Shown: positions 1 to 47,224 of the stretch, one piece after another
Position numbering within the stretch: position 1 is the stretch's first letter
How the letters are laid out: each line of letters opens with the position of its first letter
Assembly (NCBI GenBank): GCA_947303755.1
Contig: CAMYZF010000002.1
Coordinates: 1-47,224, forward strand
DNA: 47,224 nucleotides
Direction of reading: 5' to 3'
Source of the DNA: an uncultured Erysipelotrichaceae bacterium
Lineage (GTDB): Bacteria; Bacillota_I; Bacilli_A; RFN20; CAG-826
Notes under the pieces: generated by a model
Seen by the model: only the letters and a program-made list of their open reading frames with translations
What the model was told of the DNA's origin: nothing
Databases searched by the model: none
Position numbers and translations under genes: made by a program

Positions 1-405
1 GGAAGAGGCTATGACTATTATTTATCATTAGAAGCTTCATTAAAACTCAAAGAAATAAGTTATATCCATTCTGAAGCTATTGCGGGCGGAGAACTTAAAC
101 ACGGGCCAATCGCTTTGATTGAAAACGACACCCCAGTAATTGTTTTTATCACAGATAATGTGACCGCTAGTAGCATGAGAGGAAATATCGAAGAAGTTAA
201 ATCTAGAGGCGCTAGAGTGTTCGTTATTTCCACCAAAAAATTATCTAAAGACACAGACACAATTGTGATTGATCAATATCCAAATTATTTATCTAGCATC
301 ATTGTCTCTACAGTCGCCTTCTATTTAGCATATTACACATCTTTATCCAAAGGATACAGTGTTGATAAGCCGCGTAACCTTGCGAAAAGCGTTACGGTTG
401 AATAA
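1..405 (+). CDS. glmS: Glutamine--fructose-6-phosphate aminotransferase, C-terminal SIS-domain fragment (5' end outside window)
   Basis: Frame 1 is open from base 1 to TAA 403-405. Translation ...GELKHGPIALIENDTPVIVF...DKPRNLAKSVTVE is the characteristic GlmS C-terminus. A terminator follows. Confidence 0.9.
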   Translation, partial: GRGYDYYLSLEASLKLKEISYIHSEAIAGGELKHGPIALIENDTPVIVFITDNVTASSMRGNIEEVKSRGARVFVISTKKLSKDTDTIVIDQYPNYLSSIIVSTVAFYLAYYTSLSKGYSVDKPRNLAKSVTVE

Positions 406-413
406 ATTTAAAT

Positions 414-445
414 CCCTCGATATGAAAGTGTTGAGGGTTTTTTCT
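414..445 (+). terminator. Intrinsic terminator of glmS
   Basis: Stem CCCTCGA (414-420) / TTGAGGG (431-437) followed by a run of 7 T. Confidence 0.8.
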
Positions 446-698
446 TATTTGTTTCTAAACAGAAACCAGTGATGTCTCCTAGTATCAAAAAATAAAAAAC
501 TGCCCCGATGAACCTATTCAGTTCCACTTACCGGTTGCAGCATCATTATTAAATCAAACAACTACAGTTGTGTCAATAAGTTATTGAGTTACTAGTAACT
601 TCAAGTAGATACCCTAATGTATCTTTTTATTTTGGTCTAGGTAGAGTAAGGCGACGTGTGGATTAAACAAAATTGATGCGAACAAAATTACACATTTG

Positions 699-704
699 TA
701 TAAT
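699..704 (+). promoter_or_regulatory. -10 box TATAAT 10 nt upstream of ATG 715 (very short or absent leader)
   Basis: TG immediately precedes TATAAT. There is no SD between it and ATG 715. Confidence 0.4.
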
Positions 705-714
705 TTATTTACGT

Positions 715-1077
715 ATGAAGCGACTAGAGTCACAAGAAGATTATTTAGAAAAGATTTTGCAGATCTCTCAAAGAAAAGAAAACGTCCATGCGATCGATAT
801 TGCTCGTGAGATGAATTTTTCTAAACCTTCTGTTTCAGTGGCGATGAATAAATTAAAAGAAGCAGGCTTTATTGTTATTAATAATAAAGACGAGATCATT
901 CTTACTGAAAAAGGTAAAGCGATCGCTGAAAAGACTTTAGAAAAGCATCTTATCTTAACTGATATCTTAGTGTCCATCGGTGTCGATAAGAAAGTCGCGA
1001 CGGAAGATGCTTGTAAATTAGAACACGATATTTCTGATGAGACTTGGTTAGCGATTAAAAGTCACGTTAAGAAATAA
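715..1077 (+). CDS. DtxR/MntR-family metal-dependent transcriptional repressor
   Basis: MKRLESQEDYLEKILQ...IAREMNFSKPSVSVAMNKLKEAGF is the DtxR-type winged-helix N-terminus plus dimerisation helices. The gene sits directly upstream of the feo operon. ATG 715 is preferred over the TTG 673 start in the track because family members begin near the SxEDYLE motif. Confidence 0.85.
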   Translation: MKRLESQEDYLEKILQISQRKENVHAIDIAREMNFSKPSVSVAMNKLKEAGFIVINNKDEIILTEKGKAIAEKTLEKHLILTDILVSIGVDKKVATEDACKLEHDISDETWLAIKSHVKK

Positions 1078-1103
1078 TAATATTTATTTAATAAAGATAT
1101 AAG

Positions 1104-1130
1104 AGTTAGTTATTGCTAACTTTTTCTTTA
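1104..1130 (+). terminator. Intrinsic terminator of the repressor gene; the stem is AGTTAG-N6-CTAACT
   Basis: AGTTAG (1104-1109) / CTAACT (1116-1121) followed by TTTTTCTTT. Confidence 0.7.
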
Positions 1131-1177
1131 CACATTCATACACAGGTATATAATTATTGTGGTTAGTCAAAACTAAC
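1127..1177 (+). promoter_or_regulatory. feo operon promoter (TTTACA-16-TATAAT) with candidate metalloregulator operator GTTAG-N6-CTAAC at about +1
   Basis: TTTACA 1127-1132, TATAAT 1149-1154, inverted repeat GTTAG (1162-1166) / CTAAC (1173-1177). The half-sites resemble the GTTAG/CTAAC core of DtxR/IdeR boxes but with different spacing. Confidence 0.45.
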
Positions 1178-1198
1178 TAATAATAGGAGGAAGAGTTT

Positions 1199-1411
1199 AT
1201 GCCGATTGGATTAGCTCCTGTAAATACTCAAATGAAGGTGGTGAAGATACTCACCGATGAAAAAACTAAGAAACATCTTGCTAGTCTTGGTATTTTAGTG
1301 AACTCTTTCGTAACTGTTATTTCCTCTGTAAACGGTGGTGCTGTCATCGCCGTTAAAGAAGGAAGGCTAGCGCTTGATCGAAGTATTGCTAGCAAAATTC
1401 TAGTTGCGTAG
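1199..1411 (+). CDS. feoA: FeoA-family ferrous iron transport protein
   Basis: 70-aa SH3-like FeoA pattern (VKILTDEKTKKHLASLGILVNSFVTV). SD AGGAGG lies upstream and the gene is first in the feo operon. Confidence 0.85.
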   Translation: MPIGLAPVNTQMKVVKILTDEKTKKHLASLGILVNSFVTVISSVNGGAVIAVKEGRLALDRSIASKILVA

Positions 1412-1425
1412 AAAGGAAGGAATTT

Positions 1426-1662
1426 ATGCTTAAAAGACTAGATGAATTTGTCATAGGCGAGACTGGCCTAATTAAGAAAGTAGAAGGTGAAGGTCGCCTT
1501 CGTAGAAGACTGTTTGATATGGGAGTGACTCCAGGAGCAACAGTTTATCTACGTAAAAAAGCTCCCTTAGGAGATCCTATTGAAGTCACGATTAGAGGCT
1601 ACGAATTAACACTTCGTAAAAGCGAAGCAGTATTAGTGCTTCTAGAAGTGGAGGACCGTTAA
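1426..1662 (+). CDS. feoA: FeoA-family ferrous iron transport protein (second copy)
   Basis: 78 aa with GRLRRRLFDMGVTPGATVYL, a typical FeoA motif. SD GAAAGGAAGG lies upstream. Confidence 0.85.
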   Translation: MLKRLDEFVIGETGLIKKVEGEGRLRRRLFDMGVTPGATVYLRKKAPLGDPIEVTIRGYELTLRKSEAVLVLLEVEDR

Positions 1663-1663
1663 G

Positions 1664-3979
1664 ATGAAACGTTTCGCTCTAGCGGGCAATCCAAACTGTG
1701 GTAAAACCACATTATTTAATAACTTAACAGGATCCACGGCGCACGTTGGTAACTGGCCTGGTGTCACTGTTGAAAAGAAAGATGGTGTCTATAAGAAACT
1801 TAGTGAGCCAATCGCGATTATTGACTTACCAGGTATTTATTCTTTGAGCCCATATACAAGCGAAGAAGTAATTTCAAGAAATTACATTCTCGATGAAAAA
1901 CCAGATTGCGTCATTAACATCGTTGACGCGACCAACTTAGAAAGAAACCTCTATTTAACCACCCAATTACTAGAAATCGATGTTCCAGTCGTTGTCGCGG
2001 TTAATATGATGGACGTCTTAGAAAAAGCTGGTGACAGTTTAGATGAAAAGATTTTAGAAGAAAAACTTGGTGTTCCGGTTGTTAAAATCTCCGCTTTAGA
2101 AGAATCAAATCTCAAAGAACTCATGGAAGTTGCTTTTAAAGCAAGTCAAAAATCTAGACAAGGAGATTCTATCCTTTACAACAAAGATTTGAATCATCTT
2201 ATTGGAGATGTCACCATCGCTTTTAAAGGCAAAAAGGTTGATAATCCACTTTTCCATGCGATTAAACTCGTTGAAAACGATGAGATTGAAACTAAGATGC
2301 ATGAAGATCTTTTACCTATGGTAGAAGATTTTAAGAAAACCTTTAAAGATGAAACCTTTGGAGATGATATCGAAGCGATTATCGCCGATGAAAGATATAA
2401 CTTTATTTCTAAAAACTTCTCCAAGGCTATTACAAAACACGAAGTAGAAGTTAACAAAGTTAAGGAAAACAAATCAGACCGTATCGACAAGGTTTTAACT
2501 CATAAGATATTTGGTCTAATTATCTTTGCGGCGATTCTCTTCTTAGTGTTCCACTTTACATTCTCCGAAAACCTTTTCTTCTTAAAAGGAGTGTTTGAGG
2601 CTAATGAAGTCGCTCCATGTTTTGAAGGAAGCATCTACGAAGGACTATTCTGGACGGATGCTGGTATTAACTCACCAGGTGTTATCTTGTTTAACTTCTT
2701 TGATATGTCCTTCTCAGGCATTATTGACGCGACTAGCGCGGCGATGGAAGCGGGCTTAGGCGAAGGACATTGGCTAACCGGCTTTGTTTGCGATGATGTC
2801 CTCACCGGCTTATTCGCAATCCTCGGATTTTTACCGCAAATCCTCGTTCTTTTCCTCTTCTTCTCGATTATGGAAGATACAGGATACATGGCTCGTGTTG
2901 CCTTTATCTTGGATAGGATCTTTAGAAAATTTGGCTTATCCGGAAGAGCCTTTATCCCAATGATTATGGGTTTTGGTTGTTCCGTTCCTGCTATGATTAA
3001 CACTCGTACCCTCGCAGATGAAAATGAAAAAATCTCTACAATTAGAGTTATTCCGTTTTTCTCTTGTGGCGCTAAGCTTCCAATCTTAGTCGCTATCGCC
3101 GGTGGTGTATGCGAAGTATTTGGCTTTGCTCATGTCGATTTGATCACTTATTCGATGTATGTCTTAGGTATCGTTACCGCCATTGTGGCAGTCTTGCTTC
3201 TTAGACACACAACCCTTAAAGGCGAAGCCGCTCCATTTATAATGGAACTTCCACAATATCACTGGCCACAATTCAAATCTTTGATGATTCACTTATGGGA
3301 TAAGACCAAACACTTTGTTAAGAAAGCTTTCACAATTATCCTAGCCTCCACAATCGTGATTTGGTTCTTATCTAACTTCGGTTGGAATTGGCATATGGTT
3401 GATGATATGCAAGATTCAATTCTTGCTTCCATTGGCATGTTTATTCAACCAATATTTACTCCTCTTGGTTTTGGTTCACAACTTACGGCGATTGGCTGGG
3501 TATTTGCAGTTGCTGCTATTACTGGCCTTATCGCTAAAGAAAACGTCATTGCCACATTTATCACTTTAGGTGCTGTTGCAGTTGCTTATCTTAATAGTGG
3601 AGCAGTTGATCCAGAAATCCTTGCCGCTATTGAAGCGGATGAAGAGGGTGTTTCTGCAACTGTGCAAATGATTCAGGCAACTGGTATTACCTGGCAAGGT
3701 TGTATTTCCTTTATTGCCTTTAATATGCTTACCATTCCTTGCTTTGCTGCTTGTGCTACCGCCAAAGGCGAACTTAAGAAAGGTACATTTAAATTCACTT
3801 TAGCCTTCTGGATTATTGCCTCCTTCTTAGGAGCAGGATTTACCTATGCCTTCTTATCATGCTTTAGCTTAGAGACTTTAGCGTGGGCAATCCCAGTAAC
3901 CATCGCTTTAGTGGTGGCCCTTGTGATCACATTCATTACTATCTTTCGTCTGGAAAAGAAAAGAACTTTAGGAGCCTAA
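1664..3979 (+). CDS. feoB: Ferrous iron transporter FeoB (GTPase plus permease)
   Basis: G1 GNPNCGKTTLFN, G3 DLPGIYSL, G4 NMMD, followed by a polytopic membrane domain. Confidence 0.97.
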   Translation: MKRFALAGNPNCGKTTLFNNLTGSTAHVGNWPGVTVEKKDGVYKKLSEPIAIIDLPGIYSLSPYTSEEVISRNYILDEKPDCVINIVDATNLERNLYLTTQLLEIDVPVVVAVNMMDVLEKAGDSLDEKILEEKLGVPVVKISALEESNLKELMEVAFKASQKSRQGDSILYNKDLNHLIGDVTIAFKGKKVDNPLFHAIKLVENDEIETKMHEDLLPMVEDFKKTFKDETFGDDIEAIIADERYNFISKNFSKAITKHEVEVNKVKENKSDRIDKVLTHKIFGLIIFAAILFLVFHFTFSENLFFLKGVFEANEVAPCFEGSIYEGLFWTDAGINSPGVILFNFFDMSFSGIIDATSAAMEAGLGEGHWLTGFVCDDVLTGLFAILGFLPQILVLFLFFSIMEDTGYMARVAFILDRIFRKFGLSGRAFIPMIMGFGCSVPAMINTRTLADENEKISTIRVIPFFSCGAKLPILVAIAGGVCEVFGFAHVDLITYSMYVLGIVTAIVAVLLLRHTTLKGEAAPFIMELPQYHWPQFKSLMIHLWDKTKHFVKKAFTIILASTIVIWFLSNFGWNWHMVDDMQDSILASIGMFIQPIFTPLGFGSQLTAIGWVFAVAAITGLIAKENVIATFITLGAVAVAYLNSGAVDPEILAAIEADEEGVSATVQMIQATGITWQGCISFIAFNMLTIPCFAACATAKGELKKGTFKFTLAFWIIASFLGAGFTYAFLSCFSLETLAWAIPVTIALVVALVITFITIFRLEKKRTLGA

Positions 3980-3982
3980 ACT

Positions 3983-4177
3983 ATGTTTAATAATCCGCAA
4001 ACACTTTGGATTGAAATACTAGTTGTTGCACTAGTAGTGGTTTTCCTCGCATTTGTTATTGGTAGATATATCTATCGAAAAGCTCATCATCTTCCAACAG
4101 GTGAATGCGAATGTTGTCATAGTCATAAATCAAATTTGGTTAAACAATATAACAAAGCTTACAAAAAAGATAAATAA
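3983..4177 (+). CDS. FeoB-associated Cys-rich small membrane protein
   Basis: 64 aa: one N-terminal TM helix, then YIYRKAHHLPTGECECCHSHK. Sits immediately 3' of feoB with SD AGGAG. Confidence 0.7.
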   Translation: MFNNPQTLWIEILVVALVVVFLAFVIGRYIYRKAHHLPTGECECCHSHKSNLVKQYNKAYKKDK

Positions 4178-4184
4178 ATGAATT

Positions 4185-4212
4185 GGGTGGTTCTGCCACC
4201 CTTTCTTTTTTG
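4185..4212 (+). terminator. Intrinsic terminator of the feo operon
   Basis: GGGTGG (4185-4190) / CCACCC (4196-4201) followed by TTTCTTTTTT. Confidence 0.85.
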
Positions 4213-4269
4213 CTTATGTTTCGTTTTTTCAGTATAATGAACTCAGTCGTTCAAAATAAGGAGAAATTT

Positions 4270-5166
4270 ATGAAAAGTAAATTGCTAATTTTGTCGTTGG
4301 CGTCAACCGCACTTCTTTGCTCGTGTATGGGCAAATCATCTAAAGGTGGCAAAGCTTCTCATAAGAAGATCACTAAAGAACAAGCTGCCGCGGTTGTTGA
4401 AGATTTAAAACAAAAACGTGTCAGTTTAGAGAATGTTAATAAGTTCGCTTTTAAATCAAAATCATTCCTATCAATAGATGGTTCTGTCACTATTAACGAT
4501 CTAAAACTCGAACTTGGATCAAATTATAACTCGGAAATTCTTGCCGAGGTTTCTCAACCAGATTATTGGGTTCACGTTAAAACTGATGCAAAATACGGGG
4601 ACGAACCATACAATCAAGAAACTTATGAATATGTCAAAGATAACAAATTTTATTCAGCCGATAACCTAGGAGGAGACAAAGAATATATCGTTTCTTCTGG
4701 AAGCGCAGTTGAGAGCTTTAAATCAAGCGTCGATGAAATTGTTGAATCTATCAACATAGTTGAAGAAAGTGCCTTTGCTTATTTAACAAGCGGAGACTCC
4801 TTTGATGTCAACGGTTCATATACATTCACCTTGACATATTACTCTGATGGTAATGGCGATTTAACCGTTAAAGGACACGCTCCACTTAATTATTCTGGTG
4901 AGAGTAGCGGTGTAACACTTACTTACAAAGGAACAGCAGATTTGATTTTTGTTTGGAATGATTATTGTTTTTCAAACGCATCAATTGATTTTGACTACAA
5001 AGTCACAACCTCAAATAATGAAAGTGTGAAAGTCAAAATGAGCGAAGAATATACTGTTGGTTCCTCTGTCAATGTTACTTATCCAAATCTAAGTGAATAC
5101 ACTGAAAAGACATCGCCAGTAGGTTCGATTACATCGGATACTTCTGATACAGTATATCCCGATTAA
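4270..5166 (+). CDS. Putative lipoprotein, function unknown
   Basis: SD AAGGAG lies 8 nt before ATG 4270. MKSKLLILSLASTALLCSCMGK is a signal peptide with a lipobox-like LLCSC. The track's TTG 4183 start would read through the feo terminator. Confidence 0.75.
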   Translation: MKSKLLILSLASTALLCSCMGKSSKGGKASHKKITKEQAAAVVEDLKQKRVSLENVNKFAFKSKSFLSIDGSVTINDLKLELGSNYNSEILAEVSQPDYWVHVKTDAKYGDEPYNQETYEYVKDNKFYSADNLGGDKEYIVSSGSAVESFKSSVDEIVESINIVEESAFAYLTSGDSFDVNGSYTFTLTYYSDGNGDLTVKGHAPLNYSGESSGVTLTYKGTADLIFVWNDYCFSNASIDFDYKVTTSNNESVKVKMSEEYTVGSSVNVTYPNLSEYTEKTSPVGSITSDTSDTVYPD

Positions 5167-5186
5167 ACAAAATCCACTTAGAATAG

Positions 5187-5212
5187 GCGCGATTAAGTCG
5201 CGTCTTTTCTTT
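5187..5212 (+). terminator. Intrinsic terminator after the lipoprotein gene
   Basis: GCGCGA (5187-5192) / TCGCGT (5198-5203), with one G-U pair, followed by CTTTTCT. Confidence 0.7.
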
Positions 5213-5393
5213 ATTTAAAAAGAATCGATGAATTGTTATTTTTTCATCGTTTGGCTTATTTGTTTATTTAACTATTTAAGTTAATGCAATATAATAGAGT
5301 CGTACATTAGATAGAAAGACGAAAACATTAATGCGCAAAAGGTTTCCTTCTTTCTACAAGAAAATGTATAGAAAGGAAGTTTAAACAGAAAAT

Positions 5394-8300
5394 ATGAAAT
5401 TATTTTCAAAAATTACCACTGCAATCGTTGGTATTGCTTTAGCAGCCGGTGTAGGTGTAGCTGCTAGTGGTAATAAAGCAAAAGCCGCTAACGCTGCTGA
5501 AGTTTTGTCGTACAAGCTAGACTTTGCTGCTAATAGCACAGACACAGATAATAATGCCGCTTTAGGTACAAATGTTGCCGATTATTTCGTTGCCGGTGCA
5601 GATTACGTCTCTAGTTTGGCCTCTTCTAAAGTTTATTTAGGTAAGAGTTCAATGAACGGTCTTAAATTTGGTTCCAGTAGTGTTAAAGGAACGTTAACAT
5701 TAACCTTAGCGAGTAGCGGCCAAGTTAAAGCAACCAAAATTAGATTAGCTTTAGCTATGTATGATAGCGGCCAAAAGGTTAAGGTTTCAATTAACAGTGC
5801 TTCGTCTGGAACAGGTTATAGTTTGTTAGAACCAACAACCAGCTTAGCTGATTATGATGTTGCTTGGGATGGTGCTACTAATTTATCAACCATCAACATT
5901 GAATCAAACGTTGCGAGCAAATGCCGTTTCTATCTTGACTACATCGAAGTTTATGTTGATGATGGTGGTGGCTCTTGCGATCATAACTGGGTCGCTGGTA
6001 CAGTTCATAACCCAACATGTACTGAAGAAGGATACACTGAATACCAATGCTCGTTATGCGGTGAAACAAAACATGACAACGTGACCGCGGCTTTAGGACA
6101 TGATTTCGGTAACTGGGAAGTTACAACTGAACCTACATGTACAGAACCAGGAAGCCAAACACGCGTTTGCTCTAGAGATTCTAGCCATGTTGAGGTTGAG
6201 CCAATTGCTGCATTAGGACACAACTTCGTCGATGGCATTTGCACCGTTTGTGGTGCAGAACAACCAAGCGAAGTTACTGTTGGTTATGTCTTCAGTGAAC
6301 ATTATTCTGCTGATACTGAAATCGACGGCGTAACAATTGCTGCTGATAGTAATGTGAGTTTTGTTTTCGCCAAGCGCGAAGGCGGAAATGCCACAAAGTA
6401 TTACGCTAATGGTACAGCTGCGCGTTGGTATGGCGGCGGGACATTTACCGTTAGTTCGACTGCCGGTAATATTTTGTCAATTGATGTTGTCTATTCCAGG
6501 CACGACAATGCCGTAACTGTGGATGTTGGTAGTTATTCTGATATCTCGAGCGCGTCCGGAACTGGTACTTGGACAGGAGAATCATCTGCTGTTGTCTTTA
6601 CACAAGCTGGTACCACAGGGCACGACAGAATTAGCTCGTTATCCATTACTTATGACGGAGGAAGCACTCCTCCGACACCAGTTTGCACCCACAACTGGGT
6701 AGCAGGCACAGTCCATAATCCAACATGTACTGAACAAGGTTATACCGAATATGAATGTTCATTATGCGGCGAAACAAAACATGATGATTTTGTTGCCGCT
6801 TTAGGCCATGACTATGGTGAATGGCAAACATTAACTGAACCAACATGTACAGAACCTGGAAGCAAACAACATGTTTGTAAGAACGATTCTAGCCATGTTG
6901 AAGTTGAAGAAATTCCTGCATTAGGACATAACTTTGTTGATGGTGTTTGTACTGTTTGTGGAGCCGAAGAAGGAAGCGAAACAACTATTTCATTAGACTT
7001 TAGTTCGGATTCTTATGGTATTACCACAACTCAAGGAAATCAGACTTTAACTGGTGATGGCGCAACTTACGGATTTGAATTCGGTGCTGGTACCGGTACC
7101 GGAGCCAAATACAATACTGATAATAAATATGTTTTATTCGGTAAAGCTGGTGTATATTTTAGAAATACATCCGCTCCAGAAAATTCATATATTTCAGCAA
7201 TTAGCTGGACATATACAAGCGGTGTTTCTACAAACGTTCAATTAAGTTTAAGCTATGGAGAAGTAGCACTTAATGCTCAATCGTCTCCAATTACCTCTTT
7301 TGGTAAGGCGACACAAAATGGTGAAGTTAGCTTAACTCAATCAGATACTTCAAAAGCTTATTTCTTCATCTACGTTACAAATGCCTATAACTGTCAATTT
7401 AAAAATTTCTCAGTTACTTGGACTAAGAATTCTACTCCTCCAACACCAGTTACAAGTTATACTGTAACTGATAGTGTTGCTAACGGATCTTTAGATAAAG
7501 CCTCCGTTAATGAAGGAGCAACACTTACAACAACAATCACTCCTGATGCAAAATATGATCTTCCAGAATCTGTCAGCGTCACTATGGGTGGTGTTGCAAT
7601 TACAGCAGATTACACCAATGGTGTTGTCACTGTTGTAAATGTCACTGGTGATATTGAAATCACCGCTGAATGTGGCAAAACACATGGTTTGTGGGAAGAT
7701 GATCCATATACTGTTGCTGAAGCAAGGGCTGCTATTGATGCCGGTACCAACTTAAGCGGTGCTTATGTTTCTGGTATCATTTCACAAGTTGATTCTTACA
7801 ACAGTACATATCACAGTATTACATACTGGATTAGTGATGATGGTACAACAACCAATCATCTTCAAGTCTATTCTGGAAAGAATGTCGGAAATACCGATTT
7901 CTCAAAAGTTGAAGATGTTGAAGTTGGTGCTACAGTTGAAGTTACTGGAACACTCAAGAAATACAACGATACTTACGAATTCGATAAGAACAACTATCTT
8001 GTTACCTATGTTGCTCCAGTCCACGTAGATCCAGTAATTACTCTCTCTGCATACAAAGGCCACTTAGGCATGAGCGAAGTTGGACTCGAAATCACTTGTG
8101 ATTCCGAATCATTCAGTGGCACCCCAACATTTAGCGTTGAAGGAACACCTTCATACGTCAATGTTAGCGTAAGTGGTTCTACCATTACTCTTTCTCCAAA
8201 AGCTGTTGGTACTGAAACCCTTACTGTTAAAGGTGTTTATAACACCCAAGAAGCTTCAAAAGAATTCAAAGTTTGTGTGACACAACACGCTGGTAGCGCT

Positions 8301-9635
8301 GCTGATCCATTCACAGTTGCTGAAGCCGGAGTTGTTATCGAAGCTTTAGAAACAATTGAAGCCAATGTTTCTGGTATCATTTCACAAGTCGATTCTTACG
8401 ACAGCAAATATCACAGTATTACATACTGGATTAGCGATGACGGAACAACAACCGATCAATTAGAAGTCTATTCTGGTAAAGGCTTATCAGGTGCTGACTT
8501 CTCAAGTAAAGACGATGTCGCAGTTGGCGCTGAAGTTGTCGTTAGTGGTACTCTCAAAAAGTACAATAGCGTCTACGAATTTGATAAGAACAACGAACTT
8601 GTTTCTTATGTCGGTCCAACTCCAGTAGTTACTCCTGAACTTTCACTATCGGCAGATCAGGGTTACTTTGGTCTAGATGGTGGAATGTCGGTCTTAGCTT
8701 CATGGGAAGGCTTTAGTGCTGATCCAACACTTAGTGTTGAAGGCACTCCATCTTGTGTTAACGTCAGTTTTGATGATGCACCACAAGTTTACTTCTCAGC
8801 CAAAGCTAGTGGTACTGAAATAGTTACTATCAAAGCAACTAACGGTTCAGAAGTTGCAACTGCAACATTTACAGTTGTTGTCACTGAACACGCTGGCACA
8901 GAAGCCGATCCATATTCAGTTACTGATGCTAAATTACTTCTTATAAAATTTGATAACATCAGCGGCACTGTTAAAGGCGTCATTTCCCAAGTTGTTTCTG
9001 ATTCATTCAGTGAAGGAAGTGCTTCCTATTATATTAGCGATGATGGCACAACAACCGATCAACTCCTTGTTACCTTAGGTAAAGGATATGGCGGTGCAGA
9101 CTTTGATTCTATCAGCGATGTCGCTGTTGGCACTCAAGTGTTTGTCGGCGGAACATTATTTGACGGTGGATTTGCTTCAGGTAGCTCCATTGTCTCACTT
9201 CCAAATGCTGAAGCATTTGCTCAAACACTTCTTGATGAAACCGATACCGTTTGCACAAATTCTGAAGAACCAGGATCTGCCAAACGTAAACTCGCTTTGA
9301 AGAAATTGTGGGGGAGCACTGGTGCAGTTGGTGCTGGCTATGAAGCTCTTACCGCAACTGAAAAACATGCTTTGATAAAATCAGCCGCTAAAGAAGATGG
9401 CTCAGTCGTCGAACAAGCTATGGCTCGTTATGATTACTTAGTCTCTGCTTATAGTTTGGATAATATTATCGGCAGAACACCTTCATCTAGCTTAGTTAAT
9501 ACTCAAACAATTTCTAACGAAAATAGTGTTAGCACAAGTGTTGCTACTAGCGTTGTGATTGTTGTTGCAGTCATCTCTATTACAACTCTTGCGGTACTCG
9601 TTGTCGTTAAGAAAAGAAAAGCAACTTCTAGATAA
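5394..9635 (+). CDS. Large (1413 aa) modular cell-surface protein with signal peptide and C-terminal membrane anchor
   Basis: N-terminal MKLFSKITTAIVGIALAAGVGVAASG signal. C-terminal VATSVVIVVAVISITTLAVLVVVKKRKATSR is a TM helix plus basic tail. Internal Cys-rich, beta-rich, Ig-like and OB-like repeated modules. Thr/Ser/Gly-rich composition. Confidence 0.85.
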   Translation: MKLFSKITTAIVGIALAAGVGVAASGNKAKAANAAEVLSYKLDFAANSTDTDNNAALGTNVADYFVAGADYVSSLASSKVYLGKSSMNGLKFGSSSVKGTLTLTLASSGQVKATKIRLALAMYDSGQKVKVSINSASSGTGYSLLEPTTSLADYDVAWDGATNLSTINIESNVASKCRFYLDYIEVYVDDGGGSCDHNWVAGTVHNPTCTEEGYTEYQCSLCGETKHDNVTAALGHDFGNWEVTTEPTCTEPGSQTRVCSRDSSHVEVEPIAALGHNFVDGICTVCGAEQPSEVTVGYVFSEHYSADTEIDGVTIAADSNVSFVFAKREGGNATKYYANGTAARWYGGGTFTVSSTAGNILSIDVVYSRHDNAVTVDVGSYSDISSASGTGTWTGESSAVVFTQAGTTGHDRISSLSITYDGGSTPPTPVCTHNWVAGTVHNPTCTEQGYTEYECSLCGETKHDDFVAALGHDYGEWQTLTEPTCTEPGSKQHVCKNDSSHVEVEEIPALGHNFVDGVCTVCGAEEGSETTISLDFSSDSYGITTTQGNQTLTGDGATYGFEFGAGTGTGAKYNTDNKYVLFGKAGVYFRNTSAPENSYISAISWTYTSGVSTNVQLSLSYGEVALNAQSSPITSFGKATQNGEVSLTQSDTSKAYFFIYVTNAYNCQFKNFSVTWTKNSTPPTPVTSYTVTDSVANGSLDKASVNEGATLTTTITPDAKYDLPESVSVTMGGVAITADYTNGVVTVVNVTGDIEITAECGKTHGLWEDDPYTVAEARAAIDAGTNLSGAYVSGIISQVDSYNSTYHSITYWISDDGTTTNHLQVYSGKNVGNTDFSKVEDVEVGATVEVTGTLKKYNDTYEFDKNNYLVTYVAPVHVDPVITLSAYKGHLGMSEVGLEITCDSESFSGTPTFSVEGTPSYVNVSVSGSTITLSPKAVGTETLTVKGVYNTQEASKEFKVCVTQHAGSAADPFTVAEAGVVIEALETIEANVSGIISQVDSYDSKYHSITYWISDDGTTTDQLEVYSGKGLSGADFSSKDDVAVGAEVVVSGTLKKYNSVYEFDKNNELVSYVGPTPVVTPELSLSADQGYFGLDGGMSVLASWEGFSADPTLSVEGTPSCVNVSFDDAPQVYFSAKASGTEIVTIKATNGSEVATATFTVVVTEHAGTEADPYSVTDAKLLLIKFDNISGTVKGVISQVVSDSFSEGSASYYISDDGTTTDQLLVTLGKGYGGADFDSISDVAVGTQVFVGGTLFDGGFASGSSIVSLPNAEAFAQTLLDETDTVCTNSEEPGSAKRKLALKKLWGSTGAVGAGYEALTATEKHALIKSAAKEDGSVVEQAMARYDYLVSAYSLDNIIGRTPSSSLVNTQTISNENSVSTSVATSVVIVVAVISITTLAVLVVVKKRKATSR
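5976..6980 (+). repeat. Two copies of a ~99-aa Cys-rich module (5976-6272 and 6684-6980), period 708 nt
   Basis: C(D/T)HNWVAGTVHNPTCTE(E/Q)GYTEY(Q/E)CSLCGETKHD...ALGHD(F/Y)G(N/E)W...TEPTCTEPGS...ALGHNFVDG(I/V)CTVCGAE is repeated almost verbatim. Confidence 0.9.
7698..9200 (+). repeat. Three tandem ~600-nt units (starting ~7698, ~8301, ~8901), each an OB-like module; the first two also carry an Ig-like module
   Basis: (D/A)DP(Y/F)(T/S)V(A/T)(E/D)A...VSGIISQVDSY(N/D)S.YHSITYWISDDGTTT..L.VYSGK...GTLKKYN..YEFDKNN occurs three times. DNA runs of 23 and 26 nt are identical between 7770-7860 and 8368-8458. Confidence 0.9.
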
Positions 9636-9659
9636 GAAAAATTATTAACATTAATTTAT

Positions 9660-9692
9660 GGAGAGTGGTTGAAAAATCACTCTCTTTTTTAT
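9660..9692 (+). terminator. Intrinsic terminator of the surface-protein gene
   Basis: GAGAGTG (9661-9667) / CACTCTC (9678-9684) followed by TTTTTT. Confidence 0.85.
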
Positions 9693-9703
9693 TATCTATT
9701 GAA

Positions 9704-9719
9704 ATACAACTAGTTGTAT
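9704..9719. promoter_or_regulatory. Perfect 16-bp palindrome ATACAACTAGTTGTAT, candidate autoregulatory operator of the antitoxin gene
   Basis: Perfect dyad lying between a TTGAAA (9699-9704) and the TATAAT-containing stretch, about 40 nt upstream of ATG 9761. Confidence 0.45.
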
Positions 9720-9760
9720 TGAACAATATAATTAACAAAATATCTAAATAGGAGATTTTT

Positions 9761-9994
9761 ATGGAATACAGTGTTTCTGAAGCGAAAAAACATTTATCAC
9801 AAATAATTCAATGGTTATTAGATGAAAAGGAAGATTCGATAATCATTTCTAAGAATGGAAAACCAGTTGTTATGATGAGCCTTTTTCACAACAAGAATCC
9901 AATGAGAATAGGGGCCGCAAAAACCGAGATGAAAGACTTTGATATTTCACTAGAAAAATTTAATAGTATTCCTATCGATAATTTTGGGTTATAA
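9761..9994 (+). CDS. Phd/YefM-type antitoxin-like protein with no adjacent toxin gene
   Basis: MEYSVSEAKKHLSQIIQ...IIISKNGKPVVMMS is the Phd/YefM N-terminal fold signature. The C-terminal KDFDISLEKFNSIPIDNF resembles the toxin-binding tail of VapB-like Phd antitoxins. SD TAGGAG. Confidence 0.7.
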   Translation: MEYSVSEAKKHLSQIIQWLLDEKEDSIIISKNGKPVVMMSLFHNKNPMRIGAAKTEMKDFDISLEKFNSIPIDNFGL

Positions 9995-10017
9995 ATTTGC
10001 AATAACTAATAAGAAAA

Positions 10018-11205
10018 TTATTGTTTATTGTGAACAAATTTTTGGAAGTTTAAAGCGTCTTTTAAATCATCAAAAATAGCGATGAAAAATTCATCTCCCA
10101 TCGCTTGTCTAAATGATTCAGAATAATAGCCGTGTTCAATAATATTTTTACGATAGAATTTTTCAATATCCCCTGCAGATTCCACATATTTGTACTCATT
10201 TTTGCGATTTACTGAAATGGATACTTTATTAGTAGAATTGTCTAAATTTGAGATGTTTTTAGTGATGACATCTGCGTAGGTTTGATAGTAGTCAAATTTG
10301 GACACTAAATTGAGGAGTTCTGGGGTGTCTCCTCCTGGTGAACGTAGGTTAGCTTCAAGGGCAACAATTTCACCTTTATTTGCTAAGCCTTTTTTATCTT
10401 GAGTAAGGACAAAGAATTCTATGTGAAAACATCTTGATCTGATATTAAAAGATTTGACGACTCTTTCACCCATCTTTTTAAATTCTTCATTCATTGAGCT
10501 TTTTGCGTAATAATAGACATCTTTATTTTCTCTAACGACTGTCGCGATAGGAGTAGGGAATGTTTCATTAAAACAGATGACAACATCGCTTTGCTCGTTA
10601 GCGATTCCATCAAAAGATGTGATATATCCTTCTAAATATTCTTCGATGATGTATTTTTCATGAAGATCTTGATTATGGAAATTAGCTAGATCTTCTTCGT
10701 TTGAGATTTTAAATGTATCGGATGCACCGACACCAGAATCTGGTTTAGCAAATAAGGGATAGCCAACTTCTTTAGCAAATTTCTTTGATTCATCTAAAGA
10801 AGAAGCAATTATGTATCTTGCAGTTTTCACTCCAGCGTTTTGGAAATATTTCTTCATGCTGGATTTGCATTTATAGTCTAATAATTCTAGATAACGATAA
10901 CCTTTTTCGACAGCGAATTCTTCTCTTAATTTTGCATCGTTTTCCATCCAATATTCATTGTTGGATTCAATGAAATCGATGTGACCATATTTGCTTTGCA
11001 AATAACCAATCGTATTTCTCATCCAATCATAGTTGTTCATATTGGATACATAACAATACTCAGTTAGATTATCTTTTAACTCTTGATTTAGATTAGCATA
11101 TTGTTCATCACCAATACCTAAAACATTCACGCCTCTTTCTTTGAGAGCTTTGACGAAATGTGAATAAATTTTTGGGAAATTTGGTGATATAAATACGAAA
11201 TTCAT
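10018..11205 (-). CDS. ATP-grasp domain protein (ligase of unknown substrate)
   Basis: GYPLFAKPDSGVGASDTFKI, YIIEEYLEG and VALEANLRSPGG match ATP-grasp nucleotide-binding and catalytic-loop patterns. 395 aa. Confidence 0.75.
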   Translation of the reverse strand: MNFVFISPNFPKIYSHFVKALKERGVNVLGIGDEQYANLNQELKDNLTEYCYVSNMNNYDWMRNTIGYLQSKYGHIDFIESNNEYWMENDAKLREEFAVEKGYRYLELLDYKCKSSMKKYFQNAGVKTARYIIASSLDESKKFAKEVGYPLFAKPDSGVGASDTFKISNEEDLANFHNQDLHEKYIIEEYLEGYITSFDGIANEQSDVVICFNETFPTPIATVVRENKDVYYYAKSSMNEEFKKMGERVVKSFNIRSRCFHIEFFVLTQDKKGLANKGEIVALEANLRSPGGDTPELLNLVSKFDYYQTYADVITKNISNLDNSTNKVSISVNRKNEYKYVESAGDIEKFYRKNIIEHGYYSESFRQAMGDEFFIAIFDDLKDALNFQKFVHNKQ

Positions 11206-11212
11206 ATTTACG

Positions 11213-11218
11213 ATTATA
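11213..11218 (-). promoter_or_regulatory. -10 box TATAAT 7 nt upstream of ATG 11205 (leaderless candidate)
   Basis: The minus strand reads TATAAT-CGTAAAT-ATG with no SD. Confidence 0.5.
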
Positions 11219-11328
11219 ATAATTCAATTTTAGAAATAAAGAAGAAAGCGCTTAAAGGGGAGAAAAGATACCTTATTTGAAATATTCTCTTTCTTTTAGC
11301 CTGTGAAAACGCTTTATTAAAATAAACC

Positions 11329-11358
11329 TTGTCTCTTATTTTGTTTCCTTATTATAAT
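11329..11358 (+). promoter_or_regulatory. Candidate hydrogenase operon promoter TTGTCT-18-TATAAT
   Basis: TTGTCT 11329-11334 and TATAAT 11353-11358, about 30 nt upstream of SD GGAGGAG. Confidence 0.4.
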
Positions 11359-11390
11359 AATAAGCGTCATTTTATTGTTGGAGGAGATAT

Positions 11391-11870
11391 ATGGCTAAAT
11401 TACAACCACATGCTGTAAAACTCATTACAGAAATCGTTGAAAGATACAAAGACGAACCAACATCTACCATGATGATTCTTGAAGATATCCAAAAAGAATT
11501 TGGATATATTCCTTTGGAAGTCCAAGAATTAGTTTCAAAATTGACTGGTGTACCAGTTAGTGAAATCTATGGTGTCGTCACTTTCTATTCTTTCTTTTCA
11601 ATGACCCCAAAAGGAAAATACAACATTGGTGTCTGTCTTGGAACCGCTTGCTATGTTAAGGGTTCTCAATTAGTGCTCGATAAATTCTCTGAATTATTAG
11701 GCATTAAACCAGGCGAAACCACACCAGACGGATTATTCACCATCGACGTACTACGCTGCATTGGCGCATGCGCTCTTGCACCTGCAGTCACAATTAACGG
11801 CAAAGTCTATTCACAAGTCAAAACAGACGATGTTAAAAAGATTATCGCCGAATATAAGGAGGCTAATTAA
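11391..11870 (+). CDS. hydC: [FeFe] hydrogenase complex, NuoE-like [2Fe-2S] subunit
   Basis: CLGTACYVKG ... LRCIGACALAPAV is the NuoE/HndA thioredoxin-like 2Fe-2S pattern. The stop overlaps the next start (TAATG). Confidence 0.9.
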   Translation: MAKLQPHAVKLITEIVERYKDEPTSTMMILEDIQKEFGYIPLEVQELVSKLTGVPVSEIYGVVTFYSFFSMTPKGKYNIGVCLGTACYVKGSQLVLDKFSELLGIKPGETTPDGLFTIDVLRCIGACALAPAVTINGKVYSQVKTDDVKKIIAEYKEAN

Positions 11871-13741
11871 TGGATAAGATCGCTAATGTAAAGCAATTAC
11901 AAGAACGCTACGAACATTGTGCGGATTGCTTAAAGAAGAAATTCAAATGCGCTCCAGGGCATCGTGCTATCGTTGTCTGTGGCGATACCGGCTGTTTATC
12001 CTTAAATAGCCAAGAAATCTTGGATGAATTCCAAAGATTAATCAAAGAACACAACTTAGAAGACAAAGTTACCGCTAACATGGTGGGCTGTCTCGGTTTT
12101 TGTTCCCAAGGACCATTCGTCAAAATTTATCCAGAAGAAACTTTATATAATAAAGTCACTCCAAAAGACGCAACCGAAATCTTTGAAAAAGATATTCTTA
12201 ATAACGAAGTTGTGGAACACCTTTTATTTATTGATCCACAAACCAAAGAAAGAATTCGTAAACAAGAAGATTACAATTATTACAAACTTCAAAAAAGAGG
12301 CTTTGCTTTAGTTGCAAACGCTGATATCAATCCAGAGAATTTAGATGAAGCTATCGCTATCGGAGCCTTCCAAGGACTTAAACGCGCTTTATCAATGAGC
12401 CGCAAAGAAGTCATCGATGAAGTTTTAAAATCAGGCTTAAGAGGAAGAGGCGGTGGTGGCTTCCCAACCGGAAAGAAATGGTCATTCGTTCCTGACACCG
12501 ATGAACCAAAATACATGATTTGTAATGGTGACGAAGGTGACCCAGGTGCCTTTATGGACCGTTCCATCATCGAAGCTAACCCATGGGCAGTTATCGAAGG
12601 TATTATGATTGCTGGCTATGCCATTGGTGCTAATGATGGTTATTTCTATGTCCGTGCGGAATATCCTCTTGCTGTTAAACGTTTAAGCAATGCAATTAAG
12701 AAACTAGAAGCTATTGGCTTACTTGGAGATAATATCCTTGATAGCGGCTTCTCGTTCCGTTGCCACATCCGTCTAGGCGCTGGTGCCTTCGTCTGTGGTG
12801 AGGAAACTGCTTTAATCAATTCTATTGAAGGTAAACGAGGTATGCCTCGTCCACGTCCACCTTTCCCAGCTGTTAAAGGCTTATGGGGACATCCTTCTGT
12901 CGTTAATAACGTTGAAACTTTAGCAAATATTCCATTCATCTTAAGAGAAGGATGGGAAAAATTCGCTGCAGTTGGTACTGATGACACCAAAGGTACAAAA
13001 GTTTTCGCCCTTGGTGGTAAAGTCAACAACGTTGGTTTAGTTGAAGTCCCACTTGGAACTACCTTAAGACAACTTATCTATGATATTGGTGGTGGCATTC
13101 CAAATGGTAAGAAATTCAAAGCCATTCAAACTGGTGGTCCATCCGGAGGCTGTTTAACTGAAAAAGACTTAGACACTCCAATTGACTTCGGTAGTTTAAT
13201 CGCTGCTGGCTCAATGATGGGTTCTGGTGGTGCGATCGTCATGGACGAAGATAACTGTATGGTTGACGTCGCTAAATTCTATATGGAATTTATCTGCGAT
13301 GAAAGCTGCGGTAAATGTTCACCATGCCGTATCGGTACAAGAAGAATGCTTGAAATCTTACAAAAGATTACTTCTGGTAGGGGTGAACCAAAAGATCTTG
13401 ATGATCTTCGTGAACTCGCTGAAATCACTCAAAAGAACTCTTTATGCGCGTTAGGTCAAACTGCCGCTAACCCAGTTCTTTCAACTATGAGAGCTTTCCC
13501 AGAAGAATACGAAGCTCACGTTAAAGAACATCGCTGCCCAGCCCATGTCTGTAAAGCGATGGTCACATATTCTATCGATCCTAATAAATGTAAGAAATGC
13601 TCACTTTGTGCAAGAAATTGTCCAGTTCAAGCTATTTCTGGTGTTGTAGGCAAAGAACCATATGTTATCGATCCAAAGAAATGTATTAAATGTGGCTTAT
13701 GCTTATCTAACTGTCATTTCGGTGCAGTCTCTAAGAACTAG
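11870..13741 (+). CDS. hydB: [FeFe] hydrogenase complex, NuoF-like flavoprotein subunit
   Basis: GRGGGGFPTGKKW, NGDEGDPGAFMDR (FMN/NADH site), ESCGKCSPCR (N3 cluster), an N-terminal 2Fe-2S domain, and C-terminal CKKCSLCARNCP and CIKCGLCLSNC ferredoxin motifs. Confidence 0.95.
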   Translation: MDKIANVKQLQERYEHCADCLKKKFKCAPGHRAIVVCGDTGCLSLNSQEILDEFQRLIKEHNLEDKVTANMVGCLGFCSQGPFVKIYPEETLYNKVTPKDATEIFEKDILNNEVVEHLLFIDPQTKERIRKQEDYNYYKLQKRGFALVANADINPENLDEAIAIGAFQGLKRALSMSRKEVIDEVLKSGLRGRGGGGFPTGKKWSFVPDTDEPKYMICNGDEGDPGAFMDRSIIEANPWAVIEGIMIAGYAIGANDGYFYVRAEYPLAVKRLSNAIKKLEAIGLLGDNILDSGFSFRCHIRLGAGAFVCGEETALINSIEGKRGMPRPRPPFPAVKGLWGHPSVVNNVETLANIPFILREGWEKFAAVGTDDTKGTKVFALGGKVNNVGLVEVPLGTTLRQLIYDIGGGIPNGKKFKAIQTGGPSGGCLTEKDLDTPIDFGSLIAAGSMMGSGGAIVMDEDNCMVDVAKFYMEFICDESCGKCSPCRIGTRRMLEILQKITSGRGEPKDLDDLRELAEITQKNSLCALGQTAANPVLSTMRAFPEEYEAHVKEHRCPAHVCKAMVTYSIDPNKCKKCSLCARNCPVQAISGVVGKEPYVIDPKKCIKCGLCLSNCHFGAVSKN

Positions 13742-13752
13742 GAGGTATTATC

Positions 13753-15528
13753 ATGGCTTTAGTGAATATTAAAATTGAAGGCAAATCCTATCAGGTTGAT
13801 TCAAGTTTAACCGTCTTAGAGGCTTGCAGAAAATGTGGATATAATATCCCATCACTTTGTTCATTTAAAAAAGACAACTGCTCACTTGCAAGTTGCCGTG
13901 TTTGTTTAGTGGAAGTTAAAGGTGCTAGAGGCTTAGTTGCTTCTTGTGCTTATCCAGTAAATGAAGGTATGGAAATTTCCATTTCATCGCCTAAAGCGAT
14001 GGAAGCGAGAAGAAATTCCGTTGAACTCATCCTTTCGAACCATCACAAAGATTGTTTACAATGTGAGAAAAATGGTAAATGTGAACTTCTTGAAGTTTCC
14101 AAAATGGTCGGCGCTAGAGAAGGTAAATTCGAAGGTGTCCAAACTGAAGCAACAATTGATGAAGTTGCTCCAGGTATTATTAGAAATACAGGCAAATGTA
14201 TCCTTTGCGGTAGATGTATCGAAACCTGTAAGAGATTGCAAGGTATTGGCATCTTAGGATTTGAAAACCGTGGTTTTAAAACCATCGTTGCTCCTGCTCA
14301 AAATAGATCGTTTGCTAACTCTCCATGTATGCAGTGTGGACAATGCGTACTTGTTTGTCCAACTGGCGCACTCATGGAACATAGCGAAATCCCACTAGTG
14401 GATAAAGCCTTAAAAGATGGCAAATTCGTTGTTTGCCAAGTCGCTCCTGCTGTTAGAGCAGCTATTGCCGAAGAATTTGATGAAAAGATCGGTACCAACG
14501 GCACCAACAAGATGATTGCAGCCTTACATAGATTAGGCTTCTCAAGAGTGTTCGATGTCAACTTTGGTGCAGACTTAACAATTATGGAAGAAGGCACCGA
14601 ATTAATTCATAGAATTAAAAATGGTGGAGTTCTCCCACAAATCACCTCCTGTTCACCAGGATGGATTAACTACATGGAATATTATTATCCAGAAGTTATT
14701 CCAAATATGTCATCTTGCAAGAGCCCACATCAAATGCAAGGAGCAATTACCAAAACATATTTTGCAAAGACACATAACATCGATCCAAAAGACATCTTCG
14801 TTGTCTCAATCATGCCATGTACTGCGAAAAAATATGAAAGATCTCGTAAAGAGATGGAAGTTGATGGACTTCGCGATGTTGATGCTGTCTTAACTACTAG
14901 AGAAGTCGCAAGAATGATCAAACGTTCTGGCATTAACTGGAAGAAACTTCCAGAAAATGAAGAATTCGATCAAGACTTACTTGGTCAATATTCTGGTGCT
15001 GCCGTTATCTTCGGTGTCACTGGTGGTGTTATGGAAGCAGCTTTAAGAACTGCTTACAAAGTTTTAACTGGTAAAGAACACGAATTAATCAAATTTGAAG
15101 CTGTTCGTGGTCTTGAAGGTGTTAAAGAAGCCGCTGTTGATATTAATGGCCAAATCATTAAAGTTGCAGTTGCTTCTGGCATGAGAAACGCTAAACCACT
15201 TCTTGATGATATCAAAACTGGTAAATCCCCATATGCTTTCATTGAAATTATGGGTTGTCCAGGTGGATGTATTAATGGTGGTGGTCAACCATACGTTAAA
15301 CCAATGTTCTTACCAAATGAAGACGATGACATTTTAGAAACATATCGTCAAAAACGAGCAGCGGTTCTTTACTCGGAAGATGAACGTCAAGCGGTCAGAC
15401 AATCACATAACAATCCTGACATTATCGCTTTGTACAAGAACTTCCTTGGTGAACCACTTAGCGAATTATCTCACAAATTGCTTCACACTCACTATGTGAA
15501 AGATCGTGAACAATATCCAGATAAATAA
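13753..15528 (+). CDS. hydA: [FeFe] hydrogenase catalytic subunit with N-terminal Fe-S domains
   Basis: H-cluster motifs MPCTAKKYE and EIMGCPGGCINGGGQP are canonical. The first motif reads TSCSPGW (see findings). N-terminal 2Fe-2S, HxxxCxxC and two 4Fe-4S motifs are present. Confidence 0.93.
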   Translation: MALVNIKIEGKSYQVDSSLTVLEACRKCGYNIPSLCSFKKDNCSLASCRVCLVEVKGARGLVASCAYPVNEGMEISISSPKAMEARRNSVELILSNHHKDCLQCEKNGKCELLEVSKMVGAREGKFEGVQTEATIDEVAPGIIRNTGKCILCGRCIETCKRLQGIGILGFENRGFKTIVAPAQNRSFANSPCMQCGQCVLVCPTGALMEHSEIPLVDKALKDGKFVVCQVAPAVRAAIAEEFDEKIGTNGTNKMIAALHRLGFSRVFDVNFGADLTIMEEGTELIHRIKNGGVLPQITSCSPGWINYMEYYYPEVIPNMSSCKSPHQMQGAITKTYFAKTHNIDPKDIFVVSIMPCTAKKYERSRKEMEVDGLRDVDAVLTTREVARMIKRSGINWKKLPENEEFDQDLLGQYSGAAVIFGVTGGVMEAALRTAYKVLTGKEHELIKFEAVRGLEGVKEAAVDINGQIIKVAVASGMRNAKPLLDDIKTGKSPYAFIEIMGCPGGCINGGGQPYVKPMFLPNEDDDILETYRQKRAAVLYSEDERQAVRQSHNNPDIIALYKNFLGEPLSELSHKLLHTHYVKDREQYPDK

Positions 15529-15534
15529 CTTATT

Positions 15535-15557
15535 AAGCCCCTTAATGGGGCTTTTTT
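15535..15557 (+). terminator. Intrinsic terminator of the hydrogenase operon
   Basis: AGCCCC / GGGGCT stem with TTAAT loop, followed by TTTTTT. Confidence 0.85.
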
Positions 15558-15562
15558 GAAAA

Positions 15563-16711
15563 ATGGATCAACAATTATTTGCTCATTTTATAAATAGATT
15601 CAAACTTAAACCAGAATATGAGGTTAAATCTTCTGGTCGTTTTGAGGTGATTGGAAATCATACAGACCATAATGGTGGGCTTTGCGTTGCCGCTAGTTGT
15701 GATTTGATCATCCATGGCTATTTAACACAATCAAATGACAACCGTATTCTTCTAGTTTCAAAAGGGTATCAAGACGTTGAAATCTGTTTAAGTGATTTAG
15801 AAGCAAAAAAAGAGGAATTAGGAACATCTATTGGTCTTGTTAAAGGCGTTGCTTATTATCTAAATAAACAAGGCTATAAAATCGGTGGATTTGATTTATG
15901 CACAACCTCGACGATATTTAAAGGCGCTGGTGTATCCTCATCGGCTGCTTTTGAATCGATGATTGCCCAAATATTTAATCAACTCTTTAATGGCGGAAAA
16001 ATTGATAAATTAACCTTAGCGAAAGCAGGTCAATTCGCCGAGAATAATTATTTTGGTAAAAAAAGTGGTCTTTTAGACCAATGCGCTATTTCTTATGGAA
16101 ATATTTCCTTCATGGATTTTTCAAAAGAAATCAAAGTTAAGACCTTAGATTTTCCATTTGATGATATGCAATTTGTTATCGTTAATACCGGTGGAAGCCA
16201 CGCTGATTTAAGTGACCTATATTCTTCGATTCCAGTTGGTATGAAAAATGCCGCTAAAAAATTAGGAAAAGAGACGCTGAGCGAACTTAGTTTTGACCAA
16301 TTAAACAAAAATAAAGACAAATTAAGCGAAAAAGAATATAAACTTGCCAAACATTTCTTTAGTGAAAACGAAAGAGTTTTAACTTTGGTTAAAGCGTTAG
16401 AGAATAAGGATAAGAAATCCTTCTTAAAAGCAATTAAAGAATCATTTGTTTCTTCTAGAGATAATTTGGCAAATATGAAAGTAAATAAATACGAAGGTTC
16501 TCCTTTAGAAGCTTGCGATTTAGCTTATAAATTTGTTGGTGATAGCGGTGCCGCTAAAATCAATGGTGGCGGATTCGCTGGATCAATTATCGTTTGTTTG
16601 CCAAGAAGTATGAGCGAAGATTTTGTTGATTTTATGGCAAAAAAATATGGAAGAGGAAATATTTCTTCGGTTAATATCAATCCTCTCTCTCCAGAAGTTA
16701 TTAAATTATGA
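15563..16711 (+). CDS. Galactokinase-family GHMP sugar kinase
   Basis: SSGRFEVIGNHTDHNGG (galactokinase signature region) and GAGVSSSAAFE (GHMP ATP motif). Sugar specificity cannot be called from sequence alone. Confidence 0.8.
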   Translation: MDQQLFAHFINRFKLKPEYEVKSSGRFEVIGNHTDHNGGLCVAASCDLIIHGYLTQSNDNRILLVSKGYQDVEICLSDLEAKKEELGTSIGLVKGVAYYLNKQGYKIGGFDLCTTSTIFKGAGVSSSAAFESMIAQIFNQLFNGGKIDKLTLAKAGQFAENNYFGKKSGLLDQCAISYGNISFMDFSKEIKVKTLDFPFDDMQFVIVNTGGSHADLSDLYSSIPVGMKNAAKKLGKETLSELSFDQLNKNKDKLSEKEYKLAKHFFSENERVLTLVKALENKDKKSFLKAIKESFVSSRDNLANMKVNKYEGSPLEACDLAYKFVGDSGAAKINGGGFAGSIIVCLPRSMSEDFVDFMAKKYGRGNISSVNINPLSPEVIKL

Positions 16712-16762
16712 TTTATATTTACAACATAAGTTGTACAATATAGATACAAAGGAGTAAGGAAT

Positions 16763-16816
16763 ATGAAAATCATTCATCTTACCTTAACCTTATGTAACGA
16801 GATAAAAGTCTCGTAA
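16763..16816 (+). CDS. Candidate 17-aa mini-ORF (MKIIHLTLTLCNEIKVS)
   Basis: SD AAAGGAG lies 8 nt upstream of the ATG, and a dedicated terminator follows. No other support. Confidence 0.25.
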   Translation: MKIIHLTLTLCNEIKVS

Positions 16817-16827
16817 ATATAAAGAAA

Positions 16828-16856
16828 GTTGCTATTATTAGCGACTTTTTCTTTTA
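16828..16856 (+). terminator. Intrinsic terminator after the mini-ORF
   Basis: GTTGCT / AGCGAC stem (one G-U pair) with ATTATT loop, followed by TTTTTCTTTT. Confidence 0.65.
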
Positions 16857-16862
16857 TTGGGG

Positions 16863-16868
16863 TATAAT
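16863..16868 (+). promoter_or_regulatory. -10 box TATAAT 6 nt upstream of ATG 16875 (leaderless candidate)
   Basis: TATAAT-CACTAT-ATG with no SD. Confidence 0.5.
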
Positions 16869-16874
16869 CACTAT

Positions 16875-17405
16875 ATGGCTCAAGTCGATCGATCAAAATC
16901 ACGATGGTGGGAATTGTTCCGCTTCTTAGTATGTGGAGTTGCAGCAGCGTTAAGTGACTATTTAACCGCTCAGCTTATTGTTTTAGCGATGGGAAGCATC
17001 AATTTTATTGTCGTCACAATTGTTTCTACGGCAGTTGGCTTTATTGTGGGAGTAATTGTTAATTATCTTATTTCTACTTATTGGGTCTATCAAAATGTCG
17101 ATAAATCGGTAAACACTAAATCTAAAAGATTTATTATCATGTTTGTCGTTCTTTCTTTTATCGCCATGGCCTTATCGATTGGCACCATGCTTCTTTGCGA
17201 TTTAGTAGTTACAAAAGGTATGGGCATGGCTAGCATTGTTGATACCTCGATTATCTCGCTAATTAAAGACCATGGAATTGGCTTTTTAGGACAAGCAATT
17301 TTTTGGACTTATTTTGTTAGTTTTGTTTTAAAAACACTAGTTGGCCTAGTGTGGAATTATTTCACTCGAAAATACTTTTTGTATAAAGAGCCAAAAGCTA
17401 ATTAA
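16875..17405 (+). CDS. GtrA-family membrane protein
   Basis: About 4 TM helices, conserved N-terminal RFLVCGVAAALSDY and C-terminal WNYFTRKYFLY, typical of GtrA-like proteins. ATG 16875 is preferred over TTG 16857. Confidence 0.75.
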   Translation: MAQVDRSKSRWWELFRFLVCGVAAALSDYLTAQLIVLAMGSINFIVVTIVSTAVGFIVGVIVNYLISTYWVYQNVDKSVNTKSKRFIIMFVVLSFIAMALSIGTMLLCDLVVTKGMGMASIVDTSIISLIKDHGIGFLGQAIFWTYFVSFVLKTLVGLVWNYFTRKYFLYKEPKAN

Positions 17406-18328
17406 AAGCTCTTTATATAATCTTCAATTTCAGGGAATTTTGTGTAGTCAAATTTCCCTTTTGTTTTCAATTCTTTAAGGACTTTTTTGTGCATTTTTAA
17501 AGCCTTAAATCCTCCATATCCGAGGACTTTTCTAGAGATATGTCCGTCGTACCAAAGTGATAGTTTCATTCTAAAGATATTTTTCAAAAATCCCTGCAAA
17601 TATCTATTATCTTCTTGATTATCGATTAAATATCTAATGTAGCAAAAAGCTTGCAAATGATTGATAAAACGGTTTGGGTTTACCCGTTTTGTTTGACTTG
17701 AAGAGTGACTACGATAAACATATAACGCTTTAGAGACAGATTTCACTTTTTTAGCCTTCATAAAAGCATAATAAACGGCGAGAGCATCTTCGAATAAAAC
17801 GCCTTGTTTTTTTACGATTGGAATATGTTCATCGTAAAGGTCTCTTTTGATAATTTTTGTGCATTGAAAACTTCTGATGTATGTATCTTTTAAAAGAGCC
17901 TTGCAAGCGGTTGAAGATTCCATTTCTTTATTTTTCGTAAATGCGTTCTTGGAAATTTTACCTTCTTTGTCGGTTTTGAAAGAACAGTTAACAATATCAA
18001 AGCCTTTTTCGGCTTCTTCAAACATGATTTTTAAGAAATCTTTGTCTACATAATCATCGGAGTCTAAAAAGCAAAGATATTTTCCTTTAGCTTTATTTAC
18101 TGCGATCATTCTAGTTTGTTGAACAGTTTTACTTTCTTTGTTCTCTAAAACTACAAGAGGATAGTTTTTCGCATATTCTTTAGCGATTTCTAAAGTCTTA
18201 TCTGTACTTGGATTAATGTTAATTATTACTTCGTAATCACCTTTAAAAGATTGGTTAAAAACACTATCTAGACATTCGCGTAGATATTTTTCACCATTTT
18301 TAACAGGAATAATTACCGATATATCCAT
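17402..18328 (-). CDS. Family 2 glycosyltransferase
   Basis: ISVIIPVKNGEKYLRECLDSVFNQS and the FLDSDDY (DxD) motif. Confidence 0.9.
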   Translation of the reverse strand: MDISVIIPVKNGEKYLRECLDSVFNQSFKGDYEVIININPSTDKTLEIAKEYAKNYPLVVLENKESKTVQQTRMIAVNKAKGKYLCFLDSDDYVDKDFLKIMFEEAEKGFDIVNCSFKTDKEGKISKNAFTKNKEMESSTACKALLKDTYIRSFQCTKIIKRDLYDEHIPIVKKQGVLFEDALAVYYAFMKAKKVKSVSKALYVYRSHSSSQTKRVNPNRFINHLQAFCYIRYLIDNQEDNRYLQGFLKNIFRMKLSLWYDGHISRKVLGYGGFKALKMHKKVLKELKTKGKFDYTKFPEIEDYIKSF

Positions 18329-18329
18329 A

Positions 18330-18962
18330 TTAGTCTAATAATATTCTACCTAATCTAACGTGAGTTGCACCTTCTTCAATCGCTTCGAGATAATCATCGC
18401 TCATTCCCATCGATAAATATGGAAGGGAAATATTGAGTTTCTTTTCCATATCTTCTTTGAGAAGTCTGAGCTTTTTAAATTGCTCCTTAAGAGATTCGTC
18501 TTCAGAGTTTTTAAACGCCATCATCATTAGACCAACAACTTGAACTTTTTTATATTTCAAAACTCCTTTTAAAAAGTTTTCAAGTTCATAATAGGGCACT
18601 CCATTTTTATTTTCTTCTAAATTGATAGAGACTTCGATGAAGGTTTTAAGTGGAGTTTGTCTCTCTTTGTCGATTATTTGAGCGAGCTCCAATGAATCAA
18701 GCGAATGAAGATAATCAATTTTATTGATTACTTTTTTTGCTTTGTTTCGTTGAAGGTGTCCAATGAAATGCCAAATGACATTTTCATTTTTAAGATCTTC
18801 ATATTTGATTAAGAAGTCACTAACTCTATTTTCTCCAAAGTTATTTACGCCTGCTTTTAAAAAATCCAGCATCTGTTTGCTATCAAGATATTTTGTAGCA
18901 GCAACTAAAGTTACATTCTTTGGAAGAGTGTTAACAAAATCCTTAATGTCTTTACGAACCAT
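18330..18962 (-). CDS. yggS: YggS/YlmE-family pyridoxal-phosphate homeostasis protein
   Basis: LVAATKY, HFIGHLQRNKAKK and LSMGMSDDYLEAIEEGATHVRLG are family signatures. Confidence 0.9.
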   Translation of the reverse strand: MVRKDIKDFVNTLPKNVTLVAATKYLDSKQMLDFLKAGVNNFGENRVSDFLIKYEDLKNENVIWHFIGHLQRNKAKKVINKIDYLHSLDSLELAQIIDKERQTPLKTFIEVSINLEENKNGVPYYELENFLKGVLKYKKVQVVGLMMMAFKNSEDESLKEQFKKLRLLKEDMEKKLNISLPYLSMGMSDDYLEAIEEGATHVRLGRILLD

Positions 18963-18968
18963 GCTTAT

Positions 18969-18974
18969 ATTCTA
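18969..18974 (-). promoter_or_regulatory. -10 box TAGAAT 6 nt upstream of ATG 18962 (leaderless candidate)
   Basis: The minus strand reads TAGAAT-ATAAGC-ATG with no SD. Confidence 0.45.
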
Positions 18975-18981
18975 ATGTTTG

Positions 18982-18999
18982 CATTTCATAATTGAAATG
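18982..18999. promoter_or_regulatory. 18-bp dyad CATTTCA-TAAT-TGAAATG in the divergent yggS/flavodoxin control region
   Basis: Perfect 7-bp arms. The dyad overlaps the -35 positions implied by both flanking -10 boxes (18974->18969 on the minus strand, 19008-19013 on the plus strand). Confidence 0.35.
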
Positions 19000-19039
19000 A
19001 TTTATTGTATAATTTTTAATTATTAAAGGAGGAACAAAT

Positions 19040-19546
19040 ATGTCTATTCTCATAGCTTATTTTTCTAAAGATGGTGGTAACTCTGTTGATGGTGTCACCA
19101 AGAATCTTGAAAAAGGAAATACCGAAATCGTTGCGGAAAAAATCGCTAAGCTCACTGGAGGAGAACTTTATCCTCTTATTCCAGTTGAGCCATATTCTAG
19201 TAACTACTTAGTTACAAGTGCTCGCGCTAAGAAAGAAGCCGATGAAGGAGCGTTCCCAGCGATTGCAAATCTTAAAAAATCTCTTGATGAATACGATGTC
19301 ATCTATTTAGGATTCCCAAACTGGTATAGAAGTTATCCTCGTATCATTGCGACTTTCTTAAAATCATATGATTTTACAGGTAAAGTTATTAAACCATTCT
19401 GCACTAATGAAGAAGGCGCATTTGGTATTGGTGAACTTGAATTAAGAGCAACCTTAAAAACCGCTCAATTAAAGGAAGGATTCGCTGTTAAAGGAAGCGA
19501 AGCAGATCAGTGCGATTTAGAACTATCTGCTTGGGTGAATAAATAA
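19040..19546 (+). CDS. Flavodoxin-like protein
   Basis: MSILIAYFSKDGGNS N-terminal FMN-loop-like start, 168 aa. Its stop overlaps the flavodiiron gene start (TAATG). Confidence 0.7.
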   Translation: MSILIAYFSKDGGNSVDGVTKNLEKGNTEIVAEKIAKLTGGELYPLIPVEPYSSNYLVTSARAKKEADEGAFPAIANLKKSLDEYDVIYLGFPNWYRSYPRIIATFLKSYDFTGKVIKPFCTNEEGAFGIGELELRATLKTAQLKEGFAVKGSEADQCDLELSAWVNK

Positions 19547-20841
19547 TGAGAAAGATTGCTGAAAACTTTTACTATGTTGGTGTCAGCGACACTAAGTTAG
19601 ATTTATTTGAAGGCCAATATGAAGTTCCAAACGGAATGGCCTATAACTCCTATATTATTGATGATGAAAAGATTGCTGTCTTTGACAGTGTCGATAAAGT
19701 TTGTTTTGATGAATGGATCAAAAATATTAAAGAAGTATTAGGTGATAAGAAGCCTGATTATCTAATCATTCATCATATGGAACCAGATCATTCTGCGAAT
19801 ATCATGAAATTTTTGGAAGTCTATCCAAATGTAACTTTGGTTTCCTCGTTTTTAGCATTTAAGATGCTTGATCAATTCTTCCATAAACCAGTCGCAAACA
19901 AAGTGGTGGTCAATGAAGGCGATAAATTATCCCTTGGTAAACATGAATTAACATTCTTGACCGCTCCAATGGTTCACTGGCCAGAAGTTATCGTTTCATA
20001 CGAAAAAGAAACCAAAACTTTATTCTCTGCTGATGGCTTTGGCAAATTTGGCGCATTTGACTTTAAAGAAGACTGGGCTTGCGAAGCAAGAAGATACTAT
20101 TTTGGTATCGTTGGTAAGTTTGGTGTTCAAGTCCAAGCCTTACTTAAAAAAGCAGCCGGTTTGGATATTCAAAGAATTTGTCCATTACACGGCCCAATTC
20201 TTGATAAGGATTTAGGTTATTATCTTAACCTTTATGATATCTGGTCTAAATATGAACCAGAAGCTGAAGGCGTCGCTATTTTCTATACCTCCGTTTACGG
20301 ACACACCAAAGAAGCCGTTGATGAATTAGAAAAAGAACTCAAAGCTCAAGGTGCGAAGAAAGTTGTTAGATTCGACCTCGCTAGAGATAGTGAGTCCGAA
20401 GCCGTCGAAGACGCATTTAAATATGGAAAGATTGTTTTTGCAACCACAACTTACAGCATGTCGATCTTTCCGTTTATGAATAATTTCCTTAATCATTTAA
20501 TCGAACATAATTATCAAAATAGAGATGTCGCGATCATTGAGAATGGTAGTTGGGCACCTAATGTTGAGAAAGTAATTAAGGAAAAATTTAAAGATTCCAA
20601 AGACATTCGCTTCGTTAGTCCAACAGTGAAAATCCTCTCTTCTTTAAGCGATGAAAACCGTAAACAAATTAAAGAAGTCGCATCTGCATTACTCGGAAAA
20701 AGTGAGCAAATAGAAGAGGTTGAAACTGGTAAATGGGCTTGCAAAATTTGTGGCTATGTTTATGAAGGAAATGAACTACCAAAAGACTTCAAATGTCCAA
20801 TTTGTAAGCATCCAGCAAGCGATTTTTCGAAAATTGAATAA
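19546..20841 (+). CDS. Flavodiiron protein (metallo-beta-lactamase-like plus flavodoxin domains) fused to a C-terminal rubredoxin
   Basis: HHMEPDH di-iron motif and a flavodoxin-like middle domain. The C-terminal WACKICGYVYEG...FKCPICKHP gives two CxxC rubredoxin knuckles. Confidence 0.9.
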   Translation: MRKIAENFYYVGVSDTKLDLFEGQYEVPNGMAYNSYIIDDEKIAVFDSVDKVCFDEWIKNIKEVLGDKKPDYLIIHHMEPDHSANIMKFLEVYPNVTLVSSFLAFKMLDQFFHKPVANKVVVNEGDKLSLGKHELTFLTAPMVHWPEVIVSYEKETKTLFSADGFGKFGAFDFKEDWACEARRYYFGIVGKFGVQVQALLKKAAGLDIQRICPLHGPILDKDLGYYLNLYDIWSKYEPEAEGVAIFYTSVYGHTKEAVDELEKELKAQGAKKVVRFDLARDSESEAVEDAFKYGKIVFATTTYSMSIFPFMNNFLNHLIEHNYQNRDVAIIENGSWAPNVEKVIKEKFKDSKDIRFVSPTVKILSSLSDENRKQIKEVASALLGKSEQIEEVETGKWACKICGYVYEGNELPKDFKCPICKHPASDFSKIE

Positions 20842-21002
20842 CCTTGTTGTTCTCAAATTATTTTTAAAATAAAAGTGAAAATATTTGAGTTTTGCAGGGA
20901 TTTTAGAAAGGCAAATTATCTTTTTGTAAAAAAGGGAGAAAAAAAGTTTGCTTTTTCTTATATAAGAATTTATTATTTGTATCAGGAAAGGAGTTAGTTT
21001 AA

Positions 21003-21461
21003 ATGAAAGCATTATACGTTTTCCACAGAATTTTCCATTATTTGAAGGTCTGGGATTTCATCGCCGCTCTTGGTGTTTTAGCATTTGCTCTCTTTAGTTT
21101 TGCTGCTTCAGGCGCAGCTGCATATGCAGAAGACTTTGCAGATGTTCTTGCTGCAAACGAACAAACAGCTGAAGAATACTTTGCAGCAATGTTCTCACAA
21201 CTTAACTTATTTGCTTTAGTTGCACTTGCTTTAGTTGCTCTTGGTGTCTTCCACTTTGCGTTTGCTCACATCTTCAAGATGGCTTACAAAAACGCACGCA
21301 AACACGCATGTGAATGCGAATGCTGTGAAAAAGCACCAGCCTCTGACCTCGATGCTCAAGTCGAAGAAGTCATGAGATGGAAAAACCTTTATGTCGAAGG
21401 TATCATTACCGAACGCGAGTTCATTGACAAACGTAATGAAATCTTACGCATTGCTAAATAA
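21003..21461 (+). CDS. Membrane protein with Cys-rich CECECC motif and C-terminal SHOCT-like domain
   Basis: Two hydrophobic helices, then KHACECECCEK, then VMRWKNLYVEGIITEREFIDKRNEIL (SHOCT pattern). SD AAAGGAG. Confidence 0.7.
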   Translation: MKALYVFHRIFHYLKVWDFIAALGVLAFALFSFAASGAAAYAEDFADVLAANEQTAEEYFAAMFSQLNLFALVALALVALGVFHFAFAHIFKMAYKNARKHACECECCEKAPASDLDAQVEEVMRWKNLYVEGIITEREFIDKRNEILRIAK

Positions 21462-21482
21462 GGTTCAGTTTAACTAACTAAG

Positions 21483-21512
21483 AAGTCCTTTCTCGCGAGG
21501 GGACTTTTTATT
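21483..21512 (+). terminator. Terminator after the SHOCT-domain gene
   Basis: AGTCC...GGACT stem followed by TTTTTATTTT. Confidence 0.6.
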
Positions 21513-21522
21513 TTAAAAGAAA

Positions 21523-21556
21523 AGGAGTTGAATAGAATTCAAACAACTCCTTTTTT
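21523..21556. terminator. Bidirectional terminator (also serves clpB)
   Basis: AGGAGTTG / CAACTCCT stem flanked by an A-run on the 5' side and a T-run on the 3' side. Confidence 0.8.
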
Positions 21557-21558
21557 GT

Positions 21559-23673
21559 TTAGATAGCTTTGATAATTACTTTGCCATCATAATCGACAAG
21601 ATATTTATGTTTGGTATCAACTTTACCTTCTATAATCTCTTGAGCGATTATGGTTTCAACTTCATTAGAGATAAATCTCTTTAATGGTCTAGCTCCAAAT
21701 TCAAACGAGAATGAGGAATCAAGAATCCATTTTTTGAGCTTCTCCGAGAATTCGAATGAAAAGTAATTTTCTTTTAGACGATCATTTAAGATGTTAAGTA
21801 ACTTTGTGACAATCTTGAATTGGACTTCTTTTCCTAAAGGTTTGAAATATACTATTTCATCGATACGATTTAGGAATTCTGGTCTAAAGTGAGTACGGAG
21901 CAACTTCTCAACACTTTCTTGCTTGTTCTCAAGAAGAAGATCAGAACCTAGGTTAGAGGTCATGATGATAATCGTGTTCTTGAAGTCAACAACTCGACCT
22001 TGTGAATCGGTTAAGCGACCATCATCAAGGATTTGAAGGAGAAGATTAAATACTTCTGGATGTGCTTTTTCGATTTCATCGAATAAGACGATGGAGTAGG
22101 GGTTTCTTCTCACTTTTTCAGTTAATTGACCGCCTTCTTCATAACCAACATATCCTGGTGGCGCGCCAATGAGTCGAGATGTGGAGTATTTCTCCATATA
22201 TTCAGACATATCGATTCTGACCATGTGCGATTCAGAATCAAATAATGATTCTGCTAGCGCCCTTGCAACTTCGGTTTTACCAACACCAGTTGGGCCTAAG
22301 AAGAGAAAACTACCAATCGGTTTGTTTTGATCTTTAATACCTGCTCTTTGACGAATGATGGCATCCGAGACAAGCTTAATAGCTTCGTCTTGACCAATAA
22401 CCCTCTTTTCTAGAGTGTTTTTAAGATGTAAAACCTTTTCTTTTTCACCTTCCGCAATCTTATTTAATGGAATATTCGTGAGTTTTGAGACGATTTTTGC
22501 AATATCATTCTCAGTTACAACCTCACTTAAAATTCGGTCAACATTCTTATTTTGTTCAAGATTTGCTAGCTCTTTTTCAGCTTCAGGGATCTTTTTATAC
22601 TGCAGTTCACTAGCAACTTTGTAATTAGCTTCCACAAAAGCATTTGATAAGTCATTACGAAGTTTATCTAATTGAACTTTTAACTCTTTAGCGCGATTAA
22701 TATCGGTTTTTTCTTTCTCCCAACGCTCATTAAGAGAATTCTGTTCTTTTTTAGCTTCTTCGAGATTTTCTTTTACTTTTTCTAATCTTTTCTTAGAAGC
22801 ATCATCTTTTTCTTTCTCTAAAGCGACCTTTTCAATTTCAAGAAGTTTGATCTTACGATTGATTTCATCAAGTTCAGTAGGAGTGGATTCGATTTCCACG
22901 CGAATTGAGGCACAAGCTTCATCGATTAAATCGATAGCCTTGTCTGGAAGAAATCTAGATGTAATGTAACGGTTAGATAGGGTGACCGCTGCGACGATCG
23001 CGTTATCAGTGATTTTAACACCATGATGGGATTCGAACTTCTCTTTAAGACCTCTTAAGATACTTAAAGTATCTTCAACTGTTGGTTCGTTAACCATTAC
23101 AGGTTGGAATCTTCTTTCGAGCGCGCGATCCTTTTCAATATATTGTCTATATTCATTTAGCGTAGTGGCGCCGATACAATCGATTTCACCTCTAGCAAGC
23201 ATTGGTTTAAGCATATTTGAGGCGTCTAGTGCGCCATCGCTTCGACCTGCTCCAACGATAAGATGAATTTCATCGATGAAAAGAATAATCTTTCCTTCGG
23301 AATCTTTGATCTTATTTAAAACGGCTTTAAGTCTTTCTTCGAACTCTCCACGATATTTAGCACCTGCAACAAGCGCGCCCATATCGAGTTCGTAGATTGT
23401 TTTTCCTTTTAAGGAAGTAGGGACGTCATCTTGAACAATTCTTTGAGCTAAACCTTCAAGAATTGCGGTTTTACCAACGCCTGGCTCGCCAATTAAAATG
23501 ACATTGTTTTTATTTTTACGTGCAAGAATCTCGATAATCTTACGAATTTCGTTATCTCGACCAATGACTGGATCAATTTTTCCGTCTTTGGCTTGCTTGG
23601 TGATATCTCGGCCAAACTTTTCGAGGATGTTCTCATCGTTTTGATAATCTTGCATACCATCCATATTATCCAT
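21559..23673 (-). CDS. clpB: ClpB-type AAA+ disaggregase lacking the N-terminal Clp_N domain
   Basis: Two Walker A sites ([18 protein letters not shown]) and a long coiled-coil middle domain between the AAA modules. The protein starts only ~60 aa before the first Walker A. SD AAAGGAGG. Confidence 0.93.
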
Positions 23674-23690
23674 AATATATTACCTCCTTT

Positions 23691-23717
23691 TTGGCACTCT
23701 TACACTTTGAGTGCTAA
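23691..23717 (-). promoter_or_regulatory. CIRCE element (HrcA operator), promoter-proximal, covering the predicted clpB transcription start site (TSS)
   Basis: The minus strand reads TTAGCACTC-AAAGTGTAA-GAGTGCCAA, versus consensus TTAGCACTC-N9-GAGTGCTAA. Confidence 0.9.
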
Positions 23718-23721
23718 ATAT

Positions 23722-23749
23722 ATTATACAATCAAATTGGCACTCGTCAA
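23722..23749 (-). promoter_or_regulatory. clpB promoter TTGACG-16-TATAAT
   Basis: -35 TTGACG (23749->23744) lies inside the distal CIRCE. -10 TATAAT (23727->23722) lies between the two CIRCE copies. Confidence 0.7.
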
Positions 23750-23762
23750 TAGAGAGTGCTAA
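23736..23762 (-). promoter_or_regulatory. CIRCE element (HrcA operator), distal, overlapping the clpB -35
   Basis: The minus strand reads TTAGCACTC-TCTATTGAC-GAGTGCCAA. Confidence 0.9.
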
Positions 23763-23874
23763 AATATTTTGATTAATACAAAGTATTAAAAATTTGAGTA
23801 AGAAAACGAAAAAGACCAAGAAATTGACCTTGAATAAAATAATTTAATTAGTGCTATTAAGACAAAGTCTTGTT

Positions 23875-23883
23875 TGATATAAT
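23875..23883 (+). promoter_or_regulatory. Extended -10 promoter TGaTATAAT for the small-peptide transcript
   Basis: TG 23875-23876 and TATAAT 23878-23883. Confidence 0.5.
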
Positions 23884-23915
23884 TGTTTCAAGACAAAGCA
23901 AAGTCTATAAAACTC

Positions 23916-24114
23916 GGAACGGAATACCTCTGGGACTATACACATGTATAGAAAGGAGGTAAAGCCACAATGAGAGACAAGTCAAAAGACATCATTGATG
24001 CTCTTAAGATTGCTCTAATTTGTCTTCTTCTATGTTTAGCGGCGCTGCTGTTCAAATAAAAAAGAAGTCTCAGACTATGTTGCACAATTAGTTTAGTCCC
24101 AGAGGCTCCGTTCT
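23916..24114 (+). other. Long-range inverted repeat (5' arm 23916-23937, 3' arm 24095-24114) enclosing the peptide ORF
   Basis: GGAACGGA-ATA-CCTCTGGGACT versus AGTCCCAGAGG-C-TCCGTTCT: 11 bp plus 7-8 bp with a small internal loop. Confidence 0.8.
23970..24059 (+). CDS. 29-aa hydrophobic peptide (MRDKSKDIIDALKIALICLLLCLAALLFK), candidate type I toxin-like membrane peptide
   Basis: Strong SD GAAAGGAGG (23951-23959) 10 nt upstream of the ATG. Charged N-terminus plus one ~20-aa hydrophobic helix. The ORF is bracketed by pairing UTR arms. It is too short to appear in the ORF track. Confidence 0.5.
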   Translation: MRDKSKDIIDALKIALICLLLCLAALLFK

Positions 24115-24117
24115 TGT
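24055..24117 (-). ncRNA. Predicted ~60-nt cis-antisense RNA over the 3' UTR of the peptide mRNA
   Basis: Minus-strand extended -10 TGcTATAAT (24132->24124) with TTGTCC (24151->24146) 16 nt upstream. TSS about 24117. A short hairpin AGTC-TGA-GACT is followed by TTCTTTTTTATTT, ending near 24055. Confidence 0.3.
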
Positions 24118-24139
24118 GCATACATTATAGCACATTTTT
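24115..24139 (+). terminator. Weak terminator of the peptide transcript; its loop holds the antisense -10 box
   Basis: TGTGC (24115-24119) / GCACA (24130-24134) followed by TTTTT. Confidence 0.45.
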
Positions 24140-24143
24140 ATAG

Positions 24144-25046
24144 ATGGACAATCTAGATTCATTATTTAACAAAAAAGAGTACGATTTGGTCATCAAATTG
24201 ACTGAATTATCTAATGATCCAAAAGATCTCTTTTTGCGTATTTCTTCTTATATTGCATTAGGTAAAACTGACGCTGCACTCGATACAATCGAGAAATATC
24301 AAACTCTCATTGAAACTAAATTTCCTTTTCAGCTAATGAAACTTCATTTTGAGCTACTCTTATCCAAGCAACTTTTTGATGAAGCAAATTTAGCGTTAAA
24401 ACATTACGAAAATCTCCCATATATTTCCCAAGAAGTTGAAGAATTTATGCGAGACATGAAACAAAGAATTATTGATGAATCTCATCCAAAAGGAACAAAG
24501 ACTGTTAATCTTGATGAGATTTATGACGTCTTAGAAATTAGCACCGATCAAAGCAAGATTTCTCAAGTTATTTTCTCTTTGAAAAATTATAATCTCAATA
24601 TTTATATTGATTCACTCAAAATCTTTTTAACTAGAGAAGATGTTCATCCAAACTTTAGGACATACGCTTTAATCTTGCTTGTGGATAATAAATATGATGA
24701 AAATATCAAGTTCTTATCTTTAAATGGAGTGGTGGAGGTTAATCCCGCTAAATTGTTCCCTCCATTTATGAGCAAGCAGTTTAATGAGGTGTGTAAATTA
24801 ATCACAATCAAAGCGGAACAAAATATCACTTTAACTGAAACTGCCCTCCATTTATTTAATTGTTTCATCATTGATACTTATCCTACTAACATCTATCAAG
24901 ACGGAACGGAAGAACTCGCTAAAGCCTTCATTCATATTGCTAAGTCTTATCTTAACATTGGTGATTCATCTATAGATGAAAACACTAAGAAATTAGCGAA
25001 CAATATCAAATACATTATCGAGTCAACACCCGATATTAAACTATAA
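24144..25046 (+). CDS. Hypothetical all-helical repeat protein (300 aa) upstream of tig-lon
   Basis: Long uninterrupted ORF with amphipathic helix-rich, TPR-like sequence. No catalytic motif recognised and no SD upstream. Confidence 0.6.
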   Translation: MDNLDSLFNKKEYDLVIKLTELSNDPKDLFLRISSYIALGKTDAALDTIEKYQTLIETKFPFQLMKLHFELLLSKQLFDEANLALKHYENLPYISQEVEEFMRDMKQRIIDESHPKGTKTVNLDEIYDVLEISTDQSKISQVIFSLKNYNLNIYIDSLKIFLTREDVHPNFRTYALILLVDNKYDENIKFLSLNGVVEVNPAKLFPPFMSKQFNEVCKLITIKAEQNITLTETALHLFNCFIIDTYPTNIYQDGTEELAKAFIHIAKSYLNIGDSSIDENTKKLANNIKYIIESTPDIKL

Positions 25047-25158
25047 TAAGTCCTGTCTAATAGACACAAAATATTAAAACTACATATATTGCTTGCGAGC
25101 CTAATAGCTTTGCAATATACTTTTACATAGTAAATTTAAGGAGATCATTTTTTAGATT

Positions 25159-26436
25159 ATGAAAAGAGAAGTTAAGAAACTAGAAAATTCAAAGGTCGAA
25201 GTCCTTTGCGATGTCGAACCAGCCTTATGGAAAGAATATCAAGAAAAAGCTTTTAAGAAATTAGCAGCCAATCTTGAACTCAAAGGATTCCGTAAAGGCA
25301 AAGTCCCAGAAGCAATGGCGAGAAAAGAAATTAACCAAGGCCAAATCTTTAATGAAGCCGTTAATCTCTCACTTCAACCAGCTTATGAAGAAGTCCTTCG
25401 CGAAGAAAAACTTCAACCATTCGCACGTCCAAGTGTTGATGTAACAAAGTTAAGTGATACAGATTTACAATTAAAATTCCTTATTACTTTAGCTCCAGAA
25501 GTTAAACTTGGCCAATATAAAGGCTTAGGCGTTAAAAAAGAAGCCGTCAAAGTCGAAGAAAAAGAAATCGACGCCGCAATCGATAAATTAGTTGCTCAAA
25601 ACGCTTCCTTAGTCGTTTCTGATAAACCAGCCAAGAAAGGCGATACAGTCGTCATGGATTTCGTTGGTAGTGTAGACGGCAAAGAATTTGAAGGCGGAAA
25701 AGCCGATAACTATTCCTTAGAACTCGGTTCCAATAGCTTCGTTCCAGGCTTTGAAGACCAATTAGTGGGTCATAAAGCCGGCGAAGATGTCGAAGTTAAA
25801 GTTACTTTCCCGACTCAATATGTTCCAGAATTAGCAGGCAAAGACGCAACATTCAAATGCAAGATTCACGAAGTGAAAGAAAAAGTTATTCCTGCTTTAG
25901 ATGAAGAATTAGTGAAAGATCTCAACATCCCAGAAGTTAAAGATGTTGCATCCTTAAGAGAATATGAAAAGAAATCATTAACTGCTCAAAAGGAAAATTC
26001 CGCTAATAACAAAGCCTTCAATGAAGTCATGGATAAGATTGTCGCGGGTGCGAAGGTTGAAATCGCTGACGAAATCATCAAAGATGAAATCGAAGGCATG
26101 AAACAAAACATGGAAAAACAAATTTCCCAACAAGGTTTAACCCTTGAACAATACTATTCCATCACCGGTCAAAAACCAGAAGATGTTGAAAAGCAAATGA
26201 AAGTTGATGCTGAAAAGAATTTGAAAGCCATACTTTGTATGGAAGAGATTGCTAAAGTCGAAAAGATCGAAGTCAGTGATGCTGATGTCGAATTCGAATT
26301 CTCCAAGATTGCTGATCAATACAAGATGGAAATCGAAAAAGTTAAAGAAATTCTTGGAAAAGATGTTTCCAGATTCAAAATGGAAATCCGTCAAAGACGC
26401 ATTCAAGAATTCATCGCTAGAGAAAATATCGCTTAA
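25159..26436 (+). CDS. tig: Trigger factor
   Basis: N-terminal GFRKGKVP ribosome-binding motif, an FKBP-type PPIase core (DFVGSVDGKEFEGG...PGFEDQLVGHKAGE), and a C-terminal helical arm domain. Confidence 0.95.
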   Translation: MKREVKKLENSKVEVLCDVEPALWKEYQEKAFKKLAANLELKGFRKGKVPEAMARKEINQGQIFNEAVNLSLQPAYEEVLREEKLQPFARPSVDVTKLSDTDLQLKFLITLAPEVKLGQYKGLGVKKEAVKVEEKEIDAAIDKLVAQNASLVVSDKPAKKGDTVVMDFVGSVDGKEFEGGKADNYSLELGSNSFVPGFEDQLVGHKAGEDVEVKVTFPTQYVPELAGKDATFKCKIHEVKEKVIPALDEELVKDLNIPEVKDVASLREYEKKSLTAQKENSANNKAFNEVMDKIVAGAKVEIADEIIKDEIEGMKQNMEKQISQQGLTLEQYYSITGQKPEDVEKQMKVDAEKNLKAILCMEEIAKVEKIEVSDADVEFEFSKIADQYKMEIEKVKEILGKDVSRFKMEIRQRRIQEFIARENIA

Positions 26437-26464
26437 TTATTAACCCCTGAAAGGAGGACTAATT

Positions 26465-28795
26465 ATGCCTTCCAAAAAAGAAAAATTTACTTTACCACTT
26501 TTAATTACAAAGTCTTTTACTGTTTTCCCAGGAAAGAAAGACATTGCGATTGATGCTGGTCGAGATTTTTCCATTAAAGCCATCAATGCCTCAAGAGATA
26601 ACAACTCTTCCTTAATTTTAGTTGTTGCTCAAAAAGACTCCGCAATTGATGTGCCAACTCAAAAAGATTTATATGAAATCGGCACTTTGTGCCGTATCAC
26701 CTCATATAGCGACATGAAAACCTATGTTCGTGTCCGCATTATGGGTAGCGCAAGAGTGCATATTAACAACGTTTCGTTTGATGCCTCTGGCTTCTTTGTT
26801 GCTGATTCACACAAAGTTGAAGATGTGATGGGGGATGAAAGAAAAATTGTTGCTTTAACCAAAACAATTATCACTTCTTTACAAAACGTTCCACAAATTA
26901 CATCTTCAATTCCAAGAACTGCATTAGTGGAGCTTAACACCAAAGGTGCAGATCCAGCCGAATTGGCAGACTTCCTCGCTCCATATCTTCCATTAACTGA
27001 CGAAGGAAGACAAATTCTTCTTTCAGAAGCTAATGTCGAAAAACGTTTAACTTTTGTTTTACAAACAATCAATGAAGCGATTGAAGAAGCTAAGATTGAT
27101 AACGAAATATCTAAAGATGTTGCTCAATCGACTGAAAAGCAACAAAGAGACTACATCCTTAGAGAGAAACTTCGCGCTATTAAAAAAGAACTTGGTGAAG
27201 ACGCTGAAGCTCAGGATGATGAAGAGTCAATCAAGAAAAGGCTTGAAAATAATCCTTATCCAGATCACGTCAAAGCCAAAGTTAAAAACGAACTCAAACG
27301 TTATTCAATGATGCCACAAGCCTCGCTTGAATCTTCGCTTATCATGAGCTATATCCAAACTCTTATGGATGTACCTTGGTATGAAGAAACCAAAGACAAT
27401 GATGACATCGACAACGTTAAGAAAATTTTAGATGAAGACCATTATGGTCTTGTTGACGTAAAAAAACGTATCGTTGAATATTTAGCAGTCAAGAAAATGA
27501 CTGGTAATTTAAAGGCACCAATTCTTTGTTTCTATGGCCCGCCAGGATGCGGAAAAACATCTTTGGGCAAATCTATCGCAAGAGCGCTTGGAAGAAAATT
27601 CTTCAAAGCTTCTTTAGGTGGAATTTCTGATGAAGCAGAGATTAGAGGCCACCGTCGTACATACGTTGGTTCAATGCCTGGACGTATTATCTCAGGTATG
27701 AAGCGCGTAGGGGTTATAAATCCAGTCTTCCTTTTGGACGAAGTTGATAAACTCGCTTCCTCCTATAAGGGTGACCCAGCTTCCGCTTTACTTGAAGTTT
27801 TAGATCCAGAACAAAACTTTGCCTTCAATGATAACTATCTTGAAGAACCATATGATTTAAGTAACGTCTTATTCATCTGCACTGCGAACTATTTAGAGAA
27901 TATTCCTGCTCCTCTTCGCGATAGATTAGAACTCATTGAAGTCAATTCTTATACCGAATTTGAAAAGGTTAAAATTGCTAAAGGTTTCTTATTCAAGAAA
28001 CAACTTGAAGCAAATGGCTTAAAATCTCGTCAAATTTCCATTAGTGACGAATCTTATCATTACGTCATTCAAAAATACACTCGTGAAGCGGGTGTCCGTG
28101 AACTTGAACGTAAGATTGCTTCACTTATGAGAAAAGCGGTGGTTGAGCTTCTTTCTAACAAAGAAATTAAGAAGATCGAAATCACTCCTGAAGTCGTCAC
28201 CAAATATTTAGGTGCACCTCTATTTGATAACACCAAGAAAGAAAAGAAACCACAAATTGGAGTGGTTACTGGCTTAGCCTACACCCAATTTGGTGGAGAT
28301 ATTCTTCCAATTGAAGTCAATTTCTTCCCTGGCAAGGGAAATCTTGTCTTAACTGGCAAACTTGGCGATGTTATGAAAGAAAGTGCCTCAATTGCTTATG
28401 ACTACGTTAGAAGCAATGCGAATAAATACAAAATTGATTCCAAATTATTTGCGGATAACGATATCCATATCCATGTTCCAGAAGGAGCAGTGCCAAAAGA
28501 TGGCCCAAGTGCAGGTGTAGCTTTAACAACTGCGATTGTCTCTTGCTTCACAAACACTCCAGTAAACAACGAAGTTGCGATGACTGGTGAAGTTACCTTA
28601 AGAGGTAATGCTTTGCCAATTGGCGGCTTAAGAGAAAAATCTTTAGCGGCTCTTCGTTCTGGCATTAAAACTATCATCGTTCCAAATGAAAACAAGAAAG
28701 ATGTCACCGAACTTCCAAAAGAAGTTAAAGACGGCATCAATATTGTCTACATGAATACGGTGGATGATGCTTTAAAAGTTGCTTTATTAAAATGA
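26465..28795 (+). CDS. lon: ATP-dependent Lon protease (LonA type)
   Basis: Walker A GPPGCGKTS, Walker B VFLLDEVDK, and catalytic-serine motif PKDGPSAGVA with a downstream lysine region. Confidence 0.97.
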   Translation: MPSKKEKFTLPLLITKSFTVFPGKKDIAIDAGRDFSIKAINASRDNNSSLILVVAQKDSAIDVPTQKDLYEIGTLCRITSYSDMKTYVRVRIMGSARVHINNVSFDASGFFVADSHKVEDVMGDERKIVALTKTIITSLQNVPQITSSIPRTALVELNTKGADPAELADFLAPYLPLTDEGRQILLSEANVEKRLTFVLQTINEAIEEAKIDNEISKDVAQSTEKQQRDYILREKLRAIKKELGEDAEAQDDEESIKKRLENNPYPDHVKAKVKNELKRYSMMPQASLESSLIMSYIQTLMDVPWYEETKDNDDIDNVKKILDEDHYGLVDVKKRIVEYLAVKKMTGNLKAPILCFYGPPGCGKTSLGKSIARALGRKFFKASLGGISDEAEIRGHRRTYVGSMPGRIISGMKRVGVINPVFLLDEVDKLASSYKGDPASALLEVLDPEQNFAFNDNYLEEPYDLSNVLFICTANYLENIPAPLRDRLELIEVNSYTEFEKVKIAKGFLFKKQLEANGLKSRQISISDESYHYVIQKYTREAGVRELERKIASLMRKAVVELLSNKEIKKIEITPEVVTKYLGAPLFDNTKKEKKPQIGVVTGLAYTQFGGDILPIEVNFFPGKGNLVLTGKLGDVMKESASIAYDYVRSNANKYKIDSKLFADNDIHIHVPEGAVPKDGPSAGVALTTAIVSCFTNTPVNNEVAMTGEVTLRGNALPIGGLREKSLAALRSGIKTIIVPNENKKDVTELPKEVKDGINIVYMNTVDDALKVALLK

Positions 28796-29367
28796 TAAAT
28801 TTCCGAAAAGTCACTTTTATAAAAAGTGTCACCAATTATTTGGATAGGCCAGAAAAGGATCTTCCAGAGGTCCTTTTTGTGGGTAAATCCAATGTCGGAA
28901 AATCTTCACTTATCAATGCGTTAACTAATAACAAAAACCTAGCCTATACATCTTCTAAACCAGGTTACACCAAACTTCTAAACTATTTTGAAGTTGATAA
29001 CACTTTCTATTTAGTGGATGCTCCAGGATATGGCTATACCTCAACAGGTTCTAGACACTTAGATAGTTTTGGAGAGATGATGGAAAAATATTTCCAAAAT
29101 CCTCATCTAAAATTAGTTATCTTCATCGTTGATTCTAGACATAAACTTGGTGAGAATGATGTGATGTTTTATCATTTTTTAAATGATAATAATATTCCAT
29201 TTGTCTTAGTTGCAAGCAAAGTTGATAAGCTTAATCAAAGTGAAAAAGCTGCGATGAAAAAGAATATCGCTAGCGTCATTAAAGATGAAGAATTTATCGC
29301 TTTATCTTCCTTAAAAGGAATTGGTCTAGACTGCTTAAAAGCGAAAATCTCACATTATGTAAAGTAA
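28792..29367 (+). CDS. engB: Ribosome-biogenesis GTPase EngB/YsxC
   Basis: GKSNVGKSSLINAL (G1), DAPGYG (G3), SKVDK (G4). ATGA overlap with the lon stop. Confidence 0.92.
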   Translation: MINFRKVTFIKSVTNYLDRPEKDLPEVLFVGKSNVGKSSLINALTNNKNLAYTSSKPGYTKLLNYFEVDNTFYLVDAPGYGYTSTGSRHLDSFGEMMEKYFQNPHLKLVIFIVDSRHKLGENDVMFYHFLNDNNIPFVLVASKVDKLNQSEKAAMKKNIASVIKDEEFIALSSLKGIGLDCLKAKISHYVK

Positions 29368-29373
29368 ACATTA

Positions 29374-29401
29374 TTGATAAATAAATGTTGCTTGCTATAA
29401 T
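29374..29401 (+). promoter_or_regulatory. valS promoter TTGATA-16-(TGc)TATAAT
   Basis: TTGATA 29374-29379, TG 29393-29394, TATAAT 29396-29401. Confidence 0.7.
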
Positions 29402-29407
29402 TTAAAT

Positions 29408-29610
29408 ACCGTTGAACAAGAAGTTATTTAGGTCATTTAGTCTAGAGAGCGGTGCAATGGTGGAATAACCGTCTAAATCCTAAATATGGTCGCTTGCGAG
29501 GTTGAACAATAGTTCCGTAAATCTGCGATAAAGATAATGAGTGCTATAACTATGTTATAGAATTAAGGTGGTACCACGTTAATAGCGTCCTTAAATTAGG
29601 ACGCTTTTAT
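29408..29610 (+). promoter_or_regulatory. T-box leader (tRNA-sensing riboswitch), valine-specific candidate
   Basis: AGAGAG box (29444-29449). T-box sequence AATTAAGGTGGTACCACG (29561-29578). Terminator AGCGTCCT/AGGACGCT (29584-29606) followed by TTTTAT. Candidate specifier GUC at 29489-29491. valS lies downstream. Confidence 0.85.
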
Positions 29611-29626
29611 ATTAGGAGGAGATCTT

Positions 29627-32176
29627 ATGTTAGAAAAACGTTATGATCCAAAGAAAGTTGAAGAAGGTAAATACGATTCTTGGAAAAAAGAAGGCTATTT
29701 TACCGCTGGAGATATTTCCAAGAAACCATTTTCAATGGTTATTCCTCCTCCAAATGTCACTGGAAAACTCCACCTTGGTCACGCTTGGAATACAACCATT
29801 CAAGATATAACCGCAAGATATAAAAAGCTTCAGGGCTACGATGTTATGTGGCTAGCAGGTATGGACCACGCTGGCATCGCTACCCAAGCTAAAGTTGAAG
29901 AAAAACTTCGTAAAGAAGGTTTATCTAGATACGATCTTGGTCGTGAGAAGTTTTTAGATAGAGCGTGGCAGTGGAAAGCCGAATACGCGGATAACATTCA
30001 CAAACAATGGGCGAAAATGGGCTTAATGCTCGATTATAGCCGCGAAAGATTCACTTTAGATGAATCTCTTAACAAAGCTGTTGTTCATGTCTTTAAGACA
30101 CTTTATGACAAAGGTTTGATCTATCGCGGTGAAAGAATCATCAATTTCGACCCTGAATTAAAGACTGCTTTAAGTAACATTGAAGTCGAATATAGCGAAG
30201 ACAAAGGCAAATTCTATTATTTTAAATATCCAATCGTTGGCTCTAACGAATTTTTAGTGGTCGCCACAACTCGTCCTGAAACAATGTTTGGTGATACAGC
30301 TGTTTTTGTTAATCCAAAGGATAAACGCTACAAACATTTAATCGGTAAAAAAGTTATTAACCCAGCTAACGAAGAAGCTCTTCCAATCATGGGTGATGAA
30401 TATGTCGATATCGAATTCGGTACTGGGGCGATGAAATGTACTCCAGCGCACGATCCTAACGACTTCGCTTTAAGCGAAAAATATAATTTAAAACGCATTG
30501 TCTGCATGGATTTAAATGCAAAGATGAACGAAAATTGCGGCAAATATAAAGGTTTAGACCGTTATGAATGCCGTGACAAATTAGTTGAACAAATCCAAAA
30601 AGATGGTCGCCTAATTAAGATCGAAGATATCGTTCACACTGTCGGCCATTCCGAAAGAAGCCATACAGTAGTGGAACCAATGCTTATGAAACAATGGTTC
30701 GTCAAAATGCGCCCACTTGCTGATCAAGCTCTAAAAAAATCTACAGTGAACTTTGTTCCAGCTAGATTTAACAATACCTTTAGACAATGGATGGAAAACG
30801 TTGATGACTGGTGTATCTCTCGTCAGCTTTGGTGGGGACATCGTATTCCTGCTTATTATAATAAGCAAACTGGTGATATTATCGTCAGCGAAAAACCTAT
30901 CAACGATCCAAACTATTATCAAGATGAAGACGTTTTAGATACTTGGTTCTCATCCGCACTTTGGCCGTTTGCAACTCTAGGTTGGCCAAATGAAAACGCA
31001 CCAGACTATAAGAGATATTTCCCGAATTCACTTTTAGTGACTGCTTATGACATTATCTTCTTCTGGGTTTCTAGAATGATTTTTGATTCACTAGAATTCA
31101 CTAAAGAATCTCCATTTAAAGATTGTTTAATCCATGGATTAATTAGAGATTCACAAGGTCGTAAGATGTCTAAGTCGCTCGGAAATGGAATCGACCCAAT
31201 CGATGTCATCGATAAATACGGGGTGGACGCTTTAAGATATTTCTTAACAACAGGTTCTGCTCCTGGACAAGATATCCGTTACATCGAAGAGAAAGTTCAA
31301 GCCAGTGCCAACTATCTTAATAAGATTTGGAACTCCGCTAGATATGTTTTGGAATCTCTTGGAGATAACTTCAAAGAAGTTAAGATTGACTTTAATTCTT
31401 TAAATGTTGTTGAAAAAGACATTTTAACTAAATTGAATAAGACCATTAAAACAGTTGAATCTTTGATGGATAAATACGAATATTCAATGGCCTCATCTTA
31501 TTTATATAATTTCGTTTATGATGATTTCTGCTCTTCATATCTAGAGATGAGTAAAGTCTCGTTACAAATGGGCGATGATAAATATAAAGAAGTGGTTAAA
31601 TCAGTATTACTTCATATTCTAAAGAATATCATTATCATGATTTACCCATTCGCTCCATTTATTGGCGAGGAATTATATTTAGCGCTCCCAGAGCATAAGA
31701 AATCAATCATGCTTGAATCATACGCTAAAGCGTTAGATATCAAAGAAGAAGAATACGAACAAGTGTCTAATCTTTATAAGATGATTCAAGATATCCGTAA
31801 CTACAAAGTGAATAACAAACTCGCTCCTAATTACAAACTTAAATTCATCGTTGAAGCAAAAGATGTTTTCCCAGGATTCAATGATTATTTAGCGAGATTT
31901 AGCTTTGCTAAAGAAATCGTTGTAGTTGAAAAAGCTTCCTCTAAAGGTATGCGCTACGCATATAAGGATATGAACTTATATATTGAAGACGATATTTCTA
32001 AAGAAGAACTTGAAGCGAAAAAAGCTAAAGATATTGCATTCTTGAAAGCTGAGATCGCCAGAAGTGAAGGCATGCTAAATAATGCAAACTTTGTTTCTAA
32101 GGCTCCAAAAGAAAAGGTCGATCTTGAAAGAGCAAAACTCGCTGAATTCAAAAAGAAACTTGCAGAGCTTAACTAA
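29627..32176 (+). CDS. valS: Valine--tRNA ligase
   Basis: PPPNVTGKLHLGHA (HIGH), KMSKSLGN (KMSKS), and a C-terminal coiled coil typical of ValRS. Confidence 0.97.
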   Translation: MLEKRYDPKKVEEGKYDSWKKEGYFTAGDISKKPFSMVIPPPNVTGKLHLGHAWNTTIQDITARYKKLQGYDVMWLAGMDHAGIATQAKVEEKLRKEGLSRYDLGREKFLDRAWQWKAEYADNIHKQWAKMGLMLDYSRERFTLDESLNKAVVHVFKTLYDKGLIYRGERIINFDPELKTALSNIEVEYSEDKGKFYYFKYPIVGSNEFLVVATTRPETMFGDTAVFVNPKDKRYKHLIGKKVINPANEEALPIMGDEYVDIEFGTGAMKCTPAHDPNDFALSEKYNLKRIVCMDLNAKMNENCGKYKGLDRYECRDKLVEQIQKDGRLIKIEDIVHTVGHSERSHTVVEPMLMKQWFVKMRPLADQALKKSTVNFVPARFNNTFRQWMENVDDWCISRQLWWGHRIPAYYNKQTGDIIVSEKPINDPNYYQDEDVLDTWFSSALWPFATLGWPNENAPDYKRYFPNSLLVTAYDIIFFWVSRMIFDSLEFTKESPFKDCLIHGLIRDSQGRKMSKSLGNGIDPIDVIDKYGVDALRYFLTTGSAPGQDIRYIEEKVQASANYLNKIWNSARYVLESLGDNFKEVKIDFNSLNVVEKDILTKLNKTIKTVESLMDKYEYSMASSYLYNFVYDDFCSSYLEMSKVSLQMGDDKYKEVVKSVLLHILKNIIIMIYPFAPFIGEELYLALPEHKKSIMLESYAKALDIKEEEYEQVSNLYKMIQDIRNYKVNNKLAPNYKLKFIVEAKDVFPGFNDYLARFSFAKEIVVVEKASSKGMRYAYKDMNLYIEDDISKEELEAKKAKDIAFLKAEIARSEGMLNNANFVSKAPKEKVDLERAKLAEFKKKLAELN

Positions 32177-32187
32177 CATACATAATT

Positions 32188-32213
32188 AGGGATCAAAATT
32201 GGTCCCTTTTTTT
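32188..32213 (+). terminator. Intrinsic terminator of valS
   Basis: AGGGATC / GGTCCCT stem followed by TTTTTTT. Confidence 0.8.
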
Positions 32214-32237
32214 AATCTCTAAATTTTTTAATATGAC

Positions 32238-32257
32238 GAAGATGATATATCATCTTC
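32238..32257. repeat. Perfect 20-bp palindrome GAAGATGATATATCATCTTC upstream of comEA
   Basis: Exact dyad, followed by TTTTC on the plus strand. Confidence 0.9.
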
Positions 32258-32333
32258 TTTTCATTAAGAAAACTTTTTCAAAAAAATCTGTGTTTGCCTC
32301 CGTAATAAGTATAGTGAAAGGAGAAAAAAAGTT

Positions 32334-32879
32334 ATGGTCAAAGTCTTTGCAGCGGTCCTAATAACGGCGGTGATCATGATTGTCGTTTTTCAATTCATTG
32401 ATCCTAACGTATCTAGTACGGTTGTTGGTGGAAACGCTTCTACCACTTTGGTTTCTGGTGCCACCAATTCCATCAGCGTGTCAATATCTGGAGAGGTGAC
32501 TCGCCCTGGAACTTATATACTAGAGCCAAACACGACCTTAGGAGATTTAATCTCCTTGGCTAGCGGCGCAACATCTAACGCCGATGATGCTGCTTACGAC
32601 ACATCTTACTTGCTAGAAGATTCGCTTAGCTTTTATATCGCTCCAAAATACAACAATAGCGACGTTTGTAGTATGGATCCGATCGTTAAAGTCAATATCA
32701 ATGCCGATGATGAAGCACAGCTTCAAACAGTTTCTGGCATTGGTTCTTCGGCTGCCAAAGCAATTGTGAGCTATAGAGGCTCAAAAGGTAAGTTTGGTCG
32801 TATAGAAGACGTCAAAAAAGTTAGCGGAATAGGCAACGCTACATTCGAAAAAATCAAGAATTATATCCGTCTTAGATGA
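32334..32879 (+). CDS. comEA: Competence protein ComEA (membrane-anchored DNA receptor)
   Basis: N-terminal TM helix, an SLBB-like middle region (GEVTRPGTYIL), and tandem helix-hairpin-helix motifs LQTVSGIGSSAAKAIVSYR and VKKVSGIGNATFEKI. Confidence 0.9.
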   Translation: MVKVFAAVLITAVIMIVVFQFIDPNVSSTVVGGNASTTLVSGATNSISVSISGEVTRPGTYILEPNTTLGDLISLASGATSNADDAAYDTSYLLEDSLSFYIAPKYNNSDVCSMDPIVKVNINADDEAQLQTVSGIGSSAAKAIVSYRGSKGKFGRIEDVKKVSGIGNATFEKIKNYIRLR

Positions 32880-34885
32880 AAGCTTTAGTTGCAACTCTTT
32901 CATTTGTTTTAGGATTATATTTCTTAAGAAATAATATTGCTTTAAGCATCATTATTTCGCTCATTTACGTTATATTTATCTTCTTTAGATTTAATAAGAA
33001 GTGCGCGATGTTCTTTCTTCTAGTCTTTATTGGCGGCGCTATTCTTGGAAATCTAAAAATCGAATATAACAACAAAGAGAATGTCTACCAAGGAATGGTG
33101 GTGGAAGTGAAACAGAGTTATTTTATCTTCCAAAGCCATTTTGAAAAGTATTATGTCTATCAAGAAAATTGCGACAAAGAGATAGGAGATTGTTTGATCC
33201 TTCACTCTAGCCCAAACGAACTCAAGTTCACAACTTACGAATCCCGATTCGATTTTGGAGCTTATCTAAAAGATAAAGGAGTGAATAGAAGCCTTACTTT
33301 AAAGGATTACGAGACCAAGTTTTTAAATCCAATAAGGCTGCATAAAGGCAAACAAAAATTTCTCGATCAGCTAAATGAAAACGCAAAAGGATTAGTGAAT
33401 GCCATCATCTTTAATGAAAAGGATTATTCAAATCAAGCGATTGCCCAATTTGATGATTTGAATTTAATTTACCTTTTATCTACTAGCGGCATTTATCTAC
33501 ATCTCTTATTTGCGATAACGACGTACACATTCGGGCTGTTTGCATCTAAAAAAGTCGCAGAAGCCGTTCCGATTCTTTTATTCTCACCATTAGCTTTTTA
33601 CTCTTTTCCGAGAATCTCAATTTTAAGAATATTTCTGATCTCAATTTTGAAGTATATCAACACTCATTTCTTGAAAAAGAGATTCTCGTACTTAACATTG
33701 TTAAGTATTCTAGCATTGTTCTTTCTCATCATCGATTTCCATTTAGCGTATCAAGAAACATTTTATTTAGGATTTTCATTATCCCTACTAGGAGTGTTTT
33801 TAAGAACAGGCATCAGGGTACTTCCTTCGCGAAAAAGGAAAATTTACTTATCCATGTCCGCATATCTGTTTTTCTTTCCCTTATCCGTCCTGAAAGAAGC
33901 AGAATTACACCTCTTTTCATTTCCTTTTCAATTAATGCTTACCCCGTTTATGATGTTTTACCTTTTAACATCGATGCTGTTTCTATTAAGGATTCCATTA
34001 GTTGGTGTGATTAATCCATATTCAAACTTCCTAGTGGGGATATCGAAATCACTACTTAAACTTGATATAACCTTACCCTTTAGGGTAAACGATTGGTTTA
34101 TTTTTGCTTATTACGTTTTGATTGTTTTAATTCTATATCTTTTGGAATCTCAAAGAATTAGACATATGCGAAACGTAATCCTAGCCCTGGTCAGCATCGT
34201 AATAATAAATGTTTTTCCGATCATCCCCATTCATAATTCAATACATTTTATAAACGTTGGCCAGGGCGACTCTATTTTAATAAGAAATCGTAACAAAACA
34301 GTTTTGATTGATACTGGCGGAAACACCAGTTTTGATATGGCGGAAGAAAGCCTAATCCCATACTTCAACAAAATTGGAGTAAGACATATTAATTTACTAA
34401 TTACCACTCATGATGATTTCGATCATTCTGGAGCAGTTAGTTCTCTTAAAGAGAACTTTAAAGTCTATAATTATTTAAATAAGCGGGAAGATTTTCCTTG
34501 TCAAATTGGTGACATTTATTTAGAAAATATCAACTACTATAATGGGGACGAAAATGATTCTTGCCTCGTCTTTCTTTTGGATTTTATGAAAAAGAAATGG
34601 CTTTTAACAGGTGACGCTTCCGTTGAAAGTGAACAAGCGATTTTAAATAGTGGAGTCGACGTTGATTGCGACATTTTAAAAGTTGGTCATCATGGATCAA
34701 ATACATCTACATCTGAAGCTTTTATTAGAGCAACTTCGCCAAGCGAAGCCATCATTTCTTGTGGAGCGAAAAATAGATACGGTCATCCACATAAGGAAGT
34801 TATTGAACGTTTGGAAAAACACAATGTCAAAATTCGTCGAACAGATCTAGAAGGAACAATTTCTTATTCATCAATACTTACATAA
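32876..34885 (+). CDS. comEC: DNA internalisation channel ComEC/Rec2 with C-terminal metallo-beta-lactamase domain
   Basis: Polytopic competence domain. C-terminal INVGQGDSILI...THDDFDHSGA...KVGHHGS beta-lactamase-fold motifs. ATGA overlap with the comEA stop. Confidence 0.92.
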   Translation: MKALVATLSFVLGLYFLRNNIALSIIISLIYVIFIFFRFNKKCAMFFLLVFIGGAILGNLKIEYNNKENVYQGMVVEVKQSYFIFQSHFEKYYVYQENCDKEIGDCLILHSSPNELKFTTYESRFDFGAYLKDKGVNRSLTLKDYETKFLNPIRLHKGKQKFLDQLNENAKGLVNAIIFNEKDYSNQAIAQFDDLNLIYLLSTSGIYLHLLFAITTYTFGLFASKKVAEAVPILLFSPLAFYSFPRISILRIFLISILKYINTHFLKKRFSYLTLLSILALFFLIIDFHLAYQETFYLGFSLSLLGVFLRTGIRVLPSRKRKIYLSMSAYLFFFPLSVLKEAELHLFSFPFQLMLTPFMMFYLLTSMLFLLRIPLVGVINPYSNFLVGISKSLLKLDITLPFRVNDWFIFAYYVLIVLILYLLESQRIRHMRNVILALVSIVIINVFPIIPIHNSIHFINVGQGDSILIRNRNKTVLIDTGGNTSFDMAEESLIPYFNKIGVRHINLLITTHDDFDHSGAVSSLKENFKVYNYLNKREDFPCQIGDIYLENINYYNGDENDSCLVFLLDFMKKKWLLTGDASVESEQAILNSGVDVDCDILKVGHHGSNTSTSEAFIRATSPSEAIISCGAKNRYGHPHKEVIERLEKHNVKIRRTDLEGTISYSSILT

Positions 34886-34890
34886 TGGTA

Positions 34891-34896
34891 TATAAT
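34891..34896 (+). promoter_or_regulatory. -10 box TATAAT 8 nt upstream of ATG 34905 (leaderless or near-leaderless candidate)
   Basis: TATAAT-TCAGAATA-ATG with no SD. Confidence 0.4.
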
Positions 34897-34904
34897 TCAG
34901 AATA

Positions 34905-35855
34905 ATGAATTACATCGTTTATGGCGAACAATATCCAATGATTAAAAAGCGCCTCGAGAAGGTCTTAAAAGAAAGACTCGGTGAGGTTGATGATTTTAAT
35001 GTCGTAAAATTTGAATATTCAAAGGATAACATCGATGAAATAGTGGATGAAGCCAGCATGCTTCCTTTAGGATATGATTCAAAAGCCGTGGTGGTGGATA
35101 AAGCCACATTTTTAGAGCCAAAAGGCGATAAAGAAGCCAATGAAAAAATCTATGAATTAATTCAAAATATCTCAGATTCTATCAATCTTATTTTGATTCT
35201 TAGAAGCGAAAATATCGATGATAAAAATGAAATAGTTAGCTTTATCAAAACTAACGGAGAAATATTTGAGATTCTTTCACCTAAGAAAGATGAATGGCCC
35301 ATTTATATCAAAAAATATTTCAAAGATAGAAATGTCCAAATTGATGATAACGCAGTGGAGGAACTTGCCTCTAGAGTCGATGGCGACTTAATGCGCTTTG
35401 TTAACGAGGCTAAAAAGCTTTGCTTATACAAAGATCATTTAACCTTAACAGACATCACTCTTATGGTGGCGAAGCCTCTTGAAGATGATGCTTTTCAAAT
35501 CACTAATGCGCTATATAGAGGTGATAACGCTGCAGCTTTATCAATCTTTAGAGATATCCGTTTGTTAGGCTCCAATTCAACCGATGGCTTAATTCCTATG
35601 CTTGGCTCACAGTTTAGATTTGCTTCCCAAGTTATGTTTTTAGCGTCACGTGGATTAGATCAAAAAGAAATCGCTAATCAACTAAAGGCCAATGAATTTA
35701 GAGTGAAAATCACATTAAAAAATGCGCGTCGTTTGTCTAGAAGACAAATCGCTCATGCATTAGATGATTTATATTATCTTGATTACCAAATTAAAAGCGG
35801 TCAGATCAACCGCTTCTATGGTTTAGAATTATTTTTAATTAATTTTCCAAACTAA
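34905..35855 (+). CDS. holA: DNA polymerase III delta subunit
   Basis: 316 aa with AAA-like fold features. The conserved position directly after comEC and convergent with rpsT matches Bacillus. No strong catalytic motif is expected for this family. Confidence 0.75.
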   Translation: MNYIVYGEQYPMIKKRLEKVLKERLGEVDDFNVVKFEYSKDNIDEIVDEASMLPLGYDSKAVVVDKATFLEPKGDKEANEKIYELIQNISDSINLILILRSENIDDKNEIVSFIKTNGEIFEILSPKKDEWPIYIKKYFKDRNVQIDDNAVEELASRVDGDLMRFVNEAKKLCLYKDHLTLTDITLMVAKPLEDDAFQITNALYRGDNAAALSIFRDIRLLGSNSTDGLIPMLGSQFRFASQVMFLASRGLDQKEIANQLKANEFRVKITLKNARRLSRRQIAHALDDLYYLDYQIKSGQINRFYGLELFLINFPN

Positions 35856-36122
35856 TTATTTAGCTAAAGAATTAACTAATTTTGCAAGGCTGGATTTTTT
35901 ACGTGCAGCTGTATTACGGGTATAAACACCAGCAGTGACGCTCTTATCGATTAATTTGATAGCGAGTTTTAATTCTGCTTCAGCAGCTTTTACGTCTTTC
36001 TTTTCGACTGCAACACGAACCTTCTTGGCTTGAGTGGAGATTCTGCTACGGTAGGAGACGTTACGTTGACGTGCCTTTTCGTTAGTTCCAATTCTTTTGA
36101 TTTGTGATTTGATTTGCGCCAT
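35856..36122 (-). CDS. rpsT: 30S ribosomal protein S20
   Basis: MAQIKSQIKRIGTNEKARQRN... is a basic 88-aa S20 signature. SD AGAGG. Confidence 0.95.
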   Translation of the reverse strand: MAQIKSQIKRIGTNEKARQRNVSYRSRISTQAKKVRVAVEKKDVKAAEAELKLAIKLIDKSVTAGVYTRNTAARKKSSLAKLVNSLAK

Positions 36123-36185
36123 TTTAATTACCTCTTAAAAATGTTCGTTCATAAGTTTATCAAACTTAGAAATTATTAACAATTG

Positions 36186-38189
36186 TTATTTGCTTTTTTT
36201 GACTCCTAGAAGTCCCAAAATTGCTTCAGTAAATTCATTTACTGATGTTAATTTAGCATATAGCTCTTCTGGAATCTTGATTTGGAATTCTTGATCCAAA
36301 TAGTTGATTAATTCGATATAAGACATCGAATCACCACCTAAATCATTAATCCAGTGGTCATCGTCTCCAACTTTGATGATTGGAAGATATAGTGTCTTTG
36401 CAAAGATATGACGGACTTTTTTAATAACTGGTTCGACATCTTCTTTCTTATAACCATCGAAATTCTTGATTTCTTTCTTTTCATCAAATGAAAGGAAAGC
36501 ACCTTTTTTAATCTTGATTAATTCGCGGACTTGGAAACGTTTAACCTTCATTGAAGCAGTTAAAGGAAGTTTCTCTTTAGCGATGAAGAAATCTTGAACT
36601 CTCTTTTCGTTAGAAAGAGTGAGATTGATTCTATCAATTTCCGCTTTCATGGCTTTGAGTTTTTCTTCATCAACATCGTTAGCAATCTCAAAGATTGCGG
36701 TGATGGATTCGTGAGTGGTTTTACCCTTCTTCACGCCGATAACACAGACGTTAGTGACTCCATTAACTTCCTTGAAGTAATCTTCGATTTCGTCTGGATA
36801 AATGTTTTCACCGTTTTCATTAATAATGATATCTTTGATACGGCCTTTAATGTAATAGAATCCAGTTTCATCCTTAGATGCAATATCGCCTGTAGGCATA
36901 AAACCATCGATCAATTCTGGAGTTTGTTCCACACCATTGATGATTTCAATCTTATGGGTGATATCAGATTTGATCATGAGTTCACCAACATTTGGATGAA
37001 GTTTGGTGGTGTTTCTTAATTTGAATTCGACTCCGTGAAGTGGTTTACCGATTGAACCTTTTAAACGATATTCAACTTTTGGTGAAAGTTCGACACTGAC
37101 AACGCCAGCCTCAGTCATTCCATATCCATTGTATAATGGATATCCAATACCGTTGATAATGTTCATTGTCTCAGCAGAGATGTAGCCTCCGCCTGAGATA
37201 CAATAACGAATCTTCTTACCAAGAAGTTGGCTTTGGACTATGCCTAAGGCAACTGGGTAAGATGCTTGACCAGCTTCTTGAGCGGTGATCTTGTGGGTAT
37301 TGAAGGCAATCATCTTAGATAAGATGTCAGCTTTCTTTGGTCCTTCAAGATCTGCTTTACGGATTAAGGATTGAGCGAGTGAATCCCAGAATAATGGGAC
37401 ACTATAGACATGTGTAACGCCGCAACGTTGGCATGTTGACATAACTTCGGTTGGTGATAAGTCTTTAACAAAAACAATGTTTTTGCCATAGAATGTGTAC
37501 CAAAGGAAGACAGCAACGAAACCAAAGATGTGGTGGAATGGAATAATCGCGGCGATATTGATTTCGCCTGGATACATAATGTCGCTTGTGGTGTTTGGCA
37601 TATCTAAACTGGCAGCGATTTGATGACAGAAGTTTGCGCCATCAAAGACCATGAGCTTGACGTTACCAGTTGTACCACTTGAGCAGAACATAACTTCATT
37701 AGCCCAAGTAACTGGGAATTTAAAGTTAACTTTAACATCTGCTAATGTGCCAACATTAACAGTTAAAACTGAGTAGGAGAAGATTTCTCCTGTGATGATG
37801 GCTTTAGCACCAGATTCTTTTAATAAAGTTTCAGTGTTTTCTTTTGGTAATTTAGCATCGATTAGAAATGGAACATATCCATTCATAAGGATGCCCCAGA
37901 AAAGACGTGGCCAGTCAGGACAGTTTTTAAGTTTCAAACCAACGACTGAATTTTTTGGTAATTCATGTAATTTTTGGGAAATCTTTGATGCTGTTTCAAA
38001 GCATAATGAACGATAGTTCTTATATTTATAAGAAACAACTTTTCCTTTTTCGTTGATATATGTAATTGCAGTTTCTCTCGCGTGTTGAGTGGTAGCTGCT
38101 AGGTAAATTTCTTGTAATGTTTTTGATGTTTTGAGTAAGTTGGCGGCGGATTCGAAGAATTTTTTAATTTGTTTAATATCTTGTGCCAT
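36186..38189 (-). CDS. Adenylate-forming enzyme fused to a C-terminal carrier (phosphopantetheine-binding) domain
   Basis: Adenylation motifs CSSGTTGNVKL, NGYGMTEAG, TGDIASKDETGFYYIKGRIKD and ASMKVKRF. C-terminal LGGDSMSYIELINYL is a carrier-protein serine motif. Confidence 0.85.
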   Translation of the reverse strand: MAQDIKQIKKFFESAANLLKTSKTLQEIYLAATTQHARETAITYINEKGKVVSYKYKNYRSLCFETASKISQKLHELPKNSVVGLKLKNCPDWPRLFWGILMNGYVPFLIDAKLPKENTETLLKESGAKAIITGEIFSYSVLTVNVGTLADVKVNFKFPVTWANEVMFCSSGTTGNVKLMVFDGANFCHQIAASLDMPNTTSDIMYPGEINIAAIIPFHHIFGFVAVFLWYTFYGKNIVFVKDLSPTEVMSTCQRCGVTHVYSVPLFWDSLAQSLIRKADLEGPKKADILSKMIAFNTHKITAQEAGQASYPVALGIVQSQLLGKKIRYCISGGGYISAETMNIINGIGYPLYNGYGMTEAGVVSVELSPKVEYRLKGSIGKPLHGVEFKLRNTTKLHPNVGELMIKSDITHKIEIINGVEQTPELIDGFMPTGDIASKDETGFYYIKGRIKDIIINENGENIYPDEIEDYFKEVNGVTNVCVIGVKKGKTTHESITAIFEIANDVDEEKLKAMKAEIDRINLTLSNEKRVQDFFIAKEKLPLTASMKVKRFQVRELIKIKKGAFLSFDEKKEIKNFDGYKKEDVEPVIKKVRHIFAKTLYLPIIKVGDDDHWINDLGGDSMSYIELINYLDQEFQIKIPEELYAKLTSVNEFTEAILGLLGVKKSK

Positions 38190-38232
38190 AATTTTCTCCT
38201 AAGAATACCTATAATAGCAAATTCTAACATGA

Positions 38233-38261
38233 TTGAAAATCATTAAATCTAACTTTATAAT
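38233..38261 (+). promoter_or_regulatory. fmt promoter TTGAAA-17-TATAAT with the -10 box 7 nt upstream of ATG 38269 (leaderless candidate)
   Basis: TTGAAA 38233-38238, TATAAT 38256-38261, then TACTTGC-ATG with no SD. Confidence 0.55.
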
Positions 38262-38268
38262 TACTTGC

Positions 38269-39204
38269 ATGAAGTCCATCCAAAACTATCGAATTGTGTA
38301 TATGGGCACTCCTACGATGAGCGCGAAGATTCTTGAAACTTTAGTTCAAGATGGTTTTAACATTGTCGCATTGATTGCCCAAGAAGATAAGCCACAAGGT
38401 CGTAAAGGACTTCTTGAAAAAGTTCCAACGAAAGTTGTAGCGGAGAAATATAACATTCCTGTCTACCAACCACATCGCATTCGTAAAGAATATGAGTTTG
38501 TGAAGGACTTAAAACCAGATTTAATCTTAACAATGGCCTATGGCCAAATCATTCCACAAGGTCTTCTTGATATTCCTAGACTCGGTTGCCTTAATATCCA
38601 CGGATCGATTCTTCCAAAATATAGAGGTGCCGCGCCAATTCAAAGAGCAATCATTGAAGGCGAAACTAGAACCGGTGTGACCTTAATGGAAATGATCGAC
38701 AAGATGGACGCTGGAAAAATGTTCGCATTTGAAGAATGTGAAATCACCCCAGAAGATAACTACACATCACTTTGTGATAAGATCGTCGATTGTGGTGTCA
38801 GAGTCATAAGAAATAATCTCGTTAAATATCTTGAAGGAAATCTTCCAGGTGTTGAACAAGATGAAAATAAAGTCACTTTTGCGGATAAAATTAAACCAGA
38901 AGATGAAAAATTAGATTTATCTAAACCTACAAATCTATTCCTAAATTGGGTTCGTGGGTTAAGTGAAGAACCTGGTGGATACGTCTTACTAAATGATTTG
39001 AAGTTCAAAATCTTCAAGGCTCATAAGATGTCCGACAAAGTCGATTCTCCTATCGGGAGCTTGACAATTAACAAAAGAGTGTACCTTCAATTAAGTGACG
39101 GAGTCATCGAATTAGATGAGGTCCAACTTGAAGGTAAGAAAAGAATGGACGCTAAGAGCTTCGCAAATGGCTCTCAAAAATTGAACGGGTCAATCGTAAA
39201 ATAA
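38269..39204 (+). CDS. fmt: Methionyl-tRNA formyltransferase
   Basis: RIVYMGTP near the N-terminus, and HGSILPKYRGAAPIQRAI as the catalytic motif. ATG 38269 is preferred over TTG 38233. Confidence 0.93.
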   Translation: MKSIQNYRIVYMGTPTMSAKILETLVQDGFNIVALIAQEDKPQGRKGLLEKVPTKVVAEKYNIPVYQPHRIRKEYEFVKDLKPDLILTMAYGQIIPQGLLDIPRLGCLNIHGSILPKYRGAAPIQRAIIEGETRTGVTLMEMIDKMDAGKMFAFEECEITPEDNYTSLCDKIVDCGVRVIRNNLVKYLEGNLPGVEQDENKVTFADKIKPEDEKLDLSKPTNLFLNWVRGLSEEPGGYVLLNDLKFKIFKAHKMSDKVDSPIGSLTINKRVYLQLSDGVIELDEVQLEGKKRMDAKSFANGSQKLNGSIVK

Positions 39205-39217
39205 AAAAAGTAAAGAA

Positions 39218-39241
39218 GGCTAGTTAAAACTAGTCTTTTTT
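39218..39241 (+). terminator. Intrinsic terminator of fmt
   Basis: GGCTAGT / ACTAGTC stem (one G-U pair) with TAAA loop, followed by TTTTTT. Confidence 0.8.
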
Positions 39242-39242
39242 A

Positions 39243-39251
39243 TGATAGAAT
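39243..39251 (+). promoter_or_regulatory. Extended -10 TGaTAGAAT 6 nt upstream of ATG 39258 (leaderless candidate)
   Basis: TG 39243-39244 and TAGAAT 39246-39251, then TGTTGC-ATG with no SD. Confidence 0.5.
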
Positions 39252-39257
39252 TGTTGC

Positions 39258-41591
39258 ATGGAAAAGTCGTTATCTCTTTCTGTTCACCAACTCGTCGATT
39301 TCTTATTAAGAACCGGCGATATCGATAATCGTGTTTATAACAAGACCACAATGAGTGAAGGAACGAAGATTCATTCCTTCCATCAATCTAGACAAAAGAA
39401 GAACTATATTCCCGAGTATTATCTAAGGGAAACATTTTATGTTTCTGATTTCACAGTTACTCTCGATGGGCGTGCTGACGGAATCATCATCGAAGACGAT
39501 GGAGCGACGGTGGATGAAATTAAATCAACCATCGCACCTCTTGAAGAATATTATGAATCACAAAAAGAATGGCATCTTGGTCAGGCTAAATGCTATGCAT
39601 TAATGTACGCTCATCTAAACAATCTTTCGGAAATCAAAGTTCAGCTAACTTATATCCAACAAATCGATAAAGAGAAAATGGTCAAACATTTCTCTTATAA
39701 GACAAGCGAACTTGAAGAATACGTTAAAGATTTAATCAAAGATTACATTGACTTTTATACTTATATTTTTGAACGAACCGAGAAAAGAAACGAATCCGCA
39801 AAAACTCTTGCGTTTCCATATCCAGAATTTAGAAAAGGTCAAAAGGAACTCGCCAAATATGTTTATGGTGTAGCAGTGAATGGTGGAACACTTTTCGCTG
39901 AAGCGCCAACTGGCATTGGTAAAACAATGTCCACCCTTTATCCATATGTGAGATCCTTTAAGGATGAGGAAAACCAAAAGATTTTCTATTTAACCGCTAA
40001 GAACTCTGGACGCTTTATGGCGTTTGAAGCAACTAAGCTCCTTCAAGAAACAGGTTTGGTGGCTTCTGGAATCGTCATCACTGCGAAAGACAAAATGTGC
40101 CTATGCCCAGGCAAAGGATGTAATCCTGATGAGTGTCCATTCGCAAAGGATTATTACACTCACATACGAAAAGTAATCACTGAATCGATTAGACAATACA
40201 ATCTCTTCTCGCCAGAAGTTATTACAGATATTGCAAAGCAATACGCGATTTGTCCATTCGAATTATCATTAGATTTATCCTTGTATGTCGACATCATTAT
40301 CTGCGACTACAATTATCTATTTGATCCGATGGTTTATCTTAAAAGATACTTTGATGAAGATGCATCAAAGATGATCGTACTTGTCGATGAAGCACACAAC
40401 TTAGTTGATCGTGGAAGAGAGATGTATTCGGCTTCGTTTAACTCCTACGCATTTAAATTAGCGAAGAGAGCAGTGAGACATCTTGAACACAAAAAGATTA
40501 AAAACGCTATAAAGCGTATCTCTAAATTATTCAATCAATTTGAAGACTTTGAAGAAGGCGAGACAATTATTGATGCTTTAGATCACACAGATCTAGCCGG
40601 CATCGATGCTTATCTATTAGCCGCCAGCGATGTCCTTAAACATCATCACGCTGCTATTAATGATGATTTCATCGATTTCTACTTTGAACTCAATAAATTC
40701 TCCAAACTCTACGAGCTACATGACTCGTCATTTACGTTATTTATCACAAAAACGCCTTCACAAGAGACGAAAGTTACTTTGTATTGCTTAGACCCAAGAG
40801 AGCATCTTAGGAACGCTTTAAACAAGGTAAAATCCAAGGTTATCTTCTCAGCAACTCTTTCACCTAGTGAATATTACATTGATCTCCTCGGAGGAAGAAA
40901 AGACACCCCGTTATTAACTCTTCCATCACCATTTCCAAAGGAAAATCTTGATTTAATGGTACTTCCAAATGTTTCGATTCGTTACAAAAATAGAGAGCAG
41001 ACTTACGAATTAGTCTCTGACTACATTAAAACTTTAGTGACAGGGCACGTAGGAAATTATTTCATCTACGTTCCAAGCTATGAATATTTGGAGAAACTCC
41101 AACCATATCTTGCGGATGGTGATTATACCCTCATCGTTCAAGAAAAGGATATGACCGAACAAGATAGAAGACAATTTTTGTCTTGCTTTGTTGATAAACC
41201 AGAAACATCCACAGTCGGTTTAGCGGTGGTTGGTGGTGCTTTTGGAGAAGGCATCGATTTAGTTAGCGAACGCCTTATTGGCGTTGTTGTGGTAGGAATT
41301 GGTCTACCACAAATCTGTTTTGAAAGAGATTTGATTCGCACCTATTTCGAAGAAAAATATGGAAAAGGCTATTCGTATTCTTATAAGAATCCTGGTATTA
41401 ACAAAGTTATGCAGGCGGTTGGGCGAGTCATTAGAAGCGAAACCGATAGAGGAGTAGCGTTGCTAATTGATGATAGATATTTATCTAGTTCCTATTCGAA
41501 CCTGTTTGAAAAGAATTGGAATCATTATAAAGTAGTGACTTCAATTAAAGATGTAAAAGAAGAAGTTGCTAACTTCTGGAAGAAAAAATAG
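39258..41591 (+). CDS. PD-(D/E)XK nuclease-like N-terminal domain fused to an XPD/DinG-family Fe-S helicase
   Basis: N-terminus: DGRADGII...VDEIKST...[10 protein letters not shown], a D...DEIK...QxxxY nuclease pattern. Helicase: [10 protein letters not shown] (motif I), VDEAHNL (DEAH), and a Cys cluster [15 protein letters not shown]...ICPF between motifs I and II. Confidence 0.8.
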
Positions 41592-41594
41592 AAT
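41589..41594 (+). promoter_or_regulatory. -10-like TAGAAT 7 nt upstream of ATG 41602 (leaderless candidate); its TAG is the helicase stop codon
   Basis: TAGAAT-ATTTCTT-ATG with no SD. Confidence 0.4.
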
Positions 41595-41601
41595 ATTTCT
41601 T

Positions 41602-43413
41602 ATGAAATTTGACAAGGATCATATTCGTAATTTCTCGATCATTGCTCATATTGATCATGGTAAATCCACTTTAGCGGATCGTATTTTAGAATTGACCGAA
41701 ACCATTTCTAAAAGAGAAATGAAGGACCAATTCTTAGATTCAATGGATCTTGAAAGAGAAAGAGGAATCACGATTAAGTTAAATGCGGTTACGATCAAAT
41801 ATCATTCTTTGAATGGAGAAGACTATTTATTTAACTTGATCGACACTCCGGGACACGTCGACTTCTCATACGAAGTATCACGCTCCCTCGCAGCGTGCGA
41901 AGGTTGTCTTTTAGTCGTCGATGCTTCTCAAGGAGTCGAAGCTCAAACTTTAGCGAATGTGTATTTAGCAGTGGACAACAACCTCGAAATTGTTCCTGTA
42001 ATCAATAAAATTGATTTACCTAGCGCAATGCCAGATGTTGTCAAGAAAGAAATTGAAGACAAGATTGGTATCTCATGTGAGAATGCGTGCCTTGTATCTG
42101 CAAAGACAGGTGAAGGTATCCAAGATGTCTTAGAAGCAGTTGTGAAATACATTCCTGCTCCAGCGGGAAGAGATGACAAGCCTTTACAGGCTTTAATCTT
42201 TGATTCTTACTATGATTCATATCGTGGAGTCGTCGTTTTGACATGTATTAAAAACGGTAAAGTCAAAGTTGGTGACACCATTAAACTTATGGCGGCTAAC
42301 AAAGAATACTTAGTCACTGAAGTCGGCATTAGAACTCCTAAGGAGTTAAAGAAAGAAGAATTAGTAGCTGGTGAAGTTGGATATATCGCTGCCCAGATTA
42401 AAGATATTAAAGATGTTGTTCCTGGTGAAACTATTACATTAAGTAATAATCCTTGCGACAAACCTCTCCCAGGTTATCGTAAGATGAACCCAATGGTGTA
42501 TTGTGGTCTTTATCCAGTTGACTCCAAGAAATATCTAGACTTAAAGGATGCTTTAGAGAAATTATCTCTAAATGACTCTTCATTGGTGTTTGAAGCCGAA
42601 ACATCACAAGCCTTAGGCTTTGGTTTTAGATGTGGCTTCTTAGGACTTCTTCATATGGACGTAGTCCAAGAAAGACTAGAAAGAGAATATAATCTTGATT
42701 TGATTTTGACCGCTCCAAGTGTCATTTATCATATCAACCTCTTTAATGGTGATATGATTGAACTTGATAACCCATCCAAACTTCCTGATCTAACAACCAT
42801 TAGAGATATCGAAGAACCATACGTCAAAGCTCAAATCATGACTCCAAAGGAGTATGTTGGTCCAGTTATGGAATTATGTCAGAACCGTAGAGGTATCTAC
42901 GTAGACTTACAATACTTCGACGATACAAGAATGGTTATTACCTACGAACTTCCTTTAGCGGAAATTGTTTACAATTTCTTTGATAAACTTAAAAGCTATT
43001 CTAAAGGATACGCTAGTTTTGATTATGAATATTCTGGATATCATTCTGGAAACTTGGCTAAGATGGATATTCTCCTTAATGGAGAAGTTATCGATGCTCT
43101 CTCTACAATTGTGCATAGATCCACAGCGTATGAGCGTGGTAGTGTAGTCGTTAGACGCCTAAAAGAAATTATCCCGAGACAACAATTCGAAGTTCCTGTC
43201 CAGGCTGCCATAAATGGCAAAGTCATCGCTAGAGCAGATATTAAGGCTGTTCGTAAAGATGTCTTAGCTAAATGTTATGGTGGTGATATATCTAGAAAAC
43301 GCAAATTGCTTGAAAAGCAAAAAGAAGGAAAGAAGCGCATGAAAGCTATTGGATCGGTCGAAGTTCCGCAAGAAGCCTTCATGAGTGTCCTCTCAATTGA
43401 TGACGATAATTAA
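41602..43413 (+). CDS. lepA: Translation elongation factor 4 (LepA)
   Basis: [20 protein letters not shown] (G1), DTPGHVDF (G3), NKID (G4), and the LepA-specific C-terminal domain. ATG 41602 is preferred over the overlapping 41566 start. Confidence 0.96.
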
Positions 43414-43450
43414 ATCAGTCGTATTATAGTAAAAAATTAGTAGTTTTATA

Positions 43451-43498
43451 TTGATATATACATTTCTCCTTGTTATAATCTAGGCAAGGAGATTTTTT
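43451..43498 (+). promoter_or_regulatory. Composite element: lepA terminator hairpin whose loop carries a TTGATA-17-TATAAT promoter's -10 box and whose 3' arm is the next gene's SD
   Basis: TTGATA 43451-43456. Stem TCTCCTTG (43465-43472) / CAAGGAGA (43485-43492). TATAAT 43474-43479 lies in the loop. T6 at 43493-43498, ATG at 43499. Confidence 0.65.
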
Positions 43499-44902
43499 AT
43501 GGCAGATAATTCATTAGCGATTAGATTCAGCGAAGAGAAGTATTGCACTCGCGCTGAAGTGGCCGAAGCACTCGGCACAAATTTGATTGAACCAATATGG
43601 GATTCAATCCTTTTATATAGGAAACAATTCAGACGTCAAATAATTTTATTTGATATTACTAAAGTTCCTTTCTCAATTACTTACATGCCTCAAATTATGA
43701 AGAACATTGAAAGTGTTGAAGAAAGCGTTTCTGAATACATTGTTAGCTTTGGCGGTCTTCAAGATGGATCCGTCTCTAAATACACAATCTTTAGAGAAAT
43801 GTGCATCAGCGAACTCAAAACAATCGCCAAAATTAACAAAGTTAACGTTAACGATATAGCGTTAAATAACATTATCGAGTACAAAAACACCGAATCGCTT
43901 TATGAACCATTACATCGCTATTTTTCTGCCTTGACTCATTTAGAAAAGAATCCTCGTGAAAAATTTTCTTTAGAAACCATTAAAAAGTATTACGCAATTA
44001 TTTCTGGCGAAGAAGGCGAATTCTTCTTTAGAAGAAGTGAAATTGACGCAACATCACAGAAGTTTTTAATCAACCGCGAATACGAAGGAGCGCCTACACA
44101 AGAGATTGCTTGGTTAATGGATAATCTTATTAACTATGTTAATTCCAGTAATGATTCCTTTTTAATTAAGGTTGCGGTTGTCGCTTATATGATTAATTAC
44201 ATCAAGCCATTTGAAAGATATAACAAGGAAATGGCAGCAATTTTAACTAAGTTAATTGTCTCATTAAGCGATGTTGAATCTGCTGCAGCTTATATTCCTC
44301 TAGAATCACTCATTTATGATGAGAAAGGAATTCTTTCTAGTGTATCTAGAGAAATTCAACGTTCTCGTGATTTAACTTATCAAGTTACTCGCGCTCTCGA
44401 CTTATTCACAAACGCTCTTGATGTTATTAGAGACCGCATCGTTCAAGTTAGCGCTCAGGAAGTAAATAATTCTTACACCTTTGGTGAATCACGTGAAGAA
44501 TTCAAAGAGGAGTTCGGTTTCGAACCTTCTCCTGAAATCATCGCTCCAAAAGTGGAGCCTGTTGAACAACCAAAGGTTGAAGTTAAAAAACCACGTGAGC
44601 ATAAGCCAATTGAGGTTATCAAAAGAGAACCTGTCGAAGAGAATTCGCTCAGTGATAAACAACTTAGACGTATGGCGGAAAACCTTCTTGAAGAAGACCC
44701 ACTTCTTAAAAAGAAACAAGCGCATTTCTATGTTCGTCACTGCACAAAAGGAAAATACTATACCATCCAACAATTCAAGAAGTGCGAAGGTACAGTCTAT
44801 GAGACTGCTCGCACATCCATGGATAATTTAGCGCGCCTTGGCTACTATAGACGTGAGCAAGTGAAAAACAAGTTTGTTTACACCCCAATTGACAAAGAGT
44901 AA
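43499..44902 (+). CDS. Fic/DOC-family-like protein with degenerate active-site motif and C-terminal winged-helix-like domain
   Basis: Where Fic proteins have HPFxxGNGRxxR, this protein reads KPFERYNKEMAA (only P, F and N kept). A Pro/Glu/Lys-rich linker follows (PKVEPVEQPKVEVKKPREHKPIEV), then a C-terminal YTIQQFKKCEGTVYETARTSMDNLARLGYY wHTH-like segment. Confidence 0.6.
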   Translation: MADNSLAIRFSEEKYCTRAEVAEALGTNLIEPIWDSILLYRKQFRRQIILFDITKVPFSITYMPQIMKNIESVEESVSEYIVSFGGLQDGSVSKYTIFREMCISELKTIAKINKVNVNDIALNNIIEYKNTESLYEPLHRYFSALTHLEKNPREKFSLETIKKYYAIISGEEGEFFFRRSEIDATSQKFLINREYEGAPTQEIAWLMDNLINYVNSSNDSFLIKVAVVAYMINYIKPFERYNKEMAAILTKLIVSLSDVESAAAYIPLESLIYDEKGILSSVSREIQRSRDLTYQVTRALDLFTNALDVIRDRIVQVSAQEVNNSYTFGESREEFKEEFGFEPSPEIIAPKVEPVEQPKVEVKKPREHKPIEVIKREPVEENSLSDKQLRRMAENLLEEDPLLKKKQAHFYVRHCTKGKYYTIQQFKKCEGTVYETARTSMDNLARLGYYRREQVKNKFVYTPIDKE

Positions 44903-44919
44903 AATAAGGAGCGGTAATT

Positions 44920-45168
44920 ATGTTTAGAATATTCGCAGCTGCAGATTTACTTCCATTATGGATTATTCTTGGCCTATTAGGCTTCTTTGGATTACTAATT
45001 TTAGTAATCATCTTTGTTAAAAGACGTTTTACAGCTCTTCAAATTAAGAAAGATGAAATCGATGAAGCTGAAGCGGTTCGTCAAGAATTAGATCGCTATT
45101 TAGTGCCTATTGAAGACGAAGAGATTCAAAAAGCGATGGCGGAAGATGAACTCAAAAACAAAAAATAA
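44920..45168 (+). CDS. Small single-pass membrane protein with acidic C-terminal tail
   Basis: SD AAGGAG lies 8 nt upstream. LLPLWIILGLLGFFGLLILVIIFV is the TM helix, followed by KRR and an acidic helix. Confidence 0.6.
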   Translation: MFRIFAAADLLPLWIILGLLGFFGLLILVIIFVKRRFTALQIKKDEIDEAEAVRQELDRYLVPIEDEEIQKAMAEDELKNKK

Positions 45169-46246
45169 ATCTTTATATATCCATATACCGTTTTGTGACC
45201 ACATTTGTAAATACTGTGACTTCACAAAACTTTTTTATAACGAAAAATTCGCTAAACCATATGTTAAGAAGCTCTTAGAAGAGATTGATTCTTATCATAT
45301 TAACAAAGTTAATACTATCTACATCGGTGGTGGAACACCAACTTCTTTAAACGATGAAGATTTTGAAACTCTTCTTAAGAAGGTTAAGTCGTTTCTCATC
45401 GATGGTGGTGAATTCACTGTCGAAGCAAACGTGGAGAATTTAACTGATTCAAAACTTGTTTTGATGGACAAATACGGAGTCACTCGCTTATCCATAGGCG
45501 TGGAATCAACCCAAAATAGCCGTCTAAAAGAAATAGGGCGAAGTCACACCTATGAAGACGCTGTTAGAGTCGTTAACAAGGCTAAAAAGCATAATTTTGA
45601 CTCAATTAATGTTGATTTGATCTACGGATTTGATGGTCAGAGTGAAGAAGATTTAAAAAATGATTTAAAAAATATCCTCGCTTTAGACACTGATCACATT
45701 TCAATTTATTCGCTTATCGTCTCTCCTGGGACAGTCTTTTACAATGTAAAATATCCAGTTCAAAGCGAAGATGCCTCAAGAGCGTTCTATGAAATTATCC
45801 TGAACACTCTTAGAGAACATGGCTACAAAAGATATGAAATATCTAACTTCGCTAGAAATGGGAAATATTCTAAACACAACATCGTTTATTGGAAAGACGA
45901 AGAGTATTATGGATGCGGCTTAGGTGCTTCAGGCTATATTGATGGAGTCCGTTACGAGAATACTAAGAACTTAGATAACTATCTAAATGGTGAATTCATC
46001 GATTCTAAAGAAGTTGTTTCTAAGGAAAAAGATTTTACATATTATTTGCTCACCAATCTTAGGATGGAAGATGGTTTCTTAAGAAAAGATTTCAAGGATA
46101 GATTCGGAATCGATTTCGTGGATAAGTACAAAGAAAAGATTGCTCCATTTATGAGTAGTGGAGACTTAATCGTCACCGAAAAAGAGGTCAAACTAAGCGA
46201 TAATGGTCTACTCATAATGGACTATATTTTGCTGAAAATCATCTAA
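45146..46246 (+). CDS. hemW: Radical SAM heme chaperone HemW (HemN-like, oxygen-independent coproporphyrinogen oxidase family)
   Basis: LYIHIPFCDHICKYCDF (CxxxCxxC), GGGTPT, and the position between lepA and hrcA as in Bacillus. ATG 45146 is preferred over TTG 45110. Confidence 0.9.
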   Translation: MNSKTKNKSLYIHIPFCDHICKYCDFTKLFYNEKFAKPYVKKLLEEIDSYHINKVNTIYIGGGTPTSLNDEDFETLLKKVKSFLIDGGEFTVEANVENLTDSKLVLMDKYGVTRLSIGVESTQNSRLKEIGRSHTYEDAVRVVNKAKKHNFDSINVDLIYGFDGQSEEDLKNDLKNILALDTDHISIYSLIVSPGTVFYNVKYPVQSEDASRAFYEIILNTLREHGYKRYEISNFARNGKYSKHNIVYWKDEEYYGCGLGASGYIDGVRYENTKNLDNYLNGEFIDSKEVVSKEKDFTYYLLTNLRMEDGFLRKDFKDRFGIDFVDKYKEKIAPFMSSGDLIVTEKEVKLSDNGLLIMDYILLKII

Positions 46247-46270
46247 TTTTTCTTATTTCTATCAAAAATT

Positions 46271-46295
46271 AACCACTCTGTGGTTTTTTTATTTT
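46271..46295 (+). terminator. Intrinsic terminator of hemW
   Basis: AACCAC / GTGGTT stem followed by TTTTTTTATTTT. Confidence 0.8.
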
Positions 46296-46306
46296 ATCAA
46301 ACAAAT

Positions 46307-46333
46307 TTAGCACTTAAGCCTTGACAGTGCCAA
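46307..46333 (+). promoter_or_regulatory. Degenerate CIRCE element overlapping the hrcA -35
   Basis: TTAGCACTT-AAGCCTTGA-CAGTGCCAA. Confidence 0.7.
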
Positions 46334-46348
46334 AATGGTCAATATAAT
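46321..46348 (+). promoter_or_regulatory. hrcA promoter TTGACA-16-TATAAT
   Basis: TTGACA 46321-46326 and TATAAT 46343-46348. Confidence 0.8.
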
Positions 46349-46353
46349 ATGTG

Positions 46354-46380
46354 TTAGCACTCCAAAAGTGTGAGTGCCAA
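46354..46380 (+). promoter_or_regulatory. CIRCE element covering the hrcA TSS and leader
   Basis: TTAGCACTC-CAAAAGTGT-GAGTGCCAA. Confidence 0.9.
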
Positions 46381-46395
46381 AAAAAGGAGAAAAAC

Positions 46396-47224
46396 ATGAA
46401 CCGTCGTGACCGTATCTTAAAGTTGATCGTTGAACATTTCATCAAAACCGCTCAACCAGTCGGTAGCCAAACTCTTATTAACGAGTATGGGTTACAGTAC
46501 TCAAGTGCGACAATTCGTGCGGAGATGAACGCTCTTGAAGTTGATGGCCTTCTTGAAAAGACCCATACATCATCTGGGCGCGTTCCTTCTAGCAAAGGAT
46601 ATCGATACTATATCGACAACCTACGCGAGAAAAGTGTCTCCGATGAATTCAAGTATCAAATGCAGACGATCTTAGACCAGAAGACACAGTCGATTGAAAA
46701 CGTTATTAAGGAATCATGTGAGATTTTATCTCAAATGACCTCATTAGCCTCAATCGTCTTAGGTCCTAACGCTAAAGAAGAAAAGCTCGCTTCGGTCCAA
46801 ATTATTCCTCTATCAAATTCGAGCGCAACCTGCGTATTCGTCACTGACCAAGGCTATGTAGAAAACAAAACCTTCCCTCTTAGTGAAGAAGTTCAATTAG
46901 AAGACATTGAAAAATGTGTCAAGCTTCTAAACGAAAGACTAAAAGGAACAGTCATCTCTGATCTTGTTCCAAAGATGGAAGCGATTAGACCTCTTCTTAA
47001 CGACTATGTCGTTGATCAAGATGTCATCTACCAAGCAATGCTTGAAGCCTTCGTTGGATTCGCGAAAGATCGTTTGAACACTTATGGTAAAGATAATTTG
47101 TTCGAACAACCAGAATTCGCGAATGATGCGACGAAGATCCGTCATCTCCTCGAACTCTTCGAATCTCCAGAAGTATTTAGAGAAGTTGAAGACGAACAAG
47201 ATGGTGACATCTCCATCCGTATCG
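46396..47224 (+). CDS. hrcA: Heat-inducible transcription repressor HrcA (3' end outside window)
   Basis: My own translation from ATG 46396 is open to the window end. MNRRDRILKLIVEHFIKTAQPVGSQTL...SSATIRAEMNALEVDGLLEKTHTSSGRVPSSKGYRYY is the HrcA signature. SD AAGGAGA. It is absent from the ORF track because no stop lies in the window. Confidence 0.93.
   Translation, partial: MNRRDRILKLIVEHFIKTAQPVGSQTLINEYGLQYSSATIRAEMNALEVDGLLEKTHTSSGRVPSSKGYRYYIDNLREKSVSDEFKYQMQTILDQKTQSIENVIKESCEILSQMTSLASIVLGPNAKEEKLASVQIIPLSNSSATCVFVTDQGYVENKTFPLSEEVQLEDIEKCVKLLNERLKGTVISDLVPKMEAIRPLLNDYVVDQDVIYQAMLEAFVGFAKDRLNTYGKDNLFEQPEFANDATKIRHLLELFESPEVFREVEDEQDGDISIRI

Follow-up and report, generated by a model that had tools for sequence, protein, structure and literature searches.

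A candidate type I toxin-antitoxin-like family in uncultured gut and rumen Bacilli

The stretch of 47,224 nucleotides analyzed here (the window) carries, between clpB and the trigger-factor (tig) and lon genes, a repeated plus-strand unit of ~245 nt at 23889-24135. Judging from sequence, we consider this unit to be, with a probability of about 0.65, one copy of a new type I toxin-antitoxin-like family of uncultured low-GC gut and rumen Bacilli. Members of the type I class have an mRNA of 150-400 nt that encodes a small (20-60 aa) and usually hydrophobic protein (PMC8594479). The unit is of this kind in its ~245-nt length, its 29-codon ORF with a single hydrophobic helix and its coding-type pattern of substitutions. 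The same reading had been put forward in an earlier note on this DNA. All of the features listed there can be read directly in the sequence at their positions, and the type I toxin-antitoxin-like reading has come through every sequence-level test, namely selection on the ORF, a covarying plus-strand lock in the mRNA, the antisense promoter, a minus-strand terminator hairpin and the repeated, variably present nature of the unit.

The repeated unit and its peptide

The boundaries of the unit were taken from a family profile, which matches in 16 places with E values of 1e-40 to 1e-75 (nhmmer). Twelve unit copies make up the alignment used below (A5), and the family is based on 10 distinct copies, every one of them metagenomic. 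At the clpB site the unit is present in the window and in L068, L069, L071-L074 and L076, and the site is empty in L070, L075, L001-L003 and L084-L091; the gap between clpB and the downstream gene is ~470 nt when filled versus 141-170 nt when empty. Thus, positions 23889-24135 are a discrete unit that is variably present among close relatives. Homologous units occur at four further chromosomal sites (five in total) in low-GC gut and rumen Bacilli contigs; for example, the L077 unit lies between recA and rny, and the L079 unit follows the tmRNA. Two tandem pairs were found (L082 and L083/L078), one tandem copy being frameshifted, and in L082 the next downstream gene is on the strand opposite to the unit. 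The window has a single copy. The history of the unit is decoupled from that of its flanks. Multiple copies, tandem copies and strain-to-strain variation in presence, all of which the unit shows, served Fozo et al. 2010 as a search criterion (PMC8594479).

Searches of 67 species-representative loci gave no match to the unit or to its peptide (blastn, tblastn and nhmmer), and neither blastn against plasmid and phage collections nor two scans of viral contigs matched the unit. Rfam has no match at the gathering score near the region or in five other loci, and matches at E values up to 10 are at chance level only. Known structured RNAs that are closed by a 5'/3' stem (6S, SRP and similar ones) were accordingly dropped as candidates. 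Integron attC arms were also considered and set aside; by eye, the cores of the arms miss the RYYYAAC/GTTRRRY pattern, and every unit has its own promoters.

The peptide is encoded by a 29-codon ORF, MRDKSKDIIDALKIALICLLLCLAALLFK, at 23970-24059 on the plus strand; its N-terminal half is polar and charged, and one hydrophobic helix lies at the C-terminal end. The 29-codon length is retained in 10 of the 12 copies. Between close copies pN/pS is 0.09-0.29, and the variable sites at codon positions 1, 2 and 3 number 3, 4 and 13, respectively. The ORF is under purifying selection. The earlier note did not recognize the peptide as belonging to a named family, and Pfam and NCBIfam agree with this in giving no family match; no toxin family in either collection matched any of seven family peptides, and the seven concatenated as one query found nothing at E values up to 10 in a large protein collection. 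One family member does match the NCBIfam model of YniD, a small membrane protein, at E = 0.015, and its 14.8 bits are far below the cutoff of 40. A 61-aa minus-strand ORF at 23936-24121, which a gene caller annotated in L068, was rejected as a gene: its frame is lost in other copies, and only two database proteins correspond to it, both from the same type of locus.

Two structured RNAs on opposite strands

The segment from 23890 to 24145 has a predicted folding energy of -75 kcal/mol, compared to -52.2 +/- 4.5 kcal/mol in 200 shuffles (z = -5.1; RNAfold), and the minimum-energy structure pairs a left arm with a right arm. The window has a single occurrence of the 21-nt left arm, and a match with <=3 mismatches appears in 0/100 shuffles. 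The consensus fold of the 12 copies has 34 pairs with 94.3% of the cells paired, compared to 44-56% in slid controls; 29 cells are changed on both sides, a number reached by none of 500 shuffles. The proposal in the earlier note that the two arms pair and so enclose the ORF is therefore borne out by the fold, by covariation and, as described below, by a preference for the plus strand.

At the predicted 5' end of the mRNA is a hairpin, AGAC-AAAGCAAA-GUCU (23891-23906, plus strand; helix 1), which is 100% paired in the 12 copies and has two pairs changed on both sides; it is likely to be an mRNA stabiliser. The left arm follows at 23916-23938 (GGAACGGAATACCTCTGGGACT at 23916-23937) and contributes an outer helix, GGAACGGA, and an inner helix, CCUCUGGGACUA. 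Its partner, the right arm at 24094-24116 on the same strand (AGTCCCAGAGGCTCCGTTCT at 24095-24114), reads UAGUCCCAGAGG-C-UCCGUUCUUG, and in the duplex of the two arms a 3x1 internal loop separates a segment of 11-12 bp from one of 8 bp. The two arm helices (helices 2 and 3) are 96.9% and 93.6% paired, and four of the inner pairs covary. For example, the compensatory sets are CCUCUGGGAC/GUCCCAGAGG in the window, CCUCCUAGAC/GUCUAGGAGG in L078 and CCUCUCAUAC/GUAUGAGGGG in L079. The outer helix of the left arm is invariant among the copies, and so the outer closing helix gives no covariation evidence. The arms are kept paired as RNA of the plus strand: the outer arm pairing is 96.9% on the plus strand versus 83.3% on the minus strand, and 22 cells across the two arm helices are G-U on the plus strand versus 3 on the minus strand.

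Two features go beyond the earlier note. First, the CCUCU of the inner helix doubles as an anti-Shine-Dalgarno sequence, so that the left arm could itself cover the ribosome-binding site, and the AGAGG of the right arm is Shine-Dalgarno-like. Second, another anti-Shine-Dalgarno sequence, UGUCUUCU, lies inside the ORF at 24021-24028 on the plus strand, within the codons of a conserved I-C-L-L, and has its partner AGGAGGUA at 23954-23961. Pairing in this helix 4 is 97.9% on the plus strand, compared to 62.5% when read on the minus strand, and 34 of its cells are G-U. The Shine-Dalgarno sequence, GAAAGGAGG (23951-23959, plus strand), is 10 nt before the ATG at 23970 and is almost invariant across the 12 copies as GAA(A/G)GGAGG. 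A local plus-strand hairpin, CUAUAC-ACAU-GUAUAG (23936-23951), abuts the ribosome-binding site and nests within the anti-Shine-Dalgarno/Shine-Dalgarno hairpin of the nascent RNA; the copies at the clpB site keep its stem and vary in the loop, and most of the other copies have an equivalent.

Folding of the nascent RNA predicts pairing between the left arm and the ribosome-binding site in 12 of the 12 copies, and the predicted probability that GGAGG is unpaired is 0.00-0.03 in all of them. In the window, the predicted probability that the ribosome-binding site is unpaired is 0.43 in the free mRNA and 0.00 when the 3' UTR is masked; averaged over the family, these values are 0.14 and 0.013, respectively. 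For five of the 12 copies, folding predicts a sequestered ribosome-binding site whether or not the antisense RNA is present; either the switch would then be limited to some copies, or an additional step would be required for activation.

On the opposite strand, the antisense promoter (24124-24151) consists of TTGTCC (24151->24146), a 16-nt spacer and TGCTATAAT, i.e., TGcTATAAT (24132->24124). The extended -10 element pointed out in the earlier note is conserved; TGnTATAAT is kept on the minus strand in 12 of the 12 copies, the ATTATA-CA columns are invariant in A5, and a consensus scan scores the promoter at 10/12 plus the TG. Most copies have a TTG-type -35 (TTGnnn) at 16-17 nt from this -10. 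The same sequence had also been described as part of a weak terminator, TGTGC-N10-GCACA-T5 (24115-24139), and this does not hold. L069 and L076 have a broken stem, the copies at other sites lack it, the scan called no terminator there, and the conserved part is the loop, which is the antisense -10.

The antisense RNA predicted from this promoter is ~60 nt long (24117->24055, minus strand), spans the 3' UTR up to the stop codon and would begin with a 5' tail that matches the right arm as its complement, followed by one long hairpin and a U-run. The hairpin would be formed by the complements of two segments, the right arm and the stretch directly past the stop codon, and the U-run follows. The plus-strand segment at 24057-24078 (stop codon, A-run and GAAGUCUCAGACUA) reads on the minus strand as the U-run and the 3' half of the antisense terminator stem, and the A-run and the G/C-rich segment next to it are conserved in every copy. 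An RNA of this length had been expected to end at a short hairpin by the stop codon. The prediction of such an RNA stands, with a hairpin and U-run predicted in 10 of the 10 distinct copies, but the hairpin is long and interrupted. Its stem is 99% paired on the minus strand versus 74% on the plus strand, and 25 of its G-U cells are valid on the minus strand only; the predicted terminator hairpin would work only on the minus strand. Both RNA structures, sense and antisense, are conserved, covarying and strand-specific.

Proposed mechanism and comparison with known systems

We propose that the sense mRNA would start near 23890 from TGaTATAAT and would carry first the terminal hairpin and then the coding region for the 29-residue peptide with its one hydrophobic helix. 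During transcription, the CCUCU of the left arm would occupy the ribosome-binding site, as folding predicts. Once the 3' end is complete, the Shine-Dalgarno-like right arm would capture the left arm in the 5'-3' closing helix, and the ribosome-binding site would then be free or be held by the weaker, G-U-rich pairing with UGUCUUCU. The convergent promoter at the 3' end of the unit would produce the ~60-nt RNA, a full complement of the 3' UTR and the right arm. Its binding would form a long duplex, which would invite cleavage by RNase III, and would put the left arm back on the ribosome-binding site, shutting off translation. If the antisense RNA were lost, the stable mRNA would be translated and the membrane peptide would presumably harm the cell.

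In bsrG/SR4 of Bacillus subtilis, binding of the antisense RNA at the 3' end leads to RNase III-dependent decay and also tightens the sequestration of the distant ribosome-binding site. This is the mechanism that we envisage for the unit. The B. subtilis systems bsrG/SR4, txpA/RatA, bsrE/SR5 and yonT/SR6 likewise have a Bacillota host, a small hydrophobic peptide and a convergent antisense RNA on the 3' side (PMC8594479), the side that is used by Gram-positive families (PMC8594479). However, these systems have no peptide or RNA similarity to the unit (Pfam, NCBIfam and Rfam). The unit also differs from them in its 29-aa peptide with a C-terminal hydrophobic helix, in a predicted ~60-nt antisense RNA that stops at the stop codon and does not overlap the ORF, and in the covarying 5'-3' closing helix that its mRNA adds.

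In architecture, aapA/IsoA of Helicobacter pylori shares with the unit a toxin of ~30 aa, several chromosomal copies, a 5'-terminal hairpin, co-transcriptional anti-Shine-Dalgarno sequences both upstream of and inside the ORF and a final 5'-3' long-distance interaction (PMC6733600). A primary transcript that is not translatable, anti-Shine-Dalgarno sequences and a 5'-3' long-distance interaction are hallmarks of toxin mRNAs (PMC6733600). The first of these, sequestration in the primary transcript, is matched by the folding predictions for the unit, and the Shine-Dalgarno/anti-Shine-Dalgarno helix is conserved. However, the 3' partner in aapA acts directly on the ribosome-binding site and sequesters it, whereas the 3' arm of the unit would sequester the upstream anti-Shine-Dalgarno sequence instead. 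IsoA lies within the span of the mRNA, where it overlaps the ORF as well as the 5' part (PMC8594479), whereas the antisense RNA of the unit would cover the 3' UTR. In addition, aapA/IsoA is from a different phylum and has no sequence similarity to the unit.

In the par system (fst RNA I/RNA II of Enterococcus faecalis; Fst/Ldr), too, the sense and antisense genes converge and overlap where they share a terminator region, the ribosome-binding site is sequestered in a stem-loop at the 5' end, a 5' helix stabilises the mRNA and the peptide has ~30 aa. The Fst toxin model does not match the seven family peptides at E values up to 10 (Pfam and NCBIfam), and Rfam finds no known par RNA in the unit region. 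In par, the functional pairing is by 5' direct repeats outside the overlap (PMC8594479), whereas the antisense RNA of the unit resembles the 5' arm of the mRNA rather than its complement. The 5'-3' lock of a full-length mRNA, a small membrane peptide and an antisense RNA antidote are shared with hok/sok of plasmid R1. However, hok needs the overlapping reading frame mok, its antisense RNA acts at the 5' leader and its hosts are Gram-negative; the unit peptide has no Pfam match to the Hok family.

Alternative readings and the clpB site

The alternative that survives best, although we consider it unlikely, is that the unit is the gene of a harmless small membrane protein with an ordinary role, e.g., as a small regulator or as one component of a membrane complex. 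Folding of the mRNA and the antisense RNA would then merely tune its level, with nothing toxic or addictive about it. The conserved ORF, the structured mRNA and the antisense gene fit this explanation equally well, and the weak YniD match speaks for it; however, that match is far below its cutoff. It is also more difficult to explain in this way why the unit is dispensable and variably present in close relatives, why it occurs at unrelated sites and in tandem pairs with one frameshifted copy, and why its history is decoupled from that of the flanks. The layered sequestration of the ribosome-binding site is, as noted above, a hallmark of toxin mRNAs (PMC6733600).

The clpB site raises a different question because there the unit sits between a promoter and the first ATG of an operon consisting of a 300-aa gene, tig and lon (the 300-aa protein has no identical entry on exact look-up). 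The extended -10 TGaTATAAT (23875-23883, plus strand), which would start the sense mRNA, is outside of the repeated unit. It had been taken for the promoter of the module, but the empty-site relatives L070 and L075 have the same box as TGtTATAAT or TGcTATAAT 8 nt before the downstream ATG, and among relatives without the unit this distance is 6-8 nt. By this comparison, TGaTATAAT is the ancestral promoter of the 300-aa gene and tig-lon, pre-dating the unit. Copies at sites other than clpB have a -10-like box of their own ~7 nt before the GAC hairpin. The promoter segment AAGACAAAGTCTTGT fuses the 5' start of the unit, AAGACAAAG, with the TCTTGT of its 3' end, and one idea is that it could be the scar of an older, deleted unit.

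The downstream 300-aa gene does not have a ribosome-binding site of its own. An outer stem on the plus strand, UCUAUAAAA (23904-23912) with UUUUAUAGA (24136-24144), listed as inverted repeat I22 and present in the clpB-site copies only, is paired in the minimum-energy fold (RNAfold), and its 3' half ends on the A of the downstream ATG; the clpB-site copies carry TCTATAAAA in place of the TCGTTAAAA of the other copies. The sense mRNA has no convincing terminator and the scan called none, and so read-through into the downstream gene is expected at the clpB site, which is unusual for a toxin mRNA. The position of the unit, the outer stem and the lack of a ribosome-binding site before the 300-aa gene might be taken to mean that the unit is a cis-acting leader of the operon and that the small ORF is an upstream sensor whose translation alters the leader fold and thereby the expression of the chaperone and protease genes. 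We consider this very improbable. Units also adjoin unrelated genes, occur in tandem and, in L082, precede a gene on the opposite strand; the operon runs without the unit in close relatives; and a leader would leave the conserved antisense promoter and the minus-strand-specific terminator unexplained. Regulation of the operon may instead be a local side effect of a toxin-antitoxin-like unit.

The least probable alternative, also raised in the earlier note, is a miniature inverted-repeat transposable element whose arms are terminal repeats recognized as DNA by a transposase and whose ORF and promoters are incidental. The arms do form inverted repeats of ~20-40 nt close to the ends of the unit, and the unit is repeated at several sites and variable in presence. 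However, none of six unit or array boundaries has a target-site duplication, no flank longer than 5-6 nt is shared and none adjoins the unit ends. The arms stay paired through G-U cells, which would be mismatched as DNA, and purifying selection acts on the internal ORF. Only one copy is present in the 47-kb window, and the arms are not at the very ends of the unit, since the 5' hairpin and the antisense promoter are farther out. The arms are RNA helices.

Returning to the type I reading, it can be extended by a more speculative pair of proposals, and we give rather low odds to the two holding together. The first is that the 3' arm acts as a decoy ribosome-binding site; it would titrate the upstream anti-Shine-Dalgarno sequence, and the antisense RNA would mask the decoy and so shut off translation from ~150 nt away. 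The second is that the unit landed in a formerly leaderless 300-aa gene/tig/lon operon, separating its promoter from its start codon; to be expressed, the operon would then have come to rely on read-through of the toxin mRNA or on its processing by RNase III at the outer stem, which ends on the ATG.

Surveys report type I systems from only a few phyla and blame search bias for this (PMC12390103). The family described here leaves the general picture of how type I systems function unchanged. It was found from raw sequence and then backed by covariation on both strands, and its hosts are uncultured gut and rumen Bacilli that have no annotated system of this kind. At the clpB site it provides a natural case of a unit that came to lie between promoter and start codon in a leaderless chaperone/protease operon. 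Its copies are also a compact natural set of variants, with arms that change together with the antisense target against a constant 5' leader, and this set could be used to study the evolution of specificity between toxin mRNAs and their antisense RNAs.

A unit repeated among low-GC genomes

The gap between clpB (21559-23673, minus strand) and the gene of a 300-residue protein (24144-25046), which lies upstream of tig, lon and a GTPase gene, carries a unit that profile searches bound at 23889-24135, with 16 instances, 10 of them distinct. Copies were sought by scanning metagenome contigs with a 19-mer of the left arm, a sequence that occurs once in the window. The scan added a clpB-site copy in contig L076 and units elsewhere: in the recA-rny interval (L077), directly 3' of tmRNA (L079) and as tandem pairs (L082; L083/L078). 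Two more 19-mer matches, on high-GC contigs, were judged to be chance. All hosts of units are low in GC (33-39%), and the unit was not found in the viral contigs, phages and plasmids searched.

The 29-codon ORF (23970-24059) and its Shine-Dalgarno sequence GAAAGGAGG (23951-23959), 10 nt before the ATG at 23970, read as the earlier note described them. The ORF is exactly 29 codons long in 10 of the 12 copies and 27 in L077, with the pattern M-(K/R)-D-x-x-K-(D/E)-x-x-x-x-L-K-I-x-L-I-C-L-L-L-C-L-x-x-L-L-x-(K/R). Close pairs of copies have pN/pS values of 0.09-0.29, and the variable sites of five clpB-site alleles fall 3/4/13 on the codon positions. Judged from its sequence, the ORF encodes a genuine peptide. 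The second unit of one tandem pair (L083 709-951, minus strand; also L078 2-178) has a frameshift from a 1-nt deletion that ends the peptide after seven codons, and it still keeps the RNA features and the antisense promoter. Seven family peptides searched against Pfam and NCBIfam at E up to 10 gave only two matches, both far below the cutoff, and the unit region has zero Rfam family matches; by these searches, therefore, the unit is outside every named family. A 61-residue minus-strand ORF annotated by one gene caller belongs to no family.

Conserved folds on both strands

The two arms (23916-23937 and 24095-24114) lie where they had been proposed and are paired in the minimum-energy structure, and the adjoining hairpin (23936-23951) is also in place. 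The folding energy of the region is -75 kcal/mol, as against -52 +/- 4.5 in shuffles (z = -5.1). A consensus fold derived from an alignment of 12 copies consists of a hairpin at the 5' end, an outer helix that is invariant (GGAACGGA with UCCGUUCU), an inner helix that varies, and the Shine-Dalgarno sequence AGGAGGUA paired to an ORF-internal UGUCUUCU. The left and right arms of the inner helix are, for example, CCUCUGGGAC and GUCCCAGAGG in the window, CCUCCUAGAC and GUCUAGGAGG in L078, and CCUCUCAUAC and GUAUGAGGGG in L079. Covariation of the arms, which the earlier note had proposed looking for, is seen across the copies: 94.3% of 406 cells are paired, compared with 44-56% with slid partners, and 29 cells have changes on both sides (reached by 0 of 500 shuffles), although these counts are favoured by a structure taken from the same alignment, more independent checks being the sliding of partners and the strand test. 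In the strand test, which scores identical pairs on each strand, the helix of the Shine-Dalgarno and internal anti-Shine-Dalgarno sequences is paired in 97.9% on the plus strand and 62.5% on the minus strand, and the outer arm helix in 96.9% and 83.3%. By this comparison, the fold of the predicted sense mRNA is conserved, covarying and plus-strand-specific.

On the minus strand, TTGTCC-16-TGcTATAAT was correctly located and scores 10/12 plus the TG in a promoter consensus scan. TGnTATAAT is present in all copies, although the bases around it vary and the box reads poorly on the plus strand (TAGCAC, TAACAC, TAACAA). Most copies also have a TTG-type -35 at a distance of 16-17 nt. That of the window (24146-24151) comes from codons 2-3 of the downstream gene (GACAA), and in tandem arrays the following unit supplies it, the -35 (TTGTCT or TTTGCT) being the reverse complement of that unit's 5' GACAA (L082 4375-4395, L083 945-960). 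If started about 7 nt past the -10, the predicted antisense RNA would have the claimed length of about 60 nt; the short end hairpin drawn for it gives way to one long hairpin and then a U-run, the plus-strand A-run after the stop codon, in 10 of 10 distinct copies. The plus-strand terminator stem TGTGC/GCACA is not kept among the copies. The antisense stem is paired in 99% on the minus strand versus 74% when read as plus strand, all of its 25 G-U cells are valid on the minus strand only, and three pairs have changes on both sides. This indirect but strand-resolved evidence points to a minus-strand RNA under selection.

In the predicted nascent 5' part of the mRNA, left-arm CCUCY pairs with GGAGG in every copy, so that the left arm is predicted to be an anti-Shine-Dalgarno sequence, and AGAGG in the right arm a mimic of the ribosome-binding site. 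We propose that the left arm would hold the ribosome-binding site during transcription and, once the mRNA is complete, would be taken by the right arm into the 5'-3' helix, leaving the ribosome-binding site free or weakly bound by the internal anti-Shine-Dalgarno sequence. With the antisense RNA annealed to the right arm and the 3' UTR, the left arm would go back to the ribosome-binding site, and RNase III would have a long duplex as its substrate. By partition function, the probability that GGAGG is unpaired is 0.43 in the free mRNA of the window and 0.00 with the 3' UTR masked (family means 0.14 and 0.013). Five copies are predicted to be closed in both states, so the switch may depend on one more step of activation, as other type I systems do.

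Presence, absence and possible exchange at the clpB site

Some relatives' loci (L068, L069, L071-L074, L076) have the same element in a gap of about 470 nt, like the window, and their 300-residue proteins are 86-99% identical to the window's (L076 left out). The gap is 141-170 nt in the empty sites, where the protein is 86% (L070, L075) or 76-78% (L001-L003, L084-L091) identical to the window's. In empty sites TGtTATAAT or TGcTATAAT stands 6-8 nt 5' of the ATG of the 300-residue gene and a ribosome-binding site ahead of this ATG is absent, which by sequence is a leaderless mRNA layout. Several other window genes, at 10018-11205 (minus), 34905-35855 (plus) and 39258-41591 (plus), have a TATAAT-like box at this distance and no Shine-Dalgarno sequence, and therefore leaderless mRNAs appear to be common in the source organism. 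The extended -10 TGaTATAAT (23875-23883) that the earlier note assigned to the peptide mRNA is there; because the box is also in the empty sites, it is read as the downstream operon's own older promoter, outside the unit, which sits between this promoter and the operon's start codon. The promoter segment AAGACAAAGTCTTGT (23859-23871), in filled and empty sites (L070, L075), resembles the unit's 5' start AAGACAAAG (compare 23890-23906) fused to TCTTGT of its 3' end (24110-24115), and could be accidental or the scar of a former unit.

In filled sites (24136-24146 of the window), both a ribosome-binding site and a properly spaced -10 are lacking for the 300-residue gene. The A of its ATG is the last base of an outer stem (23904-23912/24136-24144), and the ATG also lies inside the antisense promoter's -35 region. 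Expression could be by read-through from the promoter of the putative toxin or by processing at the outer stem.

In a tree of the 300-residue gene, the empty L070 and L075 cluster with the filled L071 within the filled clade. This would imply either that the unit was lost in both lineages or that it was exchanged by recombination. The window unit is 97.6% identical to that of L071 (2746-2992), with pS values of 0.54 in the 300-residue gene and 0.47 in clpB; L069 (1441-1681) is the closest relative by flanks (300-residue gene pS 0.30), yet its unit is only 85.8% identical. By these comparisons, the history of the unit is decoupled from that of its flanks. The most variable part between alleles is the 3' UTR, the predicted antisense target (77-80% identity), and the least variable is the 5' UTR (91-95%). 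The conflict and this variability fit allele exchange by recombination with diversification of the pairing region.

As for the neighbors, among 67 species-level genomes (uncultured Bacilli or "Erysipelotrichaceae", rumen and gut), nearly all have the 300-residue gene immediately 5' of tig; the protein of this gene has zero Pfam matches and many invariant residues (alignment A1). The clpB promoter (TTGACG-16-TATAAT, 23749->23722, minus strand) is flanked on both sides by CIRCE-like repeats, TTGGCACTC-N9-GAGTGCTAA (23691-23718 and 23736-23763). The pair is kept in every relative aligned, suggesting HrcA-type heat-shock control of clpB. ClpB has 704 residues, and since its first AAA domain begins near residue 58, it appears to be without the usual N-terminal domain. 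The stretch 29403-29595, 5' of an 849-residue ORF (29627-32176), matches the T-box leader family Rfam RF00230 at 100.6 bits.

Relation to type I toxin-antitoxin systems

Published hallmarks of type I systems include a short mRNA for a hydrophobic protein of 20-60 residues and, in Gram-positive families, an antisense RNA at its 3' side (PMC8594479), as well as a non-translatable primary transcript, anti-Shine-Dalgarno sequences 5' of and within the ORF, and a 5'-3' long-distance interaction (PMC6733600). The predicted design of the unit matches these. Its antisense position and inferred action are most similar to those of bsrG/SR4 and txpA/RatA, and the logic of its mRNA folding to that of aapA/IsoA. 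It departs from each of these systems in some respects.

It is unlikely that the peptide is a small membrane protein that does no harm and is controlled by an antisense RNA; against this reading, the unit is dispensable, repeated, tandem and exchangeable. That the unit is a leader of the operon of the 300-residue gene, tig and lon fails on its presence in unrelated contexts, although it may have a local effect on the operon. The suggestion that the arms are repeats of a transposon-like element fails, as target-site duplications were not found around the units, the arms pair via G-U and the ORF is conserved.

In conclusion, the observation of the earlier note is confirmed, and the ORF, the two-strand covariation and the kept antisense promoter support in silico its type I toxin-antitoxin-like reading and a real, conserved and previously undescribed family of such modules. 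It would be a new family of a familiar kind, whose covariation is clean on both strands and whose insertion site is unusual.
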